DNA from: Candidatus Latescibacterota bacterium
Lineage (GTDB): Bacteria; Latescibacterota; UBA2968; UBA8231
Length of the DNA: 64,000 nt
Reading direction: 5' to 3'
NCBI GenBank assembly: GCA_965242865.1
Contig: CBDETK010000013.1
Span: 4,960,001-5,024,000, forward strand
The translations under genes and the position numbers were made by a program. How positions within the stretch are numbered: the first letter of the stretch is position 1; every line of letters starts with the position of its first letter. The notes beneath the pieces are model-generated. The model searched no databases and was not told the DNA's origin. It worked only from the letters and a program-made list of their open reading frames with translations. This document shows, piece after piece, positions 1 through 64,000 of this stretch.

Positions 1-645
1 GACGAAGTTTTTCCCGACCGCACCGCATTTGCCGGTCTGCCTCCCGATTGGGGTGCTGCCAAAGCCGGTATCTGCCCGCCGACAGCTTGGTTTGCCTTTA
101 TTGAAGGCAAAAACCGAGGCTACGTCGAGCAGGCGATCGACTCGACCTACTCCAGCATCTGCCACAGCTTGAATCGCCTAGAAAACGACGACAGCGATCC
201 CGAGACCCGCGAGTGCTACCACTTCCAGAGGCTCAATCCGGTGCTGCCGGAAGCCCTGATCCAGATGGCCTTGGGTACGCCCGCGGCAATTTACAACGGC
301 GGGATGCTCCAAGCCCACGTGCGCTATTTCGACCCGCAACGCCGTCGCCCCGGTCTGCCCGAGTACGTCGCGGCCCTAGTGGACCGGGTCCGGGCCGACG
401 GGGTCAGCCTGACGCTGGTGAATACGGACTTAGTGGAAGGCCGCTCCGTCCTGTTGCAGGCCGGTTCCTTCGGCGAGCACCAATTCACTGAGGCCCGCCT
501 AGCGAGCGAAGCCGGCCCCGATCAGTCCGTTGCGGTAGAGGCCCCGCATCTTCGGGTGCATTTGGGACCGGCGGCCCAAGCTCGCTTGCATCTTGGGCTG
601 AAACGCTTTGCCCGCTCGCCCTCCTACCGTTTCCCGGCTTTTTGA
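1..645 (+). CDS. Hypothetical protein, 3' part (runs in from the window edge)
   Basis: Frame 1 is open from base 1 to TGA at 643-645, with GC-rich coding-like codons; family not recognised. Confidence 0.7.
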   Translation, partial: DEVFPDRTAFAGLPPDWGAAKAGICPPTAWFAFIEGKNRGYVEQAIDSTYSSICHSLNRLENDDSDPETRECYHFQRLNPVLPEALIQMALGTPAAIYNGGMLQAHVRYFDPQRRRPGLPEYVAALVDRVRADGVSLTLVNTDLVEGRSVLLQAGSFGEHQFTEARLASEAGPDQSVAVEAPHLRVHLGPAAQARLHLGLKRFARSPSYRFPAF

Positions 646-660
646 GCACTAGGATCGCGT

Positions 661-689
661 TTGACGGGGGGTACGCTCTCCAGTATTTT
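661..689 (+). promoter_or_regulatory. Sigma70-type promoter TTGACG-17-TATTTT
   Basis: Canonical spacing, about 65 nt upstream of the 756 gene. Confidence 0.55.
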
Positions 690-755
690 CCTAGCACCTT
701 GTGGCGCGACCGGCAATTGGCTGCTGGTCGCCTTTTTTAATGAAAGGGACACCCG

Positions 756-3700
756 TTGCGCCGAGCGATTTTTTCCGCCATGGCCGCGCTGCTCCTCGCC
801 GGAGCGGCTCAGGCCCAGATACAAACCATCGTCACAGATCACTTCCGGGTCCACTTCTCGCGGGGGGCCGAGGGCACCGCACGGCGAGTGGCCGAAACCT
901 GCGAGGAGGTCTTCCCCATCCTCGCCGCGGCCTACAACTACTACGACGATTTTCGCACCATCCACGTCATCGTCCTCGACAACTCCGACGTGCTGGGCAA
1001 CGGCTGGGCCAACTACTACAGCAACACCATGGCCATTTGGGCCACGAGTCTCGACTTTGAACTGCGCGGCAGCCACGATTGGATCAAAAACGTGGTCACG
1101 CACGAGTTGACGCACATCCTGACTCTCAACAAGGCGCGCAAGAAATGGCCCTTCCAATTTGCGCTGCTCTCGGTCTCGCGCTTCGACTCCAATCCCGACA
1201 TTGCGTTTCAGTTCCCATTGTACCACCTCAACGCCCCGCGCGGCTGGACCGAGGGCATTGCCCAGTACGGGGCGCACAAATTTGGCTACGATTCTTGGGA
1301 TTCGCACCGCGACATGTTGTTGCGGATGGCGGTGCTCGAAGACGATCTGCTGTCGTGGGATGAGATGGGCACGGTGGGGGACCGCACGGGCAAGTTCTAC
1401 GGCGAGTTCGTGTACAATCAGGGCTACGCCATGATGGTGTACATCCATCAGCAGTACGGGGCCGAAAAGGTCGATGAGCTGACTCATCAGATCGGCGCGC
1501 TGAGCTTTGACCCGGCCATTCGCCGGGTGTTGGGCATTTCCGCCGACCAGTTTTACGCGGATTGGGTCGCCTTCTTAGCCGACAACTACGGCCGCCTCAC
1601 ATCCGAAATCCGCGGGCAAGGCTTCTTTCAGGGGGCGCCGCTGGACGAGGTCAACGAGGGCGTGCTCGAATACCATCCCGCGCTGTCGCCGGACGGCAAA
1701 AAACTGGCGTACCTCACCAGCGAGGAGCAGGACTACGCGATCACGACCCTCAAGATCTACGATTTTGAGACGCAAAAAAAGACCGAGCTCAAAGGTTGGA
1801 TCGATACGCGCATTGGCTGGTCGCCCGACGGGGAGGAAATCGTCTTTGTCCGCAACAAGGGCGGTTTTAACGACCTCTACCTCTACAACTTGGCCGAGGA
1901 CGAGGAGCGCCGCATCAGCGCTCGGCTGCGCGCCAAAGACCCTTCGTTTTCTCCCGATGGCCAGCGCATCGCCTTTGTCCACAACGAGGACGGAACCAAC
2001 AACCTCGGCCTCATTGACCGCGACGGCACGGACTTGGTCTATCTGACGAACAACAACGACGCCACCCAATACATGGGGCCGCGCTTCTCGCCCGACGGCG
2101 AGTGGTTGCTCTTTAGCGTGTTCCGCGGCCAAGACCGCGACATTGCGATGATCCGCGCCGATAGCCCGCCGCGGCCCAAGCACTTTAAGAAGGCTGAAAA
2201 GAAGAAGAGCGAAGACGAAGAGGGCGCGGAGGAAACCATTGAAGTCTTTCCCGATACGGTTGCGTTTGCCCATCCCGATTCGTCGGGGTTCCGCGCGGTC
2301 GTTGCCTCGCCGGCCGACGAGCGCGATCCGTACTGGCTGCCCGATGGCTCGGGTTTTGTATTTTCGTCGGACCAGAGCGGCATTTTCAACATCTACCGCT
2401 ATCGCTTGGCAAACGACGAAGTCGAGCAGCTAACCAACGTCATCGGCGGGGCCTTTGTGCCGACCGTAGCCGCTGACGAGCGCGTGGTGTACAGCGGCTA
2501 CCACTCCAACGACTATAGCCTCTACCGCTTTGAGCTGGGCGAATTCGCACGCGCGGCCCACTTTGAGCCGGTGGCCATGCGCGACTATCGCTCCATTTTC
2601 GACGGCCCCAAGCTCAGCGACCAGTACCAAGTCGCGTCGTACCGGGGGCGCAATGTCTTGCGCTACATCCCGATTTTACAGGTCGGCCCCACGTTTGTCG
2701 GCAACGCCTTTGGCCTCAATCAAGCCAGCGGCGGCTTGCAGTTTTCCACTGGGGACATGTTCGGCGGCCAAGAGCTGACGGCTTGGGGGATCGCCGGCAA
2801 GAACATACGCGACGACACCGATCTGAACACGGATGTAGGCTTCTTTTATGAGCGTCGGCTTAGGCCCCAAGTGGGCAACAACCGAACCTTCAACCCCTCG
2901 TTTTACATAAGGGGCCGGCGGCGCGAGATCGACAGCCTAGGCAAGACCATTGACGTCGCTACCGACACGCTCGCGGCTTCTACTCTCTACCCGGTCCCGG
3001 TCGATTCGGTCTCCAGCGTGCTCATCCCAGACGTCGAGCGACGCGTCTATCAGTACGATAGTCGCCAAAATTTGCTCAAGACCGTCTTGGGGCAGATCTC
3101 CATGGGCGTCGATGTGCCGCTGACCCGGCGCACCGAGTTGAATGCCCAATATCTATGGCGCAACTATGCCGAGAGCCATACCTTGCGCCGCCGCCGCATC
3201 AAAAGTCAGGTCTATTTGGTGCAAGATGGCGTCGATATGTCGGAAACCGTAGATCCGGCTATTTTGGTCCAAGACACCCTGTTGGTTGACAGTGAGAATC
3301 CGCAGAAATACTACGACGACCTCAGCTTTTTTCGCGCCCATATTTTGAGCGCGTCTTGGCGCTACCTGAAGATCAATCCCACGGCCGACAGCTCGATCAA
3401 CCCATCGGGGCGCGCCTTGTCCTTGGTCTATCGCTACCTGCTGCCGACGGTGGCCGATTCGCTGGCCGAGCAAACTCCCACGGATGGAGTCCCCCGCGAT
3501 CAGTACGTCGGTGCCGAGCACCGCCTGCGGGTCAACGAATACGTGGCCGCGTACAACGAGCGGATTAGGCTGCCGTTCAATAATTCGCTCAACATCACGC
3601 TAATTGGCGCGTACGAAAACATTCGGCTCAAGCCTCGCTTTGACCCCGAGGGCGGCATCTATGAGGGCCGCTTCTACTGGCCCCTGCGCTACTATATCGG

Positions 3701-4178
3701 TGGGCGCAACTTCCTCAGCGGCTATCCCTATTTCACCGACTCTGGTTCCAAGCTGCTCTACGCACGCATCGGCTACGGGTTTCCAATCCTCAGACGCATC
3801 AGCAGCCGCTTTATCAACTTCAGCTTTTCCAAGCTCTACGCCGAGCTATTCGCCGAAGCCGGGGCGGTGGGCAACTTCTCGCGCTTTGAGGACATTGACT
3901 TTTGGAAGGGAAAGCCTTGGCGGTCTTGGCCCAACACCGACAAGTTCCTGACCAACGTGGGCGGCGAGCTGCGGCTACAGCTTTTTACCTTCTACCGCAT
4001 CCCCATGTTCGCTTACCTCCAAGTGGCGCGTCCGCTCGAGTCGGCGCGAGTGGAGTGGTTCGATCCAGAGCCATCCGAGGACGACCCGGACCCCGAATCC
4101 TATCTGACCGTGAGGAACTCCGAAGGCAAACGGGGCAGGATCGACACATGGCGCTTCTACTTTGGGTTTGGGCTGTGA
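756..4178 (+). CDS. Outer-membrane protein: signal peptide, HExxH gluzincin-like peptidase domain, TolB/PD40 beta-propeller and Omp85/BamA-like barrel
   Basis: THELTHI plus downstream WTEGIA; repeated SPDG PD40 motifs; GGRNFLSGYP loop; C-terminal beta-signal WRFYFGFGL. Confidence 0.75.
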   Translation: MRRAIFSAMAALLLAGAAQAQIQTIVTDHFRVHFSRGAEGTARRVAETCEEVFPILAAAYNYYDDFRTIHVIVLDNSDVLGNGWANYYSNTMAIWATSLDFELRGSHDWIKNVVTHELTHILTLNKARKKWPFQFALLSVSRFDSNPDIAFQFPLYHLNAPRGWTEGIAQYGAHKFGYDSWDSHRDMLLRMAVLEDDLLSWDEMGTVGDRTGKFYGEFVYNQGYAMMVYIHQQYGAEKVDELTHQIGALSFDPAIRRVLGISADQFYADWVAFLADNYGRLTSEIRGQGFFQGAPLDEVNEGVLEYHPALSPDGKKLAYLTSEEQDYAITTLKIYDFETQKKTELKGWIDTRIGWSPDGEEIVFVRNKGGFNDLYLYNLAEDEERRISARLRAKDPSFSPDGQRIAFVHNEDGTNNLGLIDRDGTDLVYLTNNNDATQYMGPRFSPDGEWLLFSVFRGQDRDIAMIRADSPPRPKHFKKAEKKKSEDEEGAEETIEVFPDTVAFAHPDSSGFRAVVASPADERDPYWLPDGSGFVFSSDQSGIFNIYRYRLANDEVEQLTNVIGGAFVPTVAADERVVYSGYHSNDYSLYRFELGEFARAAHFEPVAMRDYRSIFDGPKLSDQYQVASYRGRNVLRYIPILQVGPTFVGNAFGLNQASGGLQFSTGDMFGGQELTAWGIAGKNIRDDTDLNTDVGFFYERRLRPQVGNNRTFNPSFYIRGRRREIDSLGKTIDVATDTLAASTLYPVPVDSVSSVLIPDVERRVYQYDSRQNLLKTVLGQISMGVDVPLTRRTELNAQYLWRNYAESHTLRRRRIKSQVYLVQDGVDMSETVDPAILVQDTLLVDSENPQKYYDDLSFFRAHILSASWRYLKINPTADSSINPSGRALSLVYRYLLPTVADSLAEQTPTDGVPRDQYVGAEHRLRVNEYVAAYNERIRLPFNNSLNITLIGAYENIRLKPRFDPEGGIYEGRFYWPLRYYIGGRNFLSGYPYFTDSGSKLLYARIGYGFPILRRISSRFINFSFSKLYAELFAEAGAVGNFSRFEDIDFWKGKPWRSWPNTDKFLTNVGGELRLQLFTFYRIPMFAYLQVARPLESARVEWFDPEPSEDDPDPESYLTVRNSEGKRGRIDTWRFYFGFGL

Positions 4179-4206
4179 AGTGACGGAGCAAAAAAGGAGA
4201 GAAAAC

Positions 4207-4509
4207 ATGCACTTTATCTTGTCGTGGGATATTCGAGATGCAGCCGAGGAGTGGGACGAAATCAACGCCCAGCTAAAAGAGCGCATAGACGACTATTCTT
4301 GGGTTCGTCCCCTCAGCACTTTTTACATCATAAGGGTGTCCGGTCCGCAAGAGTGGAGACGGATTAAGGAAGCCCTTATTGAGGTAGCCGAGCGTTATGC
4401 TGCCAAAGCCAAGATACATTTCGTCATTAGTCCCTTAATGGTTGGCGGCCAATACGATGGCTGGCTGCCCAATGATATTTGGCCCAAAATACAAAAGAGG
4501 ACAGCTTAA
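4207..4509 (+). CDS. Small Cas2/VapD-like ferredoxin-fold protein ('SinR family'-like), 100 aa
   Basis: SD AGGAGA before ATG 4207; N-terminal MHFILSWDI resembles the Cas2/VapD beta1 'hhhhYDI' motif; C-terminal YDGWLPxxxW; AT-richer than flanks. Confidence 0.6.
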   Translation: MHFILSWDIRDAAEEWDEINAQLKERIDDYSWVRPLSTFYIIRVSGPQEWRRIKEALIEVAERYAAKAKIHFVISPLMVGGQYDGWLPNDIWPKIQKRTA

Positions 4510-4868
4510 TGGAGGCCACAAGCAAAGACGTAGAATCTCGTGTAAAGCACGATGAGGCTAATCCCGAGTCGCCTCCTAGTAGTGCAGGATTTGCGGAAAG
4601 GCTTAACAGACTGGTTTCCGTGCCCGAGACCATTGAAATTGAGTTGGTAAATTCGGCTACCCTCGATGAATATGAATTTCGGGCGTACCTATCTTCTGTT
4701 CTTGCCACTGTCGTAATAGGCTTCTTCTTCGCAATTGTACAATCTGGCCCGTCATTTCCAATGATATTCTGTGGGATTGTATCCGCCGTTTTGTTTGGTT
4801 TCTGTGCAAAGTCCGCCCGTGATAAACGAAGGCAATTGAAGCAAAAAGCAAAAAAGATCAGGCTGTAA
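4509..4868 (+). CDS. Two-transmembrane-helix hypothetical protein, 119 aa
   Basis: TAATG stop/start overlap with the upstream gene; hydrophobic segments AYLSSVLATVVIGFFFAIV and FPMIFCGIVSAVLFGFCA; basic tail. Confidence 0.7.
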   Translation: MEATSKDVESRVKHDEANPESPPSSAGFAERLNRLVSVPETIEIELVNSATLDEYEFRAYLSSVLATVVIGFFFAIVQSGPSFPMIFCGIVSAVLFGFCAKSARDKRRQLKQKAKKIRL

Positions 4869-4925
4869 ACTGAGCGGCTAATTGTTTGGCCGCATCCTCT
4901 CACCCCGCCCCCCATCCTTTCTATC

Positions 4926-5075
4926 GTGACGCGCAGAGAATCAGACGGGAAAATTGATCGGCACAAGCTAACTTTGCGGCGCAAGGTGCTGGCGCTGATC
5001 CATGGCTACGCCCAGCGTCGCGCCTTGGACGAGCGATCCTACCGACGCTGGCGACGCTGGATTCGGCCCAACTGA
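4926..5075 (+). CDS. Possible small basic protein (49 aa)
   Basis: GTG...TGA, MTRRESDGKIDRHKLTLRRKVLALIHGYAQRRALDERSYRRWRRWIRPN; fills the gap up to the convergent pgsA stop; no clear SD. Confidence 0.4.
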   Translation: MTRRESDGKIDRHKLTLRRKVLALIHGYAQRRALDERSYRRWRRWIRPN

Positions 5076-5077
5076 CG

Positions 5078-5602
5078 TCAAGTTTGCTCGCGTCGCGAGA
5101 GCCTGAGCGCGAGTTGGACATAGCTCGCGCTGGAGATGACGACCAAGGCTGCCGCGGCGAGGCTCAGCCCCGTGCGCACGCTGGACGGAGCCTCGAGGAC
5201 GTAGCTGAAGGCCGTCAGGGCCATGCAGACGGTCGTGTACTTGCCCCAGCGGTTGGCGGCAATGACCAGCCCCTGTGAACGCAGGAGCACCCCCCCCACC
5301 AGCACGATTGCCAAGTCGCGGACCAAGAGCATCCCCAACAGCCACAGCGGCAAATCGCCCCACCAGACTAGGGCGCCGAGTAGGCAGGCGAGAAAAACTT
5401 TATCGGCCAGTGGGTCGAGTACCTTGCCGAGGCGGGAGACTTGATTGTAGTGCCGCGCCACCCAGCCATCGGCGAGGTCCGTGGCCCCGGCCATGAGCAG
5501 CAGGAGCACGACTTGGAACTGGGCCGCTGGGCCTTGGGCGATGAAGTAGAGCACAAAGGGGATGAGTAGAACCCGCAGGACGCTGAGAAAATTGGCCAAC
5601 AT
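5078..5602 (-). CDS. pgsA: CDP-alcohol phosphatidyltransferase (PgsA-like)
   Basis: ANFLSVLR start; DLADGWVAR...GKVLDPLADK signature. Confidence 0.85.
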   Translation of the reverse strand: MLANFLSVLRVLLIPFVLYFIAQGPAAQFQVVLLLLMAGATDLADGWVARHYNQVSRLGKVLDPLADKVFLACLLGALVWWGDLPLWLLGMLLVRDLAIVLVGGVLLRSQGLVIAANRWGKYTTVCMALTAFSYVLEAPSSVRTGLSLAAAALVVISSASYVQLALRLSRREQT

Positions 5603-5609
5603 CGTCGGG

Positions 5610-7301
5610 CTATTGCAGCATTTCGCGGGCGTGTTGGCGCGCGGTGTCCGAAATGGTTTCGCCGGCCAACAGATAGGCAATTTCTTCGGCGCGGGCCTTG
5701 GCGTTGAGCTGCACGACCTCGGTGGTGGTCCGCTGCTGCGCCTGCTGCTTACGCACTGAAAAGTGCTGGTCGGCGAGGCTGGCAATCTGCGGTAGATGGG
5801 TGATGACAATGGTTTGGTGGGCTGCGGAGAGGGACTGTAGCTTGCGGCCGACGGCCGCGGCAATGCGCCCCGAGATCCCCACGTCGATTTCGTCGAACAC
5901 CAAGGTCGAAACGAGGTCGCGCCCGGCGATAGCTTCCTTGAGGGCCAGCATCACGCGCGAAACTTCCCCGCCCGAGGCAATGCGCGCTAGGGGGCGCGGG
6001 GGTTGGCCGGCGCTCGCGGAAATGTGGAAGGCGACGTGCTCCATGCCGTGCTCGCCGGCGGCGTACCGACGCCCGTCGCGCTCAACCGCCCCTGTTGGGT
6101 CCTCGGTCGTCTCCAGCTCGATGTAGAACTGGGCCTTGGCCATGCCCAACTCTCCGAGGGCGGCGACTAGCAATCGAGACAGGGTGGCGCTGGCCTGCTG
6201 ACGCGCCGCAGAAAGGGCTAGGCAGCCGGTGGCAAACTCGGCGAGTGCGCGATCGCGGACTTCAGCCGCTTGGGCCAGCTCGTCGCGGAGGCGGCCGGCG
6301 CGGTCGGCGCGCGCCGAAAGCTGGCGGGCGCGCGCTACGACAGCGTCGAGGGTGCCGCCGTATTTCTTTTTTAGGGTGCGTAGGCCGTCGAGGCGCTCGC
6401 GCAGTTCGTCGGCCCGCCCGGGGCGCACCTCAATTTTGTGGGCGTAGTCGCGCAGTTGGCCAGCTAGGTCTTCGACCTCGTAGATCAGTTCCGCTAAGGC
6501 CGCGGCTTGGGGGTCGAGCGCCGGGTCGATTGCACGGAGCCGGTCGAGCTGACGACGAACTTGGCCTAGCGCTTCGCACACCGCGCCTTCGCGCTGGTAG
6601 AGCAGGTCGTAGAGCTGGAGGCCGCCCTCGGCTAGGGTCTCGGCGTTTTCAAGGACTTGCAACTCGCGCTCTAGCGCGGGCTCTTCGCCCGGTTGAGGGG
6701 CGAGGCCGCGGATCTCTTCCAACTCAAAGGCGCGCAGCTCGTCTTCGGCGGCCAGCGCGTCGCGCTCGGCGCGCAGTTGGTTGAGGCGGGCGGCGCTATC
6801 GCGGCTAGCGCGCCAGTGCTGTGCCACGAGGCGACGCTGGTCGTCGAGGCCGGCAAACGCGTCGAGAAAGCGGACGTGGAGCTTGGGGTCGAGCAGTGAT
6901 TGGTGTTCGTGTTGGCCGTGCAGGTCCACCAAGATCGCGCCGATTTGCTTTAGTTGCTTGATGGGCTGGCCTTGGCCGTTGACAAAGGCGCGCGAGCGGC
7001 CTCGGGCGCGGATCTCGCGGCGGAGGATGAGTTGGCCGTCCTCCAAGACAACGCCCAGCTCGGCCAAACGCCCGCCTTGGCTTGGGTCGTTGAGTTCAAA
7101 AAAGCCCTCGACCGCGCACGAGCTGGCCCCTTTGCGCACGAGCTCGGCGCTGACAGGCCCGCCGAGGATGGAGTTGAGGGCACCGATGAGAATGGACTTG
7201 CCAGCCCCGGTCTCGCCGGTTACGACGTTGAGGCCTGGGCCGAATTCGATGGCCGCTTCTTCGATAAGGGCAAAGTCCTTGATGTAGAGGCGCGTCAACA
7301 T
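5610..7301 (-). CDS. recN: DNA repair protein RecN
   Basis: TGETGAGKS Walker A, HGQHEHQ, ASGGE signature, FDEID, ITHLPQIA. Confidence 0.97.
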   Translation of the reverse strand: MLTRLYIKDFALIEEAAIEFGPGLNVVTGETGAGKSILIGALNSILGGPVSAELVRKGASSCAVEGFFELNDPSQGGRLAELGVVLEDGQLILRREIRARGRSRAFVNGQGQPIKQLKQIGAILVDLHGQHEHQSLLDPKLHVRFLDAFAGLDDQRRLVAQHWRASRDSAARLNQLRAERDALAAEDELRAFELEEIRGLAPQPGEEPALERELQVLENAETLAEGGLQLYDLLYQREGAVCEALGQVRRQLDRLRAIDPALDPQAAALAELIYEVEDLAGQLRDYAHKIEVRPGRADELRERLDGLRTLKKKYGGTLDAVVARARQLSARADRAGRLRDELAQAAEVRDRALAEFATGCLALSAARQQASATLSRLLVAALGELGMAKAQFYIELETTEDPTGAVERDGRRYAAGEHGMEHVAFHISASAGQPPRPLARIASGGEVSRVMLALKEAIAGRDLVSTLVFDEIDVGISGRIAAAVGRKLQSLSAAHQTIVITHLPQIASLADQHFSVRKQQAQQRTTTEVVQLNAKARAEEIAYLLAGETISDTARQHAREMLQ

Positions 7302-7322
7302 CGGGCCGAAGCCGAGGGGCGG

Positions 7323-7553
7323 CTATTGATCGTCTTGGTCGTCCAGAAAGGAGAGGCGGAACTGGCCCTCGGCGTCGGCCGTGAGGACTTGGACGCGCTC
7401 GCGGGTCTGGTCGAGCCACTGGCCGCAGGTGCGCGAGGCCGCGACGCCCTTTTCAAATACTTTGAGGGCCTCTTCGAGCTTGAGGTCGCCGGCTTCGAGG
7501 CGCTGGACGCTCTCTTCGAGCACGGCTAGCGATTCTTCAAACGATTCACTCAT
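7323..7553 (-). CDS. xseB: Exodeoxyribonuclease VII small subunit
   Basis: SFEESL..LE..V..LEAGDL.LEEALKVFEKG; adjacent to xseA. Confidence 0.93.
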   Translation of the reverse strand: MSESFEESLAVLEESVQRLEAGDLKLEEALKVFEKGVAASRTCGQWLDQTRERVQVLTADAEGQFRLSFLDDQDDQ

Positions 7554-8766
7554 CGAGTTTCTCCTCCACGCGGCATATAGCGCGGCCGCGGCGAAAGCGC
7601 AGGTGTAGTTTGTCGCCCGGCTGGAGTTCGTTGCTGTCGCGGATCAGGCGTTGGGTGGCGATGTGTTCGGCGAGGGCAAAACCGCGCGCCAAGCTCGTAA
7701 GCGGGCTGAGGTCGTCGAGGCGGGTGGTGGCGTTGGCTAGGGCCTCAACCCGAGTGCGCAAAAACCAATCGAAAGCGGTATAGAGGGCTTGACGCCGCTC
7801 GTCGAGGTGCAGGCTCTGCTGCTGCAAGCGGTCGTCGAGGCGGGCGCACAGCCGGCTCGGCTCGCAGTGGCGCAACCGCTCCGCTAAGGAGCGGAGGTAG
7901 CGCTCCATTTCCGCTCGCAACCGGCCTTGTTGTTCGGCGACTCGTGCGCGCAGCGCACTGCGTTCGCGGGCGACCATTTCGGCTGCAGCCGACGGGGTTG
8001 GGGCGCGGCTGTCGGCCACGTAGTCGGCGATGGTGTAATCGATCTCGTGGCCGACGGCCGAGATGACGGGTTGGGGCGACTGGTAGATGGCCCGGGCGAC
8101 GGCTTCGTCGTTGAAGGGCCAGAGGTCTTCTGGAGCGCCGCCGCCGCGCCCGACGATCAACACGTCGATGTCGGCTAGCTGGTTTAAGCGGGCGATGGCT
8201 GCGGCGATCTCAGCGGCGGCCCCCTCGCCTTGCACCCGAGCGGGGCAGAGGACGATGGCGATGTCTGGGGCGCGGCGGTCGAGGACTTGGATGATGTCGC
8301 GGATGGCCGCGCCGGTTGGCGAGGTCACCACGCCGATTTTGCGGGGATACGGGGGCAGGGGACGCTTGCGGTTTTCGGCGAAAAGCCCTTCGGCCTCTAA
8401 GCGATTTTTGAGCTGCTCAAAGGCGATGGCCGACTCGCCGACGCCAGCGGGTTTGAGCTGCTCGGCGTAGAATTGGTACTTCCCCCCGCGCTCGTACACG
8501 GAGATGCGCCCGTACGCCTGCACCTGCATGCCTTGTTGGGGCGTGAAGGAGACCGACCCGGCTTTCCATTTGAACATCACCGCGCTTAGCTGGCTCGCGT
8601 TGTCTTTGAGCGTGAAATAGCGGTGGCCCGAGCTGTGGTGGTTGTACTGGGAGAGCTCGCCCTCGACCCAGCAGGGGAGCAAGGCCTCCTCGAGCAGGCC
8701 CTTGACTTGACTGGTGATTTCGGACACCGAGTACGGCCGGTGGGATGCGGACTCTTGAAAAGACAT
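7546..8766 (-). CDS. xseA: Exodeoxyribonuclease VII large subunit
   Basis: SGHRYFTLKD OB fold, VTSPTGAAIRD, GRGGG, SAVGHEID, APTPSAAAE; start chosen at ATG 8766. Confidence 0.96.
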   Translation of the reverse strand: MSFQESASHRPYSVSEITSQVKGLLEEALLPCWVEGELSQYNHHSSGHRYFTLKDNASQLSAVMFKWKAGSVSFTPQQGMQVQAYGRISVYERGGKYQFYAEQLKPAGVGESAIAFEQLKNRLEAEGLFAENRKRPLPPYPRKIGVVTSPTGAAIRDIIQVLDRRAPDIAIVLCPARVQGEGAAAEIAAAIARLNQLADIDVLIVGRGGGAPEDLWPFNDEAVARAIYQSPQPVISAVGHEIDYTIADYVADSRAPTPSAAAEMVARERSALRARVAEQQGRLRAEMERYLRSLAERLRHCEPSRLCARLDDRLQQQSLHLDERRQALYTAFDWFLRTRVEALANATTRLDDLSPLTSLARGFALAEHIATQRLIRDSNELQPGDKLHLRFRRGRAICRVEEKLDE

Positions 8767-8842
8767 GGGATCCAGTTGGGGAAGCGGAAGCGGAAGCAGA
8801 GGCCGATTTAGGCCAACAGGATAGGCCGTTGTAGAGGCGAGG

Positions 8843-9625
8843 TCAAGGCTCTGCGAGCTGCAAGCGCTCGATGCGAAGGGCCCGGCCGCTGGCCGCGTCG
8901 GCCTCGACAAGCACACCGCAGAGGACGGCTTGGCCATCGGCGGGCTTGAAGCGGGTGGGAACTTGGGTGAGGAAGCGTTGGATGGCCAATTCGCGCCGGA
9001 CGCCAATCACGGATTCGCGGACGCCGGTCATGCCGGCGTCGGTTAGGTACGCCGTGCCGTTGGGCAGGATGCGCTCGTCAGCGGTCTGGACATGGGTGTG
9101 GGTGCCGATGAGCGCGGTGGCCAGACCGTCGAGGTGAAAGCCCAGGGCCATTTTCTCGGCCGTGGCTTCGGCGTGAAAATCCACAAAGACTAGGGGGGTC
9201 TCAGCGCGCTGGCGTTCGATTTCGGCGCGGCCGGTGCGGAAGGGGCAGTCGGTGACGGGCATCCCGGTGCGCCCTTGCAGGCAGAGCACGGCCACTGGGG
9301 TGCCATCGCGGGCGGCGACGACGGTTGAGCCGATGCCGGGGGCGTCTTGGGGGTAGTTGAAGGGGCGCAGGACGCGGCTTGACTGGGCTAGATGGGGGAT
9401 GAACTCGCGGCGGTCCCAGACGTGGTTGCCGCTGGTGATGATGTCGATGCCATAGCTGTGCAGCTTGTGGGCAATGCCCTCGGTGAGGCCAAACCCTCCG
9501 GCCGCATTTTCGCCGTTGGCGATTACTAGCGCGATGTCGCGCTGTTGCACCACCTCGGGAATCAGGGCCGCGGCGACCCGGCGACCCGGCCGGGCAAAGA
9601 TATCAGCGACGAAGAGAATGTTCAC
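8843..9625 (-). CDS. ymdB: YmdB-like metallophosphoesterase (2',3'-cyclic nucleotide phosphodiesterase)
   Basis: NGENAAGG, TSGNH, DFHAEATAEK, GTHTHVQTAD; GTG start overlaps the rny stop. Confidence 0.92.
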   Translation of the reverse strand: MNILFVADIFARPGRRVAAALIPEVVQQRDIALVIANGENAAGGFGLTEGIAHKLHSYGIDIITSGNHVWDRREFIPHLAQSSRVLRPFNYPQDAPGIGSTVVAARDGTPVAVLCLQGRTGMPVTDCPFRTGRAEIERQRAETPLVFVDFHAEATAEKMALGFHLDGLATALIGTHTHVQTADERILPNGTAYLTDAGMTGVRESVIGVRRELAIQRFLTQVPTRFKPADGQAVLCGVLVEADAASGRALRIERLQLAEP

Positions 9626-11196
9626 CGCGCGTACGACTCGGCGCGCATTTCGCGGATAATGCAGACGCGTAACTGCCCGGGGTAATCGAGCTGTTGCTCG
9701 ATTTTGTGGGTAATTTCGTCGGCGAGTTGTTCGGCATACGTGTCGTCCACCATCTCGCTGTCGACGAGCACCCGAATCTCCTTGCCGTTTTGCAGAGCAA
9801 AGGCTTGCTTGACGCCCACGCAGTCGGCCGCGAGTTCCTCGATGTGCTGCAAGCGGCGGATGTACTCCTCGACTTTTTCTTTTCGCGCGCCCGGGCGGTG
9901 CGTAGAGATTTCGTTGGCGGCTTCGACCAATACGGCCGTGGCCGAGCGCGAGGGCGTGTGTTTGCTGTAGGTTTCGATGATCTGCACGACTTCCGGGCTT
10001 TCGCCGCACTTGCGGGCCAGAACGGCGCTGCTTTGCGCTGGGTCGTTGCCCAACTCAAAGTCCTGGGTCTTGCCAATGTCGTGCAAGAGCCCAGCGCGGC
10101 GAGCCAGTGCCACATCGAGATTGAGCATTTCGGCCATCATGCCAGCCAAAAACCCGACTTCCCTGCTGTGGACCAATACGTTTTGCCCGTAACTGGTGCA
10201 GAAGCGGAGCTTGCCCAGCGTTTCTAGGAGCGGCTCGGATAAGTCGTGGATGCCGAGGTCAAAGGCGGCTTTGGAGCCGGACTCGCGGATCATCTCCTCA
10301 ACGGCGCTGCGAGCCTTGTCGTACACTTCCTCGATGCGCCCGGGGTGGATGCGGCCGTCGCGGATGAGCGTTTCGAGGGTGCGTCTGGCCACCTCGCGGC
10401 GCAGGGGATCAAAACTCGAGAGCATGACCATGCCCGGGGTATCATCGACGATGACTTCGACGCCGGTGATCATTTCAAAAGAGCGGATGTTGCGCCCGTC
10501 GCGGCCGATGATGCGGCCCTTCATGTCGTCGAAGGGAATGGGCAACACCGAAAGGGTGCTCTCGACGGTCAATTCCCCGGCAAAGCGCTGGATGGCGCGG
10601 GTGATGATTTCCTTGGCCTCTAGGTTGGCCGTGGCAATCGCGGTGTCCTTGATCTCGCGGACCTTGCGGGCGGCGACTTGGTGGGCACTCTGCTCTAGCT
10701 GATCGACGAGTATGGACCGGGCCTCTTGCTGGCTGATGCCGGCCAATTCTTCCAGCCGCTGGCTTTGCTCGCGGACGAGGTCTTGCGCTTGGGTCTCAGC
10801 GGCCGCTATGGCGGCCTCGCGGCGGTTGAGGTCTTGCTCGTTCTTGAGCTGTTCGCGCTCCTTGCTCGTGAGCAGGTCTATTTTGCGCTCTAGTTGTTGC
10901 TCGCGCTCTAGCAGCTTGGCCGCGAGGTCGCGCAACGAGCGGCGCTGGGTCTCTTGCTCCTTTTCCAACGGGGCGCGCTCGCGGTGCCACTCGTCTCGCG
11001 CTTCGAGCAAAGCGTTTTTTTTTAGGGTTTCGGCTTCTTGGCGGGCGCGGGTGACGATCTGGTCGGCGGTAGCTTGCGTGCCGCGCAGTCTGCTGCTGCG
11101 CAGCCGCCCGTTCCCCAACCAGCCGAGGAGACAGCCAACGGCGAAAAAGGCCAAGGCACAGCCTAGTAGGACTAGATAGTCAAACCCATCAAACAC
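9622..11196 (-). CDS. rny: Ribonuclease Y (HD domain divergent)
   Basis: N-terminal TM, coiled coil, KH domain MKGRIIGRDGRNIR, TSYGQN, LLHDIGK, RPGAR. Confidence 0.92.
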   Translation of the reverse strand: MFDGFDYLVLLGCALAFFAVGCLLGWLGNGRLRSSRLRGTQATADQIVTRARQEAETLKKNALLEARDEWHRERAPLEKEQETQRRSLRDLAAKLLEREQQLERKIDLLTSKEREQLKNEQDLNRREAAIAAAETQAQDLVREQSQRLEELAGISQQEARSILVDQLEQSAHQVAARKVREIKDTAIATANLEAKEIITRAIQRFAGELTVESTLSVLPIPFDDMKGRIIGRDGRNIRSFEMITGVEVIVDDTPGMVMLSSFDPLRREVARRTLETLIRDGRIHPGRIEEVYDKARSAVEEMIRESGSKAAFDLGIHDLSEPLLETLGKLRFCTSYGQNVLVHSREVGFLAGMMAEMLNLDVALARRAGLLHDIGKTQDFELGNDPAQSSAVLARKCGESPEVVQIIETYSKHTPSRSATAVLVEAANEISTHRPGARKEKVEEYIRRLQHIEELAADCVGVKQAFALQNGKEIRVLVDSEMVDDTYAEQLADEITHKIEQQLDYPGQLRVCIIREMRAESYAR

Positions 11197-11258
11197 GGGG
11201 ATCTCTTTCTCATTGGCCGCAGATGCCGGCGAGCGTCTGGGCAGAGTACGCGGGTGCG

Positions 11259-11573
11259 TTAGCTATCGGAGTGGGGAGCATCCACCTCGGCGAGAAGATG
11301 CCCCAGCGAGGTGACGAGCCGAGAAGTCCGCTGCGCCATATCGGCTTCGGTGGAAGCGGAGTCCTCCCGCAGAGATAGGAGTTCCTCCACCAAGCTCAGA
11401 TTGGCCAAGATGGCTACTTGGAGGGGAGAGCCGCCTTTGATCTCGCGCTTGATCTCGTGCATGCGCTCGTCCACCATCTCGGCCAGCTTCTGCACGTGTT
11501 CGGCGGAGTGATCTTGATCGACCCCTAGGGTGTAGTGCTTGTCGAATATTTTGACCACTACTTGGGACGACAT
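11259..11573 (-). CDS. zapA: Cell division protein ZapA
   Basis: VVKIFDKHYTL...LAEMVDERM...VAILANL; pheT-zapB-zapA-rny synteny. Confidence 0.85.
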   Translation of the reverse strand: MSSQVVVKIFDKHYTLGVDQDHSAEHVQKLAEMVDERMHEIKREIKGGSPLQVAILANLSLVEELLSLREDSASTEADMAQRTSRLVTSLGHLLAEVDAPHSDS

Positions 11574-11615
11574 ACTAGACCCCTTTCTCAGGCGACGTTA
11601 TCTCGACCGCTCGGC

Positions 11616-11906
11616 CTATTCGGTTTCGCTGCTTTCACTGCCGACGACGGTATCCAAGCGGCCGAGGAGCTGTTCGATGCGCTCCTTTACCGCTTCTTTG
11701 TCCTTGTTGAGCTGTTCGTTTTCACTGCTGGTGGCGTTGATTTGCTCGTTGAGGCGTTGGTTTTCAGCCTGCAGGGTGCCGTTTTGTTCGTTGAGGCTCT
11801 GGACCTGCTCACTCAAGGTGTCGTTTTCTTGGCGAAGCGTTTTGAGCTCTTCCGCTAGGCGGTTGATGTGCTGCTCGAGGAGTTCAAAATTTTTGTTTAC
11901 ATCCAT
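11616..11906 (-). CDS. zapB: Cell division protein ZapB (coiled coil)
   Basis: Pure heptad protein ending ERIEQLLGRL, upstream of zapA. Confidence 0.75.
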   Translation of the reverse strand: MDVNKNFELLEQHINRLAEELKTLRQENDTLSEQVQSLNEQNGTLQAENQRLNEQINATSSENEQLNKDKEAVKERIEQLLGRLDTVVGSESSETE

Positions 11907-11939
11907 TGGGGTGGCTGTGCTCCTGATTGAAGGTTGGGG

Positions 11940-14318
11940 TTAGCGCAAGCGGGCGTCGAACCGCGTTGCGAGATTGTTGAGCATCGAGGCAATCGCTGCG
12001 TCGGCCTGTGCGTCCTGCAAGGTCTGCTGGCGGTCGCGCAGCCGAATGGCGAAAGCCACGCTCTTGTGGCCTTCTGCTATTTGATCGCCTTGGTAGAAAT
12101 CAAAAACCTCGATGGATTCGACGAGGTGGGGCGCGCTGTCTCGCATGGCGGCTATGAGTTCGGCGGTTGCAGTGTCTGCGCGTACGACTACGGCCAAGTC
12201 GCGCTCGATCGGCGGAAATTTGGGCAGCGCGGAAAACGCACGCTCCCGGCGGTGCCAATGGCGAGCTAGCGCGGTGAACGATAGTTCAAAAATATGCACT
12301 TGACGCTCTAAATCAAATGCCGCGCACAAGCCGGCCGAAACTTGGCCCAGCCAGCCGAGCGGCTGGCCGCCGAGGGAGACGCTGGCCGCGTGTCCCGAGC
12401 GGCATTCGGGGCGGTCGGCCGGGGCAAAGCGCAGGTCCGCCTCGCCCACGAACGCTTCGAGCAAGCCCTTGAGGTCGAAGAAGTCGGCCTCGCGGGCGTC
12501 GGCCTGATAGGGAGAGGCGGAGACGCGGCCCGACCACAGGGCGGCGAGGTGCCAGCGTTCCTCGGGCCTCGCCGCCTTTGCCGTGCGGGCGACAAAGCAC
12601 TTGCCCAGCTCGAAAATGGCCACCCCTGCGGCCCGCTGGTTGAAGTTGCGACACGCCACATCCAAGAGACTCGGCACCAAGGTGGTACGCAGCGCGTCTT
12701 GGGCTTCGGTCGGCGGATTGGCCAAGCGGGCCGCTTGGCCGGCGGTGCCGGCCCATTCGAGCCAGCGGGATTCAACGATTGTATTGCTGACGACTTCGTC
12801 CAAACCGAGGCCCAAGAGCCGCTGCCGAGCGAGTGGCCTAAGAGCGAGCTCGGGGTCGCGCTGGGTAATCCAAGGGCCAGACGCTGCTTGGCGGCCCTCG
12901 ATGCGGTCGAAGCCGTAGATGCGGCCGACCTCCTCGATGAGGTCGACCGGGCGCGTTAGGTCTGGGCGGAAGCTCGGGGCCGTTACCACGAGGGGGCGGC
13001 CCGATTGAACTAGGCAGCCGAGGCGGGCGAGAATCTGGCCAATCGCGGCCGGGTCTAGCTCCGTAGCCAAGAGCTGGTTGGTGCGATCGACGCAGAGCGG
13101 GATCTGGCGGCGCTGGCCGGGGCGGGGATGCACGTCTAAAGGATGGGGGGCGACCGTTCCACCGGCCACTTCGGCGATCAGGCGAGCGGCGCGGTCAGCC
13201 GCCTGTACCGGAGCGTCCCAATCGGCGCCGCGCTCAAAGCGCATGGCCGCCTCGGTGAAAAGCCCCAGGCGAGACCGAGCCAGCCGCACCCGAGCCGGGG
13301 TAAAATACGCGCTTTCGAGCAGAATATCCGCGGTGGCGGCTGATACTTGGGAATGGGCCCCGCCGATGACCCCGGCGAGTGCTTGGGGCCGCGTCCCATC
13401 GGCAATGACCAGCATCGCTTCGTCGAGCTGACAGTGGGTGCCGTCGAGGGCTTCTAAGGTCTCGCCAGCGCACGCCCGGCGGACGATGATGCGCCGCTGA
13501 TCTAGTGTATGCAGGTCGAAAGCGTGCAGGGGATGCCCCAATTCGCGCAGGACGTAGTTGGTGACATCGACGATGTTGTTGATCGGGCGCTGCCCCACGG
13601 CGCGGAGGCGGCGCTGGAGCCACTCGGGCGAAGGGCCGACCTCGACGCCGCGCACGATGCGACCGACGTAGCGCGGGCAGTCGTCCGGGGCCTCGATGTC
13701 GATGCGCACGTCTTGCTCGGTGGCCGGGCCGCTTTCGGGGACTTGGGCGTTGGGAGGGCGCAGGGGGTCGCCGGTGAGGGCGTGGACCTCGCGGGCAATG
13801 CCCCAGAGGCTCAGGCAGTCCGGGCGGTTGGGCGTAACCTCAAAGTCGAGGACCACATCGCCGCGCCCAGTGGCCGCGGCAAACGGGGCACCGACCGGGA
13901 GGTCTTTGTCGAGCACCACAATGCCGTCGTGGCTATCGCCCAATCCGAGCTCGTCTTCGGCGCAGAGCATGCCCTCGGATGCGACGCCGCGGATTTTGGC
14001 CTTTTTGATGTGCATGCCGCCGGGCAGCGTGGTGCCGGGCAGGGCGACAGCGACGGTTTGCCCGGCCGCAACATTGGGGGCTCCGCAGACGATGGTGTTG
14101 ACCCCGGTCCCCACATCGACTTGGCAGACGGTTAAACGGTCGGCGTTTTCGTGGGGGCGACAGGCTTGGACGCGGCCGATGACGACGCCCTCGTAGCGCG
14201 CCCCGAGATCCTCAACGCCCTCGAATGCCAAGCCCGCCATGGTCAGGCGCTCGGCTAGCTCGGGCCAATCCCAAGGGAAGTCCGCGTATTCCTTGAGCCA
14301 GTTATAGGTGATTTTCAT
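11940..14318 (-). CDS. pheT: Phenylalanine--tRNA ligase beta subunit
   Basis: MKITYNWLKEY, IVCGAPNV, TPNRPDCLS, RFERG, DLIEEVGRIYG, FDX-ACB C-terminal domain. Confidence 0.97.
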   Translation of the reverse strand: MKITYNWLKEYADFPWDWPELAERLTMAGLAFEGVEDLGARYEGVVIGRVQACRPHENADRLTVCQVDVGTGVNTIVCGAPNVAAGQTVAVALPGTTLPGGMHIKKAKIRGVASEGMLCAEDELGLGDSHDGIVVLDKDLPVGAPFAAATGRGDVVLDFEVTPNRPDCLSLWGIAREVHALTGDPLRPPNAQVPESGPATEQDVRIDIEAPDDCPRYVGRIVRGVEVGPSPEWLQRRLRAVGQRPINNIVDVTNYVLRELGHPLHAFDLHTLDQRRIIVRRACAGETLEALDGTHCQLDEAMLVIADGTRPQALAGVIGGAHSQVSAATADILLESAYFTPARVRLARSRLGLFTEAAMRFERGADWDAPVQAADRAARLIAEVAGGTVAPHPLDVHPRPGQRRQIPLCVDRTNQLLATELDPAAIGQILARLGCLVQSGRPLVVTAPSFRPDLTRPVDLIEEVGRIYGFDRIEGRQAASGPWITQRDPELALRPLARQRLLGLGLDEVVSNTIVESRWLEWAGTAGQAARLANPPTEAQDALRTTLVPSLLDVACRNFNQRAAGVAIFELGKCFVARTAKAARPEERWHLAALWSGRVSASPYQADAREADFFDLKGLLEAFVGEADLRFAPADRPECRSGHAASVSLGGQPLGWLGQVSAGLCAAFDLERQVHIFELSFTALARHWHRRERAFSALPKFPPIERDLAVVVRADTATAELIAAMRDSAPHLVESIEVFDFYQGDQIAEGHKSVAFAIRLRDRQQTLQDAQADAAIASMLNNLATRFDARLR

Positions 14319-14335
14319 AAGGCGTTGCCGAGACC

Positions 14336-15346
14336 TCAGAACTGGCGGATGAACCGCAAGTCGTTTTCGAGGAAGCGCCGCACGTCGTCGATGCCGTGCC
14401 GGATCATGGCGATCCGCTCCAATCCCATGCCGAAGGCAAAGCCCGTGTATTCGTCTGGGTTGTAGCCCACGGCGGCAAAAACGGCCGGATCGACCATGCC
14501 GGCCCCGGCGATTTCGATCCAACCCGTTCCCTTGCATATAGAGCAGTGCGCGGATTGCCGCTTGCAAATGCAGGTGAAATCGTATTCTACGCTGGGCTCG
14601 GTAAAGGGAAAGAAGTGAGGCCGAAAGCGCACTTGGGTGTCCTCGCCCATAAGTTGGCGTCCCATGGCCTCGATCGTGCCCTTCAAATCGGCGAAAGAGA
14701 CCCGGCGATCGACGTATAGGCCCTCGATCTGGTGGAAGGCGAAATGGTGGGTTGCATCGATCGTCTCCTTGCGGTAGCAGCGCCCCAAAGAGACGATCCG
14801 CACCGGCGGCGGCGTTTGCTCCATGACGCGGATCTGCACCGTGGAGGTGTGCGTACGCATGAGTCCACCGCCCTCTAGATAGAAGGTGTCGTGTAGATCG
14901 CGGGCGGGGTGATCGGCCGGCGTGTTGAGGGCGTCGAAGTTGTGGTACTCGTCCTCGACTTCCGGCCCATCAGCCACGTCGAACCCCATGCCTTGGAAGA
15001 TGCCGATCAATTCGTCGGTTAGCTCGGAGAGGGGGTGGGCACAGCCCAAAAGGGGCCGTCGCCCCGGAAGCGTCACGTCGAGGGCAGAAGCCGCGTCGGC
15101 CACCTGCTGGAGGGCTAGGGCTTGGTCGTCTAAAGCCTGCTGAATGGCCTTTTGGGCGCACCCGGTCGCCTCCCCGAGGGCAGGTCGTTGGGCCGCGGGC
15201 AGGTGCCCGATCTGCCGCGCAATCTGGCGCAGCCGGCTCTTGCGCCCGAGGTGGCGAACTCGCAGGGCCTCTAGGGCTTGGTCGTCTCGGGCGGCGGCGA
15301 TTTCCTCTACGGCTATCGACGCCAATTGTCGCACTTCTTCTAACAT
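14336..15346 (-). CDS. pheS: Phenylalanine--tRNA ligase alpha subunit
   Basis: NFDALN..DHPAR..HDTFY, RTHTS, FPFTEPS, GFAFGMGLERIAM. Confidence 0.98.
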   Translation of the reverse strand: MLEEVRQLASIAVEEIAAARDDQALEALRVRHLGRKSRLRQIARQIGHLPAAQRPALGEATGCAQKAIQQALDDQALALQQVADAASALDVTLPGRRPLLGCAHPLSELTDELIGIFQGMGFDVADGPEVEDEYHNFDALNTPADHPARDLHDTFYLEGGGLMRTHTSTVQIRVMEQTPPPVRIVSLGRCYRKETIDATHHFAFHQIEGLYVDRRVSFADLKGTIEAMGRQLMGEDTQVRFRPHFFPFTEPSVEYDFTCICKRQSAHCSICKGTGWIEIAGAGMVDPAVFAAVGYNPDEYTGFAFGMGLERIAMIRHGIDDVRRFLENDLRFIRQF

Positions 15347-15358
15347 AGACCTACTAGA

Positions 15359-15397
15359 ACAGAAAGGGCCCGGCGCATGTCGCCGACCCCTTTCTGT
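15359..15397 (-). terminator. Hairpin between rplT and pheS
   Basis: ACAGAAAGGG...CCCTTTCTGT inverted repeat enclosing CGGCG/CGCCG. Confidence 0.55.
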
Positions 15398-15412
15398 CGT
15401 ATAGATGTGAAT

Positions 15413-15766
15413 TTAGACGTGGGGCCGGGCTTGTTCGACGACCGCGGTAAAGGCGGCCGGGTCGCGCACGGCTAGATCGGCCAAAACCTTGCGGTTGATT
15501 GCAACATCGGCTTGGGCCAGCCCGTGGATGAGCTGGCTATACGACAGGCCGTGGCGGCGAGCGGCGGCGTTGATGCGGACAATCCAGAGGCGGCGGAAGT
15601 CGCGCTTGCGCTGACGCCGATCTCGGTAGGCATAAGCTTGGGCGCGATCGACGGCTTCGCGCGCGGTGCGAAAGAGGCGGCTGCGCGCTCCCCAATAACC
15701 CTTGGATTGTTTGAGTACCTTCTTTTTGCGCTTTTTGGAGGCTACGGCGTGACGTACCCGGGGCAT
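15413..15766 (-). CDS. rplT: 50S ribosomal protein L20
   Basis: MPRV...KGYWGARSR...[26 protein letters not shown]. Confidence 0.98.
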
Positions 15767-15789
15767 GGATTATTCTCCGTTAAACTCGC

Positions 15790-15987
15790 TTACTTGAGAT
15801 TTAGGGCCCGGCGAACATTGGCTGAGTCTGCGGACGAGATCGGACTGTTTTTGCGGAAAGCCCGTTTGCGCTTGGTCGAGCGGCCGCCCAAAAGGTGAGT
15901 GGCATAGGCGTTGCGCCGCTTTAGACGGCCCGATCCGCGCTGCTTGATGCGCTTGGCCGAGGATTTGTGCGTCTTGATTTTGGGCAT
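15790..15987 (-). CDS. rpmI: 50S ribosomal protein L35
   Basis: MPKIKTHKSSAKR; immediately upstream of rplT. Confidence 0.95.
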   Translation of the reverse strand: MPKIKTHKSSAKRIKQRGSGRLKRRNAYATHLLGGRSTKRKRAFRKNSPISSADSANVRRALNLK

Positions 15988-16023
15988 AATGTCCTGCTGG
16001 CTTGACGTTGGGCAGAAAGAGCA

Positions 16024-16052
16024 AAAATAGACCATGCTATAGGGGCTGTCAA
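16024..16052 (-). promoter_or_regulatory. Promoter for rpmI-rplT, TTGACA-17-TATTTT
   Basis: Reverse complement of 16047-16052 is TTGACA and of 16024-16029 is TATTTT. Confidence 0.65.
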
Positions 16053-16148
16053 GGAGAGCAGGCCGCCCGGCGGGCGGTGAAATTTTGGCGGAAAAGTTTG
16101 CGGCCCCGGCTCGGATGTGGGCGCGATTCATCGCTGAATGGGAGGCGA

Positions 16149-16412
16149 TTAGGGATCTGGGGGCGATTTACATTTTTCGATTTGCTCTCGCACTTGGGGA
16201 CGGATAAAGACCGAGTCGATAGGCAGCCGCGCAAGGACGCGGCAAAGCAAGCGGACGCGGGCCCCGGTATCGAGTTCGTGGTTGACGATCAAGTAGGACC
16301 GACCGCCGTAGCGGCAGAGGCCACCTCGGCCCTCAAAATCGTCGTAGCGCACCTCGATATCGAGCCCTTCGACGAGGGTTTCGAGTTCTTGGAGGAGAAT
16401 GGCGTCATCCAT
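16149..16412 (-). CDS. Conserved hypothetical protein (87 aa)
   Basis: IEVRYD..EGRGGLCR...LIVN..L pattern; resembles the N-terminal part of ImmA/IrrE-like proteins but has no HExxH. Confidence 0.65.
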   Translation of the reverse strand: MDDAILLQELETLVEGLDIEVRYDDFEGRGGLCRYGGRSYLIVNHELDTGARVRLLCRVLARLPIDSVFIRPQVREQIEKCKSPPDP

Positions 16413-16540
16413 GAAAAAATAATAGGGCCACGGGCTGCGGCTAAGCAAGGAAATTGTTGGGAGCCGAAGGGTGGATTGTTATTATAATGCCGCCATCTTA
16501 GAGCGCGTCCAGCGCGTCCATATCGAAAGGGAAATCAACG

Positions 16541-17371
16541 GTGACCGCTATCCCCCCCCAAGTATTAGTGACAAACGACGACGGCGCTGATTCGCCCATT
16601 TTGGTGCCTTTGCTGCGGGAATTGTCTGAGGTGGCCGAGCTCTGCGTGGTCGTGCCGGCGGCGGAATGCAGTTGGACCAGCAAGAGCATGAGCCGCTTTG
16701 AGCCGTTGGCACTAGCCGCGATCGAATGCGGCGGCTTCCCCGTCCAGACGCTGACCGGCAAGCCCGCCGACTGCGCCAATATCGGCATCCACAACCTCTG
16801 CTCGGCCAAGCCAGCCCTAGTCGTTTCCGGCGTCAATGTGGGCGTCAACTCCGGCCTCGCTTTCACGCTGAGCTCCGGCACGATAGGGGCGGCCGTAGAG
16901 GGCTTTCTCGCCGGGGTGCCGTCCGCCGCTTTTTCGCTGGAGCTGCCCAGACCGGCGTTTGCCCTGTGGCGGCAGTCGCGGCGGCTCGATCCCGCGCTCG
17001 ATGCGGTGGTCGTGGCCGCGGCAGCCGTCACCGCTGACATCGCAGCCGAGGTCTTGCGCGGGGGGTTGCCGGCTGGGGCCGATATGATTGCGGTGAATAT
17101 GCCGGCCAACACGAGGCGCGAATCGCCGCGCTGCCTGACGGGCTTGGCCAAGACGAGCTATGGGCCGCTGTTCGCCCGGGGTGAGGGAGAGCCGCATTTC
17201 GCGTACCGCGGCTGTCAGGTACAGATAGTCGGCGATGGGGCGAATAGCGATGTGGAAGCCTTGGAGCGCGGCGCGGTCGCGATTACGCCGCTTTGCTATT
17301 CGCTGGGTGCTCCAATACGCTCGGCCGATCGCACGCGTTTTGAGCGCGGTGAAGCGAGGGGGCGTGATTAA
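16541..17371 (+). CDS. surE: 5'/3'-nucleotidase SurE
   Basis: VLVTNDDG, GKPADC, VVSGVNVGVN, SGTIGAAVEG, ITPL. Confidence 0.9.
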   Translation: MTAIPPQVLVTNDDGADSPILVPLLRELSEVAELCVVVPAAECSWTSKSMSRFEPLALAAIECGGFPVQTLTGKPADCANIGIHNLCSAKPALVVSGVNVGVNSGLAFTLSSGTIGAAVEGFLAGVPSAAFSLELPRPAFALWRQSRRLDPALDAVVVAAAAVTADIAAEVLRGGLPAGADMIAVNMPANTRRESPRCLTGLAKTSYGPLFARGEGEPHFAYRGCQVQIVGDGANSDVEALERGAVAITPLCYSLGAPIRSADRTRFERGEARGRD

Positions 17372-18659
17372 GCGGCTTCTCACGATAGGCGTCCTATTGT
17401 TCGCCGAGGGCGCGTGGGGCGAGGGCGCAGTCCGCGTAGATTCCACCGCCAGCCAGCCCTCGGCCCCGCTGCTGGCCAAGGTTTCGCAGTCGGCTACCGA
17501 GCAGACCGTGGAAGCCGTGCGCTGGATGGCAAAGCGCCGCCAGTTTACTCTGCGGGGCATTCCCTACGGCGTCACCGGCCTTCCGTTCGCGTATCTCAGC
17601 CCCAACACGAGCTGGAACTGGGGAGGGCGCGTACACTGGGCCGATTACCGGTCCCAGCCCTATCTCTACAAGCTGACGTTGCACGTACAGCAGTCCTCTG
17701 AGGGCAAACTAAAAAACCGGGTGCGGCTGCGGGTGCCCCGGATTTCGGGGACGGGTTTTGGCTTGAGATTGGAGTTGGTGCGAGAGCGCAATCTGCGCAC
17801 GCGCTACTATGGGTTGGGCAACGACAGCGCGTTCAATCGAGATTTTATCAAGCCAACCAGCGCGGATTTCAAAGACGAGAACTACTACTACTACATTCTA
17901 GAGCGGAACCCGCGGGTCTTGGTGAGCCTTTTTCGCCAGCTATACGGTCCAGTATCCACGTCGGTCGGCTTTGGGCTAGAGCGCGTCGATGTGGACCAGC
18001 GGGGGACCCAAGCATTCTATTTGGAGCGCGGCACTCCAGACGGAGTGATCGACGGGTTTTCGGGGTTTATCGGTGCGACGCTCCAATGGGATACCCGCGA
18101 CGACGAAGTGGTGCCGAGACGCGGCTTCTTTCACGAGTGGTCCTACGAGTCGGCGAGCAACTCACTGCTGGCCCTGTTCTTGGAGGCGATTGATTTTAGC
18201 CGCGTGACCCTGACCAACGCCTACTACATCCCGCTGTCGCCGCGGTTGAACTTCTCCCATCGCCTCGTGCTGGAGGTGCTCAGTGGCGAAGTGCCGCTCT
18301 ATGCCTACGGCGAGATTGGGGGCAGTCGCCGGGTCAAGGGATTGGGCGGCAGCGATTCGCTGCGAGGTTTCGACACCCAGCGGTTTACAGACGACGTGCG
18401 CTTTTTGTCCAATATCGAATTGCGCTACCAACTGCACGACATCTGGTTTTACGGACAGTACATAGAGTGGCAGGGAATGGTTTTTTTCGATGCGGGCCGG
18501 GTCTGGCCCGACTTGGATCGGCTGGGGTGGTCGGGCATGCACATCAGCGGCGGCGCCGGGGTGCGCATGATCTGGGACGCCGATTTCGTAATCCGCATGG
18601 GCACGGGCGTGGCCGACGAGCAGATGGATCTCTGGCTGAGCCTAGGACACAATTTCTAG
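17364..18659 (+). CDS. Omp85/BamA-TamA-family outer-membrane barrel without obvious POTRA domains
   Basis: Signal peptide; WDTRDD, LGGSDSLRGF..QRF loop-6 motif, FFDAGRVW, terminal F. Confidence 0.8.
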   Translation: MIKRLLTIGVLLFAEGAWGEGAVRVDSTASQPSAPLLAKVSQSATEQTVEAVRWMAKRRQFTLRGIPYGVTGLPFAYLSPNTSWNWGGRVHWADYRSQPYLYKLTLHVQQSSEGKLKNRVRLRVPRISGTGFGLRLELVRERNLRTRYYGLGNDSAFNRDFIKPTSADFKDENYYYYILERNPRVLVSLFRQLYGPVSTSVGFGLERVDVDQRGTQAFYLERGTPDGVIDGFSGFIGATLQWDTRDDEVVPRRGFFHEWSYESASNSLLALFLEAIDFSRVTLTNAYYIPLSPRLNFSHRLVLEVLSGEVPLYAYGEIGGSRRVKGLGGSDSLRGFDTQRFTDDVRFLSNIELRYQLHDIWFYGQYIEWQGMVFFDAGRVWPDLDRLGWSGMHISGGAGVRMIWDADFVIRMGTGVADEQMDLWLSLGHNF

Positions 18660-19510
18660 GCGTGGCCGGCTGTCTTGGGGGATAAAAGTGCGATCAAGCG
18701 CGCTAGTTCGGCCGCCAGTTGGTCGCGCGGGACGATGCGGTCGATAAAGCCGTGTTCGAGGACGGTCTCGGCTTTCTGAAAGCCCGCGGGAAACGGGGCA
18801 TCTGTGCCGAGGAACTGCTGGATGACAGCTGGCCCGGCAAACCCAATGCGCGCCCCAGGTTCGGCCAAGGCAATGTCCCCGAGCATGGCAAAGCTGGCGG
18901 TGACGCCCCCGTAGGTCGGGTCTGTGAGAATGGCGATGTAGAGCAAACCGTGTTGCGCGAGCTGATTGAGCTTGGCGCTGATCCGGGCCATCTGCATCAG
19001 GGAATAGGCGCTCTCCTGCATTCTGGCCCCAGCAGACTGGCAGATGACGATTAGGGTGCGGCGCTCGGCCATGGCGCGGTCGATGAGGCGGCAGAGCTTT
19101 TCGCCGGTCGCGCCGCCCAAAGTGCCCATGAGGTAGCGCGTGTCCATAACGGCGAGGGCAATGGGCTGCCCGTCGATCTGGCCGATGCCCGTGCGCACTG
19201 ATTCCTTAATGCCGCTTTCGCGCCGCCCCTTCTTGATTTTGTCCTTATAGCCTTTGAACTTGAGCGGATCAACGGGCGTCACGTCTGGGTCTATTTCGGC
19301 AAAAGTGCCGTTGTCGAGGAGGAGGTCGATGTATTGTTTGGGGCCGATGGGGTAGTGACAGGCGCATTCCGGGCAGATCCAGTGGCTGCGCCGCAGTGCC
19401 AGCTCGTAGTTGGAACGACCGCAATTTTTGCACTTGATCCAGATGCCTTGGGGAATTTCGCGCTTTATTAGGGACTTAATCCCCGTTTTCATTTTTTCAA
19501 ACCAGTTCAA
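18656..19510 (-). CDS. accD: Acetyl-CoA carboxylase carboxyltransferase beta subunit
   Basis: WIKCKNC...CPEC zinc finger, GARMQES, PTYGGVTASFA, IGFAGP. Confidence 0.95.
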   Translation of the reverse strand: MNWFEKMKTGIKSLIKREIPQGIWIKCKNCGRSNYELALRRSHWICPECACHYPIGPKQYIDLLLDNGTFAEIDPDVTPVDPLKFKGYKDKIKKGRRESGIKESVRTGIGQIDGQPIALAVMDTRYLMGTLGGATGEKLCRLIDRAMAERRTLIVICQSAGARMQESAYSLMQMARISAKLNQLAQHGLLYIAILTDPTYGGVTASFAMLGDIALAEPGARIGFAGPAVIQQFLGTDAPFPAGFQKAETVLEHGFIDRIVPRDQLAAELARLIALLSPKTAGHA

Positions 19511-19615
19511 AGCTCGTCCTCTCAGATAGCCCCGTCGCTCGCTGGCGGCAACATGAAGGGGGCGGTAGCCGCGATAAAGTGGATAAAGTGCATTAAAAAT
19601 AAATACTTGTCAATT

Positions 19616-19645
19616 TACATCTTCGCGGCGATCCGCGAAGATGTA
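19616..19645. repeat. Perfect 13-bp inverted repeat in the accD/TPR divergent intergenic region
   Basis: TACATCTTCGCGG-cgat-CCGCGAAGATGTA. Confidence 0.9.
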
Positions 19646-19840
19646 GCGCAGTCGCTATATGGCTATTATGGCTATAATAACTGAGGTTCGCGTGTAGGTG
19701 GACTTTGAAGTTGCATCCCAAACCGTAAATCTATATCTTGACAGCATTGCGAAGGCTACATTGAGCAATGCAGGCAATGACTGATGAACCCGCGAATTGT
19801 CGCGGCTTTGGAGACCGTAGCCACATAGAGGATCGCTCCC

Positions 19841-20980
19841 GTGAAATGTAATTTGATGCGCAGCCTAGGACTTGTGATCTGCACCTTGGTTTTGAGTGCC
19901 GAGGCAGAAGAAGTTGCAACCGCCGATTCAATCCGCAAGTACAAATACTACGCCAAGACAGCCCGCCAAAACAAAGAGTACGACAGGGCCATAAGCTATT
20001 ACACGACCCTGCTGCAATATAGCCCCCAAGACTTGAAGGCGTCCTACTTCTTGGGGCAGCTCTATTACGAAAAAAGGGATTCCACCGGCACCCACATCGC
20101 CCTGCCTCAAGCACGCACCGCCCTGCGCCGGGCGGTCAGCATCGACTCGCTGCATCTGAATTCCAACCTGCTTCTCTATTCGATACACAAAGCCATGGAC
20201 GCGCCCGATGCGGCTGCTCGGAGCTTGGAGCGCGTACTGATCAAAAAGCCGGATGCAGCCAAGCACCGCCGCGAGTTGGCCGACCTCTATCGCCGCGAGG
20301 GCCACAACGAGCGAGCTATTGCCCACTATGAACAGTTGGTCGCGGACGGTGGCAAAGACGCCGAGTTGTTTGAAATACTTGCGGTGTTGCACCAGGAGCT
20401 AGGGCAGGCGGAGCAGGCTCTCGAGTGGCGCAAACGCCTAATTGAGGGCGGGGCGGGCGATGCCGGCCAATTGGAGAGCATCGTCGAGCTGAAGCTAGAG
20501 GTCGGCGATGTCAAAGGGGCTTACGACACGCTCTTGGAACTGGCGAAGGTGGATTCGCAGAACGCCTATTCCTATTACAGCCGCATCGCCGCAATCGCCG
20601 CTGAAGAGGGCGACGACTCCATGCATGTCGAGGGGCTCAAGGGCATGGTCGAGGCCGATCCCAAGGATTTGGAGAGCATAGCGGAGCTGGTGGAGTGGCA
20701 CCAAGGCCGCGGCGAGTTCGCCACGGCCAAAGCGTGGTTGGAGCGGGGGCTGAGGGAAAATTCCGCGGATGCCCACCTATTGCTGCTCAAGGGCGACAAT
20801 CTGGTGCGGGAGGGCGACGAGGAAGGGGCCATTGCCGCTTTTGAGAAAGCCAAAGCCGATCCAGTCTGGGAGAAGGTGGCCCAGCAGCGCATCTGGCAGC
20901 TCCGGCCGCCCGAGACCGAGGAAGAAAAGCTCAAGCGGCAATTCTTCGGGGGCGACGAGGCACAAGCGGAGCAAAACTAA
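19841..20980 (+). CDS. Exported tetratricopeptide-repeat protein
   Basis: Signal peptide and multiple TPR-like helices (YFLGQLYY, ELADLYRREG, LLLLKGDNL); first gene of the Exb/TonB operon. Confidence 0.8.
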   Translation: MKCNLMRSLGLVICTLVLSAEAEEVATADSIRKYKYYAKTARQNKEYDRAISYYTTLLQYSPQDLKASYFLGQLYYEKRDSTGTHIALPQARTALRRAVSIDSLHLNSNLLLYSIHKAMDAPDAAARSLERVLIKKPDAAKHRRELADLYRREGHNERAIAHYEQLVADGGKDAELFEILAVLHQELGQAEQALEWRKRLIEGGAGDAGQLESIVELKLEVGDVKGAYDTLLELAKVDSQNAYSYYSRIAAIAAEEGDDSMHVEGLKGMVEADPKDLESIAELVEWHQGRGEFATAKAWLERGLRENSADAHLLLLKGDNLVREGDEEGAIAAFEKAKADPVWEKVAQQRIWQLRPPETEEEKLKRQFFGGDEAQAEQN

Positions 20981-21035
20981 CCATTGCTCCGGTCTATTGG
21001 TTAGGCTGGGGCCAACATTCACAGCGAGGAGAAAA

Positions 21036-21653
21036 ATGGTAGAGCTTTTTTACGACGGCGGATGGGCCATGTATCCCCTGCTCTTGCTGCTTATCATCGG
21101 CGTTGCCGTAGCGATTGAGCGCGTGTACAATCTATCGCGGTCGTCGATTGACGCTGCGAGTTTCTTCACGGACCTCGAAGAGGCCCTCGAAAGCGGAGGC
21201 CCCGCGGCCGCGGCCGAGCTTTGCTCGCAGACGCGCGGTCCGGTTGCCTCCATTATCCACGCTGGGCTCCAACGCTTGGAGCGCGGCCTCGACCAAGTCG
21301 AGAAAGCCATTGACAACAACGGTGCGGTGGAGATGGCCTTTCTCGAGCGCGGCATGGTGTGGCTCTCAACGGTGGCCAACTTGGCGCCGATGATAGGCTT
21401 TTTAGGCACGGTTAGCGGTATGATCAATGCCTTTCAAGCGATCAAGGAAGCGGGCGACGTCGAGCCTTCCATGGTCGCGGGTGGTATTTCCGAGGCCCTA
21501 ATCACCACGGCCGCGGGGTTGATCGTGGGCATCTTGATCCAGTTTTGCTACAATTTCTGCGCCAATCGCATCGACAAGATCATCGCCGACATGACCGAGC
21601 AGACGGCCAACTTCATCGACCTGCTGGCCGCCCGCCAACACCGCGGAGCCTAG
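21036..21653 (+). CDS. exbB: MotA/TolQ/ExbB proton-channel protein
   Basis: GGWAMYPL, APMIGFLGTVSGMI, GISEALITTAAGL. Confidence 0.92.
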   Translation: MVELFYDGGWAMYPLLLLLIIGVAVAIERVYNLSRSSIDAASFFTDLEEALESGGPAAAAELCSQTRGPVASIIHAGLQRLERGLDQVEKAIDNNGAVEMAFLERGMVWLSTVANLAPMIGFLGTVSGMINAFQAIKEAGDVEPSMVAGGISEALITTAAGLIVGILIQFCYNFCANRIDKIIADMTEQTANFIDLLAARQHRGA

Positions 21654-21655
21654 GC

Positions 21656-22069
21656 GTGATCGAGAGGCGTCAGAGCCGGGTTGCCCCGGAAATTCCCACG
21701 GCTTCAATGGCGGACATCGCCTTTTTGCTCATCGTGTTCTTCCTCGTCACGACCACCATGAACCAAGACAAGGGTCTTTCCCTGCATTTGCCGCCGGTGG
21801 GCGAGACCAAGGAAGTGCGAGAAAAGAATATTCTCAACGTGTGGATCAATGCCCGCGACCAGCTCGCCTTTTTTGAGCACGACCAGCTAACACCGGTGCC
21901 GTTTGCCGAGCTCAAGGGGCGCATTGAAGGGCGTCTGCGGGAAAACGAGAATCTGATCGTCTCGCTCAAGACGGAGCGCGGAGCCACCTATCGGACCTTC
22001 GTCGATGTACTCGACGAGCTCAAACTGGCCGGAGCCACCAAAATCTCGGTTGCCAACCCGGAAGAATAG
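21656..22069 (+). CDS. exbD: ExbD/TolR family protein
   Basis: IPTASMADIAFLLIVFFLVTT. Confidence 0.9.
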   Translation: MIERRQSRVAPEIPTASMADIAFLLIVFFLVTTTMNQDKGLSLHLPPVGETKEVREKNILNVWINARDQLAFFEHDQLTPVPFAELKGRIEGRLRENENLIVSLKTERGATYRTFVDVLDELKLAGATKISVANPEE

Positions 22070-22072
22070 CCG

Positions 22073-22486
22073 ATGAAATTCGCCCGTAAAGCCAAAGTAG
22101 CCAGCGTTATTCCCACGGCCTCCATGGCCGACATCTCCTTCTTGCTCCTCGTGTTTTTTATGGTCTCAACGGTTTTCGTGCGCTATAGGGGCGTGCCGGT
22201 GGAGTTGCCACAGGCCGAAAAAATTGAGAAGATCGAAAGCCGCCGCAACGTATTGCAGGTTTGGGTCAACAGCGAGGGAGTCGTCAACATTGAAGACCGG
22301 AACATACCGCTTTCCGAAGTGGGCGCATTGGTACATAAGTACCTGACGGCCAACCCTCGGTTGATCATCTCGTTGCGGGGCGATAAGGACTCCGAGTTCG
22401 GGGTGATTTCCGATGTCATGGAGGAGTTGCGCAAGGTCGAAGCCCTGCGGGTCAACTTCTCCACCAAACGGGAGCTGGACGAATGA
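22073..22486 (+). CDS. exbD: ExbD/TolR family protein (second copy)
   Basis: IPTASMADISFLLLVFFMVST. Confidence 0.9.
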   Translation: MKFARKAKVASVIPTASMADISFLLLVFFMVSTVFVRYRGVPVELPQAEKIEKIESRRNVLQVWVNSEGVVNIEDRNIPLSEVGALVHKYLTANPRLIISLRGDKDSEFGVISDVMEELRKVEALRVNFSTKRELDE

Positions 22487-23139
22487 TTCGCGGCAAGCAG
22501 CCCGAAGCCAACTTGCGGTTGACGTACCGGAAGACGTTGTGGACTTGCACGGGGCTTTCGACCCTCTTGCACGGGGCCATCTTTGTGCTCTTCCCCAACT
22601 TCGAGCCTGAAGCCTACGCCAAGCCCGAAGAGCCGATTGTCATTCAGCTCGAAGAAATCCCCGAGACTAAGCAGGAACGCCGGCCCCCACCGCCCGCCCG
22701 CCCAGTAGTACCCGTGCCGACCGACGACCCAGATGTCCCAGATGACGTGACCATTGAGGACACCGATCTCGATCTCGATCTCGACGATCTGGCGCCGCCG
22801 CCGCCATTAAAGGAAGAGGTGGTTGAGGAGGTCGAGCTGGAAGAGGAAGAGGAGATCGTCGAGTTGTGGCGGGTTGAGAAAAAGCCCGTGATCACCAAGA
22901 AAGTAAGGCCCAAGTATCCGGCGACCGCTCAGAAGGCCAACATCACCGGCAAGGTGTTTGTCACGGCACTCGTCGGCAAAGACGGCAAGGTCGAGCAAAT
23001 CGGCAAGATCACCGGTCCCAAGGTGTTCCACGAGGTCGCCAAAGCGGCCGCCCTCCAGTCGGAGTTTACGCCGGCCATGCAAAACGACCGGCCCGTCAAG
23101 GTCTGGGTCAGCCTGCCCTTCACCTTCAGGCTCAACTGA
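22483..23139 (+). CDS. tonB: Energy transducer TonB
   Basis: N-terminal TM with SxxxH, Pro/Glu-rich linker, PKYP...GKV C-terminal domain. Confidence 0.9.
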   Translation: MIRGKQPEANLRLTYRKTLWTCTGLSTLLHGAIFVLFPNFEPEAYAKPEEPIVIQLEEIPETKQERRPPPPARPVVPVPTDDPDVPDDVTIEDTDLDLDLDDLAPPPPLKEEVVEEVELEEEEEIVELWRVEKKPVITKKVRPKYPATAQKANITGKVFVTALVGKDGKVEQIGKITGPKVFHEVAKAAALQSEFTPAMQNDRPVKVWVSLPFTFRLN

Positions 23140-23253
23140 CGGTTCCCATATCCTCCTATTTTTTTTATATTTAGTAGCATAGTAGCACTCCCCTTCCTCC
23201 TCGTACAAACGCCCCCCACCGTACTCCGAACAGACTGATGGAGGATTGGTCTC

Positions 23254-23706
23254 ATGCGGTGTCCTTATTGCAATGGTGCAGAAGATCGAGTGGTGGATTC
23301 GCGGTCGTGCCGCGAAGGTATGGCGATCCGTCGCCGCCGCGAGTGCATAAGCTGTGCCAAGCGTTTCACAACCTACGAATACGTCGAAAGCGTGCCGCTA
23401 TCCGTTATCAAGGCCGACGGCCGCCGCGAGCCTTTTGATCGCAGCAAACTGCTCGACAAGATACAGATAGCCTGCTACAAGACGACCATTTCGGCTGAGG
23501 CGATCGAGCAACTCGTCGATCGGGTCGAGGCCGAAGTAAGCAGCCTCAACGTGAAGGAAATTCCCTCCAAGCAGATCGGCGAGCGCGTCATGGAGCATCT
23601 GCGCCAGCTCAACGCCGTGGCGTACGTGCGTTTTGCCTCGGTCTATCGCCAGTTCAAAGACAAGAGCGATTTCGTGCGCGAACTGGAACAATTGACCAAT
23701 AATTGA
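23254..23706 (+). CDS. nrdR: Transcriptional repressor NrdR
   Basis: MRCPYC..VVDSR..IRRRRECISC..RFTTYE, ATP cone, VAYVRFASVY. Confidence 0.97.
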   Translation: MRCPYCNGAEDRVVDSRSCREGMAIRRRRECISCAKRFTTYEYVESVPLSVIKADGRREPFDRSKLLDKIQIACYKTTISAEAIEQLVDRVEAEVSSLNVKEIPSKQIGERVMEHLRQLNAVAYVRFASVYRQFKDKSDFVRELEQLTNN

Positions 23707-23775
23707 GGTCCGTGCTGTTGTTTAAGCGCATCGCAACCCAATTGAAAAGAAATTGCTCTGCACAGATAATTTGCC

Positions 23776-23804
23776 TTGACAAGCATGCGCGCAGTTTCTA
23801 CTTT
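23776..23804 (+). promoter_or_regulatory. nrdJ promoter TTGACA-17-TACTTT
   Basis: Exact -35 hexamer, 17-nt spacer, followed by an NrdR box. Confidence 0.75.
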
Positions 23805-23812
23805 TAGCCGCG

Positions 23813-23828
23813 ACACAACATCTTGTGT
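23813..23828 (+). promoter_or_regulatory. NrdR box
   Basis: ACACAACATCTTGTGT matches the acaCwAtATaTwGtgt consensus, between nrdR and the RNR gene. Confidence 0.85.
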
Positions 23829-23829
23829 C

Positions 23830-23882
23830 AGATTAAGTGTATCGCCCTGAGATAGTGTGTCTCAGGGCGATACACTTAATCT
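23830..23882. repeat. Perfect 23-bp inverted repeat in the nrdJ 5' leader
   Basis: AGATTAAGTGTATCGCCCTGAGA-tagtgtg-TCTCAGGGCGATACACTTAATCT. Confidence 0.95.
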
Positions 23883-23966
23883 CTCCCCCCATTAACCTAA
23901 GTCCTTACTTTTTGGCGATTTTTTTACTTCGCCGATGGACCTTTTTTGCTTCAAGGGAGGGCATGA

Positions 23967-26318
23967 ATGGAGTCCGAACGCGCAGTCGCACACCGCTTTG
24001 AAGACATGTTGGCGCAACTCGAAGGCCACGGCCTCAAGCGCAACGGCCACGACGCCCTTTTGGCCCGGGCCGCTGACGCCGAAACCTATTACGGCGACAA
24101 CGACCTCGCCATCGACGTTTTGCGCAACAAATACTTGGCCCCCGGCGAGACCGGGCCGCTGCACATCTGGGACCGCATCGCCCGGGCCATGGCCTCAGTG
24201 GAGGAAGATTCCCAATACTGGTATGACCGCTTCTTCTCGCTGTTGATGGATTTCACGTTCATCCCCGGCGGGCGCGTCATGCACGGGGCCGGCCGGGACG
24301 AGGCCCGACGCAAGCCGACCCTGTCCAACTGCTACGTCATTCCCATTGAAGAGGACAGCCTCGAAGGCATCTACCGCTGCCTAAGCGAGTCGGCGATGGT
24401 GTACCGCACGGGCGGGGGCGTGGGCACGGATTTATCGATCCTCAGGCCGCACGGGGCCCCGGTCAACGCCACGGTGGATGCCTCGCCGGGTTGCACCGCC
24501 TTTATGAACCTGCTCTCCGAGAGCACCAATGCCGTCTCCCAAGCCGGCCGTCGCGGTGCCCTGATGCTGACCTTGCGGGTTGATCATCCCGACATCGAAG
24601 ACTTTATCACCATCAAAAACGACGCCAATCGCACCAAAGTGCAGTACGCCAATATCAGCGTGCTCATTACTCACGAGTTCATGCAGGCGGTGTTGGCGGA
24701 CTCGGACTTTGACTTGCGCTGGAATGGTAAAGTATTCCGCACGATTAAGGCGCGCCAACTGTGGGACAAGATCATCGCCAATGCCCACGCCAGTGCCGAG
24801 CCGGGGATTATCTTTTGGGACACCATGCGCGAGTATCACAATGTCGAATACGCCAATCCGCTCACCAGTACCAATCCCTGCGGCGAACAGCCGCTGGCGT
24901 CGTACACGGCCTGCAATCTAGGCAACCTCAATTTGGTCAACTTCGTACGCGCCGGCCGCGAGTTTGACTACGAAGCATTGGGGCAGGCCGCGCGCGTGGC
25001 GACCCGCTTTTTGGACAACGTCATTGATTACAACATGGACAACCACGCCCTGCCCAAAATTCGGGAAGCGGTCGCCTCCGATCGCCGAGTGGGTTTGGGC
25101 CTCACGGGCATGGCCGATGCGCTGGTCTTGATGCAGAGTAAGTACGATTCGGACGAGGCTTTGGCGATCGTCGATAAGGTCATGGCCACCATCCGGGACC
25201 ATGCGTACGAAATGTCCGTTGAGTTGGCGCGGGAGAAAGGCCCTTTTCCGCTTTTCGACTGGGCGGGCGTCAAGCAGAGCAAATTCATCCAAACCCTGCC
25301 CCGTGCGCTGCAAGAGAAAATCGCCGCGCACGGCCTGCGCAACTGCACCTTGATTACCATGCCGCCGGTGGGCACCGGTTCGATTGTGGCGCAGACGAGT
25401 TCGGGCATTGAGCCCATCTTCTGCACCAGCTATACCCGCCGGGTAAAGCAGGATGACGGCGAGAGTTTCCGCGAGTACAAAATCTATCACCCGCTCGTCC
25501 AGCGCGTCTTCGGCGGCGACGAGGACCTGCCCGATTACGTCGTGACGGCCCACGAGATCGACCCTTATTTCCGCGTCAAGATGCAGGGCGTGATCCAGCA
25601 GTACACCGATAGCAGCATTTCTTCAACGCTCAACCTGCCCGAAGACATCGCGCTCGAAACGGTCGCCGACATCTACATCACCGCGTACAAGGAGGGGCTC
25701 AAGGGCGTGACGGTGTACCGCGAGGGCAGCCGCGAGGGCATCCTGCAGACCGAAGGCCAAGCCGACGACAACGAAGCGGCAGCACCGGCGGCGGTTCCCA
25801 ACTACATGGGGCCGGATGGCTTCCTTCACCGGCGGCGGCGGCCGGCGGTCACCACCGGCATCACCGAGCGGATCAACACCGGCGAGGGCAAAATCTACGT
25901 CACAATCAACGAGGACGAGCACGGGATATGCGAAGTCTTCAGTACCATCGGCAAGTCTGGCGGCAACGCCGCCGCTCAGTCTGAGGCCATCAGCCGGCTA
26001 ATTTCGCTGGTGCTGAGTTCGGGGGTTGATCCCCAAGAGGTTATCAGCGAATTGAAGGGCATTTCCGGCCCCAGTCCAGTGTGGGAAAACGGCGAGCTAA
26101 TCCTCTCCACGCCCGATGCCATTGGCAAGGCGATGGAGCGCTATTTGCAGCGGACAGCAGGCCAGCCGCGCGAAGCTGTCGCCCCGGAGAACGCGCCGGC
26201 TAGTTCCGTCGCGAGCAGCGAGCCAAAGACCCTGACGACCTGTCCAGAGTGCGGGGCGACGGTATCCTATGAGAGCAGCTGTCTGATGTGCAAGCACTGC
26301 GGGTGGTCCAAGTGCTGA
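23967..26318 (+). CDS. nrdJ: Adenosylcobalamin-dependent (class II) ribonucleotide reductase
   Basis: LSNCYV, GGGVG, RRGALM, TNPCGEQPL, PPVGT; C-terminal TSCPD-like and CPEC..C..CG.SKC zinc domains; no beta-subunit gene nearby. Confidence 0.92.
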   Translation: MESERAVAHRFEDMLAQLEGHGLKRNGHDALLARAADAETYYGDNDLAIDVLRNKYLAPGETGPLHIWDRIARAMASVEEDSQYWYDRFFSLLMDFTFIPGGRVMHGAGRDEARRKPTLSNCYVIPIEEDSLEGIYRCLSESAMVYRTGGGVGTDLSILRPHGAPVNATVDASPGCTAFMNLLSESTNAVSQAGRRGALMLTLRVDHPDIEDFITIKNDANRTKVQYANISVLITHEFMQAVLADSDFDLRWNGKVFRTIKARQLWDKIIANAHASAEPGIIFWDTMREYHNVEYANPLTSTNPCGEQPLASYTACNLGNLNLVNFVRAGREFDYEALGQAARVATRFLDNVIDYNMDNHALPKIREAVASDRRVGLGLTGMADALVLMQSKYDSDEALAIVDKVMATIRDHAYEMSVELAREKGPFPLFDWAGVKQSKFIQTLPRALQEKIAAHGLRNCTLITMPPVGTGSIVAQTSSGIEPIFCTSYTRRVKQDDGESFREYKIYHPLVQRVFGGDEDLPDYVVTAHEIDPYFRVKMQGVIQQYTDSSISSTLNLPEDIALETVADIYITAYKEGLKGVTVYREGSREGILQTEGQADDNEAAAPAAVPNYMGPDGFLHRRRRPAVTTGITERINTGEGKIYVTINEDEHGICEVFSTIGKSGGNAAAQSEAISRLISLVLSSGVDPQEVISELKGISGPSPVWENGELILSTPDAIGKAMERYLQRTAGQPREAVAPENAPASSVASSEPKTLTTCPECGATVSYESSCLMCKHCGWSKC

Positions 26319-26347
26319 GCTAAAGCCGGACCGCGCTTTTGCTTGAG

Positions 26348-26390
26348 GCGAGGACGTCGTCGGGAAACCGGCGGCGTCCTCGTTTATTTT
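26348..26390 (+). terminator. Intrinsic terminator after nrdJ
   Basis: GCGAGGACGTCGTCGG-gaaa-CCGGCGGCGTCCTCGT followed by TTATTTT. Confidence 0.7.
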
Positions 26391-27142
26391 AGGTCCAGCA
26401 CCAATCCGTCGTACGCGAGTTGCACGCCCGGGGGAAGTTCGGCGTTGGTCTGATGGTGGTCGAGGTCGTGGGCGATATGCGTGAAGTACGTGCGAGCAGG
26501 CCGGAGCTCGGCGACGATGGCCAACGCCTGCTCGACGTTGAAATGGGTGGGATGTTCTTGGTGGCGCAGGGCGTCGAGGACCAAGACCTCTAGGCCGCGC
26601 AACCGCGCCATGGCCGCGGCCGGGATGCAGTTCGTGTCCGTGGCGTAGGCAAAGTCGCCGATGCGGAAGGCGAGGACCGGGGCGCGGCCGTGATAGATGG
26701 TGAGCGGCTCGATCGCGAGCCCACAGGCTGTGAACGGCCCGGCAATCGGGCGCAGGGCAATCTGCGGCGTCGCGCTGGGGGCGTCTTTGTCAAAGGCGTA
26801 GTCGAAGACTCGTTCAATGCGTGCAATGGTGAGCGGGTCTGCGTAGCAGGGCAGCGGTTGGTCGCGGTCAAAGCAATAGGAGCGCACGTCGTCGAGGCCG
26901 TGCAGGTGGTCGGCGTGGCCGTGGGTCAACAACACGCAATCAACGCGATCGATCCGATAGCGCAGGGCTTGGGTTCTGAGGTCTGGACCGGCATCTACGA
27001 GGATGGATCGACCCCGGTGGGCTAGGTGTAAGGCGCAGCGCAAGCGCTTGTTTTTGGGGTCGTCCGAGGTGCAAACCGGGCAGTAGCAGCCGATGCGCGG
27101 CACCCCGATAGAGGTGCCAGTGCCGAGGAAAGTGACCTTCAT
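26384..27142 (-). CDS. MBL-fold metallo-hydrolase (PhnP-like phosphodiesterase)
   Basis: FLGTGTSIGVP..GC.C..C, THGHADHLHGLDD, HPTHF, THIAH, AYDG. Confidence 0.9.
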   Translation of the reverse strand: MKVTFLGTGTSIGVPRIGCYCPVCTSDDPKNKRLRCALHLAHRGRSILVDAGPDLRTQALRYRIDRVDCVLLTHGHADHLHGLDDVRSYCFDRDQPLPCYADPLTIARIERVFDYAFDKDAPSATPQIALRPIAGPFTACGLAIEPLTIYHGRAPVLAFRIGDFAYATDTNCIPAAAMARLRGLEVLVLDALRHQEHPTHFNVEQALAIVAELRPARTYFTHIAHDLDHHQTNAELPPGVQLAYDGLVLDLK

Positions 27143-27894
27143 GCCGACACAGCGGGCAGGGTCAGAATCCGCGGCCCATCCGCGGCAATGGCCACGGTGT
27201 GTTCGGCATGGGCCGTGAGCGAGCGGTCCGAGGTAAGGGCGGTCCAGTCGTCGAGCTGGTTGATTTGGGGGTTGCCTAGGCAGAGAATCGGCTCGATGCA
27301 GAGTACGTGTCCGGGCTTGAGCAGCGGGCCTTTGCCGGGCGAGCCATAGTTTTCGATATAGGGCGACTCGTGCAGCTCGCGGCCAATGCCATGGCCTCCG
27401 TACTCGCGCACTACGGCCAGACCTTGGCTTTCGGCGTGGCACTCAATGGCGTGCGAAATGTCGGAGAGACGCCCGCCGGGGCGCGCTCGGTCAATGCCCT
27501 GAGCGAGGCATTCGAGGGTGCCATTGATGAGGTGCTGCGCCGGGGCGCTGATCGCGCCGACTGCCACGGTAAAGGCCCCGTCGCCGTAGTACCCGTCGAG
27601 GCAGGCCCCCACGTCAATGCTGACGATGTCGCCCTCTTGTAGCGGGGTTTTGTCCGGGAGCCCATGGGCGATTGCGGCATTTACTGAAGCGCAAATTGAG
27701 TAGGGAAAGCCGTGGTATCCTTTGAAGGCGGGCGTCGCCCCTAAGGCGCGGATTTCGGCCTCGGCGACTTGGTCCAACTCGAGGGTGCTGACGCCGGGCG
27801 CGATGAGCGCTTCGAGCTTCTGCTGGACGGCAAAGACGATCTGGCAGCTAGCGGCAATGTGTTCTATTTCGCTTGATTTCTTGCGGTGGATCAA
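27139..27894 (-). CDS. map: Type I methionine aminopeptidase
   Basis: HGLP, SIDVG, GDGA, GHGIGRELHE, IEP, AHAEHTV; TTG start is inferred. Confidence 0.93.
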   Translation of the reverse strand: MIHRKKSSEIEHIAASCQIVFAVQQKLEALIAPGVSTLELDQVAEAEIRALGATPAFKGYHGFPYSICASVNAAIAHGLPDKTPLQEGDIVSIDVGACLDGYYGDGAFTVAVGAISAPAQHLINGTLECLAQGIDRARPGGRLSDISHAIECHAESQGLAVVREYGGHGIGRELHESPYIENYGSPGKGPLLKPGHVLCIEPILCLGNPQINQLDDWTALTSDRSLTAHAEHTVAIAADGPRILTLPAVSA

Positions 27895-28052
27895 GGTGCA
27901 AACCCCAGAGAATTCGGCGCGCAATGCCAAATGCGGTACGAAAAGGCGGCGGTGCTGGTTTGTCAAGAGCGCGTCTTGCGGTTGTCTTAGGGCGTCTATA
28001 TATTCAAAAAATTGCGTAACTTACGGCTAAATCCTATCAACCGAGGGAGCAG

Positions 28053-30329
28053 ATGGGCAAGTCATTGGTGGTTGTCGAGTCGCCGGCCAAAGCCAAGACA
28101 ATCAACAAAATTTTGGGCAAAAATTTTGTGGTCAAACCCTGTATGGGGCACGTGCGCGACCTGCCGCCCAAAGAGCTGGGGATCGACATTTCAGACGGCT
28201 TCAGGCCGCGCTACGTAACGATTCGGGGCAAGGGCAAGATCCTCAGCGGCCTCCGCAAAGCAGCCCAAGCCGCCGACACTACCTACTTGGCCACCGACCC
28301 CGACCGCGAGGGCGAGGCCATTGCTTGGCACGTGGCCCAAGCCATCGCACGCAAGGACGACGACGTCAAGCGAATTCTCTTCAACGAGATCACCCCCAAA
28401 GCCGTGCGCGAGTCGCTGGAGCATTCGAGCGTGCTCGACCTGCACAAGGTCAATGCCCAGCAAGCGCGGCGCGTGTTGGACCGCTTGGTTGGCTACGAGA
28501 TCAGCCCGCTCTTGTGGAAGGTCATTCACTCCGGGCTTTCCGCTGGCCGAGTGCAGTCCGTAGCCGTGCGGTTGATCTGCGACCGCGACCGCGAGATTAA
28601 GGCGTTTGTTCCCGAGGAGTCTTGGTCCATCGAAGCGCTTTTGGGCCGCGCCGGGCGCGGTTCGTTCTGGGCGCGGCTCTTGGCCAAAGATGGCATCAGC
28701 AATCAGGAGGAGGCCAGTCGCATCGCCTCCGAGCTCGCCGCGCAGGATATCGCGGTCAAAGAGGTCAAGCAGCGCGACCGAGTGCGGCGGCCGGCTCCCC
28801 CGTTCACGACCAGCACCTTGCAGCAAGAATGCGCTCGGCGGATGCGCTTTTCGGTCAAGCGCACCATGGCGGTAGCTCAGCAGCTATACGAAGGCATTGA
28901 GGTCGAGGGCGAAACCCGCGGTCTAATTACCTATATGCGCACGGATTCAGTGCGCGTTGCAGCCGACGCCATCGCCGAGGTGCGCGAGCAGATCGATGCC
29001 CTGTACGGCCGCGAGTACGTGCCCGAAAAGCCCAATCACTACCGGACCAAAAACAGCGCCCAAGACGCCCACGAGGCCATACGCCCCACCGCGGTGGCAC
29101 TGCATCCAGACAAAATTGAGCACTTGCTCAAGCCGGATCAGGCGCGGGTGTACTCCCTAATCTGGAAGCGGTTTGTAACCTCGCAGATGAAGCCGCAGGT
29201 GCTCGGCATCACCACGGCCAATGTCGAGGCCGGTCCCTATTTGCTCCGAGCGACGGGGAGCGTGGTCAAGTTTCCGGGCTTTACCCTGCTCTACAGCGAA
29301 AGCAAAGAAGAGGACAAGCTAGAGGCTGGGTCGAACGGTCGCTCCGCAGAAAAAGAAAAGGACGAGGCGCGGGCCATGCCCCCTGACATTGCCGCGGGCG
29401 AGAGGCTGAAGGTAGAAAAGATCGCCCCCGAGCAGCACTTTACCAAACCGCCCCCGCGCTTTACCGAGGCGTCTTTGGTCAAGCAACTGGAGTCCGAAGG
29501 CATTGGCCGCCCCTCGACCTACGCGCAAATTATCACCACCATCCTCGACCGCGAGTACGTCGAAAAGGTCGATAACCGCTACTTCGTGGCCACGGAGCGC
29601 GGCCAGACCGTCAACAAACTGCTCGTAGATACCTTCCCGCATCTCTTTAACGTAGCGTTCACGGCCAACATGGAGGACAAGCTCGATCAGGTCGAAGATG
29701 GGGGCACCAACTGGGTGGAGATTGTGCAGCAGTTCTACGACTCGTGGAAGGGCGACTTAGACGCGGCCAACAATCGCCGCCGCGAGCTAAAGCTGGCGCT
29801 GCAAGAGGCGTCGGACGAAACCTGCGAGGAGTGCGGGGCCGCCATGGTCGTCAAGTGGGGCCGCAACGGCCGCTTCCTCGCGTGTTCGGGCTATCCCAAG
29901 TGCAAAAACACCAAGCCCCTCGAAGAGCAAGACGAGGTGGCCACCGACGAAGTCTGCGAGCAGTGCAACGCGCCCATGGTCGTCAAGCTGGGGCGCTACG
30001 GCCGCTTTTTGGCTTGCAGCGGCTATCCTGCTTGCAAAAACGTCAAGCCTTATGTCCTCGGAATTCAGTGTCCAGAGGAGGGCTGCGAGGGCCAAATCGT
30101 GGAGAAGCAGTCGCGCAAAGGCAAGGTCTTCTTTGGTTGCAGCACCTATCCCAAGTGCAAGTTCGCCAGTTGGGACCGCCCCATCGACCGCGAGTGTCCG
30201 CATTGCGCGGCGGCCTTGCTCTACGAAAAAGGCCGCCGCTCGGGCGTTCCCGCGCTGTACTGCCGGGTCTGCGGCACCGAGTACGAAAGCGAAGAGGGCG
30301 AAAAAGACAAAAACGCCCAAGCGGCCTGA
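28053..30329 (+). CDS. topA: DNA topoisomerase I
   Basis: VVESPAKAKTI, ATDPDREGE, SAGRVQS, ITYMRTDS, AHEAIRPT, GIGRPSTY, C-terminal zinc ribbons. Confidence 0.98.
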   Translation: MGKSLVVVESPAKAKTINKILGKNFVVKPCMGHVRDLPPKELGIDISDGFRPRYVTIRGKGKILSGLRKAAQAADTTYLATDPDREGEAIAWHVAQAIARKDDDVKRILFNEITPKAVRESLEHSSVLDLHKVNAQQARRVLDRLVGYEISPLLWKVIHSGLSAGRVQSVAVRLICDRDREIKAFVPEESWSIEALLGRAGRGSFWARLLAKDGISNQEEASRIASELAAQDIAVKEVKQRDRVRRPAPPFTTSTLQQECARRMRFSVKRTMAVAQQLYEGIEVEGETRGLITYMRTDSVRVAADAIAEVREQIDALYGREYVPEKPNHYRTKNSAQDAHEAIRPTAVALHPDKIEHLLKPDQARVYSLIWKRFVTSQMKPQVLGITTANVEAGPYLLRATGSVVKFPGFTLLYSESKEEDKLEAGSNGRSAEKEKDEARAMPPDIAAGERLKVEKIAPEQHFTKPPPRFTEASLVKQLESEGIGRPSTYAQIITTILDREYVEKVDNRYFVATERGQTVNKLLVDTFPHLFNVAFTANMEDKLDQVEDGGTNWVEIVQQFYDSWKGDLDAANNRRRELKLALQEASDETCEECGAAMVVKWGRNGRFLACSGYPKCKNTKPLEEQDEVATDEVCEQCNAPMVVKLGRYGRFLACSGYPACKNVKPYVLGIQCPEEGCEGQIVEKQSRKGKVFFGCSTYPKCKFASWDRPIDRECPHCAAALLYEKGRRSGVPALYCRVCGTEYESEEGEKDKNAQAA

Positions 30330-30343
30330 GCATTCTCTCCTCC

Positions 30344-31300
30344 TTGGCTCGCGTACCCCAAAGCGCTTTGCACGCCGGCTCCAGCCTCGAAGAGGGCATC
30401 GCCCGCTTCTTGGACCACCTCCACAAAGAGCGCAACTACGCCGAGTACACCCTCAGTTCATATCGCTGCGACTTGCAGCAATTCGCCCGCTTCCTCTATC
30501 CACGAGTCGATACTTTGCAACTGCCGCTGCGGGCAGTGCAGCGCGCGCAGGTTCAGGCGTTTGTCGTCGATCTAGAGGAAAGGGGCCTCAAAGCCAGCAC
30601 CGTGGCCCGCAAATTGGCGGCCCTGCGCTCGCTCTTCCGCTATCTGTGTCGCGAGGGCGCCCTCCTCGCCAACCCGGCGGGCGCGGTCGCATCGCCCTTG
30701 GTCGAGCGCGTTGCGCCGCGGCACCTGCCCGTAGAGCAGGTGGCCGAGGCCATGGAAGCCCCTTCAACCGAGCGGTTCAGCGGCGTGCGGGACCGGGCCA
30801 TTCTAGAGGTGTTCTACGGCGGGGGCATTCGCCTCGGCGAGCTGGTGGGGCTCAACCTCTCGGCGCTCGATCTGGCCGAAGGCACCATCAAGGTGATGGG
30901 CAAGGGCCGCAAGGAGCGCGTCGCCCCCATCGGCGCGAAGGCCCGAGAGGCCCTCAAAGCATACCTACAACGCCGCGCTGAAGTCCTGCTCGAATGCGAT
31001 ATGTCCCAAGTAGAAGCCGGGGCCCTGTTTCTCAACGGGCGCGGCAAGCGATTGAGCCGCCGCACGGTGCAGCGCATCGTTGAGCGCCATTTGCGCGCCG
31101 TGTCGGAAGACCATTCGCTCAGCCCGCATCGCCTGCGCCACTCCTTTGCCGTCCACCTCCTCGACGCGGGCGCCGACTTGGCGGCCGTCAAGGAGCTGCT
31201 CGGGCACGCGACCTTGGCCGCGACTCAGAGCTATACCGAAGTGAGCTTGGAGCACCTGCAAGCCATCTATGCCGAGGCCCATCCGCACGGTGCTGATTAG
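30344..31300 (+). CDS. xerC: Tyrosine recombinase XerC (start uncertain)
   Basis: RDRAILE..YGGGIR, GKGRKER, HRLRHSFA, LLGH, TQSYT; topA-xerC synteny. Confidence 0.85.
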   Translation: MARVPQSALHAGSSLEEGIARFLDHLHKERNYAEYTLSSYRCDLQQFARFLYPRVDTLQLPLRAVQRAQVQAFVVDLEERGLKASTVARKLAALRSLFRYLCREGALLANPAGAVASPLVERVAPRHLPVEQVAEAMEAPSTERFSGVRDRAILEVFYGGGIRLGELVGLNLSALDLAEGTIKVMGKGRKERVAPIGAKAREALKAYLQRRAEVLLECDMSQVEAGALFLNGRGKRLSRRTVQRIVERHLRAVSEDHSLSPHRLRHSFAVHLLDAGADLAAVKELLGHATLAATQSYTEVSLEHLQAIYAEAHPHGAD

Positions 31301-32861
31301 CGTCTTTAGCGTCTTAGCCGCGCTGTTGTTGGGCTGCGCCAAAGTCGGGTCGCCCACCGGCGGGCCGGTAGATAAAGAGCCACCCCGCATTCTGTCGCAT
31401 TACCCGGAGCGCGACGCCTTGAAAGTGGCGCGGGATACCCAAGTAGCGATCGTCTTTAGCGAACCTATGAGCCGCGAGCAGACCGAAGCCGCTGTTTTCA
31501 CCTCGCCGGCCGGGCCGCTAAAACTGTCGTGGCGCGGTCTGCGGCTGGGCATTGCCATGTCCTTGGCCGAAGAGCGGACCTATGTGCTGACGGTGGGGAC
31601 TGGGGCGCGCGACCTGCGGGGCAATGCCTTGACGGAATCCTTTACCTTGGCGTTTGCCACCGGCTCACAGCTCGATCAAGGGTTGGTGCGGGGCCGGGTG
31701 CATCAAGGCCATCAACCTGTGGCCGGGGTCCACGTTTGGGCCTACGACTTGGGAACCTTTAGCGGGGAGGTCGGATTGGACGCACCGTCCTATCAGACTC
31801 AGAGCGGCGCCGACGGGACCTATGAGTTTGCTCGCCTCGCTCCGGGCCGCTATCGGGTGCTGGCCTTTCGGGACGCAAATCGCAACGTCCTGCCAGACGC
31901 CGACGAGTGGCTGGCCCTGCCGGCCGCCCCGGTGCAAGTGGGGGAGGAAGAGGTGCGGGCTGGCGACTTGGCCCTCGTGCGCCGGCAAGTGCCCGCGCCC
32001 GCGCTCAAACGGGTCCAAGCCATACACGCCGAGCGGCTGATGTTGCTGTTTGCCGAGGCCGTAGAGCCGCACGAGCTAGAGCTAGAAGTCGCCGGGCTGG
32101 CGGTGGAGGCACTGTACGCGGCCCCGGATGCAGCCGAGAAAATCTACGTCGAGACAAAAGCGCAAGAACCGGGCCGGCACTATGCCGTGCAGCTCGCGCT
32201 CGCCGGGGAACCCGTGCCGTGGGACTCGCCCATCCGCGGCAATGCGCGGCCCGACCGCAAGCCACCCTCGTTTGTCGCGCTGGCTAGGGATCGACTGGCG
32301 CCAACAGACGCGCTGGACTTGCTCTTTTCCGAAGCCATGCAGCCGGCCGCGTTGGAAGGATTTTGGACGGAGAGCGATTCAACGCAAGCATTAGCCGGGG
32401 ATTGGCTGTGGCCGGCCCCCAATCGCGCCCGCTTTGTGCCGGCCGCGCCCTTGGCACCGGGCGCGTATCGGCTCGCCGGGCCGGCCGCTCGGTTCGTGGA
32501 CCGGCCCGGCCATGGCTTGGCCGACAGCCTGCTCGCGCTCTCTTTTACCGTGGGCGCGGAGACTGCGGCGATTCGGGGGCAGGTGCAAGCCGAGGAAACA
32601 GGTCGCGTCCGGGTCGCAGCCATCGGCGAAGCCGGGCGGATGTACGCGGAGTGGGCGGACGAAGAGGGGCGGTTTGCGCTGGCCGGGCTGCTAACCGGCA
32701 CATACTTGCTGTGGGCGTTTGTCGATCGCGATGGCGACGGCGAGTGGGGCCGCGGCGCGCTCCGCCCGTTTCGCTATTCCGAGCCTTACGGCCGCTACGG
32801 CGAGCCGATGGACTTAGACGCGGGTCAAATCGTCGAAGAGGTAGCCATACTATGTCGCTGA
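31269..32861 (+). CDS. Ig-like (Big_5) domain lipoprotein
   Basis: LLGC lipobox then AKVGSPTGGPVDKEPP; I.FSEPM Ig-like repeats; DxNxN/DxDGDG Ca-binding-like loops. Confidence 0.75.
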   Translation: MPRPIRTVLISVFSVLAALLLGCAKVGSPTGGPVDKEPPRILSHYPERDALKVARDTQVAIVFSEPMSREQTEAAVFTSPAGPLKLSWRGLRLGIAMSLAEERTYVLTVGTGARDLRGNALTESFTLAFATGSQLDQGLVRGRVHQGHQPVAGVHVWAYDLGTFSGEVGLDAPSYQTQSGADGTYEFARLAPGRYRVLAFRDANRNVLPDADEWLALPAAPVQVGEEEVRAGDLALVRRQVPAPALKRVQAIHAERLMLLFAEAVEPHELELEVAGLAVEALYAAPDAAEKIYVETKAQEPGRHYAVQLALAGEPVPWDSPIRGNARPDRKPPSFVALARDRLAPTDALDLLFSEAMQPAALEGFWTESDSTQALAGDWLWPAPNRARFVPAAPLAPGAYRLAGPAARFVDRPGHGLADSLLALSFTVGAETAAIRGQVQAEETGRVRVAAIGEAGRMYAEWADEEGRFALAGLLTGTYLLWAFVDRDGDGEWGRGALRPFRYSEPYGRYGEPMDLDAGQIVEEVAILCR

Positions 32862-33208
32862 GACTGATCGAGGTGGGGCTGTTGCTGTTGCTGCTGATAG
32901 GGCTGGGGGTTGTGCATTTTTCTCGCTTGACCCCTCACGAGCGGCGCTTGATCCAATTGGAGGCGCGGTTAGAGCAACTCTACTTGACCGAAAAGGCCCA
33001 TTTTGCCCAGTACGGCCGCTACTTCGACCCAAATGACGAGAGGATCCGGCGCGCTTGGTGGCGGGTAGAGGACTATGCTTGGGAGTTGCGAGCGGTCAAC
33101 GAGGGGTTCTGGTTGGCGGTGCAGGCCGACTTGGACGGGGATGGCCAGCGCGGGGCTTGGGCCATAGATGCTGCACACCCGCAGGTAAAGACCCTGACCC
33201 AAGACTGA
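32852..33208 (+). CDS. Pilin-like hypothetical protein
   Basis: MSLRLIEVG plus hydrophobic helix; L..LY..EKAHFA.YGRY and ADLDGDG...W.ID resemble type IV pilin heads. Confidence 0.55.
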   Translation: MSLRLIEVGLLLLLLIGLGVVHFSRLTPHERRLIQLEARLEQLYLTEKAHFAQYGRYFDPNDERIRRAWWRVEDYAWELRAVNEGFWLAVQADLDGDGQRGAWAIDAAHPQVKTLTQD

Positions 33209-33221
33209 GAAGCGCTCGCCG

Positions 33222-34013
33222 TCAGACGGCGATTTCCATGCGGATCGAGGGATGGGGATGGTAGTTGAGTAGCTTGAAGTCGTCGTAGCGGAAGCCGAAA
33301 ATCGACTGGCCGCGATTTTTAATGGTCATCACCGGCAGCGGCCGGGGCGGGCGGGCGAGTTGTTGCCGAAGCGCGGCGATGTGGTTGCGATAGATGTGGA
33401 CGTCGCCGCCGGTCCAGACGAATTCCCCGGGTTGCAAGCCGCAGACTTGGGCCATCATCAGGGTCAGCAGGCTATAGCTGGCGATATTGAACGGCACACC
33501 AAGCCCCACATCGCACGAGCGTTGATAGAGCTGGCAGGAAAGCCGACCGCGGGCGACGAAAAACTGGAACAAGCAGTGGCAGGGCATCAGGGCCATTTGG
33601 TCCAACTCGCCGACGTTCCACGCGCTGACGAGGATGCGGCGCGAATCCGGGTCGGTCTTAATCAGGTCAACGGCGCGTTGAATTTGGTCGATGGGGCCGT
33701 CCTCGGTGGCCCAGTTGCGCCACTGCTTGCCGTAGATGGGGCCGAGGTCGCCGCATTCGTCGGCCCATTCGTCCCAGATGCGGACGTTTTCTCGTTGCAA
33801 ATAGGCCGTGTTGGTGTCGCCCTTGAGGAACCACAAGAGTTCGTGGATGATGGAGCGCAAATGCAGCTTCTTGGTGGTCAGGCACGGGAACCCGGCCGCG
33901 AGGTCAAAGCGCATCTGATAGCCTAAGATGGCGAGGGTGCCGACGCCCGTGCGGTCGGCTTTGGCTGCGCCGTGGTCGAGGCAATGGCCTACGAGGTCGA
34001 GGTATTGTCGCAT
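33222..34013 (-). CDS. thyA: Thymidylate synthase
   Basis: [40 protein letters not shown]. Confidence 0.98.
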
Positions 34014-34035
34014 GGTGGAAGCTGGTGGCCGCCAG

Positions 34036-34263
34036 CTAAGACAGGAAGCGCAGTATGGCCGCTGTCGCGCCGGCGCTGGCTATCAGCAGCCCGCCCAAGC
34101 GCAGCAAGAGGCGCGTCTCCATGGCCCTGATTTCGCTTCTGAGTTCCTGCACGTTGGCTTTGACGGCGGCTATGTCGGCTTTGACGGCGATGACATCCGC
34201 TTTGGTGGCAAGGTGTTCATAGGCGCCTTCGAGCCTGCTGACGCGCTCTTCGGTAGAAGTCAT
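34036..34263 (-). CDS. DUF1640/CCDC90-like coiled-coil membrane-anchored protein (paralog 1)
   Basis: [19 protein letters not shown], heptad repeats and C-terminal TM; AAGGAG SD; TTGACA-16-TACAAT at 34333-34306. Confidence 0.75.
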
Positions 34264-34373
34264 TTTCATCTCCTTGGTTTTCACGATTGGTAGCGATGCT
34301 CTCTTATTGTATGGGTTTCGCCGCCCCTGTCAAAGGCGTTTGTGCGGTCCGCGCCGCGCCCATTCTTGGCAGG

Positions 34374-34402
34374 TTGACAGGATCTTGTGGGCCGCGTACT
34401 TT
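34374..34402 (+). promoter_or_regulatory. tRNA promoter TTGACA-17-TACTTT
   Basis: 15 nt upstream of tRNA-Cys. Confidence 0.75.
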
Positions 34403-34417
34403 CAAATTTCTGTTCGA

Positions 34418-34491
34418 GGCGACGTGGCCAAGTGGTAAGGCAGGGGCCTGCAAAGCCCTTATCCCCGGTTCGATTCCGGGCGTCGCCTCCA
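34418..34491 (+). tRNA. tRNA-Cys(GCA)
   Basis: GGCGACG/CGTCGCC acceptor stem, anticodon loop CTGCAAA, GGTTCGATTCC, CCA end. Confidence 0.97.
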
Positions 34492-34506
34492 TTTTTTTGC
34501 CCGTGT

Positions 34507-34594
34507 GCCGGGGTGGCGGAATTGGTAGACGCGGTGGACTTAAAATCCACTGTCCGCTTAGGACGTGCCGGTTCGAGTCCGGCCCTCGGCACCA
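34507..34594 (+). tRNA. tRNA-Leu(TAA)
   Basis: GTGGA-CTTAAAA-TCCAC anticodon arm, long variable arm, GGTTCGAGTCC, CCA end. Confidence 0.97.
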
Positions 34595-34625
34595 GCATTT
34601 TAGTCATTAAAAAGGAAGGGACGCC

Positions 34626-35681
34626 ATGACCGCCAACAGACCGTACGCCCTGCGCGCTGTCCCCGGCTTGTACGCCAGCGAGCCGGGAATCCAAGTCGCC
34701 GTCCAGACCTCACACGCGGCCAGCGACGAGGATTTGCAATTTTTTCAACAACTCGGCGTTGAGTGGGCCATGCTCGGGGTGGACGACCCCGCGTTGCACA
34801 GCGTCGAACACTACCAGCAGTTCGTCGAGCGTTTTGCCCAATACGGCCTGCAGATCTACCGCATCGCCAATCACGCGGTCCACAACGTCCCGGAGATTAC
34901 GCTCAACCTGCCCGGCCGCGACGAGAAGGTCGCAGAGCTAATCCAGTTCATCCGCGACCTCGGCGCCGCAGGCATCCGCTACCACACCTATGCCCACATG
35001 GGCAACGGCATCTGGAGCACCGGCCGCACCACCGGCCGCGGCGGCATGAGCGCGCGCACCCTCGACATCAAAAACGCCCAAGGCCGCTGGGGCAGCGAGA
35101 CCTTTACTGGCGACCTGACCCATGGCCGTGCGTACACAGAAGATGAGCTATGGGAAAACTACGAGTACCTGATCCGCAAGGTGGCTCCAGTCGCCGAGGA
35201 AGCCGGGGTCTATATCGGCATCCACCCCGACGACCCGCCGGTCTATGCTCTAGGCGGCATACCGCGCTGCATCTTTGGCAACTTCGCTGGGTACAAGCGC
35301 GCTATGGACATCGCCGACAGCCCCAATATCGGCGTCTGTCTGTGCGTTGGCTGCTGGCTGGAGGGGGGTAAGCAGGGCATGGGGGCGTCGGTCGAAGAGG
35401 CGATTCACTACTTTGGGGCGCGCAAAAAGCTCTTCAAAATCCACTTCCGCAACGTCTCCAATCCCATGCCCGACCCGTGGGCCGAAACCCTGATGGACGA
35501 CGGCTATCAGGACATGCACCGCGTGATGCAGGCTCTGCGGGCGGTCGAGTTCGATGGCGCGATCATTCCCGACCACATCCCCGAGCTGATCGGCGGAAGT
35601 CGCGCCGGCGTCGCGTACTCCATCGCTTACATGCGGGCGCTGGTACAGGCCGTCAACAACGAAAGCGGCGGCCCGGCCTAG
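34626..35681 (+). CDS. uxuA: Mannonate dehydratase (UxuA) family protein
   Basis: LWENYEYL..VAPVAEEAGV.IGIHPDDPP, CLCVGC, IHFRNV, IPDH.P. Confidence 0.8.
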   Translation: MTANRPYALRAVPGLYASEPGIQVAVQTSHAASDEDLQFFQQLGVEWAMLGVDDPALHSVEHYQQFVERFAQYGLQIYRIANHAVHNVPEITLNLPGRDEKVAELIQFIRDLGAAGIRYHTYAHMGNGIWSTGRTTGRGGMSARTLDIKNAQGRWGSETFTGDLTHGRAYTEDELWENYEYLIRKVAPVAEEAGVYIGIHPDDPPVYALGGIPRCIFGNFAGYKRAMDIADSPNIGVCLCVGCWLEGGKQGMGASVEEAIHYFGARKKLFKIHFRNVSNPMPDPWAETLMDDGYQDMHRVMQALRAVEFDGAIIPDHIPELIGGSRAGVAYSIAYMRALVQAVNNESGGPA

Positions 35682-35750
35682 CCGCGGGTAAATGTACGCG
35701 AGTATGGGCGAATAATTATTCGCCCTTCCATGCCCCTGCACTATCCATGC

Positions 35751-37382
35751 CTACCGAATACCCAGCGCGATGCTCGATGGAATATTCAATCCCGGGATGG
35801 GGAGGTCTTCGACCTGTAAGTCATTTACATTTAGGTTCGCCCGCTGAATCTTAGCCGTGGCAAGGTCTGTCCAGTACACCTTTCCGCCTGCCAAATCCAG
35901 CGCGATGCCCGCTGGATCACCCAATCCCGGGATGAGGAGGTCTTCGACCTGTAAGCCATTTAGGTTCGCCCGCTGAATTTTATTCGTGGTAGAGTCTGTC
36001 CAGTACATCCTTCCGCGAGTCAAATCCAGCGCGATACCCTGTGGCGTCATCAATCCCGGGATGGGGAGGTCTTCGACCTGTCTGCCATTCAGGTTGGCCC
36101 GCTGAATTTTATTCGTGCCAGTGTCTGTCCAGTATATCTTTCCGCGAGTCAAATCCAGCGCGATACCCTGTGGCGTCATCAATCCCGTAATGAGGTCTTG
36201 GATCTGTCTGCCATTCAGGTTGGCCCGCTGAATTTTATCTGTGCCCCAGTCTGCCCAGTACATCCTTCCGCTCACCAAATCCAGCGCGATGCCCGATGGA
36301 TTACTACCTATTCCCGTGTTGATGAGGTCTTCGACCTGTGAACCATCGAGATTGGCCCGCTGAATTTTTTTTCTGTTCCAGTCTGTCCAGTACATCTTTC
36401 CACGCACCAAATCCAGCGCGATGCCCGATGGCGTACCCACGGTGGTGAGGTGTTCGACCTGTGAGCCATTTAGGTTGGCCCGCCGAATCATACCCGTGCC
36501 ATTGTCCGTCCAGTATAGGGCGGGCACTTGTACGACGGGTGGTTCCGTCGATTCCGGTTGGACGGTTTCGACGCGGGGGTATTTTTCGATCACCGCTTCG
36601 ACGCGGAGGCCGCTGGCGATTGCGGCGGCGAGCTGTTGGTTGGCGGCGTGCTGGCTGAGGGCGTTTTCCATCACGCCCAGCCATTGCAAGTTAGTCAGGC
36701 TCGCCAACGGACTGATATCCGCAATCTCGTTGTCTCCTAGCTGGAGCCATTGCAGGTTCGTTAGGCCGGCTAACGGCTGCACATCCGTAATTTCGTTGCC
36801 CCACAGCGACAGCTTCTGAAGGTTGATAAGACCCGCCAGCGGACTGACGTCCGCAACCTCGTTGCCCCACAGCGACAGCGATTGCAGGTTGGTCAAGCTG
36901 GCCAACGGACTCACGTCCGTAATCGCGTTGTCCCGCAGATACAGCGTGTGCAGCGCCGTTGCGTGTTCGAGGCCGGCCACGCTCTCAATGTTTTTATGGC
37001 TCGCGTCGAGTTCGGTCAGGGCCGCCAAGTCTGCCGGGGTCAGGGGCCCTGACGGGCGATCCAACGCCTCCCGCACTGCCTGCTCCAGATTGGCGTCGGC
37101 GAACTCAACGACCGCCGATTGGGTGCTGTCAGCGTCAGCGTCGGCTTCAGTCTCGGTGCTATCAGCTTCGGCTTCGGTTTGGGTGGTGTCAGGGCTTTCG
37201 GGGGCGGCCAGTCCGTCGGTAGCGGTGTAGGTGTCGTCGCCCAAGAATTCGCATAAGGAACAGGTGGCTTTGCCGGCAGGACGAGAAGCGACCGGCGCGG
37301 AGTCTGAGCAGCCCATCCAAGCACCGACGACGCCCAAAAGGACGAACGCAAACAGGGTTTTTACCGATTTCAACAAAGACAT
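35751..37382 (-). CDS. Lipoprotein with internalin-like LRRs and a six-bladed YWTD (LDL-receptor class B) beta-propeller
   Basis: AAGGAG SD, signal ending WMGC, FADANLEQAVR cap, about six 22-aa LRRs, six YWTD/YWAD repeats. Confidence 0.9.
   Translation of the reverse strand: MSLLKSVKTLFAFVLLGVVGAWMGCSDSAPVASRPAGKATCSLCEFLGDDTYTATDGLAAPESPDTTQTEAEADSTETEADADADSTQSAVVEFADANLEQAVREALDRPSGPLTPADLAALTELDASHKNIESVAGLEHATALHTLYLRDNAITDVSPLASLTNLQSLSLWGNEVADVSPLAGLINLQKLSLWGNEITDVQPLAGLTNLQWLQLGDNEIADISPLASLTNLQWLGVMENALSQHAANQQLAAAIASGLRVEAVIEKYPRVETVQPESTEPPVVQVPALYWTDNGTGMIRRANLNGSQVEHLTTVGTPSGIALDLVRGKMYWTDWNRKKIQRANLDGSQVEDLINTGIGSNPSGIALDLVSGRMYWADWGTDKIQRANLNGRQIQDLITGLMTPQGIALDLTRGKIYWTDTGTNKIQRANLNGRQVEDLPIPGLMTPQGIALDLTRGRMYWTDSTTNKIQRANLNGLQVEDLLIPGLGDPAGIALDLAGGKVYWTDLATAKIQRANLNVNDLQVEDLPIPGLNIPSSIALGIR
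35790..36520 (-). repeat. Intragenic tandem repeats of roughly 125-135 bp encoding the YWTD blades
   Basis: 48-nt block identical at 36011-36058 and 36140-36187; GCCCGCTGAAT and AAATCCAGCGCGAT recur in most units. Confidence 0.9.
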
Positions 37383-37645
37383 TTTTTGCTCCTTTATATG
37401 GTTAGGGAAGAAATGGTATGCAGGTTGGAAGAGGGGCATGACGCACCCAAAGAGGCGGGGCGCATCCTAGGGCGATACTTGGACAGGCCCCAGCCTAAGG
37501 ACACGGCGTACAGACGAAGGCCGACCGGCCGCGGGCGGTTTGGGGCCACGCGGCCAGACCGGCGCGACGCCCAACGGCCGCACACGAGCCGTCGGCCGAT
37601 GCTGAGAAGTAGAGAGTGTAGTGCTAGTGCTAGAGGAGAATTTTC

Positions 37646-37679
37646 GGGGGGGGTAAATCGTTGTTTTTCAAGGACTTAC
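37646..37679 (-). repeat. C8 homopolymer adjoining an imperfect 11-5-11 inverted repeat upstream of the LRR-YWTD gene
   Basis: G8 at 37646-37653 on the + strand; GTAAATCGTTG-ttttt-CAAGGACTTAC (9/11 matched). Confidence 0.8.
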
Positions 37680-37880
37680 GACACATTAAATCGGCAATGA
37701 ATCCAAGCACCCAACAAGGCCTGGCCCTCGCAGCAAGGCCCCGGTCTGATGTGAAATGCTCACCCATGGTCTCGTTCATTCGCCAACCCCAAATTGGCCG
37801 CCAAAATGCGGTTTACAGTTTGTGTAATCACCCAAATTAGTACGCTACAAAATACGATGCACAATCATCAACGTCCGGTT

Positions 37881-38096
37881 TTATAAATACTTCATAAGCG
37901 TTACCGCTACGCCCACCGCGACTATCGTAATATAGAGATTGCGAGTTAATCCCTTATATATTTCTATTTTGAGTTCGGCTTTGAGTTCGGCTATATCGGC
38001 TTTGAGTTCCGCTACATCGGCTTTCGTCGCTAAATGCTGATACACCCCCTCAAGCCGAGATAGACGCTCTTCCGACGTTTGAGGTTCGACATTCAT
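37881..38096 (-). CDS. DUF1640/CCDC90-like coiled-coil membrane-anchored protein (paralog 2)
   Basis: [34 protein letters not shown] plus C-terminal TM; AGGAGG SD. Confidence 0.75.
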   Translation of the reverse strand: MNVEPQTSEERLSRLEGVYQHLATKADVAELKADIAELKAELKIEIYKGLTRNLYITIVAVGVAVTLMKYL

Positions 38097-38251
38097 GATT
38101 TCCTCCTTTGATTCGTGTCCACCGGTCATAGAGAATAATAGAAAATAGAGGATTATTCCAATCTATTTTTCTTGAACTTGACGCGGGCACTGCGAAGAAA
38201 GACCGATGGGTTCCAATCCCAATCGGCGGCCCGCCCTAGCCGCGCGGCGCG

Positions 38252-38280
38252 TTGACTTTGATCGCAACAGCCCCTAATTT
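38252..38280 (+). promoter_or_regulatory. tRNA promoter TTGACT-17-TAATTT
   Basis: 30 nt upstream of tRNA-Arg. Confidence 0.55.
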
Positions 38281-38310
38281 TTTGAACGCTTTTTAGCGGT
38301 TTGTGGTGCT

Positions 38311-38387
38311 GTGCCCATAGCTCAGTTGGATAGAGCATCTGCCTTCTAAGCAGACGGTCGTAGGTTCGAGTCCTACTGGGCACGCCA
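38311..38387 (+). tRNA. tRNA-Arg(TCT)
   Basis: GTGCCCA/TGGGCAC acceptor stem, TCTGC-CTTCTAA-GCAGA, T-loop, CCA end. Confidence 0.97.
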
Positions 38388-38404
38388 TGCAGGTCCCAGT
38401 TAGT

Positions 38405-38482
38405 GGTGGGTGTAGCTCAGTTGGTTAGAGCGCCAGGTTGTGGCCCTGGAGGGCGCGGGTTCAATTCCCGTCATCCACCCCA
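38405..38482 (+). tRNA. tRNA-His(GTG)
   Basis: G-1:C73 pair, CCAGG-TTGTGGC-CCTGG, GGTTCAATTCC, CCA end. Confidence 0.96.
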
Positions 38483-38503
38483 TCTTGCCCCTCGTCCTTG
38501 CCC

Positions 38504-39004
38504 ATGCAGTCGCCGTTGGCCGGTCCCGCCAAAATCATTACTTGCGACCAATTGCTCGCCATCCGCAGCCAATTCAAAAAAGCGCGGCAGACCTTCGTCT
38601 TTACCAATGGATGCTTTGACCTGCTACACCGCGGCCACGTCGAGTATTTGCGTGCGGCCCGCGCCTTGGGCGATTGCCTCGCAGTGGGATTAAACGACGA
38701 CGCTGGGGTCCGCGCCCTCAAGGGACGAGGCCGCCCCCTGTGCCCGCAAGGCGACCGCGCCGCTGTACTCGCGGCCTTAGAGTGCGTTTCGCATGTGTGC
38801 ATCTTTTCGGGGGAGAGCGTCGAGCACCTCGTAGGCGCGCTCGCGCCCGATGTTTTGGTCAAGGGCGGCGATTACGACCCGGCCGCCATCGTCGGCCAGG
38901 CGCTGGTCAAAGCGTGCGGCGGCCAAGTGCGCGCCCTGCGGCTGTGGCCGGGCATTTCCACCACCCAATTAGTCGAGCGCATCCGGGCGTTGCCCCGTGC
39001 GTGA
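38504..39004 (+). CDS. rfaE2: D-glycero-beta-D-manno-heptose 1-phosphate adenylyltransferase (RfaE domain II)
   Basis: VFTNGCFDLLHRGH, GLNDD..VR.LKG.GRP, LVKGGDY, STT. Confidence 0.9.
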   Translation: MQSPLAGPAKIITCDQLLAIRSQFKKARQTFVFTNGCFDLLHRGHVEYLRAARALGDCLAVGLNDDAGVRALKGRGRPLCPQGDRAAVLAALECVSHVCIFSGESVEHLVGALAPDVLVKGGDYDPAAIVGQALVKACGGQVRALRLWPGISTTQLVERIRALPRA

Positions 39005-39089
39005 CGCTCCTTGCGAACATTTGGTTTGCAGGGGGGATTGTGCTATATTCAGCGGAGATGGTTCACTTGTGTTTCCAATCAAAAATGCG

Positions 39090-39800
39090 ATGAAAAGCGC
39101 GAAAAGCGCGTGGGCGTTGGTCTTGGGCCTCGGGGCTTGCGCGCCCCAAGTTGAGCAACCCCAGTGGGAAGCGCCCGAGCAAGAGGGAAGCGAAGCCCTC
39201 CAAGCCCTCCAACGGGCGGTTGCGGCTGCGTACGAGCGCGAGCAGACCATGGCCGAGCGCGTGCGCCAGCTAGAAGAATCCAATGCCCAGTTGCGCCAAG
39301 CCCTCAACGCCCTCAAGGGCCAGAGCCGGGTCCTAAGTGCCCGCTTGGATTCGCTGCCCAGCCGGGCAGTGCCCAGTGCCCGCGAGACGCAGGCCGATAC
39401 GCTGGCGGCTGCTGCTGTCGGCACTGGCGATGCGTTCAACATGTACCAAGGCGCGCTCTACTACTATCGCCACGAGCAATACAACCGCGCCTTAGCCGAG
39501 TTTGACCGCTTGCTGCAAGAAGCCCCCATGAGCGAATGGTCCGACAACGCCCAGTACTGGAAGGGCGAGTGCTACTACGGGCTGGGCAAATACCAGCAAG
39601 CCCTCCTCGAATTCACCAAGGTGTTCGCCTTTAGCAACACGGATAAAGCCGACGACGCTCTGCTAAAAATCGCCCGCTGTCACCTCCGGCGGGAAGATCG
39701 CGCCCGGGCGCTTGCGGCCTTGCGCAAGCTGCTCGACGAATACCCGGACAGCGAATACGTGCCCACGGCCCGCGACAAGATAGAGCAGCTCGGCGGTTGA
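39090..39800 (+). CDS. cpoB: Tol-Pal protein YbgF/CpoB-like lipoprotein
   Basis: LGAC lipobox, coiled coil, TPRs SDNAQYWKGECYY and KADDALLKIA. Confidence 0.8.
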   Translation: MKSAKSAWALVLGLGACAPQVEQPQWEAPEQEGSEALQALQRAVAAAYEREQTMAERVRQLEESNAQLRQALNALKGQSRVLSARLDSLPSRAVPSARETQADTLAAAAVGTGDAFNMYQGALYYYRHEQYNRALAEFDRLLQEAPMSEWSDNAQYWKGECYYGLGKYQQALLEFTKVFAFSNTDKADDALLKIARCHLRREDRARALAALRKLLDEYPDSEYVPTARDKIEQLGG

Positions 39801-40423
39801 TGCGAACGGTCGTGCTCCGAGCCTGCTATCGCCTTTGGGCCGCGCTGACGGTCTGTGCCACCGCGGCCGGGGCCGCTCCTTTTCCTACCAATATGGACCT
39901 ATTGGTCGAGACTGTGGCCAGTGCGGTTGATGCGAGTTTGACGCGCATTGAGCTGCCGGCCACGGCTGCGACCGCCCCCTTGTTGGTTGTGGCGCAGAGC
40001 AAGCACGACGCCAATTGGATGATCGAGCACCTGCTGGCCAATCGGCTGCTAACGCGCGGCTTTAGCGTGACCTTGGACTCGACCGCAGCCCAACCGATGA
40101 GCATGCGCCTGTCCTACCGAGTGCTCGACCTCGGCGTCTCCGCGCATGCGGGATTGCGCGGCAGCGAGGTCCGCCGCCAAGGCCGGGTAACGCTCGCCCT
40201 GCGCTTGAGCGACGAGCGCGACGACGTGGTCCACTGGCAGGACGAAATCACCCGCACCCAGCGCGACCGGATCCCCAAAAAGCAGCTAGAAATGCTCCAG
40301 CACGACCAGTTCAAATTCGCCAAGACCGATTTAGAGAAACAAACGTGGAGCAAATTCGTCGAACCTGTGATCGTATCCACCGTGCTCGGTGGGCTTATCT
40401 ACTTGTTCTTTTCCAATCGCTAG
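39797..40423 (+). CDS. Hypothetical exported protein with C-terminal membrane anchor
   Basis: Operonic overlap; ends EPVIVSTVLGGLIYLFFSNR. Confidence 0.7.
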   Translation: MMRTVVLRACYRLWAALTVCATAAGAAPFPTNMDLLVETVASAVDASLTRIELPATAATAPLLVVAQSKHDANWMIEHLLANRLLTRGFSVTLDSTAAQPMSMRLSYRVLDLGVSAHAGLRGSEVRRQGRVTLALRLSDERDDVVHWQDEITRTQRDRIPKKQLEMLQHDQFKFAKTDLEKQTWSKFVEPVIVSTVLGGLIYLFFSNR

Positions 40424-40425
40424 CC

Positions 40426-41172
40426 ATGAAATACCTTGCTTTTTCGCTCGCGCTGGGCGTCGTCGCCTGCGCCAGCACACCGTCGGAGAAACTCCAAGGC
40501 GCGGATTACTACTTTGCCGAAGGCCAAAAGGCCATGCAGAAAAACCGCTGCCTAGAGGCCTCCGAGCACTTCAAGCGCTTAGTCAGCAATTTTCCCGGGT
40601 CGCGGCGGGTCGCCGAGGCCCAGTTCCTCCTCGCCGAATCGTACTTTTGCAGTCGCGATTGGGTCAATGCCGCCTTTGAGTATCAGCGCATCGTCGATAT
40701 TTATCCGTCGAGCGAGTGGGCGGTTGAGGCGCAGTTCAAGGTCGGCGAGTCGTACTTCAAGCAATTGCGCCGCCCCGAGCTCGACCAGAAGGAGACCTTT
40801 GAGGCCCTAACGGCCTTCCGCAACTTTATTGAGGACCACCTCGACTCGCCCTTGGCCGAACAGGCCCGCCAGCGCATTGTCGAGTGCCGGAGCCGCCTCG
40901 CCCAAAAGCAATACTTGAGCGGCCGCCTGTACCACAAACAGGGCTATCTCGACGCAGCCAAAATGACCTATGAGGAAGTGCTGCGCGAGTACCCGGATGT
41001 CGGCGAGTGGTATTACGCGACCCTCTTCCGCATGGGCGAAATTGCCCGCGCCCAAGGCGATGTGGATCTAGCGGTGCGCTACTGGAAGGAAGTGCTGCAA
41101 GACAGCGGCGACCCCAAGCTGGTGGAGGGTGTACAAAAGCACTTGGCTGGCCTGAGCCAATCGCCGGGCTGA
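40426..41172 (+). CDS. bamD: Outer-membrane assembly lipoprotein BamD
   Basis: VVAC lipobox, TPRs, ELDQKET..AL..F..FI...DS, LAQKQY..GRLY. Confidence 0.88.
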   Translation: MKYLAFSLALGVVACASTPSEKLQGADYYFAEGQKAMQKNRCLEASEHFKRLVSNFPGSRRVAEAQFLLAESYFCSRDWVNAAFEYQRIVDIYPSSEWAVEAQFKVGESYFKQLRRPELDQKETFEALTAFRNFIEDHLDSPLAEQARQRIVECRSRLAQKQYLSGRLYHKQGYLDAAKMTYEEVLREYPDVGEWYYATLFRMGEIARAQGDVDLAVRYWKEVLQDSGDPKLVEGVQKHLAGLSQSPG

Positions 41173-41174
41173 AG

Positions 41175-41762
41175 ATGCGGCGCATCGGCGTCATCGGCGG
41201 CACCTTTGACCCCATCCACCACGGCCACCTGCTTTTGGCCCGCTTTGCCTTAGAGCAAATCCCCCTCGACGAAGTGCTCTTTATCCCGGCGGCCGACCCG
41301 CCGCTCAAGCAGGGTGCCTACGCACCGGCCGAGGAGCGCTGGGCCATGGTCAAACTAGCCGTGGCCGACTGCCCGGACTTTGCAGCCTCGCGCTTGGAGC
41401 TAGACCGCCCGGGCAAGTCCTATACCGTCGAAACCTTGGTCCGGCTGCATCAGCTATACCCCCATGCCGCGCTGTTTTTCATCATCGGCGCGGACAACGT
41501 CGCCCAACTCGACGCTTGGCACGACCTCGAAGGCATTTTTGCCCAGTGTACGGTGGTGGTGGGTGCGCGCCCGAGCGCGGTGGCCGGCGGCGACCCCAAG
41601 CTGCTGGCCCGCCTGCGCTTTATCGCCACGCCGCTCATTGAGCTATCCTCGACCGAGATTAGGACGCGCCGCGCCACCGGCCGGCCCATCCGCTCCATGG
41701 TGCCCGAAGCGGTCGAGGCCCACATCCGAGCGAAAGGATTGTACGCCGCCCCGTGTTTATGA
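41175..41762 (+). CDS. nadD: Nicotinate-nucleotide adenylyltransferase
   Basis: GGTFDPIHHGH, SYTVETL, FIIGAD, LSSTEIR. Confidence 0.95.
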   Translation: MRRIGVIGGTFDPIHHGHLLLARFALEQIPLDEVLFIPAADPPLKQGAYAPAEERWAMVKLAVADCPDFAASRLELDRPGKSYTVETLVRLHQLYPHAALFFIIGADNVAQLDAWHDLEGIFAQCTVVVGARPSAVAGGDPKLLARLRFIATPLIELSSTEIRTRRATGRPIRSMVPEAVEAHIRAKGLYAAPCL

Positions 41763-42928
41763 CCCATCTAGCGTGTTCCCGCACCGGCGAGCACTACGAC
41801 GCCGACGCGCTGCACAACCTCTCAGCGGTCGGCGCGCCCCTCCTCGCCCGCTACGATCTCGAGCGAGCCGGCCATGCGCTGCCCCGCGCCGCGCTCAGCA
41901 CCCGCCCGCCGACGATGTGGCGCTACCGAGAAGTCATGCCCATCGGCACGCCCGCGGAGATCGTCTCCCTCGGCGAAGGCTTCACCCCGTTGCACCGCCC
42001 AGCGCGTTTGGGACGCTGGACGGGTTTTTCCCAGCTTTACATCAAAGACGAATCGCCCAACCCCACTGGCTCCTTCAAGGCCCGCGGCCTCTCGGCCGCT
42101 GTCACCTGTGCCCGCACGCGCGGCGCGAAAAAGCTGGCCATCCCCACGGCCGGCAATGCCGGGGGAGCATTGGCGGCGTACGCGGCCGCCTGTGGCCTGC
42201 CGGCAATAGTCTTTATGCCCCGCGATACGCCGCGGGCCTTTGTCGCCGAGTGCCGGTCTTGCGGCGCCGAGGTCGAGCTAATTGACGGGCTAATCAGCGA
42301 TTGCGGCCGCATCATTGGCGAGCGCAAGGAAGCCGAGGGGTGGTTTGAGGTGTCAACCCTAAAGGAGCCGTACCGCATTGAGGGCAAAAAAACCTTGGGC
42401 TACGAGTTGGCTGAGCAGATGGATTGGTCCCTGCCCGATGTGGTGATTTATCCCACCGGCGGCGGCACCGGGCTGATCGGGATGTGGAAGGCATTCGCCG
42501 AGCTGGAGCAACTCGGCTGGATTGGCCAACACCGGCCGCGGATGATCGCGGTGCAGGCCGAGGGCTGTGCGCCGATTGTCCGGGCCTTTGCCCTCGGCCA
42601 TGAAGCCGCCCAGCCGTGGGAAGCCGCCCACACAGTGGCCTCGGGCCTGCGGGTCCCCAGCGCGGTCGGCGACTTTCTGATGTTGCAGGTGTTGCGAGAA
42701 AGCGGCGGCCGCGCCATTGCCGTCAGCGACGAGGAATTGCTCGCGCATTCGCACTGCATGGCGGCGCACACGGGCATTTTCCCCGCGCCCGAAGGCGGGG
42801 CCACGCTAGCGGCCCTAATCAAGCTCGCCGAGCAAGGACTGGTGGAAGCAGACGAGCGCGTGGTGCTCTTCAATACGGGGTCGGGCTACAAGTACTTAGA
42901 GGCTCTGTCCGAGCGGTTCGCGTCTTGA
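41753..42928 (+). CDS. thrC: Threonine synthase
   Basis: SLGEGFTPL, NPTGSFKARG (PLP lysine), PYRIEGKKT, PTGGGTG, FNTGSGYKY. Confidence 0.88.
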   Translation: MFMTHLACSRTGEHYDADALHNLSAVGAPLLARYDLERAGHALPRAALSTRPPTMWRYREVMPIGTPAEIVSLGEGFTPLHRPARLGRWTGFSQLYIKDESPNPTGSFKARGLSAAVTCARTRGAKKLAIPTAGNAGGALAAYAAACGLPAIVFMPRDTPRAFVAECRSCGAEVELIDGLISDCGRIIGERKEAEGWFEVSTLKEPYRIEGKKTLGYELAEQMDWSLPDVVIYPTGGGTGLIGMWKAFAELEQLGWIGQHRPRMIAVQAEGCAPIVRAFALGHEAAQPWEAAHTVASGLRVPSAVGDFLMLQVLRESGGRAIAVSDEELLAHSHCMAAHTGIFPAPEGGATLAALIKLAEQGLVEADERVVLFNTGSGYKYLEALSERFAS

Positions 42929-42971
42929 CGAGCATGGGGGCTGCGGCTATTTTATAACCCTGCTTTGCTAT

Positions 42972-43048
42972 GCACCCATAGCTCAATTGGATAGAGCACC
43001 TGACTACGGATCAGAAGGTTCGGGGTTCGAGTCCCTGTGGGTGCGCCA
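42972..43048 (+). tRNA. tRNA-Arg(ACG)
   Basis: GCACCCA/TGGGTGC acceptor stem, CTACGGA anticodon loop, CCA end; TTGACG-17-TATTTT at 42925-42953. Confidence 0.96.
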
Positions 43049-43056
43049 TTAAAAAC

Positions 43057-43093
43057 AACGGGTTACGTCAAAAGACGTAGCCCGTTTCACTTT
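43057..43093 (+). terminator. Hairpin after tRNA-Arg(ACG)
   Basis: AACGGGTTACGTC-aaaa-GACGTAGCCCGTT followed by TCACTTT. Confidence 0.6.
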
Positions 43094-43106
43094 GAGGGGA
43101 AAGGGC

Positions 43107-44069
43107 ATGGCGAATATACAGGTCGGATTGATTGGCTGCGGAGGGCGCGGTCAGGGCCACATCCGCGCCCTACACGCGCTGGCAGACGTCGAGTTGGTCG
43201 CCATCTGCGATCCCGTTGCGGCAAACCGCGAACAGGTGGGCAATGAGTGGGGCATTGAACGCCGCTACGCCACCATAGAGGCCATGCTCGACGCCGAGGA
43301 ATTGGCCGTGGCGATCGTGGCTACCCCGGCCCATCTCAACGCCGAGGCGGCCCTACCGTGCTTGGAGCGAGGCATCGACACCCTGCTGGAAAAACCCCCG
43401 GGCATGAGCCTCGACCAAACCCGTGCGCTCAAAGCGGCGGCCGAGGCCAGCGGCGCCCGCGGCATGGTCGGCTGGAATCGCCGCTTCGATCCGCTCATTT
43501 TGCAAGTGTGCGCGGAGATTGCAGCGCGCGGCCCGATCTACCAACTCGTCGGCGAGTTCCACAAGAGCATGAGCCGTTTTGTCGCGGCCGGTCGCTTTCC
43601 CAAAATCGTCATGGACAACATGCTCCTCGAAAGCCCGATCCACGCGATTGATCTGGTGCGCCACTTGGGGGGCGCACCGGTCGCCGAAGTTCACAGCTTC
43701 GTCCGGCGCACATCCGCCTACAAGGACGTCCACGCCGCTTTAGTCGTCTTTGAGAACGACTGCGTCGCCCAGATCAGCGCCAACTACACCACCGACGCCC
43801 GCTTAGAGCGCTACGAAATCCACGGCCGCGACATCTCGGCCTATGTAGAGGGAATTTCCACATGCGAGCTGGTCTGCGACGGGGAGCGCAAGCGCTTGCA
43901 AAAGGCCGGTACGGACAGTACGCTGGCCCAAGCGGCCCACTTCTTCGACAGCATCAAGACCGCTGGCCCCATCGGCCCGCCGGCGGCGGACTTGGACGAG
44001 GCCATCGCCACCATGGAGCTCGCCACGGCTATTCTAGCCGGCCTGCGAGACGATCCTCGGGGTGCCTAA
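43107..44069 (+). CDS. Gfo/Idh/MocA family oxidoreductase
   Basis: VGLIGCGGRG Rossmann motif, ATPAHL, LEKPP, GWNRRF, IHAID. Confidence 0.9.
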   Translation: MANIQVGLIGCGGRGQGHIRALHALADVELVAICDPVAANREQVGNEWGIERRYATIEAMLDAEELAVAIVATPAHLNAEAALPCLERGIDTLLEKPPGMSLDQTRALKAAAEASGARGMVGWNRRFDPLILQVCAEIAARGPIYQLVGEFHKSMSRFVAAGRFPKIVMDNMLLESPIHAIDLVRHLGGAPVAEVHSFVRRTSAYKDVHAALVVFENDCVAQISANYTTDARLERYEIHGRDISAYVEGISTCELVCDGERKRLQKAGTDSTLAQAAHFFDSIKTAGPIGPPAADLDEAIATMELATAILAGLRDDPRGA

Positions 44070-44499
44070 CGCGCGCTACGAGCCGCATCAGGGCGAGCCG
44101 CTCAAAATCCCGCGGATCGTCCGTGCGAATCAGAAAATCGCCCTCCACGCGACGCGCTTCCCCGGCATTGAGGACGACGGGCTGCCCAAGCGGGATGAAC
44201 GCGTCGATCAGAAATTCCTCCCGGTCGAAAAACCGCAAGTCGTAGCGCACCCACACGGCCGCGGCTCCGACATTGCGAAACACGGCCGCAAAGACTCCCT
44301 CGAATTCGGCTGTTCCTCCCAGTCCCGGCCGCGGCAAAAGCGGCCACCAACTTAGGCTGTCGATCAACACGCTGCCCGCTAGTCCTTCGTCCTCGACAAA
44401 TTCTACTTCGCTGTGCAGCCCGTCCTCCGCGCCGCTCGGCCCGTCCTCTGCGGCAAAGCACCCGCCCAACACCAGCACCAGTGCGATCCCCGCGCTCAT
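44029..44499 (-). CDS. Hypothetical lipoprotein
   Basis: LVLVLGGC lipobox; beta-rich body. Confidence 0.6.
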   Translation of the reverse strand: MSAGIALVLVLGGCFAAEDGPSGAEDGLHSEVEFVEDEGLAGSVLIDSLSWWPLLPRPGLGGTAEFEGVFAAVFRNVGAAAVWVRYDLRFFDREEFLIDAFIPLGQPVVLNAGEARRVEGDFLIRTDDPRDFERLALMRLVARVRHPEDRLAGRLE

Positions 44500-44565
44500 G
44501 GTTTGGCCCCATTAGGTTTGCGTCTGTTGCGTTGATATTTCTTCGTGGTGTTCTTTAAGAATGCT

Positions 44566-46662
44566 ATGAAAAAAAACCAGTTAATCCAGTGCCTAGTGCC
44601 CATCCTGATCGCCGCGAGCGTCCGTGCGGACGAGCCCGCGCCTCGCTACCAAATGCCCCCCACCGAAATCACGGCCACGCGCGCCCCCCGCGAGGGATTT
44701 GACCTGCCGCTTGCCACGGCCGTGGTCGCAGAGGTCGGGCGCGCCCGGCCCGGGCTCTCGCTCGCCGAGTCCCTACGTCCGGTCCCTGGGCTGTTCGTCG
44801 CCAACCGCCACAACTTTTCCCAGGGAGACCGGCTCAGCGTACGCGGCCTAGGGGCGCGGGCGGCCTTTGGCGTCCGCGGGATCAAGGTTTTGCTCGACGG
44901 CATTCCCCTGACCATGCCCGATGGCCAGAGCCAGCTCAACAACCTCGACTTGGGGTCAACGGGCCGCATCGAGGTCTTGCGCGGCCCCAGCTCTTCGCTA
45001 TATGGCAATGCCGGCGGCGGCGTGCTCGCGGCCCACACCCAAGTACCGGCCGCGGCGGCTTGGCGCGTGACCCCGCGCGTACTCGCCGGCAGCAACGGCC
45101 TGTTCCGCGTGCAGACGAGCCTTGCGGGCCGCGCCGCTAAAACCCGCGCGTTCGCCAGCGCGTACGACCTGCGCAGCGAAGGCTCGCGCGATCACGCCCA
45201 CGCCCGCGCCCGCGCCCTCAACGCGCACGTGGGCCGCACCCTCACCCCCCACACCGAGTTGACGCTCCTGCTGCATTGGTACGACGCGCCTTACTTGTTC
45301 AATCCGAGTTCGCTCGCCGCAGACGCGGCTCGCGACCGACCGCGCAGCGTCCGCGGGTTCGTGGTGGGGCAGGGGGCCTCCAAGCAGGTTCGCCAGAGCC
45401 AAGGCGGCATCCGGCTCGACTATCGCCCGCCGCACGCACCGCACCACCGCGCGTCGAGTCTCGTGCTATACGGCGTTAGCCGCGCGCTCAAAAACCCCAT
45501 CCCGGGGCGGATTGTCGAGCTCGACCGCCGTGCGGGCGGCCTGCGGACAGAGCACCAATTCGCTTGGGCTGGTACGCGCCTGGTGACCGGCCTCGACTTA
45601 GACTTCCAGCGCGACGACCGCCGCGAGTTCGCCAACGAGGGCTTGCCCGAGGGGGTGCGCGTCCAAGACGAGCGCGTCTTCTCGCTCGTGCAATACGGCG
45701 ACCGCCAAGTGGATCAAGACGAACAGGTGCGGAGCCTCGGCCCCTTTGTCTCCTTGGAGCAAAATTTGGGTGCCGCGCTGACCGCGACCGTCGGCGGCCG
45801 CTACGACCGCTACCGATTTGCCGTTGCCAACCATGTGCGCACCATGGGCCAGTTCAGTCCGATGGCGGGCGTGGTGTACCGCCTCGGCCCCTTCTCCCGC
45901 TGGTATGCCCATGTTGCCACGGCCTTCCAGACGCCCACGACCTCTGAGTTGGGCAATCGGCCCAGCGGCGAGGGCGGCTTTAACCCGGATCTAAGCCCGG
46001 AGCGCGTCCTCGGGTTGGAAACGGGCTTGCGCCATCACGTGCGTCGGGCGCGTTTGGAACTGGAGGTGGCCCTGTACCAGCTCCAGATCGCCGACGCGCT
46101 CATTCCCTTTCAGGTTGAACGTGCAGACAGCGAGGAGATTTACTTCCGCAACGCCGGCCAAGCGCGCAATCGCGGATTGGAGCTCTTGCTTGCGGCGGTG
46201 CCGCTTTCCGGGCTGCGGGCCGATCTGGCGTACACCTTTGGCGATTATGTTTTCGAGGACTACGAAGTTGAGACCGGCGGCGGGCTCGTTCAGCTTGCTG
46301 GCAACGAGGTGCCGGGCGTGCCGCGCCACCGGCTCTTTGCCGGCCTGAGCTACGAGAGTCCGCAGGGCCTGTTTGCCGCCATCGAATTGGAGCGGGTTGG
46401 CCGCTACTGGGCCAACGACTTCAACGGCCCTCCACCCTCAAGCGACGCCTCGCCCGACAATTTTTTTAACCGCGCTTATATGCGGCTGGACCTGCGCTTG
46501 GGAATTGACTATCGCGCCGTGCGGGCCTTTGTCGCGGTCGAGAACGTGTTGGGTACTCAGTACAACGGCTCGGTGGTTCCCAACGCCTTTGGGGGCCGCT
46601 TCTTTGAACCCGCTCCCGGGCGCACTTGGCACTTGGGAGTTGGGGGGTGGATTGGGGATTGA
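44566..46662 (+). CDS. TonB-dependent receptor
   Basis: ITATR TonB box, plug domain SVRGLG...DGIP..RIEVLRGPSSSLYG, C-terminal ENVL..QY...PAPGR. Confidence 0.9.
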   Translation: MKKNQLIQCLVPILIAASVRADEPAPRYQMPPTEITATRAPREGFDLPLATAVVAEVGRARPGLSLAESLRPVPGLFVANRHNFSQGDRLSVRGLGARAAFGVRGIKVLLDGIPLTMPDGQSQLNNLDLGSTGRIEVLRGPSSSLYGNAGGGVLAAHTQVPAAAAWRVTPRVLAGSNGLFRVQTSLAGRAAKTRAFASAYDLRSEGSRDHAHARARALNAHVGRTLTPHTELTLLLHWYDAPYLFNPSSLAADAARDRPRSVRGFVVGQGASKQVRQSQGGIRLDYRPPHAPHHRASSLVLYGVSRALKNPIPGRIVELDRRAGGLRTEHQFAWAGTRLVTGLDLDFQRDDRREFANEGLPEGVRVQDERVFSLVQYGDRQVDQDEQVRSLGPFVSLEQNLGAALTATVGGRYDRYRFAVANHVRTMGQFSPMAGVVYRLGPFSRWYAHVATAFQTPTTSELGNRPSGEGGFNPDLSPERVLGLETGLRHHVRRARLELEVALYQLQIADALIPFQVERADSEEIYFRNAGQARNRGLELLLAAVPLSGLRADLAYTFGDYVFEDYEVETGGGLVQLAGNEVPGVPRHRLFAGLSYESPQGLFAAIELERVGRYWANDFNGPPPSSDASPDNFFNRAYMRLDLRLGIDYRAVRAFVAVENVLGTQYNGSVVPNAFGGRFFEPAPGRTWHLGVGGWIGD

Positions 46663-46687
46663 GGCGCGGTCTTTGAGTTGACGCATA

Positions 46688-46843
46688 TTGGGAGAGTGGC
46701 TTGATTGGGAAACAATCGAGGCTCAGTACGCGACCCTTCCGTTGAGTACGCCTTTTCTGGTGTTCGAGGTCAATGTGATGGACGGCGATGCGGAGCCGAT
46801 TTGGAATCTGTCCGATGCTGTGGACGATCTTTTGAGGAAATAG
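46688..46843 (+). pseudogene. Gene fragment at the left edge of the defence island
   Basis: 52-codon open frame (GEWLDWETIEAQYATLPLSTPFLVFEVNV...LLRK*) with no SD; reads like an orphan C-terminus. Confidence 0.35.
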
Positions 46844-46940
46844 AAGGAGCGTAGGACAGTAGAAGAGATCTCTTACAGCAATCCTAAATGAATCGAAAGC
46901 ATGGAATGTTGATCGGCACCGTCTTTTCTGCCTATGAAAA

Positions 46941-46967
46941 GTCATTCCCGCGAAAGCGGGAATCCAG
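46941..46967. repeat. dRS3/REP-like palindromic element
   Basis: GTCATTCCCGCGAAAGCGGGAATCCAG, fitting ATTCCC-N8-GGGAAT. Confidence 0.7.
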
Positions 46968-47019
46968 TCCTGAATGATGTAGGATTGCTATATCAGTCCT
47001 CGGTAAGGAGAAAAATGTC

Positions 47020-49392
47020 TTGTTCAAGGTTTGCGCCCGGACGGTACTGGAACTAGGGGCTGAGCTTATTAGCTCTGATGCCATTGCGTTCTATGAGCTA
47101 ATCAAGAACGCATTTGATGCTGGCTCGCCAACCGGAGCGGAAGTTCGTTTTGAAGTAACACTTCGACGAAACGATTACCTGAAATTCCGCCATCTTGCAA
47201 CTGAAGGCTTGGCAGATGTTGAGCGACTGAAGACGGGTGTTGCTAACGCGCTGGACCAGTCGGCACCCCAAGAATCTTTAGGTCGCTTTCGGCAGGCAAT
47301 ACACGACGCTGAAGACCTCGAAACATTCGTGGTGGCTCTCGATACTGCCTATGCCGCTGAGAACCAGATCATCGTGTCCGACCAAGGTACAGGAATGTCG
47401 CGGCAGGACTTGATTGACAACTATCTCGTCATCGGCACAACCTCGCGAAAACGTGCAATAGATGCTGCCCTTGCGAATCATGGCACTGGTAAACGGAGTG
47501 TTCCCTATCTCGGCGAGAAAGGCATTGGACGGCTTTCCGCCATGCGTTTGGGCGACAGACTGATCGTAGAGACCGCCGAAGAAAAGGACACGCGGCTGAA
47601 CTTGCTCAAGATAGACTGGTCCTCCTTTGACGTTCTTGATGCAACGCTCGACGACATCGACGTCATACCCGAGCGTGGAAATGCCAAGCCTAAAGCAGAC
47701 TGGAGCGGTACACGGCTGATTATCGGCTCATTGCGGGCGGACTGGACCCATGATCGCGTAAAGTACCTAGGCGAATATGACTTTGCGCGGCTGACCGACC
47801 CTTTCGCGAATTCTAAGCGTCGGCCTCGTATCGCGATTTTCTGGAACGGCAACCGGATACCAGTCGCACATATGGATCACCACCTACTGACGCATGCACA
47901 CGCATCGGTAAAGGGACAGTTCACGTACAAAGAATCGGGGCCGGTGCTGGAGTGCCGTTTTGAAGCGTTAGATCTAGGTTTTGAGCATCCCCATGAGATT
48001 GAAAAGCGGGAGTTTTCTCTGCCTGACCTTGAAGGCTCGATCGGCGGTACTTCTGGCGAGGTGCCGTTATCCGCGCTTGATTCGCTAGGATCGTTTGAAT
48101 TCGAGGTGTACTGGTTTAATCGGCAACGGCTAGGCCGTATCGATAGTATCGGCGATCAAAAGATGATGAGAGATTTGCAAAAACGTTGGTCGGGAATTTT
48201 GCTGTTCCGCGATGGGTTCCGCGTTTTGCCGTACGGTGAGGATGACGATGATTGGCTCGCGCTGGACCGGCGAGCACTGGCGAGTACTGGATATCTCCTG
48301 AATCAGTCACAGTTTGTCGGCCGGGTCACCATATCACGCCTCGGCAATCCCATGCTGATTGACCAGACAAACCGCGAGGGACTGCGGGTCTGTCCTGAAC
48401 AACAAGCGTTTACTAGTCTATTACAACTCACTGTTCAATCTCAGCTACGTGACTTCTTGAGAGAAGTTGAACGGCGCTACAAAGACCAGCCTCTCAACAT
48501 AGCCGAGGCCAAGACGGATGTGTCAAACCTCGAAAGGAGAGCAAAGACAGCAATCTATAAAATAAAGCGGATTGCTCCGCAGGCTTCGGAAATTGTGGAA
48601 GATATGCAACTCGCATTTCTTGAACTCAAGAAATTCTTTGACCAAGCACAACTCCGGATCGCCGAAGTGGAAAGTGAAAATCGACAGATGGTGCAGATGG
48701 CAGGTGTCGGGCTGCTAGTTGAGGTTGTAGCACACGAATTGGCGAGATCAGCAGAAAATGCGCTGGTAGCTCTTGAAGCACTCCGAGGTACAGAAGTACC
48801 GGACCAAATAGACGGGATGCTTAACTCCCTTCGAGCCGAAATGGCATCGGTAAACAAGCGTGTCCGCGTTCTTGATCCACTGAGTGTGTCGGGCCGTCAG
48901 CGCAAAGGCACCTTCAATTTGGGGTCTCTGATCAGGGACATTCTGAGTGGACACAGACTACAATTTGACCGCCACCATGTGAAACTAAAAATAATAATGC
49001 CAGAGCACCCTGTCCGTATCCGTGCAGTCAAAGGTATGATCGTGCAAATTTTTGAGAATCTGTTATCCAATTCTCTTTATTGGCTCGATCTTCACAAACA
49101 GCACGAACCCAACTTCCAACCGCGCATTACAATTTCGCTAAAAGATGATCCTCTTACAATCACTTACGAAGACAACGGCCGAGGTATTGCCAAGGAGAAC
49201 CGCGGGAACGTCTTCCGTACCTTTTTCTCTTTGAAGGAGAAGTCCAAACGCCGGGGACTAGGGCTGTATATCGCACGTGATTGTGCTGAATATCACGGCG
49301 GTAGCCTGACACTTGATGATCACATCAACAGTGAGACTGGACGCCTTCACTGCTTTGTCCTTCAATTACCCGATGAGGTCGTTGTACGCTGA
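47020..49392 (+). CDS. GHKL (MORC/HSP90-like) ATPase fused to a histidine kinase
   Basis: ELIKNAFDA, DQGTGM, GEKGIGRL, GT motifs; C-terminal AHEL H-box, NLLSNS, DNGRGI, RRGLGL; no TM. Confidence 0.85.
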   Translation: MFKVCARTVLELGAELISSDAIAFYELIKNAFDAGSPTGAEVRFEVTLRRNDYLKFRHLATEGLADVERLKTGVANALDQSAPQESLGRFRQAIHDAEDLETFVVALDTAYAAENQIIVSDQGTGMSRQDLIDNYLVIGTTSRKRAIDAALANHGTGKRSVPYLGEKGIGRLSAMRLGDRLIVETAEEKDTRLNLLKIDWSSFDVLDATLDDIDVIPERGNAKPKADWSGTRLIIGSLRADWTHDRVKYLGEYDFARLTDPFANSKRRPRIAIFWNGNRIPVAHMDHHLLTHAHASVKGQFTYKESGPVLECRFEALDLGFEHPHEIEKREFSLPDLEGSIGGTSGEVPLSALDSLGSFEFEVYWFNRQRLGRIDSIGDQKMMRDLQKRWSGILLFRDGFRVLPYGEDDDDWLALDRRALASTGYLLNQSQFVGRVTISRLGNPMLIDQTNREGLRVCPEQQAFTSLLQLTVQSQLRDFLREVERRYKDQPLNIAEAKTDVSNLERRAKTAIYKIKRIAPQASEIVEDMQLAFLELKKFFDQAQLRIAEVESENRQMVQMAGVGLLVEVVAHELARSAENALVALEALRGTEVPDQIDGMLNSLRAEMASVNKRVRVLDPLSVSGRQRKGTFNLGSLIRDILSGHRLQFDRHHVKLKIIMPEHPVRIRAVKGMIVQIFENLLSNSLYWLDLHKQHEPNFQPRITISLKDDPLTITYEDNGRGIAKENRGNVFRTFFSLKEKSKRRGLGLYIARDCAEYHGGSLTLDDHINSETGRLHCFVLQLPDEVVVR

Positions 49393-49567
49393 TGGAACTA
49401 CGAAAACTTCCCGAAGATAGTGGAATCCGAAGGGCCATCGTCATTGACGATGTTCCATCCCTATGGAGCGCATCAGCAAGGCAAAAACCAATGTCCCGTC
49501 GGTTGAAGCACTCGCCGAGGCATTGGAGGAGGACGATATGGAGGCCTGTACGATGTGTTCGCTGTGA
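49392..49567 (+). pseudogene. Chimeric remnant: N-terminus of a receiver-like protein joined to the C-terminus of a PAPS-reductase-like protein
   Basis: TGATG-coupled MELRKLPEDSGIRRAIVIDD in one frame; MERISKAKTNVPSVEALAEALEEDDMEACTMCSL* at 49463-49567 in another. Confidence 0.55.
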
Positions 49568-49674
49568 GGGGGAGGCTGGTGTATTAGGGTGACAACCTCA
49601 GCATAGGAACTACTTGGACACGATCAATCCACTATTACTCTTAGCATTAGCACCCTTGATTAGTACCCTAAAAA

Positions 49675-50562
49675 ATGGACCGAAAGTTAATCCTTCAGAA
49701 ATTTGAGACCTTGGGTGTGTGGAGAAGTGCGGGAAAAAGGGCACCGCACAAGCCGCTGCTGGTTCTATATGCAATTGGAAAGTTGCTGCGTGGCGAAAGC
49801 CGGCTCATTCCATACTCCGAAGTGGATGAGGGACTTGGAAAACTACTACAGGAGTTCGGCCCTAGACGACTAAAGCAAGGAACCCAGTATCCATTTTGGC
49901 GGTTGCGTAATGATAGTGTTTGGGAAGTAACCAATGCCGACCAAATTGTAACAAACTCTTCTGGAGATGCCAGCAAAACGGATCTCCTTGATCGTAGTGT
50001 TTCTGGCGGTTTCTGCGAATCTATTGCCACGCGGCTTCAGAACGATTCCAAGCTGACTCTTAAAATTGTTCACAACCTATTAGACGCTCACTTTCCTCCT
50101 TCAATTCACGGCGATATCTTACAGGCTGTTAATATTGACCCTACTCTACGGACTATTAATACGAGAAGGCGCGATTCCAATTTCAGGGAAGACGTCCTCA
50201 AAGCCTACGAATACAAATGTGCCATCTGCGGCTTCGATGTGAGATTGAGACATCTTCCCATTGGATTAGAAGCAGCCCACATCAAATGGCATAAAGCTGG
50301 TGGCCCTAATCAGGTGGTGAATGGACTAACTCTGTGCGTACTGCACCACAAACTATTTGACCGCGGAGCTTTTACGCTGTCCAAACAGTGGAAGATACTG
50401 GTATCCGATGACGCATACGGGTCAGTTGGCTTTGAGGAATGGCTGATGCGATTTCACGGCAAAAAAATCAACTTTCCGCAAAGTCAATCCTATTATCCGA
50501 AGCCAAATTTCATAGGCTGGCACGTTAGAGAAGTGTTTCAAGGAGCCTATCGAGAATTGTGA
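49675..50562 (+). CDS. Phosphorothioated-DNA-binding (SBD)-HNH restriction endonuclease
   Basis: RAPHKPLL and YPFWRL SBD motifs; CAICG...EAAHIKW...NGLTLC.LHHKLFDRG HNH domain. Confidence 0.85.
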   Translation: MDRKLILQKFETLGVWRSAGKRAPHKPLLVLYAIGKLLRGESRLIPYSEVDEGLGKLLQEFGPRRLKQGTQYPFWRLRNDSVWEVTNADQIVTNSSGDASKTDLLDRSVSGGFCESIATRLQNDSKLTLKIVHNLLDAHFPPSIHGDILQAVNIDPTLRTINTRRRDSNFREDVLKAYEYKCAICGFDVRLRHLPIGLEAAHIKWHKAGGPNQVVNGLTLCVLHHKLFDRGAFTLSKQWKILVSDDAYGSVGFEEWLMRFHGKKINFPQSQSYYPKPNFIGWHVREVFQGAYREL

Positions 50563-50621
50563 GCCAACGGAGATTGGACTGAGCTTTTGGATCGCATACA
50601 CACGAGCCACTATTCGCCCCC

Positions 50622-51569
50622 CTACCGCGTCCTCGCTGTCTTTCGCAAGCGGCACACGAAAAATCCCTCCATCCCTCCCAGCGGCAAAATCCGCTTGGCT
50701 CGCTGGACTTGAGCGTCAAACGCCTTGCCCCGCCATTGGCTCAAGCCCGACGCCACATTGTCAAAAGGCAGCGCGATGTCCTCTACGGTTAAAGCCCCGG
50801 TAAACTGCCGCAACATCCGGCTGATGATGGCCTCGTTTTCTTCGGGCGCGAAGGTGCAGGTCGAGTAGATCAACACCCCGCCCGGCTTGAGGCACTGCAC
50901 GGCCGAGTAGCACAACCGCCGCTGTTTGCGGCTGGCCTCGGCAATTTTCTTCTCGCTCCAATAGGCATACGTCTTGGGTGCGTGGGCGCGGAACCGCCCC
51001 TCGGACGAGCACGGCGCGTCGAGGAGCACGCGGTCGAATCGCTCTGGGTGGCGACGCCAGAGGCGGGTTCCGTCGGCGAGGAGGACTTGCACGTTTTCGG
51101 CCCCGTGCCGCGCCAAATTGTCCCGCAGACGAAAGAAGCGACCGCGCACGGACTCTACGGCCCAGACGCGCCCTTGATTGCCCATGCACTCGGCGAGCTG
51201 CAAGGTCTTGCTGCCCGGGGCGGCCCCGAGGTCGAGAATGGCCTCCCCGCGTTGGGGGGCCAAGAGAATCGGCGGCACCATGCTGGAGGGGTTTTGGATG
51301 TAGAGCCGGCCTTCGCGGCAGGCCGCACACTCGGTGAGGGCGCGGCGCTGGGCAGCCGGGACGACAAAGGCGTCGGCCTTCCAGCCCAGCGGCGTCAGGG
51401 CAAAGCCTGCGGCCGCTAATTCGGCGGGGAGCGCGGCCGGGGGGGCCTTGAGGGCATTGGCGCGGAAGGCCGTAGGCTGCTCAACGGCCAAGCTCTGCCA
51501 GCAGGCCGCAAAGTGCTCGGCTGGGAGCACGGCCTGCAAGCGGGCGCGAAAGGCTTCCGGTAAAGACAC
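50622..51569 (-). CDS. RsmB/NOP-family RNA m5C methyltransferase (RsmF-like)
   Basis: YIQNPSSM, LDLGAAPGSKT, LLDAPCSSEG, YSTCTFAPEENE. Confidence 0.9.
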   Translation of the reverse strand: MSLPEAFRARLQAVLPAEHFAACWQSLAVEQPTAFRANALKAPPAALPAELAAAGFALTPLGWKADAFVVPAAQRRALTECAACREGRLYIQNPSSMVPPILLAPQRGEAILDLGAAPGSKTLQLAECMGNQGRVWAVESVRGRFFRLRDNLARHGAENVQVLLADGTRLWRRHPERFDRVLLDAPCSSEGRFRAHAPKTYAYWSEKKIAEASRKQRRLCYSAVQCLKPGGVLIYSTCTFAPEENEAIISRMLRQFTGALTVEDIALPFDNVASGLSQWRGKAFDAQVQRAKRILPLGGMEGFFVCRLRKTARTR

Positions 51570-51574
51570 GGTCG

Positions 51575-52405
51575 CTAGGCCCTCGGCGGCACCTCGTCGC
51601 CGGTCGGCGCGGGGAGGTCAATCCAATAGCCGCTCGGGTCGGTGCCGCGGCAGATATAGCCGTTGGCGCGCCGCTCTTCGCGGGTGCGCACCTCGGGCGG
51701 CATGTAGCGCAACGTCAGCCCGCAGCGGCGGCGCGTGGAGCGGTTGGGGGCCGAGCCGTGCAAGAGCAGGTCGGTGTGCAGGGACATCTGACCGGCGCGC
51801 ATGGTAAAGGCCACCGGCTCGTCGCCCCACCGGAGCGGATCGCGCACGCTCTGCCCCAAGACGTTTTGCTCCTCGGCGGTGCTGTGCTCAAAGGGAATCT
51901 GCCCGTGCAAATGCGAGCCTGGGACGACGGTCATCGGCCCGTTTTCCGCATCCACATCGTCGATGGCCAGCCAAGCGGTCACCACCTTGCTCGGGGTCAG
52001 GGGCCAGTACGAGGCGTCTTGGTGCCAGACGACCTGTTGTTGGTCGCCCGGCTCCTTGCAAAAGTAGTGGGTCATCACGCTGACGAGGTTGGGGCCGAGG
52101 AGGTCTTCGACGCAATCGAGAATGCGCGGCTCGTGCAACAAGTCGTAGATGCCCCGGCAGTGGCGATGCCAGCCATTGATCGAATAGCTGTTGTGCCCGC
52201 TAGCTTGGGCGCGGGCCATGAGCGCGTCGAAATAGCGGAGATTGGCCGCGGCTTCCGCCGGCGTGAACACGTCCAAAGGACAGATATAACCCCGCTCGTT
52301 AAATTGGCGGATCTGGGCGCGGGTGAGCGTTTTGGGCTGGTCGTTGGTCGCGCTGAAAAACTTGAGTACGCGCTCCATGTCGGGGAGGGCATCGGTGATG
52401 GGCAT
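51575..52405 (-). CDS. Phytanoyl-CoA dioxygenase (PhyH) family Fe(II)/2OG oxygenase
   Basis: WHQDASYW, AWLAIDD...NGPM.VVPGSH, LLHGS.PN.S.RRR. Confidence 0.9.
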   Translation of the reverse strand: MPITDALPDMERVLKFFSATNDQPKTLTRAQIRQFNERGYICPLDVFTPAEAAANLRYFDALMARAQASGHNSYSINGWHRHCRGIYDLLHEPRILDCVEDLLGPNLVSVMTHYFCKEPGDQQQVVWHQDASYWPLTPSKVVTAWLAIDDVDAENGPMTVVPGSHLHGQIPFEHSTAEEQNVLGQSVRDPLRWGDEPVAFTMRAGQMSLHTDLLLHGSAPNRSTRRRCGLTLRYMPPEVRTREERRANGYICRGTDPSGYWIDLPAPTGDEVPPRA

Positions 52406-52503
52406 GGGGTTCTCCTATTGATAGTAAGGTTGATTGCCTATCTTACCACTCGGCCTTTAGGCCGTAAAGCCCCAACGGAAAGGTTGAGAAGCGAGGTAAG
52501 AAA

Positions 52504-53550
52504 ATGACTCCGTACAAAGTAGGTATAATCGGCTGCGGCCAGCGCGGTCGCGCCCACGCCGAGGGCTATCAAGCGGCCCCAGTCCCCATCGCGGCCTGTG
52601 CCGACCCAGTGGAAGCGGCCCGGGCGTCTTTTGCCGCGGACTTTGCCGTTGCGGCCCCATACCAAGACTACCGCGCCATGCTAGCGCGCGAAGCCCTCGA
52701 TGTGGTGAGCGTCTGCACGTGGACCGGCCTGCACCGCGAGATGGTCGAAGCCGCGGCCGCGGCCGGCGTCAAAGCGATTCACTGCGAAAAGCCCATAGCC
52801 AGCACTTGGGGCGATGCCAAGGCACTGTGCCGGGCCTGCGCCGAGCGCGGCGTCCTCCTCACCTTTTGCCACCAACGCCGCTTTGGCGCGGCGTTTGTCA
52901 AGGCCAAACAATTGCTCGACGAAGGGGCCATCGGCGCGCTCCAGCGGCTCGAAGGCGCGTGCGCCAACCTGTTTGATTGGGGGACGCATTGGTTTGACAT
53001 GTTCTTCTTTTACAACGACGAAGCGCCCGCCGAATGGGTCATGGGCCAGATTGCCGTCGAGGCCGAGCGCGCGGTTTTTGGCGTGCCCTTAGAGACCAGT
53101 GGCCTGTCGTGGATTCGCTGGCAAAACGACGTCGAGGGGCTGCTCGGCACAGGGGCCGCGCAGGTGCAAGGCCCGCGCAACCGCCTCATTGGCCGCGAGG
53201 GCATCATCGAAGTCGGAGGCGCGGCTCGCGCACCGTTGCGGCTGTTGCGCGCGGGGGCGACGTGGCAGGATTTTGCGGAGGAAGAGATCGCCGGGATCGT
53301 CCCGCCGGGCGGCGACACCGTGCTGTCGGTGCTCGATTTAATCGCCTGTCTCGAAAGCGGCGCGGAGCCGCGCTTGTCGGCGCACAAGGCCCTGCAAGCG
53401 ACCGAATTGATTTTTGCCACGTACGAGTCGAGCCGCCGCCGCGGGCGGGTGTTGCTCCCGCTCGACACAGAGGACTCCGCCCTGATTACCATGCTAAAAC
53501 AGGGCGCGGTCGGGCCGGTGAATCATGTGACGCAGGAAGTGCGTAAATAG
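52504..53550 (+). CDS. Gfo/Idh/MocA family oxidoreductase
   Basis: VGIIGCGQRG, CEKP, HQRRF, DWGTHWFD. Confidence 0.9.
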   Translation: MTPYKVGIIGCGQRGRAHAEGYQAAPVPIAACADPVEAARASFAADFAVAAPYQDYRAMLAREALDVVSVCTWTGLHREMVEAAAAAGVKAIHCEKPIASTWGDAKALCRACAERGVLLTFCHQRRFGAAFVKAKQLLDEGAIGALQRLEGACANLFDWGTHWFDMFFFYNDEAPAEWVMGQIAVEAERAVFGVPLETSGLSWIRWQNDVEGLLGTGAAQVQGPRNRLIGREGIIEVGGAARAPLRLLRAGATWQDFAEEEIAGIVPPGGDTVLSVLDLIACLESGAEPRLSAHKALQATELIFATYESSRRRGRVLLPLDTEDSALITMLKQGAVGPVNHVTQEVRK

Positions 53551-54362
53551 TGCGTACTATCCGCCCGGCCACCGCAAGCGATATTCCCGGCATCGCCCGG
53601 GTCTGCGAAGCCGCTTTTGCCGAGCCAATTGAGCTCGAGGTCTGCCGTGGCCAGATCGCCGACCCCACCATGGACCTCCACGTCGCGGTCGAAGGGGACG
53701 AAGTCGCCGGTTTTGTCTCCGCCTTCGCGCTAGCAGGAGCGACAGACAGCCCCTATTTTGTCGATAGCCTTGCCGTCCGTCCACAGAGCCAAGGCCGAGG
53801 ACACGGTCGACGCCTGATCGAATCGACTTGGACGACCGCCTGCCGCCGTGGATTTTGCCTATCGCGGGCACTCATCCGCACCGACAACTCGCCGAGCCAG
53901 CGTTGCTTTGCCCGCTGCGGCTATGTAGCCGACCAACGCCCAAACAGCCTCTACATTTGGCCGCCGCAAGCGAGTGCCGCCAACGGCAAAATTGCTCCCG
54001 TCCGCTTACTGCCGGTTGACACCATCACCTATCGCGGCCTGTGGCTCGAAAGGCTCGCCGACGCCAGCGTGGAAATTCAGCACCGTGCCGTGCAACAGGC
54101 CCGTGCGTACTGTGCCCACGAGGGTCGCGGCCCCAGCGGCGCCCTGATCGCCGACCCGGCCCATTTCGACGCCGCATTGCTAGATCAAGCGACATTAAAG
54201 GGAACATACCGCTGGTGGACGAAAACGCTGCGATCGGCAGGGAACGGAGTAAGTCAGATTCAACCCCACAGCGCCCGTAGCCGAGGCAGCAGGATCTCTG
54301 CGTCGCGGTCGGGGATGTGGCCTTCCCAGACCCGATTCTCCTCGGGCGTTGAGCGGTCGTAA
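53550..54362 (+). CDS. GNAT family N-acetyltransferase
   Basis: IRPATASD, LAVRPQSQGRGHGRRL, N.PSQRCFARCGY; 3' end overlaps the opposite gene by about 100 nt. Confidence 0.75.
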   Translation: MRTIRPATASDIPGIARVCEAAFAEPIELEVCRGQIADPTMDLHVAVEGDEVAGFVSAFALAGATDSPYFVDSLAVRPQSQGRGHGRRLIESTWTTACRRGFCLSRALIRTDNSPSQRCFARCGYVADQRPNSLYIWPPQASAANGKIAPVRLLPVDTITYRGLWLERLADASVEIQHRAVQQARAYCAHEGRGPSGALIADPAHFDAALLDQATLKGTYRWWTKTLRSAGNGVSQIQPHSARSRGSRISASRSGMWPSQTRFSSGVERS

Positions 54363-55153
54363 GAACGTTGCCGCAAATCCGGCAGGTTTAGGGTGTGGAA
54401 GCTCGTCTTGAAAAAGCCATCGGGCGAGAGCACGATGCGGCGATAGCCCAAGGGAAACCCGATCAGACAGGCCGTATCGACGACCAGATAGTCGCGGTAG
54501 GAGGTGATGCGGTTGATGTGGCGGTGGCCGGTAAAAGCGGCGACGATGGCCGGGCTTGCGTCGAGCGTTTTGACCAGCCGCGGCGCGCCGGCAATCACGC
54601 CTCGATCCCCGTCAAAGTCCGGCAGAATCCAAGGGTGGATAACCAGCAGCAGGGCGCAGCCAGCGGCCAGTGCTTGAGCCGCGGCCGCGCGCAGGGCCTC
54701 GTCGAGCGCGTCGGTCCAGACGCCCGCTCCGTGCTCAAAGACATCGCAGTCGTGGAAGACATTGGCCAGAGCCAAGCGCAGGCGCGGGGCCGCCTCAACG
54801 ACCGTCAACGGAGCGGGACAGGCGAAGCGAGCGGCGAAACCAGCGAAGGACCCGGTCTGGGCGTCGCAATCGTGGTTGCCCGGGACGGCGTAGAACGGGG
54901 CTTTAATCCGGGCAAAGGCCGTAGCGGCCTCGTCAATTGAGCGCAGATAGGTCGCGGTCGGCAGGTTGAAGGACGACCCGCCGCAGAGGAAGTCGCCGCC
55001 GTGGACGACGAAGTCAACGGGCTGGGCGTTGAGGGCCGGGGGGATCGCGTCGAGCACCTCTTGGCTGCGGGTAAGCATTTTGGGCGCGCCGTAGTCTTTG
55101 GGGGCGTCGGGGTAGTGGTGGGTGTCGGTGAGAAAGGCGAAGCGAACGGACAT
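54260..55153 (-). CDS. Calcineurin-like metallophosphoesterase
   Basis: TDTH, GGD, GNHD, H, GHRH motifs. Confidence 0.85.
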   Translation of the reverse strand: MSVRFAFLTDTHHYPDAPKDYGAPKMLTRSQEVLDAIPPALNAQPVDFVVHGGDFLCGGSSFNLPTATYLRSIDEAATAFARIKAPFYAVPGNHDCDAQTGSFAGFAARFACPAPLTVVEAAPRLRLALANVFHDCDVFEHGAGVWTDALDEALRAAAAQALAAGCALLLVIHPWILPDFDGDRGVIAGAPRLVKTLDASPAIVAAFTGHRHINRITSYRDYLVVDTACLIGFPLGYRRIVLSPDGFFKTSFHTLNLPDLRQRSYDRSTPEENRVWEGHIPDRDAEILLPRLRALWG

Positions 55154-55407
55154 GGAAGCGGCTCCTTTTTCGGTCTAGGCGGCTCGTAAAGTAAGTGTCG
55201 CGTCTTACTACACGACACCAGCGGCCAACCTTCCAAGGGTCGAGGGCGTAGCGGCAACACCAGAACAGGCGGACTCCACGGAAGAGTCGCGTAGCAAGTG
55301 GCTCCGGTTACACCAGTATCCGTTATTACTATTCGTCCGAGCGGATACCGCCAAGGCGCGGGCCGCTCCCTGAAATCTATTCAACCGCGACATCCGCGAG
55401 CCAACCC

Positions 55408-56388
55408 GTGCCCCAAATCGTCGTTGAAAACCTAGTCAAAACCTATCGCATTGCTGAGCGCCGGCCCGGCCTTTGGGGGGCCTTTCGCGGCGTGGTGCAG
55501 CGCTCGCACCGCACCATTCGGGCCTTGGACGGTATCTCGTTCTCGCTCGAAGCCGGCGAACTCGTCGGCTACATCGGCCCCAATGGCGCCGGCAAATCCA
55601 CGACGGTCAAAATCCTCTCCGGCATTGTCGTGCCCGATTCGGGACGCTGCGAGGTCCAAGGCCGCGTCCCTTGGGCGGACCGCATTGGCCACGTCCGCCG
55701 CATTGGCGTGGTTTTTGGCCAGCGCACCCAGTTGTGGTGGGACCTACCAGCCATTGAGTCTTTTGATCTGCTGCGCGACATCTACAAAGTGCCCGGCGCC
55801 GCCTACGGTCGCCGGCGCGACGCGCTCATCGCCATGTTGGAGCTCGATTCCTTTCTCGACGTGCCGGTGCGCCAGCTTAGCTTGGGCCAGCGCATGCGCT
55901 GCGATCTAGTCGCGGCTCTGCTCCACGGCCCGGGCCTGCTCTTTTTGGACGAGCCGACCATTGGCCTCGACGCGGTTTCCAAACTGGCGATGCGCGATTT
56001 TATCAAAGAACTCAATCGCCGAGAGGGCACCACCGTCATCCTGACCACCCACGATATGGACGATATCGAAGCCCTGTGCAACCGGGTCGTGGTCATCGGC
56101 GATGGCGCGATCCTCTCCGACGGCAGCCTCGCTGATTTGCGCGCCCGCGTCTCGTCCGAGCGCCGCCTCATCGTCGATTTAGTTGATGCCGCCGCGACCA
56201 TTGAAGACGAGGTCGCGCGCGTGGTGCAGCGCGATGGCCCCCGGGTACATCTCAGCTTCGCGCCCGAGCGCATTTCCGCGCCGGCCCTCATCAGCCGCAT
56301 CACCGCCCGCCACGAAGTGCGCGACCTGTTTGTGGAAAACCCGCCGATTGAGGAAGTCATCGCCCAACTCTACCGGGATCGCCCTTGA
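55408..56388 (+). CDS. ABC exporter ATP-binding protein
   Basis: [42 protein letters not shown]. Confidence 0.93.
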
Positions 56389-57179
56389 TGCGGCCCTATT
56401 GGTCCGTCCTCAGCGCCCGCGTCCGCATGTTGCTGCAATACCGGGCCGCGGCCCTCGCCGGCATGGGCACTCAGTTGGTTTGGGGCCTCATTCGGGTAAT
56501 GGTCTTTGAAGCGTTCTATCGCACGACCACCCAAGCGCAACCCATGACCTACGCCGAGGTCGTCAATTACGTCTGGCTCGGCCAAGCCCTGTTCGCCCTG
56601 TTGCCGTGGATGCCGGACAACGATGTACGCGCCATGGTCCGCACGGGCACGGTCGCGTACGAATTGGTGCGCCCGGTTGATTTGTACGCGTTTTGGTACA
56701 GCCGCTCCTTGGCCAATCGCATCGCCCCCACCCTGCTGCGCTCGGTGCCGCTGTTCTGCGTGGCCTTCCTCTTCTTGGGTCTGCAAGCGCCGGCGTCCCC
56801 AGCGGCAGCCGCGGCGTGGGCCGTAGCTACGGTGGGTGCGGTCCTGCTGGGCGGGGCCTTGTCCAACTTGGTCAACATCTCCTTGCTGTGGACCATTGCC
56901 GGCGAAGGTTCCATTCAAATGCTGGGAATATGTATCTACGTCTTTTCGGGCATGGTGGTCCCCTTGCCGCTGTTTCCCGACGCCATGCAGCCCATACTCG
57001 ACTTCATGCCCTTCCGCGGCTTGGCCGACACCCCTTTCCGCCTGTACATGGGGCACATTCCCGCGTCGCAAGCGTGGTCGGTCGTTGGGCATCAGCTCGC
57101 GTGGACGCTGGCGCTGGTGGGGTTGGGCCGCTTTCTCCTCCACCGCGGCACGCGCCGCTTGGTCGTCCAAGGAGGCTGA
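56385..57179 (+). CDS. ABC-2 family permease (DUF990-like)
   Basis: [24 protein letters not shown], ends VVQGG. Confidence 0.88.
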
Positions 57180-57183
57180 AGCC

Positions 57184-57987
57184 GTGCTCGATGGACTGCG
57201 CCTGTACGGCCGCTACATTGATATTTCCTTCCGCAGCCAAATGCAGTATCGGGCCTCCTTTGTCATGCTGTCCGTGGGGCACGGCCTGATGACCGGCTTG
57301 GAGTTCTTGGGCATCTGGGTGCTCTTTGACCGCTTCGCCGCCCTCGACACCTGGACCCTGCCCGAAGTGGCCTTCTTTTACGGCCTAATCAACATCGCCT
57401 TTGCCCTGTGCGACGCCTTCTCGCGCGGCTTTGACGCCTTCGCCGCGACGGTCAAAAGCGGCGACTTCGACCGCCTGCTATTGCGCCCCCGCAGCACGGC
57501 TTTGCAGTTGGCCGGGCAAGAACTTACCCTCAAGCGCATCGGCCGCATCGCCCAGGGATTGGTCGTCCTGTTGTGGGCGGCCGACGCCCTAGAGCTATCT
57601 TGGACGCCGGACAAGCTGCTCCTCGTCGCGTTTACCATCCTCGGCGGTGCTTGCCTGTTTTACGGCCTGATCGTCCTGCAAGCGACGCTGGCCTTTTGGA
57701 CGACTGAGAGCTTGGAAATCGTCAATGCCGTGACGTATGGCGGCGTGGAGACGGCCCAGTACCCGCTGGCGATTTACCGCGAGTGGTTTCGCCGCTTTTT
57801 CACTTATGTCATCCCCCTCGCCTGCGTTAGCTACTACCCGGCGTTGGGGATTTTGGAGCGCCCCGACCCCTTGGGCTCCGGCCCGTTATTCCAATGGCTG
57901 GCCCCGACCATTGGCCTGCTCTTTTTTGTAGCCTGTCTGCGCGTCTGGCAGGTGGGTGTGCGGCACTACCGATCGACGGGAAGCTGA
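57184..57987 (+). CDS. ABC-2 family permease (DUF990-like)
   Basis: QMQYRASF, GDFDRLLLRP, YPLAIY, ends YRSTGS. Confidence 0.88.
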   Translation: MLDGLRLYGRYIDISFRSQMQYRASFVMLSVGHGLMTGLEFLGIWVLFDRFAALDTWTLPEVAFFYGLINIAFALCDAFSRGFDAFAATVKSGDFDRLLLRPRSTALQLAGQELTLKRIGRIAQGLVVLLWAADALELSWTPDKLLLVAFTILGGACLFYGLIVLQATLAFWTTESLEIVNAVTYGGVETAQYPLAIYREWFRRFFTYVIPLACVSYYPALGILERPDPLGSGPLFQWLAPTIGLLFFVACLRVWQVGVRHYRSTGS

Positions 57988-57997
57988 CGGGTGCGCC

Positions 57998-58035
57998 TTG
58001 CCCTTGGGCTTTCGCGGGATATACTTTGGATATAC
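57998..58035 (+). promoter_or_regulatory. mazEF promoter/operator
   Basis: TTGCCC-16-TATACT overlapped by a GGATATAC repeat (58017-58024, 58028-58035). Confidence 0.5.
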
Positions 58036-58060
58036 ATCGCCTTGTGAAGAGGTTAGCCAA

Positions 58061-58306
58061 ATGAGTACCATACAGAAATGGGGAAACAGCCAAGGGCTTC
58101 GATTGGCCAAGGCCATTCTCCAAGAAGCGCAGCTAGATGTGGGCGACGAAGTGGATATTTCCGTTGAGAACGGGCGAATTATAATTGAGCCTACGACTAA
58201 GGTTCGGGGGAGATACGATTTGCAGGAGTTGCTGGCAAAGATGCCCAAAGAGTACCGAGCGGAAGAGTTGAATTGGGATGGACCTGTCGGGAAAGAGGTC
58301 TGGTAG
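58061..58306 (+). CDS. mazE: MazE/AbrB-family antitoxin
   Basis: IQKWGNSQGLRL, ends WDGPVGKEVW. Confidence 0.92.
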   Translation: MSTIQKWGNSQGLRLAKAILQEAQLDVGDEVDISVENGRIIIEPTTKVRGRYDLQELLAKMPKEYRAEELNWDGPVGKEVW

Positions 58307-58660
58307 ATGCCCCGTTATATTCCGCAGAAAGGGGACTTCGCGATTTTGACTTTTGATCCACAGGCGGGGCACGAGCAAAAAGGGCGTCGTCCCGCATTGG
58401 TAGTCAGCAATACGCTGTTCAACAGGCACACCGGACTTGCCATGGTGTGTCCGATAACCAAGACAAAAAGGAATATCCCTTTCCACGTGGAAGTTCCAAG
58501 CGAATCATCCCTTGTGGGGTACATCATGGTCGAACAGATCAAATCCGTCGATTACGCGAGCCGCAAAGCATCATTCGTTGGCAAAGCCCCCCACGCCGTT
58601 CTTGACGAAGTGTTAAGCCTCCTAGACGCCTGCCTATACCACTCGCCCACGGCGAGCTAG
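58307..58660 (+). CDS. mazF: MazF/PemK-family toxin (endoribonuclease)
   Basis: YIPQKGD...FDPQAGHEQKGRRPALVVS...CPIT...QIKSVD. Confidence 0.94.
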   Translation: MPRYIPQKGDFAILTFDPQAGHEQKGRRPALVVSNTLFNRHTGLAMVCPITKTKRNIPFHVEVPSESSLVGYIMVEQIKSVDYASRKASFVGKAPHAVLDEVLSLLDACLYHSPTAS

Positions 58661-58676
58661 ACAATAAAGGAATGCG

Positions 58677-59789
58677 ATGGCAACGGACGGAACGATTTTG
58701 CAAACGGGCACTCCAGCGGCTGTCGGCCTGTCGGCGGCCCAACTCGAGCGAGCCTTTGGCCTGCTTGCGGCTGCTATTGAAGCGGGCCAGATCAGCGCGG
58801 CCTCCCTGACGGTAGCGCGGCACGGCAAAGAGGTCTTTGCCCGAGGAGCGGGTCGGCAAAAACCTGGCACCGGCCCGCCGGTTGATGCGGATTCGATCTT
58901 TCTCCTCGCGTCGATCACCAAGCCGGTCACCGCTTGTGCGCTGATGATCCTCGTCGACCGCGGGCTGGTCTCGCTCGACGATCCGGCCGCCGATTACCTG
59001 CCCGAGTTTACCGGCGGCGACCGACCCGCCATTAAGGTCCGCCACCTGCTATCGCACACATCGGGGATGCCCGATATGTTGCCGGAGAATGTCAGCCTGC
59101 GGCGGGCACACGAGCCGGTAGGGGTCTTTGTCGAGCGCGCCCTGCAAACGCCTCTGCTCTACAAACCCGCGACCGATTTCCGCTACCAGAGCAAGGGCAT
59201 CCTGCTGGCGGCCGCGATCGTCGAGCGCGTCAGCGGCCAGCGGTTGCGCGACTTTGAGCGCGAGGAAATTTTCGCGCCCTTGGGCATGGAGCGCAGCGCG
59301 TTGGGCTTGGGCGCGTGGTCGCTGGCAGATACCGTGTGGTGCGGGACGGACGCCAAAGAGGACGAAGAGCAGCAGAGTTGGGGATGGAATTCCCGCTACT
59401 GGCGCGATTTTGGGGCGCCGTGGGGCGGCATGCACAGCAGCGGACGCGACTTGGCGGTCTTGCTGCAAACCATGCTCAACGGCGGTGCGTACGGCGACCA
59501 GCGCATCTGGAGCCGCGCCGCGGTCGCAGCCATGACGCGGGACCAAAACGGGGCACTCAACGCGCCGTGGGGCCTTGGGTGGGGCGTGTGCGGGGCGCGG
59601 GTGTGGGCCTTTTGGGGCGATCTGGTGTCGCCACACACCTTCGGCCACACCGGGGCCACCGGCACGGTGGCGTGGGCGGACGCGGAGCGCCAGTTAAGCT
59701 GCGTGGTGCTGACCAACCAGATGGTCGCCAACGGGAGCCTGTTGCGGCGGGTGTCCAACGCGGTATCGGCCGCCGTGGAGGCGGACTAG
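58677..59789 (+). CDS. Serine hydrolase, beta-lactamase class C-like family
   Basis: F.LASITK (SxxK), LLSHTSG, FRYQS, FGHTGATG. Confidence 0.88.
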   Translation: MATDGTILQTGTPAAVGLSAAQLERAFGLLAAAIEAGQISAASLTVARHGKEVFARGAGRQKPGTGPPVDADSIFLLASITKPVTACALMILVDRGLVSLDDPAADYLPEFTGGDRPAIKVRHLLSHTSGMPDMLPENVSLRRAHEPVGVFVERALQTPLLYKPATDFRYQSKGILLAAAIVERVSGQRLRDFEREEIFAPLGMERSALGLGAWSLADTVWCGTDAKEDEEQQSWGWNSRYWRDFGAPWGGMHSSGRDLAVLLQTMLNGGAYGDQRIWSRAAVAAMTRDQNGALNAPWGLGWGVCGARVWAFWGDLVSPHTFGHTGATGTVAWADAERQLSCVVLTNQMVANGSLLRRVSNAVSAAVEAD

Positions 59790-59845
59790 TCCAACTCTCC
59801 GCCGAGTTCATTCCGCAGCAGAAATTAACTTTATCAAGTTTATTA

Positions 59846-59873
59846 TTGACTTTTTTCATTACATCGCTATAAT
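59846..59873 (+). promoter_or_regulatory. Promoter TTGACT-16-TATAAT with AT-rich repeats upstream
   Basis: Near-consensus hexamers; ATTAACTT/ATCAAGTT/ATTGACTT repeats at 59824-59852. Confidence 0.6.
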
Positions 59874-59906
59874 AATGCCTAAATCCAATTATTTGGAGGT
59901 GCCGTT

Positions 59907-60296
59907 ATCAAGGACTGGAAAGAGTTAACCGATCTGACGAAGGGGGCGCGTCTCGTGGTGGAGCGGGTTTTTCTGCCGGATAGCGAAGTCGCAATCGAAG
60001 GACAATTTGAGCCGCCGGCGCTAGCGGGTCTTTCGGCCGAGGACCAAGTATTCGTAATGGCCTTCGTCCACGTCCACGGCTCGATCAAGGAGATGGAGCG
60101 CATATTTGGCGTCAGCTACCCGACGGTCAAGAACCGGCTGAATGCCATTGCCGAGCAGCTGCAGTTAGTCGAGGCGGTGTCGCAAACCGCAGAAGCGGCG
60201 GGCACTGCGCGCTCGAATCCCCAGTCGGCGGCCGTTCTCGACAGCCTCGACCGCGGCGAGATCGACGTTGAAGAGGCCCTGCGGAGGCTCTCCTGA
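59907..60296 (+). CDS. DUF2089-family HTH protein with SHOCT-like C-terminus
   Basis: GSIKEMERIFGVSYPTVKNRL; VLDSLDRGEIDVEEALRRL; start ambiguous (ATC 59907 or GTG 59955). Confidence 0.8.
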   Translation: MKDWKELTDLTKGARLVVERVFLPDSEVAIEGQFEPPALAGLSAEDQVFVMAFVHVHGSIKEMERIFGVSYPTVKNRLNAIAEQLQLVEAVSQTAEAAGTARSNPQSAAVLDSLDRGEIDVEEALRRLS

Positions 60297-60562
60297 TGTG
60301 GTCGCCGGTATTGCTGCGCGTGCGAATCGAGGCCGACAAGCACCGCATTCGGTTGTGGATCCCGCTCGTCGTGCTGTGGCCGGTCATCGTCGTCGCGGTG
60401 CTGCTGGGGACTCCTGTAGTAGCGGTGCGCTCGGGGCATTGCGCTCGGCTCCGTTCCGCCCTGCTGGCTGGCCCCTTGCTGCTGTACGCGCTCGCCTCGT
60501 TGCGCGGCCTGCGCTGCAACGTAATCTCCGGCGCGGACCGCGTGTTCATTTCAATCGACTAG
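60296..60562 (+). CDS. Hypothetical membrane protein
   Basis: TGATG coupling; IRLWIPLVVLWP hydrophobic stretch. Confidence 0.7.
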   Translation: MWSPVLLRVRIEADKHRIRLWIPLVVLWPVIVVAVLLGTPVVAVRSGHCARLRSALLAGPLLLYALASLRGLRCNVISGADRVFISID

Positions 60563-60568
60563 GAGGCA

Positions 60569-61483
60569 GTGATGACTGAAGAGCGACGAAGAGTCCTCAA
60601 CATGCTCTCAGCGGGCAAAGTAACCGTAGAGGAGGCCGAGCGTCTCTTAGAGGTGCTGAGGGCCAATCCCAAGCGCACTGCGCCCGAGGAAGAACCCAAG
60701 AGAGCCGCCCTGCACGACGACGCTTTTGCCGTGGGAGCCAGCCCGCGCCTCGTGGTGCGCGGCTTCAACGGTCGCGTCCGGGTCCATGCCGGCCCCCCCG
60801 GCTCAATTCGCGTGCGGGCGAAGCTGAAAAACCCCCACCGCACCAAGTACAGGGCCGTGCAGGAAGGCGACCTCGTCAAGGTCGAGGTCAAGGCCAAGTC
60901 GGAGCGGCAAGCCGAGGGATTCCTGCCCGGATTTTCCCGCCAGCACGCTGGAGCCAACATCGAGGTGACCGTGCCCGTTGCGACGAGCGTTGACTTGGCG
61001 ACTAGCAACGGGCCGGTCGAGGTCCAAGGAACAGAGGGCGGTGGAACGGTGCAGACCAAGAACGGGCGCGTAAGGGTCGAACAATTCAAGGGCGACCTGA
61101 ACGCGACGACCAAGAACGCCCCAATCGCGGTCAAAACCTTCCAAGGCTCGGCCGCGCTTTCCAACGTGAACAGCCGCGTGTCGGTCGAGGACGCCCACGG
61201 CTGCTTCGACGTGCAGACTATCAACGGGACGATCAAGTTTCAGGGCAGCATTGAGCCTAAAAGTCACAACAGGCTATCCACCTTGAACAGCAGCATCAAG
61301 GTGGCTCTGGACGCCGACCCAAGCCTCAAGCTGAAGGCTGCGACGCTCAACGGGCGCATCCGTTGCGAGGTGCCGGGCTTTGTCGCATCGCTCCATAAGC
61401 GCCACAAACTCGAGGGAATAGTGGGCGAAGGCGAGGCCGAGTTGATCGCCAAAACCATGAACGGCTCCATAGCAGTTGAGTAA
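60569..61483 (+). CDS. SHOCT-like plus DUF4097 (Toastrack) beta-repeat protein, LiaX/YvlB-like
   Basis: EERRRVLNMLSAGKVTVEEAERLL; repeated T.NG.V strands. Confidence 0.82.
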   Translation: MMTEERRRVLNMLSAGKVTVEEAERLLEVLRANPKRTAPEEEPKRAALHDDAFAVGASPRLVVRGFNGRVRVHAGPPGSIRVRAKLKNPHRTKYRAVQEGDLVKVEVKAKSERQAEGFLPGFSRQHAGANIEVTVPVATSVDLATSNGPVEVQGTEGGGTVQTKNGRVRVEQFKGDLNATTKNAPIAVKTFQGSAALSNVNSRVSVEDAHGCFDVQTINGTIKFQGSIEPKSHNRLSTLNSSIKVALDADPSLKLKAATLNGRIRCEVPGFVASLHKRHKLEGIVGEGEAELIAKTMNGSIAVE

Positions 61484-61509
61484 CCACACGGCAAAACAGG
61501 AGGACAGCC

Positions 61510-61914
61510 ATGAGCGAAAACAACAGACGCGTACTCCAGATGCTATCGGAGGGCAAGGTGTCCGTGGATGAGGCCGAGCGTCTGATTGCCCTCGTCGATG
61601 AGCAGCCCGAAGCGACCGCAGCGGTCCCCCGCACGGGAACGGCCCGGTATCTGAGGGTCACCATCCACTCGGATGGCGAGGAACACGTCGATGTCCGAGT
61701 GCCGCTGGCGCTGATCAAGGCCGGCGTCAAGCTGCACACCTTGCTGCCAGAGCAGGCGGCCACCGGGATCAATACGGCCCTACGGGATCACGGCCTTGAC
61801 ATCGACATTGGCAACCTGCGGACCGAGGATCTAGAGGAACTCATAGACGCACTGAGCGAGATCGAGGTCAACATCCAAGACGGGGAGGACAAGGTTCGGG
61901 TGCATTGCGAGTGA
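61510..61914 (+). CDS. SHOCT-like domain protein
   Basis: MSENNRRVLQMLSEGKVSVDEAERL...VDVRVPLAL. Confidence 0.8.
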   Translation: MSENNRRVLQMLSEGKVSVDEAERLIALVDEQPEATAAVPRTGTARYLRVTIHSDGEEHVDVRVPLALIKAGVKLHTLLPEQAATGINTALRDHGLDIDIGNLRTEDLEELIDALSEIEVNIQDGEDKVRVHCE

Positions 61915-62079
61915 TTCGGGCCGCGAGGCAAATTGCGATGGGCGTTCACTAACCGGCGAGTCTTGCAGAGCACGGCGCGCAAGTCTCCCACCGACTTGTA
62001 GCGTACGGCCCGCTGTTCTTTTCGCAAATCTGTCTTTGAAGCGTCCGTACTGTGTGGCCTTATGCCAGCAATCAAACGC

Positions 62080-64000
62080 TCACATCTGGATCTGGTGAGG
62101 CTTCTCTGCGATCATTCGCCAAGCTTCACCGCTGAGCATCCATTTGCCGGAAATTTGTGCTGGATTCTCAATCGGTAGCACGTTATAGGTGCTATCGGCT
62201 ATCCGTTCCACAACATAGAGATACCAAGAACCCGTTGCCTGATCTTCCAACATCTCAAATGCCTTGCGTACTTGTGCGCGACTCAATTCCACAACTTCGT
62301 CTCCCTTCCAAGGACGCTTCTTCGCCAAAGATTTTTGTCGAACAAGGGCACGATCTCGCGTAAAGGAACCTCCCGCGCCATTGGGATCACCATTCTCAGG
62401 CGTTGTTTTTCTATTTGTATTCGTCGGCTCATCTTCGCTTACATGATTTTCCGTATTCGGCTCGTTAGTATTTCTAGTGTTGCTCAGATCATTTTCTAAA
62501 TCCACCTGCTTTCCCGGGTCTGATACTCTCGACGGTAACTCAAAGTCTGGAGCGAAGGATCGTCTAAATTTGTCCGCGGCCAGCCTAAAATCCTCCTCGC
62601 TATCAATTGCTCCCAACATCCCGGTGAGATCCGCTGCAAGGTCCCCACGTTGACGAAAAGAATAGGCGCGCAAAAGCTCTTTGGCAGCGTCGGATCCAAA
62701 TTGAATAGGCCGGCCTGCGACCTTTAGAACGCCGTGGTCCAAGCGAGCATTCACGGGCACTTGCTTATATGGTCCCTTTTCGATTTTTACAAAAAGCTCA
62801 ATTTTTTCAAACCGTCGTAAATGTTTAGCCTGATCGATTTCTGTCTTATCTCCACCATCCCCGCGCTCGCCGCGAACTTGGTGAAGAAGTTTGCAGATAA
62901 GCGTAAACTTGCCGCTCCAGTCGGTAGCCACCTTCTCGCCTGTCTCGTTCCAGTTCATATCAATGGCAGAAGACAGGGGTAGCAACCCGAGTGCTTCCGC
63001 GGTGCGGATCCGATCAGACAGGGAATTGCCAAGATGCCCACCCGTGACAATTTGTAACTCGGCATTTTCAGGGATAAACCTGCGATCTTCGAGATCATCA
63101 AAGTAGATGTTCTCCGCATCAGCCAAAAAGACCCACTTCCCATCAGCAAAGACAGCCGCACCAGAAACAGCCGCGTCCCACTGATTGGACAGCGAATCGT
63201 CCTCAACGCGATCCGTCAGGCAGTACGCATACGCAGTCGGCAACACACCGCGCACCTCGTTTGCCAACCGCTCGGGAGATGATCGCGCCCGTTTCCAAAC
63301 ATCCCGAATATACGCCAACGCTTGCTCACCCGTCGTCGTATCTGGAAATTCATAGGGGAAATCGGGATGTTCCAATTCCTTCCGTAGTACTTCGTCAATG
63401 AGATCCAGTGGGAGAACCCAGCCGCCGAGCGCACCACGGCGTTGTCCTCCGACCCGCTGAACGACGCGATTGATCGGAATGCGCTCGCCATTGTTCGATG
63501 GCACAGCGAGTTCTCTTACAACCTGCTCAAATTGTTCGTCTTCGTCGGTTACAATCTGTTCACGGATATTCCCAAGCAACTCCGCCAATTTTTCTGCATT
63601 GAGTTGCGATCCCACTCTGGAAAGTCTGCCAATCAATGTAGCTTCGGGAATAGCTGTGCCGAAGGCCACCCCTTCTTCCTGAAGAACGGCTAGGAGCTCT
63701 GACGATAGTTTCGCTACGGGCACGCTCTCACGCGCAGGGTCAGACTCTGAAAGCACATCTTGCGGACGACGAAGCTCACCATCAGCGCAAGGAACCCATG
63801 CGAGTTCAGAGAGCTTGACGACCCACTTGCTTGGCCGCGTACCTGTTAGGGAATATGGACGGTAATAGAAGTACTTGGCCTTCCTATTGCCTTTGCGATG
63901 TAAAGCATTAAAGCCATCCTCAAGCCATGCGGCAACCGCCGCTCGCACTTCTTTAGATGCGCCCTCTCCGGGAATTTCCTCAATATCGAAGTCCAGCATT
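62080..64000 (-). CDS. 3' part of a large putative defence protein (sacsin-like with DUF3883/NO VEIN-type C-terminus)
   Basis: Open frame running off the window edge; AWVPCADGELRRP sacsin-like motif; VELSRAQ...WYLYVVE terminal domain; AT-richer. Confidence 0.55.
   Translation of the reverse strand, partial: MLDFDIEEIPGEGASKEVRAAVAAWLEDGFNALHRKGNRKAKYFYYRPYSLTGTRPSKWVVKLSELAWVPCADGELRRPQDVLSESDPARESVPVAKLSSELLAVLQEEGVAFGTAIPEATLIGRLSRVGSQLNAEKLAELLGNIREQIVTDEDEQFEQVVRELAVPSNNGERIPINRVVQRVGGQRRGALGGWVLPLDLIDEVLRKELEHPDFPYEFPDTTTGEQALAYIRDVWKRARSSPERLANEVRGVLPTAYAYCLTDRVEDDSLSNQWDAAVSGAAVFADGKWVFLADAENIYFDDLEDRRFIPENAELQIVTGGHLGNSLSDRIRTAEALGLLPLSSAIDMNWNETGEKVATDWSGKFTLICKLLHQVRGERGDGGDKTEIDQAKHLRRFEKIELFVKIEKGPYKQVPVNARLDHGVLKVAGRPIQFGSDAAKELLRAYSFRQRGDLAADLTGMLGAIDSEEDFRLAADKFRRSFAPDFELPSRVSDPGKQVDLENDLSNTRNTNEPNTENHVSEDEPTNTNRKTTPENGDPNGAGGSFTRDRALVRQKSLAKKRPWKGDEVVELSRAQVRKAFEMLEDQATGSWYLYVVERIADSTYNVLPIENPAQISGKWMLSGEAWRMIAEKPHQIQM

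Follow-up and report, generated by a model that had tools for sequence, protein, structure and literature searches.

A two-gene islet behind an envelope-type gene

We consider a small islet in the window, which is the whole stretch of 64,000 nucleotides that was analysed. The islet starts right after the stop codon of a 1140-aa open reading frame and is AT-richer than its surroundings, as it had been described: the GC content of the cassette is 47.1%, whereas the window has 60.7% and the two flanks have 59.8% and 63.5%. It holds two real open reading frames, gene A and gene B, whose coordinates are listed in Table 1 together with those of the other features. The stop codon of gene A and the start codon of gene B share the sequence TAATG, which agrees with the coupling of a 100-aa gene to a 119-aa gene that was first claimed. 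Chance reading frames were also considered, and they are ruled out by the conservation and the dN/dS of gene A. A spacer of 28 nt leads from the upstream stop codon, by way of a Shine-Dalgarno-like site, to gene A, and a promoter scan of positions 3900 to 5200 finds no sigma-70-like promoter on the + strand.

Table 1. Features of the islet and its edges (positions in the window)
Feature	Position	Strand	Details
Upstream gene	stop codon 4176-4178		1140-aa ORF; from the sequence
Left repeat copy, GGCTGTGAAGTGA	4171..4183	+	spans the upstream stop codon; judged a chance match
AGGAG, Shine-Dalgarno-like site	4195..4199	+	7 nt 5' of the gene A start
Gene A	4207..4509	+	ATG 4207, TAA 4507-4509; 100 aa, MHFILSWDI...; soluble
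Gene B	4509..4868	+	ATG 4509, TAA 4866-4868; 119 aa; membrane protein
Acidic membrane-adjacent segment, SVPETIEIELVNSATLDEYE	4617..4676	+	B residues 37-56; most conserved part of B
Membrane hairpin	4683..4814	+	B residues ~59-102; two hydrophobic helices and a QSGPSFP turn; hydropathy, AlphaFold
Basic tail, ARDKRRQLKQKAKKIRL	4815..4865	+	B residues 103-119; net charge +8
Right repeat copy, GGCTGTAAACTGA	4861..4873	+	spans the B stop codon

The gene on the 5' side had been labelled Omp85 in the preliminary description. This label finds no support: the matches in Pfam are to PD40 beta-propeller repeats, to DPPIV_N and, weakly, to Peptidase_MA_2, and the C-terminal half of the protein is without a match. 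The window copy of the cassette has a PD40/peptidase-like envelope gene on its 5' side and pgsA-recN-xseBA on the other, and the copy at the most closely related locus (L001) lies likewise. By tblastn, neither A nor B occurs a second time in the window. The earlier statement that the window contains neither a CRISPR array nor cas1 agrees with our scans: no CRISPR family of Rfam reaches its threshold, TRF gives no array, and cas1 is absent among the nine open reading frames scanned in the first 11 kb.

A 13-nt direct repeat had been taken to bound the islet. The two 13-mers are indeed identical at 11 of 13 positions, they straddle stop codons in the same register (GGCTG-TGA and GGCTG-TAA) at both ends of the AT-rich stretch, and a 13-mer shared with at most two mismatches between the boundary zones occurs in 2.6% of shuffles when the zones are set to +-30 nt. 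One could read them as the target-site duplications of a tiny integrated element, or as its attachment-site halves, marking the exact insertion, a reading that we consider very improbable. Against it, the proportion of matching shuffles is 5.5% with zones of +-50 nt and 20% with +-100 nt, a repeat search of the same 1.5 kb gives ten families of similar direct repeats, both copies differ at L001 (left GGCTGTAGAGTGC and right GGCTGAGCGGATA, as aligned) despite the same insertion site, and the islet contains no integrase or transposase. The right copy is also the 5' arm of a weak hairpin (4861-4879) that resembles a terminator and has a T-rich tail after it. The repeat does not stand clearly above chance and is judged no credible boundary mark; what stands of the original claim is the identity of the two copies, not their meaning as a boundary.

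The product of gene B has the two transmembrane helices and the basic tail first ascribed to it. Hydropathy gives hydrophobic stretches at residues ~57-81 and 80-103, AlphaFold predicts a helical hairpin (H41-82 and H85-116, with pLDDT 76-84 across the hairpin), and the net charge of residues 1-58 is -7, opposite in sign to that of the tail. Among 19 B sequences S37, P39, E43, V47, L52, Y55 and E56 are invariant, as are K106 and R107 of the tail. Besides B itself there are 12 relatives. Searches of B against Pfam, NCBIfam, PADLOC and PHROGs give nothing significant, the best profile match (STM3941_fam, E 0.0017) being far below the family cut-off, and an Atlas search returns unnamed clusters only.

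Related cassettes and the fate of gene B

Thirteen related loci (L001-L013) are examined, or 14 with the window; eight of these, L002-L009, lie in a single hotspot and do not count as independent. The co-occurrence of the two genes, which had been proposed as a check, is found throughout: in all 13 loci, spread over several phyla, gene A is followed by gene B or by a remnant of it. B is detected by tblastn directly 3' of A in seven of the 13 (E<=1e-3), and the remaining six retain the 5' end of B at the same overlapping start. The stop/start overlap, TAATG or ATGA, is present in the window and its relatives, and the pairing is kept where A identity is down to 43-46% (Desulfosarcina, Marinobacter and a gammaproteobacterial MAG).

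While gene A stays intact, gene B does not. L002 and L004/L005 have lost the membrane-coding part of B by deletions with differing end points, and a deletion has removed it too at L008, where the first B codons run into the end of a type IIG gene; there are at least three such deletions. At L001 a premature TAA removes most of the basic tail. Gene A is under purifying selection, with dN/dS between 0.126 and 0.472 in 36 of 36 pairs from nine orthologues, and the values are 0.13-0.19 in pairs of which both members lack the B membrane part (L002-L004, L002-L007, L003-L005 and L004-L007). The repeated loss of the membrane part next to a constrained gene A fits B as a toxic effector and A as its controller. 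In the loci without the membrane part, the start of B is fused to a third gene, C, that weakly resembles the PADLOC candidate PDC-M32A (E 3.8e-7). Because of this fusion, the apparent decay of B could instead be an exchange of the effector.

The cassette has a foreign composition, occurs in scattered phyla and often lies beside defence systems. The GC content of gene A is 40-48% in all 14 loci, against 49-71% in the flanks, six different genomic contexts are represented, and one chromosome has two copies (L001 and L008). The composition, the differing contexts and the several phyla all support the earlier suggestion of horizontal acquisition. At L012 the cassette is flanked by Lamassu LmuA/C/B and a type II methylase. 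On its 3' side are found a methylase, MTaX1, PbeA and PbeC at L011, NsnA/B/C at L008, and an MmeI-type IIG enzyme, NsnA and IS genes at L009. Known defence systems thus adjoin four of the 13 related loci, or three of the six distinct contexts, a sample of a size that does not allow an enrichment statistic. L010 and L013 have no PADLOC neighbour, their neighbours being metabolic (QueF, PhyH, PCuAC, panB), and the window copy and L001 have no defence neighbour. As to the proposed residence in defence islands, the four related loci lie directly beside known systems (Lamassu, Pbe, Nsn, type IIG restriction), and the window copy lies among housekeeping genes.

The fold of protein A and its relation to Cas2

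We turn to the product of gene A. A word-index search gives 23 relatives, and in an exhaustive search (E<=1e-3) the family comprises 218 clusters at 50% identity; it is unnamed and not rare. Gene A has no significant match in Pfam, NCBIfam, PADLOC or PHROGs, and in Pfam none at E<=10. A search of PADLOC-DB v2 matches neither A nor B at E<=10, in line with the original remark that the cassette fits no named system. Profile scans of the Pfam/NCBIfam type give no HTH, RHH or AbrB domain in either protein, and a tblastn search of A against plasmids and phages gives no match.

The AlphaFold model of A (pLDDT 85.4; E2-10, H16-27, E31-36, E39-43, H47-63, E69-76) has a ferredoxin-like b-a-b-b-a-b core, followed by a Gly-rich loop, SPxMxGGxYxGxLPxxxW, and a C-terminal helix. 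The Foldseek comparison that had been suggested as a check was run with this model, and the top PDB matches are Cas2 structures: 5h1o (E 3.2e-4, TM 0.63/0.72), 4qr0, 3oq2, 7f84 and 4es1-3, with VapD (6zi1) at rank 34. A is thus predicted to carry a ferredoxin-like fold whose nearest PDB folds are those of Cas2. Against viral structures (BFVD), Foldseek has no match at E<=0.001, nor any relative with a name.

The question is then whether A is a Cas2/VapD protein in more than shape. If it were a true nuclease toxin of this type, Asp8 would bind metal, and B would be a membrane antitoxin or an anchor that sequesters A. Several results besides the Foldseek ranking lean this way. In all 24 close relatives, residue 8 is Asp (D8). 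PF09827, the Cas2 family, is matched weakly by three of 106 diverse A-family members (best E 0.018) and is the sole Pfam family matched by more than one of them. An Atlas search of A returns, along with unnamed clusters, a cluster with 15% Cas2 members at rank 17 (score 0.81). An hhalign comparison of profile A2 with 30 Cas2 sequences sets the W-D-I of A on the Y-D-L motif of Cas2; this alignment is non-significant (probability 1.2%, P-value 0.043), and the comparison is a weak test given the narrow Cas2 profile (Neff 1.8).

The remaining evidence points away from a nuclease toxin. Profiles A1 and A2 give chance-level matches only against PDB sequences, with neither Cas2 nor VapD among them, and other ferredoxin-like folds (MTH1187-like, Dabb/ABM and PII-like) score within tenfold of the top PDB match. 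Position 8, whose Asp had been set beside the Asp at the end of b1 in Cas2 and VapD, is D in only 62 of the 106 diverse members, with E in 19, S and Q in five each and N in three; S31 is likewise variable, being Ser in 40 of 106. The best-conserved residues are G85, W92, P76, Y83, L87, H2 and G81, all but H2 within the C-terminal part, i.e., in the loop and helix that are absent from Cas2. A toxin, moreover, should not outlive its antitoxin, and A is kept intact and constrained where the membrane part of B is lost, which argues against A as a nuclease toxin restrained by B. In the main text of a census of VapD (PMC11980593) the word "membrane" does not occur. A sequence-level kinship between A and Cas2/VapD is not significant. 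The proposed Cas2-nuclease reading is only partly supported, in that the likeness of fold stands and membership by sequence does not, and we regard a true nuclease toxin at this locus as improbable.

A possible conflict module and its place among known systems

The islet may be a horizontally mobile conflict module of two genes, in the class of toxin-antitoxin or abortive-infection systems, with B as the effector and A as the controller. This is the reading we favour, tentatively and with slightly less than even confidence; that the cassette is a new mobile conflict cassette of some sort is credible. B, as a small membrane hairpin, would have its acidic membrane-adjacent segment and its basic tail both in the cytoplasm, and once released it would damage or depolarise the membrane. 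A, a cytosolic protein with the Cas2-shaped ferredoxin fold, would be translated just before B from the same message and would control it, either as an antitoxin or as a sensor that releases B on infection. The binding of A to B, the toxicity of B and the trigger are inferred; the one indirect sign of a toxic and a neutralising partner is the repeated deletion of B with A kept. Like a type II toxin-antitoxin module, the islet has two small, co-directional genes coupled in translation, with foreign GC at 14 of 14 loci and in six contexts. A small soluble gene first and the toxin second, with the two overlapping, is a common layout of type II toxin-antitoxin pairs; the order of A and B, a small soluble gene and then the putative toxin, is that layout. 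Counted against a conflict module are the lack in A (by Pfam) of the DNA-binding domain of most type II antitoxins, the loci with no defence neighbour (window copy, L001, L010 and L013), the absence of relatives on plasmids and phages or in PHROGs, and the gene C fusions, with which the decay is perhaps an exchange of effector.

Outside of conflict, A docked on B could form a small accessory complex at the membrane that travels on mobile DNA, for example as a factor in stress, signalling or the envelope. Immediately 5' of the window copy and of L001 is an envelope-type gene, the spacer being 28 nt and the cassette having no promoter-like sequence itself, the neighbours at L010 and L013 are metabolic, and PADLOC has no match for either protein. 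Among the 150 family representatives listed, three carry a hydrophobic segment fused C-terminally to A, and in P0059 and P0142 a basic tail is present as well, and such fusions suit a stable complex more than a toxin-antitoxin pair. The foreign composition at every locus, the patchy occurrence across phyla, the four loci beside Lamassu, Pbe, Nsn or type IIG restriction and the repeated deletion of B all speak against this explanation, which we consider unlikely. A bolder form of the conflict reading, in which the A family is a widespread, undescribed branch of Cas2-shaped ferredoxin-fold proteins that lost its nuclease role and acts as the cytosolic sensor or latch of a hairpin killer, would make the cassette a new, minimal two-gene abortive-infection system that ranges from Latescibacterota to Proteobacteria and whose hairpin can be exchanged for the gene C domain; this we hold to be rather unlikely.

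If the conflict reading is true, two families absent from Pfam, NCBIfam, PADLOC and PHROGs would together make up a compact module of defence or addiction. The Cas2/VapD-shaped proteins would gain a membrane-linked branch, and the pair would offer a simple two-protein model for the soluble control of a membrane killer. It is a long-discussed idea that Cas2, the CRISPR adaptation subunit, descends from toxin-antitoxin components, and the A-B pair would bear on that descent. As an ordinary accessory membrane pair, the cassette would be of modest interest. In the literature, covered mainly through abstracts, we find no published pair of a Cas2/VapD-like protein and a membrane protein.

Among known systems, Cas2 (PF09827) resembles A in its length of ~100 aa, its b1-a1-b2-b3-a2-b4 core and an acidic residue near the end of b1 in a hydrophobic-aromatic-D-hydrophobic motif, WDI in A and YDL in Cas2. 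A differs in having no significant sequence or profile match to Cas2 and no family-wide Asp, in being always paired with a membrane protein, and in its neighbours, with no Cas family among 57 neighbour proteins (48 from the related loci and nine window ORFs). Where Cas2 has its last strand, A ends in the conserved Gly-rich loop and a helix.

The VapD toxins, according to PMC11980593, are distant relatives of Cas2 that form type II toxin-antitoxin pairs with the antitoxins VapX, VapY and VapW; these partners are soluble SH3-fold or VapD-like proteins, VapW being an inactivated copy of the fold that serves as antitoxin. The cassette shares with them a small (predicted) ferredoxin-fold protein in a mobile two-gene arrangement. 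It differs in that the Asp/Ser catalytic pair is variable in the A family, VapD is 34th in the fold search, and the decay points to partner B, rather than the ferredoxin-fold A, as the harmful one.

On the side of B, the small membrane-hairpin killers include class II holins and the membrane-acting toxins of toxin-antitoxin and abortive-infection systems. B would resemble them in its two membrane helices, the cytoplasmic location predicted for both ends and the strongly basic C-terminal tail. It departs from them in its long acidic N-terminal extension and conserved membrane-adjacent segment, with no lysis gene or phage context nearby and no sequence match. Transmembrane effectors are also part of CBASS, Pycsar, retrons and type III CRISPR. 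The cassette differs from these in having no signal-producing enzyme (cyclase, reverse transcriptase or Cas10) and no match to a PADLOC model, and is like them in the putative coupling of a soluble sensing or regulating part to a membrane effector, with the A-membrane fusions mimicking single-chain sensor-transmembrane effectors.

Anatomy of the cassette and its boundaries

The cassette consists of two overlapping genes, A, for a soluble protein with a predicted Cas2-like shape, and B, for a two-helix membrane protein, with the stop codon of A and the start codon of B sharing the sequence TAATG. An AGGAG site lies 7 nt 5' of the A start, which is separated by 28 nt from the stop of the upstream ORF. 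The GC content is 47.1%, lower than in the window (60.7%) and in the two flanks (59.8% and 63.5%); both genes and this composition are as the preliminary description, made from the sequence alone, had them. Its Omp85 label for the upstream gene is not supported: Pfam gives PD40 (TolB-like propeller), DPPIV_N and, weakly, Peptidase_MA_2, and the C-terminal half of the protein has no Pfam match.

Coordinates of the cassette and of other features in the window and related loci (L001-L009)
Feature	Location	Strand	Description
Upstream ORF	window 756-4178	+	1140 aa
Cassette	window 4171-4873		
Gene A	window, ATG 4207 to TAA 4507-4509	+	100 aa
Gene B	window, ATG 4509 to TAA 4866-4868	+	119 aa
Small ORF	window 4926-5075	+	49 aa, Arg-rich, GTG start
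Tandem repeats	window 35762-36953		periods 129, 132 and 66 nt, 72-79% matches
tRNA genes (five)	window 34418-34591, 38311-38479, 42972-43045		
Gene A of L001	6001-6321		
Gene C	L006 6704-7165	+	153 aa, no Pfam match, 3' of B
Hotspot	L002-L009, about 5900-10300 each		

Two stretches of the B protein are hydrophobic (about residues 57-81 and 80-103), and the net charge is -7 in the first 58 residues and +8 in the last 17. In the AlphaFold model of B the two stretches form a helical hairpin (helices 41-82 and 85-116, pLDDT 76-84 across the hydrophobic part) following a disordered N-terminus. The best-conserved stretch of B is the acidic segment directly before the first membrane helix, VSVPETIEIELVDSSVLxxYE.

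The cassette had also been described as bounded by a 13-nt direct repeat. The two 13-mers are indeed found at its ends and are identical at 11 of 13 positions, but they are unconvincing as boundary marks. An equally good match between the boundary zones appears in 2.6%, 5.5% and 20% of shuffles (for zones of ±30, ±50 and ±100 nt), a repeat search over the same 1.5 kb finds ten direct-repeat families of comparable quality, and neither copy is kept in the DNA alignment with L001, the closest relative, whose cassette occupies the same site. We treat the repeat as chance.

Just 3' of the islet, the small ORF has the GC content of the host itself and is well conserved in the DNA of L001, unlike the 55 nt separating it from the B stop. 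Neither Pfam nor PADLOC gives a match for it, and it could represent either a conserved leader or a native small gene. Elsewhere in the window, the long tandem repeats are probably a repeat-protein gene.

Predicted fold of A

Using an alignment of 24 sequences, AlphaFold gives a confident model of A (pLDDT 85.4, pTM 0.76), in which the predicted elements follow the order b1 (2-10), a1 (16-27), b2 (31-36), b3 (39-43), a2 (47-63), b4 (69-76), a loop and a C-terminal helix (89-99). A Foldseek search of the PDB with this model places Cas2 on top (5h1o, E 3.2e-4, TM 0.63/0.72; next 4qr0, 3oq2, 7f84 and 4es1-3), with VapD (6zi1) at rank 34 and other ferredoxin-like folds within about tenfold of the top score. 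The modeled shape of A is Cas2-like. Some weak sequence hints appear to agree with this direction: among 106 diverse family members, PF09827 is the sole Pfam family with more than a single matching protein (three, best E 0.018); an Atlas search finds a cluster with a 15% Cas2 share at rank 17 (score 0.81); and hhalign of the A family against 30 Cas2 sequences derived from pSYSA cas2 puts W7-D8-I9 on the Cas2 Y-D-L motif with the elements in the right order. This last alignment, made with a narrow Cas2 profile, is not significant (probability 1.2%, P 0.043), and profile searches with the A family find no Cas2 or VapD among PDB sequences. The Cas2/VapD identity put forward for A therefore stands as a fold and not as sequence kinship, and homology to Cas2 is unproven.

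The same division applies to D8, which had been taken as the Cas2/VapD aspartate. It falls on the Y-D-L motif in the alignment just described, but position 8 is D in only 62 of the 106 members (E in 19, S in 5, Q in 5, N in 3). Conservation is highest at G85 (106), W92 (105), P76 (104), Y83 (94), L87 (93), H2 (92) and G81 (91), and all except H2 sit in the loop and helix after b4, a part that Cas2 is not known to have. A Cas2-type catalytic centre in A is doubtful. The loop after b1 tolerates length changes, as judged from alignments: the A of L001 carries a 21-nt (7-codon) insertion there relative to that of the window, and the family representatives P0003 and P0012 have insertions as well.

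Neither A nor B has a useful-level match in Pfam, NCBIfam or PADLOC, or any match in PHROGs, in agreement with the novelty suggested for the pair. A word-index search gives 23 relatives of A at 43-83% identity, and the cluster representatives, searched exhaustively, contain 218 matching proteins at E<=1e-3, of which 97 also pass E<=1e-10; almost all of the 218 are about 98 aa long. B has 12 relatives besides itself. By tblastn, A is not found on plasmids or phages. The cassette cannot be shown to belong to Cas2/VapD, any PADLOC system or any named toxin-antitoxin family.

Related loci and uneven decay of the pair

A genome scan with A yields 13 loci from 18 matched stretches. Nine are labelled Latescibacterota or Latescibacteria, with L001 and L008 on one chromosome; the others come from a genome labelled Gemmatimonadetes, a gammaproteobacterial MAG, Desulfosarcina widdelii and Marinobacter salarius. 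The pairing of the two genes holds throughout, as B or its first codons directly follow A in 13 of 13: tblastn finds B 3' of A at E<=1e-3 in seven loci (L001, L006 and L009-L013), and in the other six only the first codons of B are left, with the overlapping start unchanged.

As to core synteny, the cassette is found in six genomic contexts and is AT-rich relative to its flanks in all 14 loci, the window included (gene A 40-48% GC, flanks 49-71%). In the window and L001 (about 90% DNA identity over the aligned 1 kb), a PD40/peptidase-like gene lies on one side and pgsA, recN, xseB, xseA, ymdB and rny on the other. L002-L009 share a variable spot flanked by an FG-GAP/ASPIC gene and a gene for a SurA-like PPIase. 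This hotspot is common to Latescibacterota genomes, and its cargo besides A and B differs by genome: an MmeI-type IIG enzyme, NsnA and IS genes in L009, NsnA, NsnB and NsnC in L008, an IS1595 transposase in L003, and also DDE_3 transposases. The remaining contexts hold QueF and PhyH (L010); a type II methylase, MTaX1, PbeA and PbeC (L011); a Dam-type methylase upstream and Lamassu LmuA, LmuC and LmuB downstream (L012); and PCuAC and panB (L013). Recognised defence systems adjoin the cassette in four of the 13 loci, or three of the six contexts, and a neighbour scan finds none adjoining the window copy. The proposed defence-island setting would fit these relatives and not the window copy.

The two genes decay unequally. 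In DNA alignments with L006, where gene C is separate, the membrane-hairpin part of B is deleted in L002, L004 and L005, which joins the B start to gene C; the end points in L002 are unlike those in L004 and L005. Such fused ORFs are present in L002-L005 and L007, with L003 and L007 resembling L004 as judged by translations. In L008 the first 17 codons of B are continued by the C-terminal end of a type IIG enzyme, of which L009 has the intact form. In L001 B lacks its last eight residues, as a CAA codon has become TAA. A is full length in all loci and under purifying selection, with dN/dS of 0.126-0.472 in 36 of 36 pairs from nine loci, and 0.13-0.19 in four pairs where both lack the membrane part of B. 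Such lopsided decay would be expected if having B is costly or dangerous, while A by itself does no harm or is of use. Were A a toxin held by B, the opposite would be expected.

Gene C has a weak match (E 3.8e-7) to the PADLOC candidate PDC-M32A, in the C-terminal part of the latter, so the B-start/gene-C fusions could be functional forms that use another effector. Another kind of fusion, with A continued by a linker plus one or two hydrophobic segments, is seen in three of the 150 family representatives listed, and two of the three (P0059 and P0142) have a basic tail too. These fusions support the idea of A acting at the membrane with B; a stable complex would account for them no less well than a classical toxin-antitoxin pair.

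Proposed working and comparison with known systems

We propose that one message would give both proteins, and that B would enter the membrane as a hairpin whose two ends face the cytoplasm. A would bind B, probably on the conserved acidic segment, and hold it inactive. B would be set free once A disappears or is titrated, whether through a phage product or because the cassette is lost, and would then assemble, damage the membrane and stop growth. This reading joins the observed anatomy, conserved adjacency, mobility, defence neighbours and decay pattern to the A-B binding, toxicity of B and trigger that we infer.

Candidate two-gene defence modules are common. The cassette is nevertheless of moderate interest, because the A family is sizeable and unnamed and the link of a Cas2-like shape to a membrane protein is unusual; searches in the full text of articles give no account of a Cas2/VapD-like protein paired with a membrane protein. 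In its proposed working, the cassette resembles small pairs of the type II toxin-antitoxin or abortive-infection sort in which the effector is a membrane protein. The partners of VapD in a census of that family are VapX, VapY and VapW, and the word "membrane" is absent from the main text of the census (PMC11980593), whereas the partner of A is the membrane protein B.
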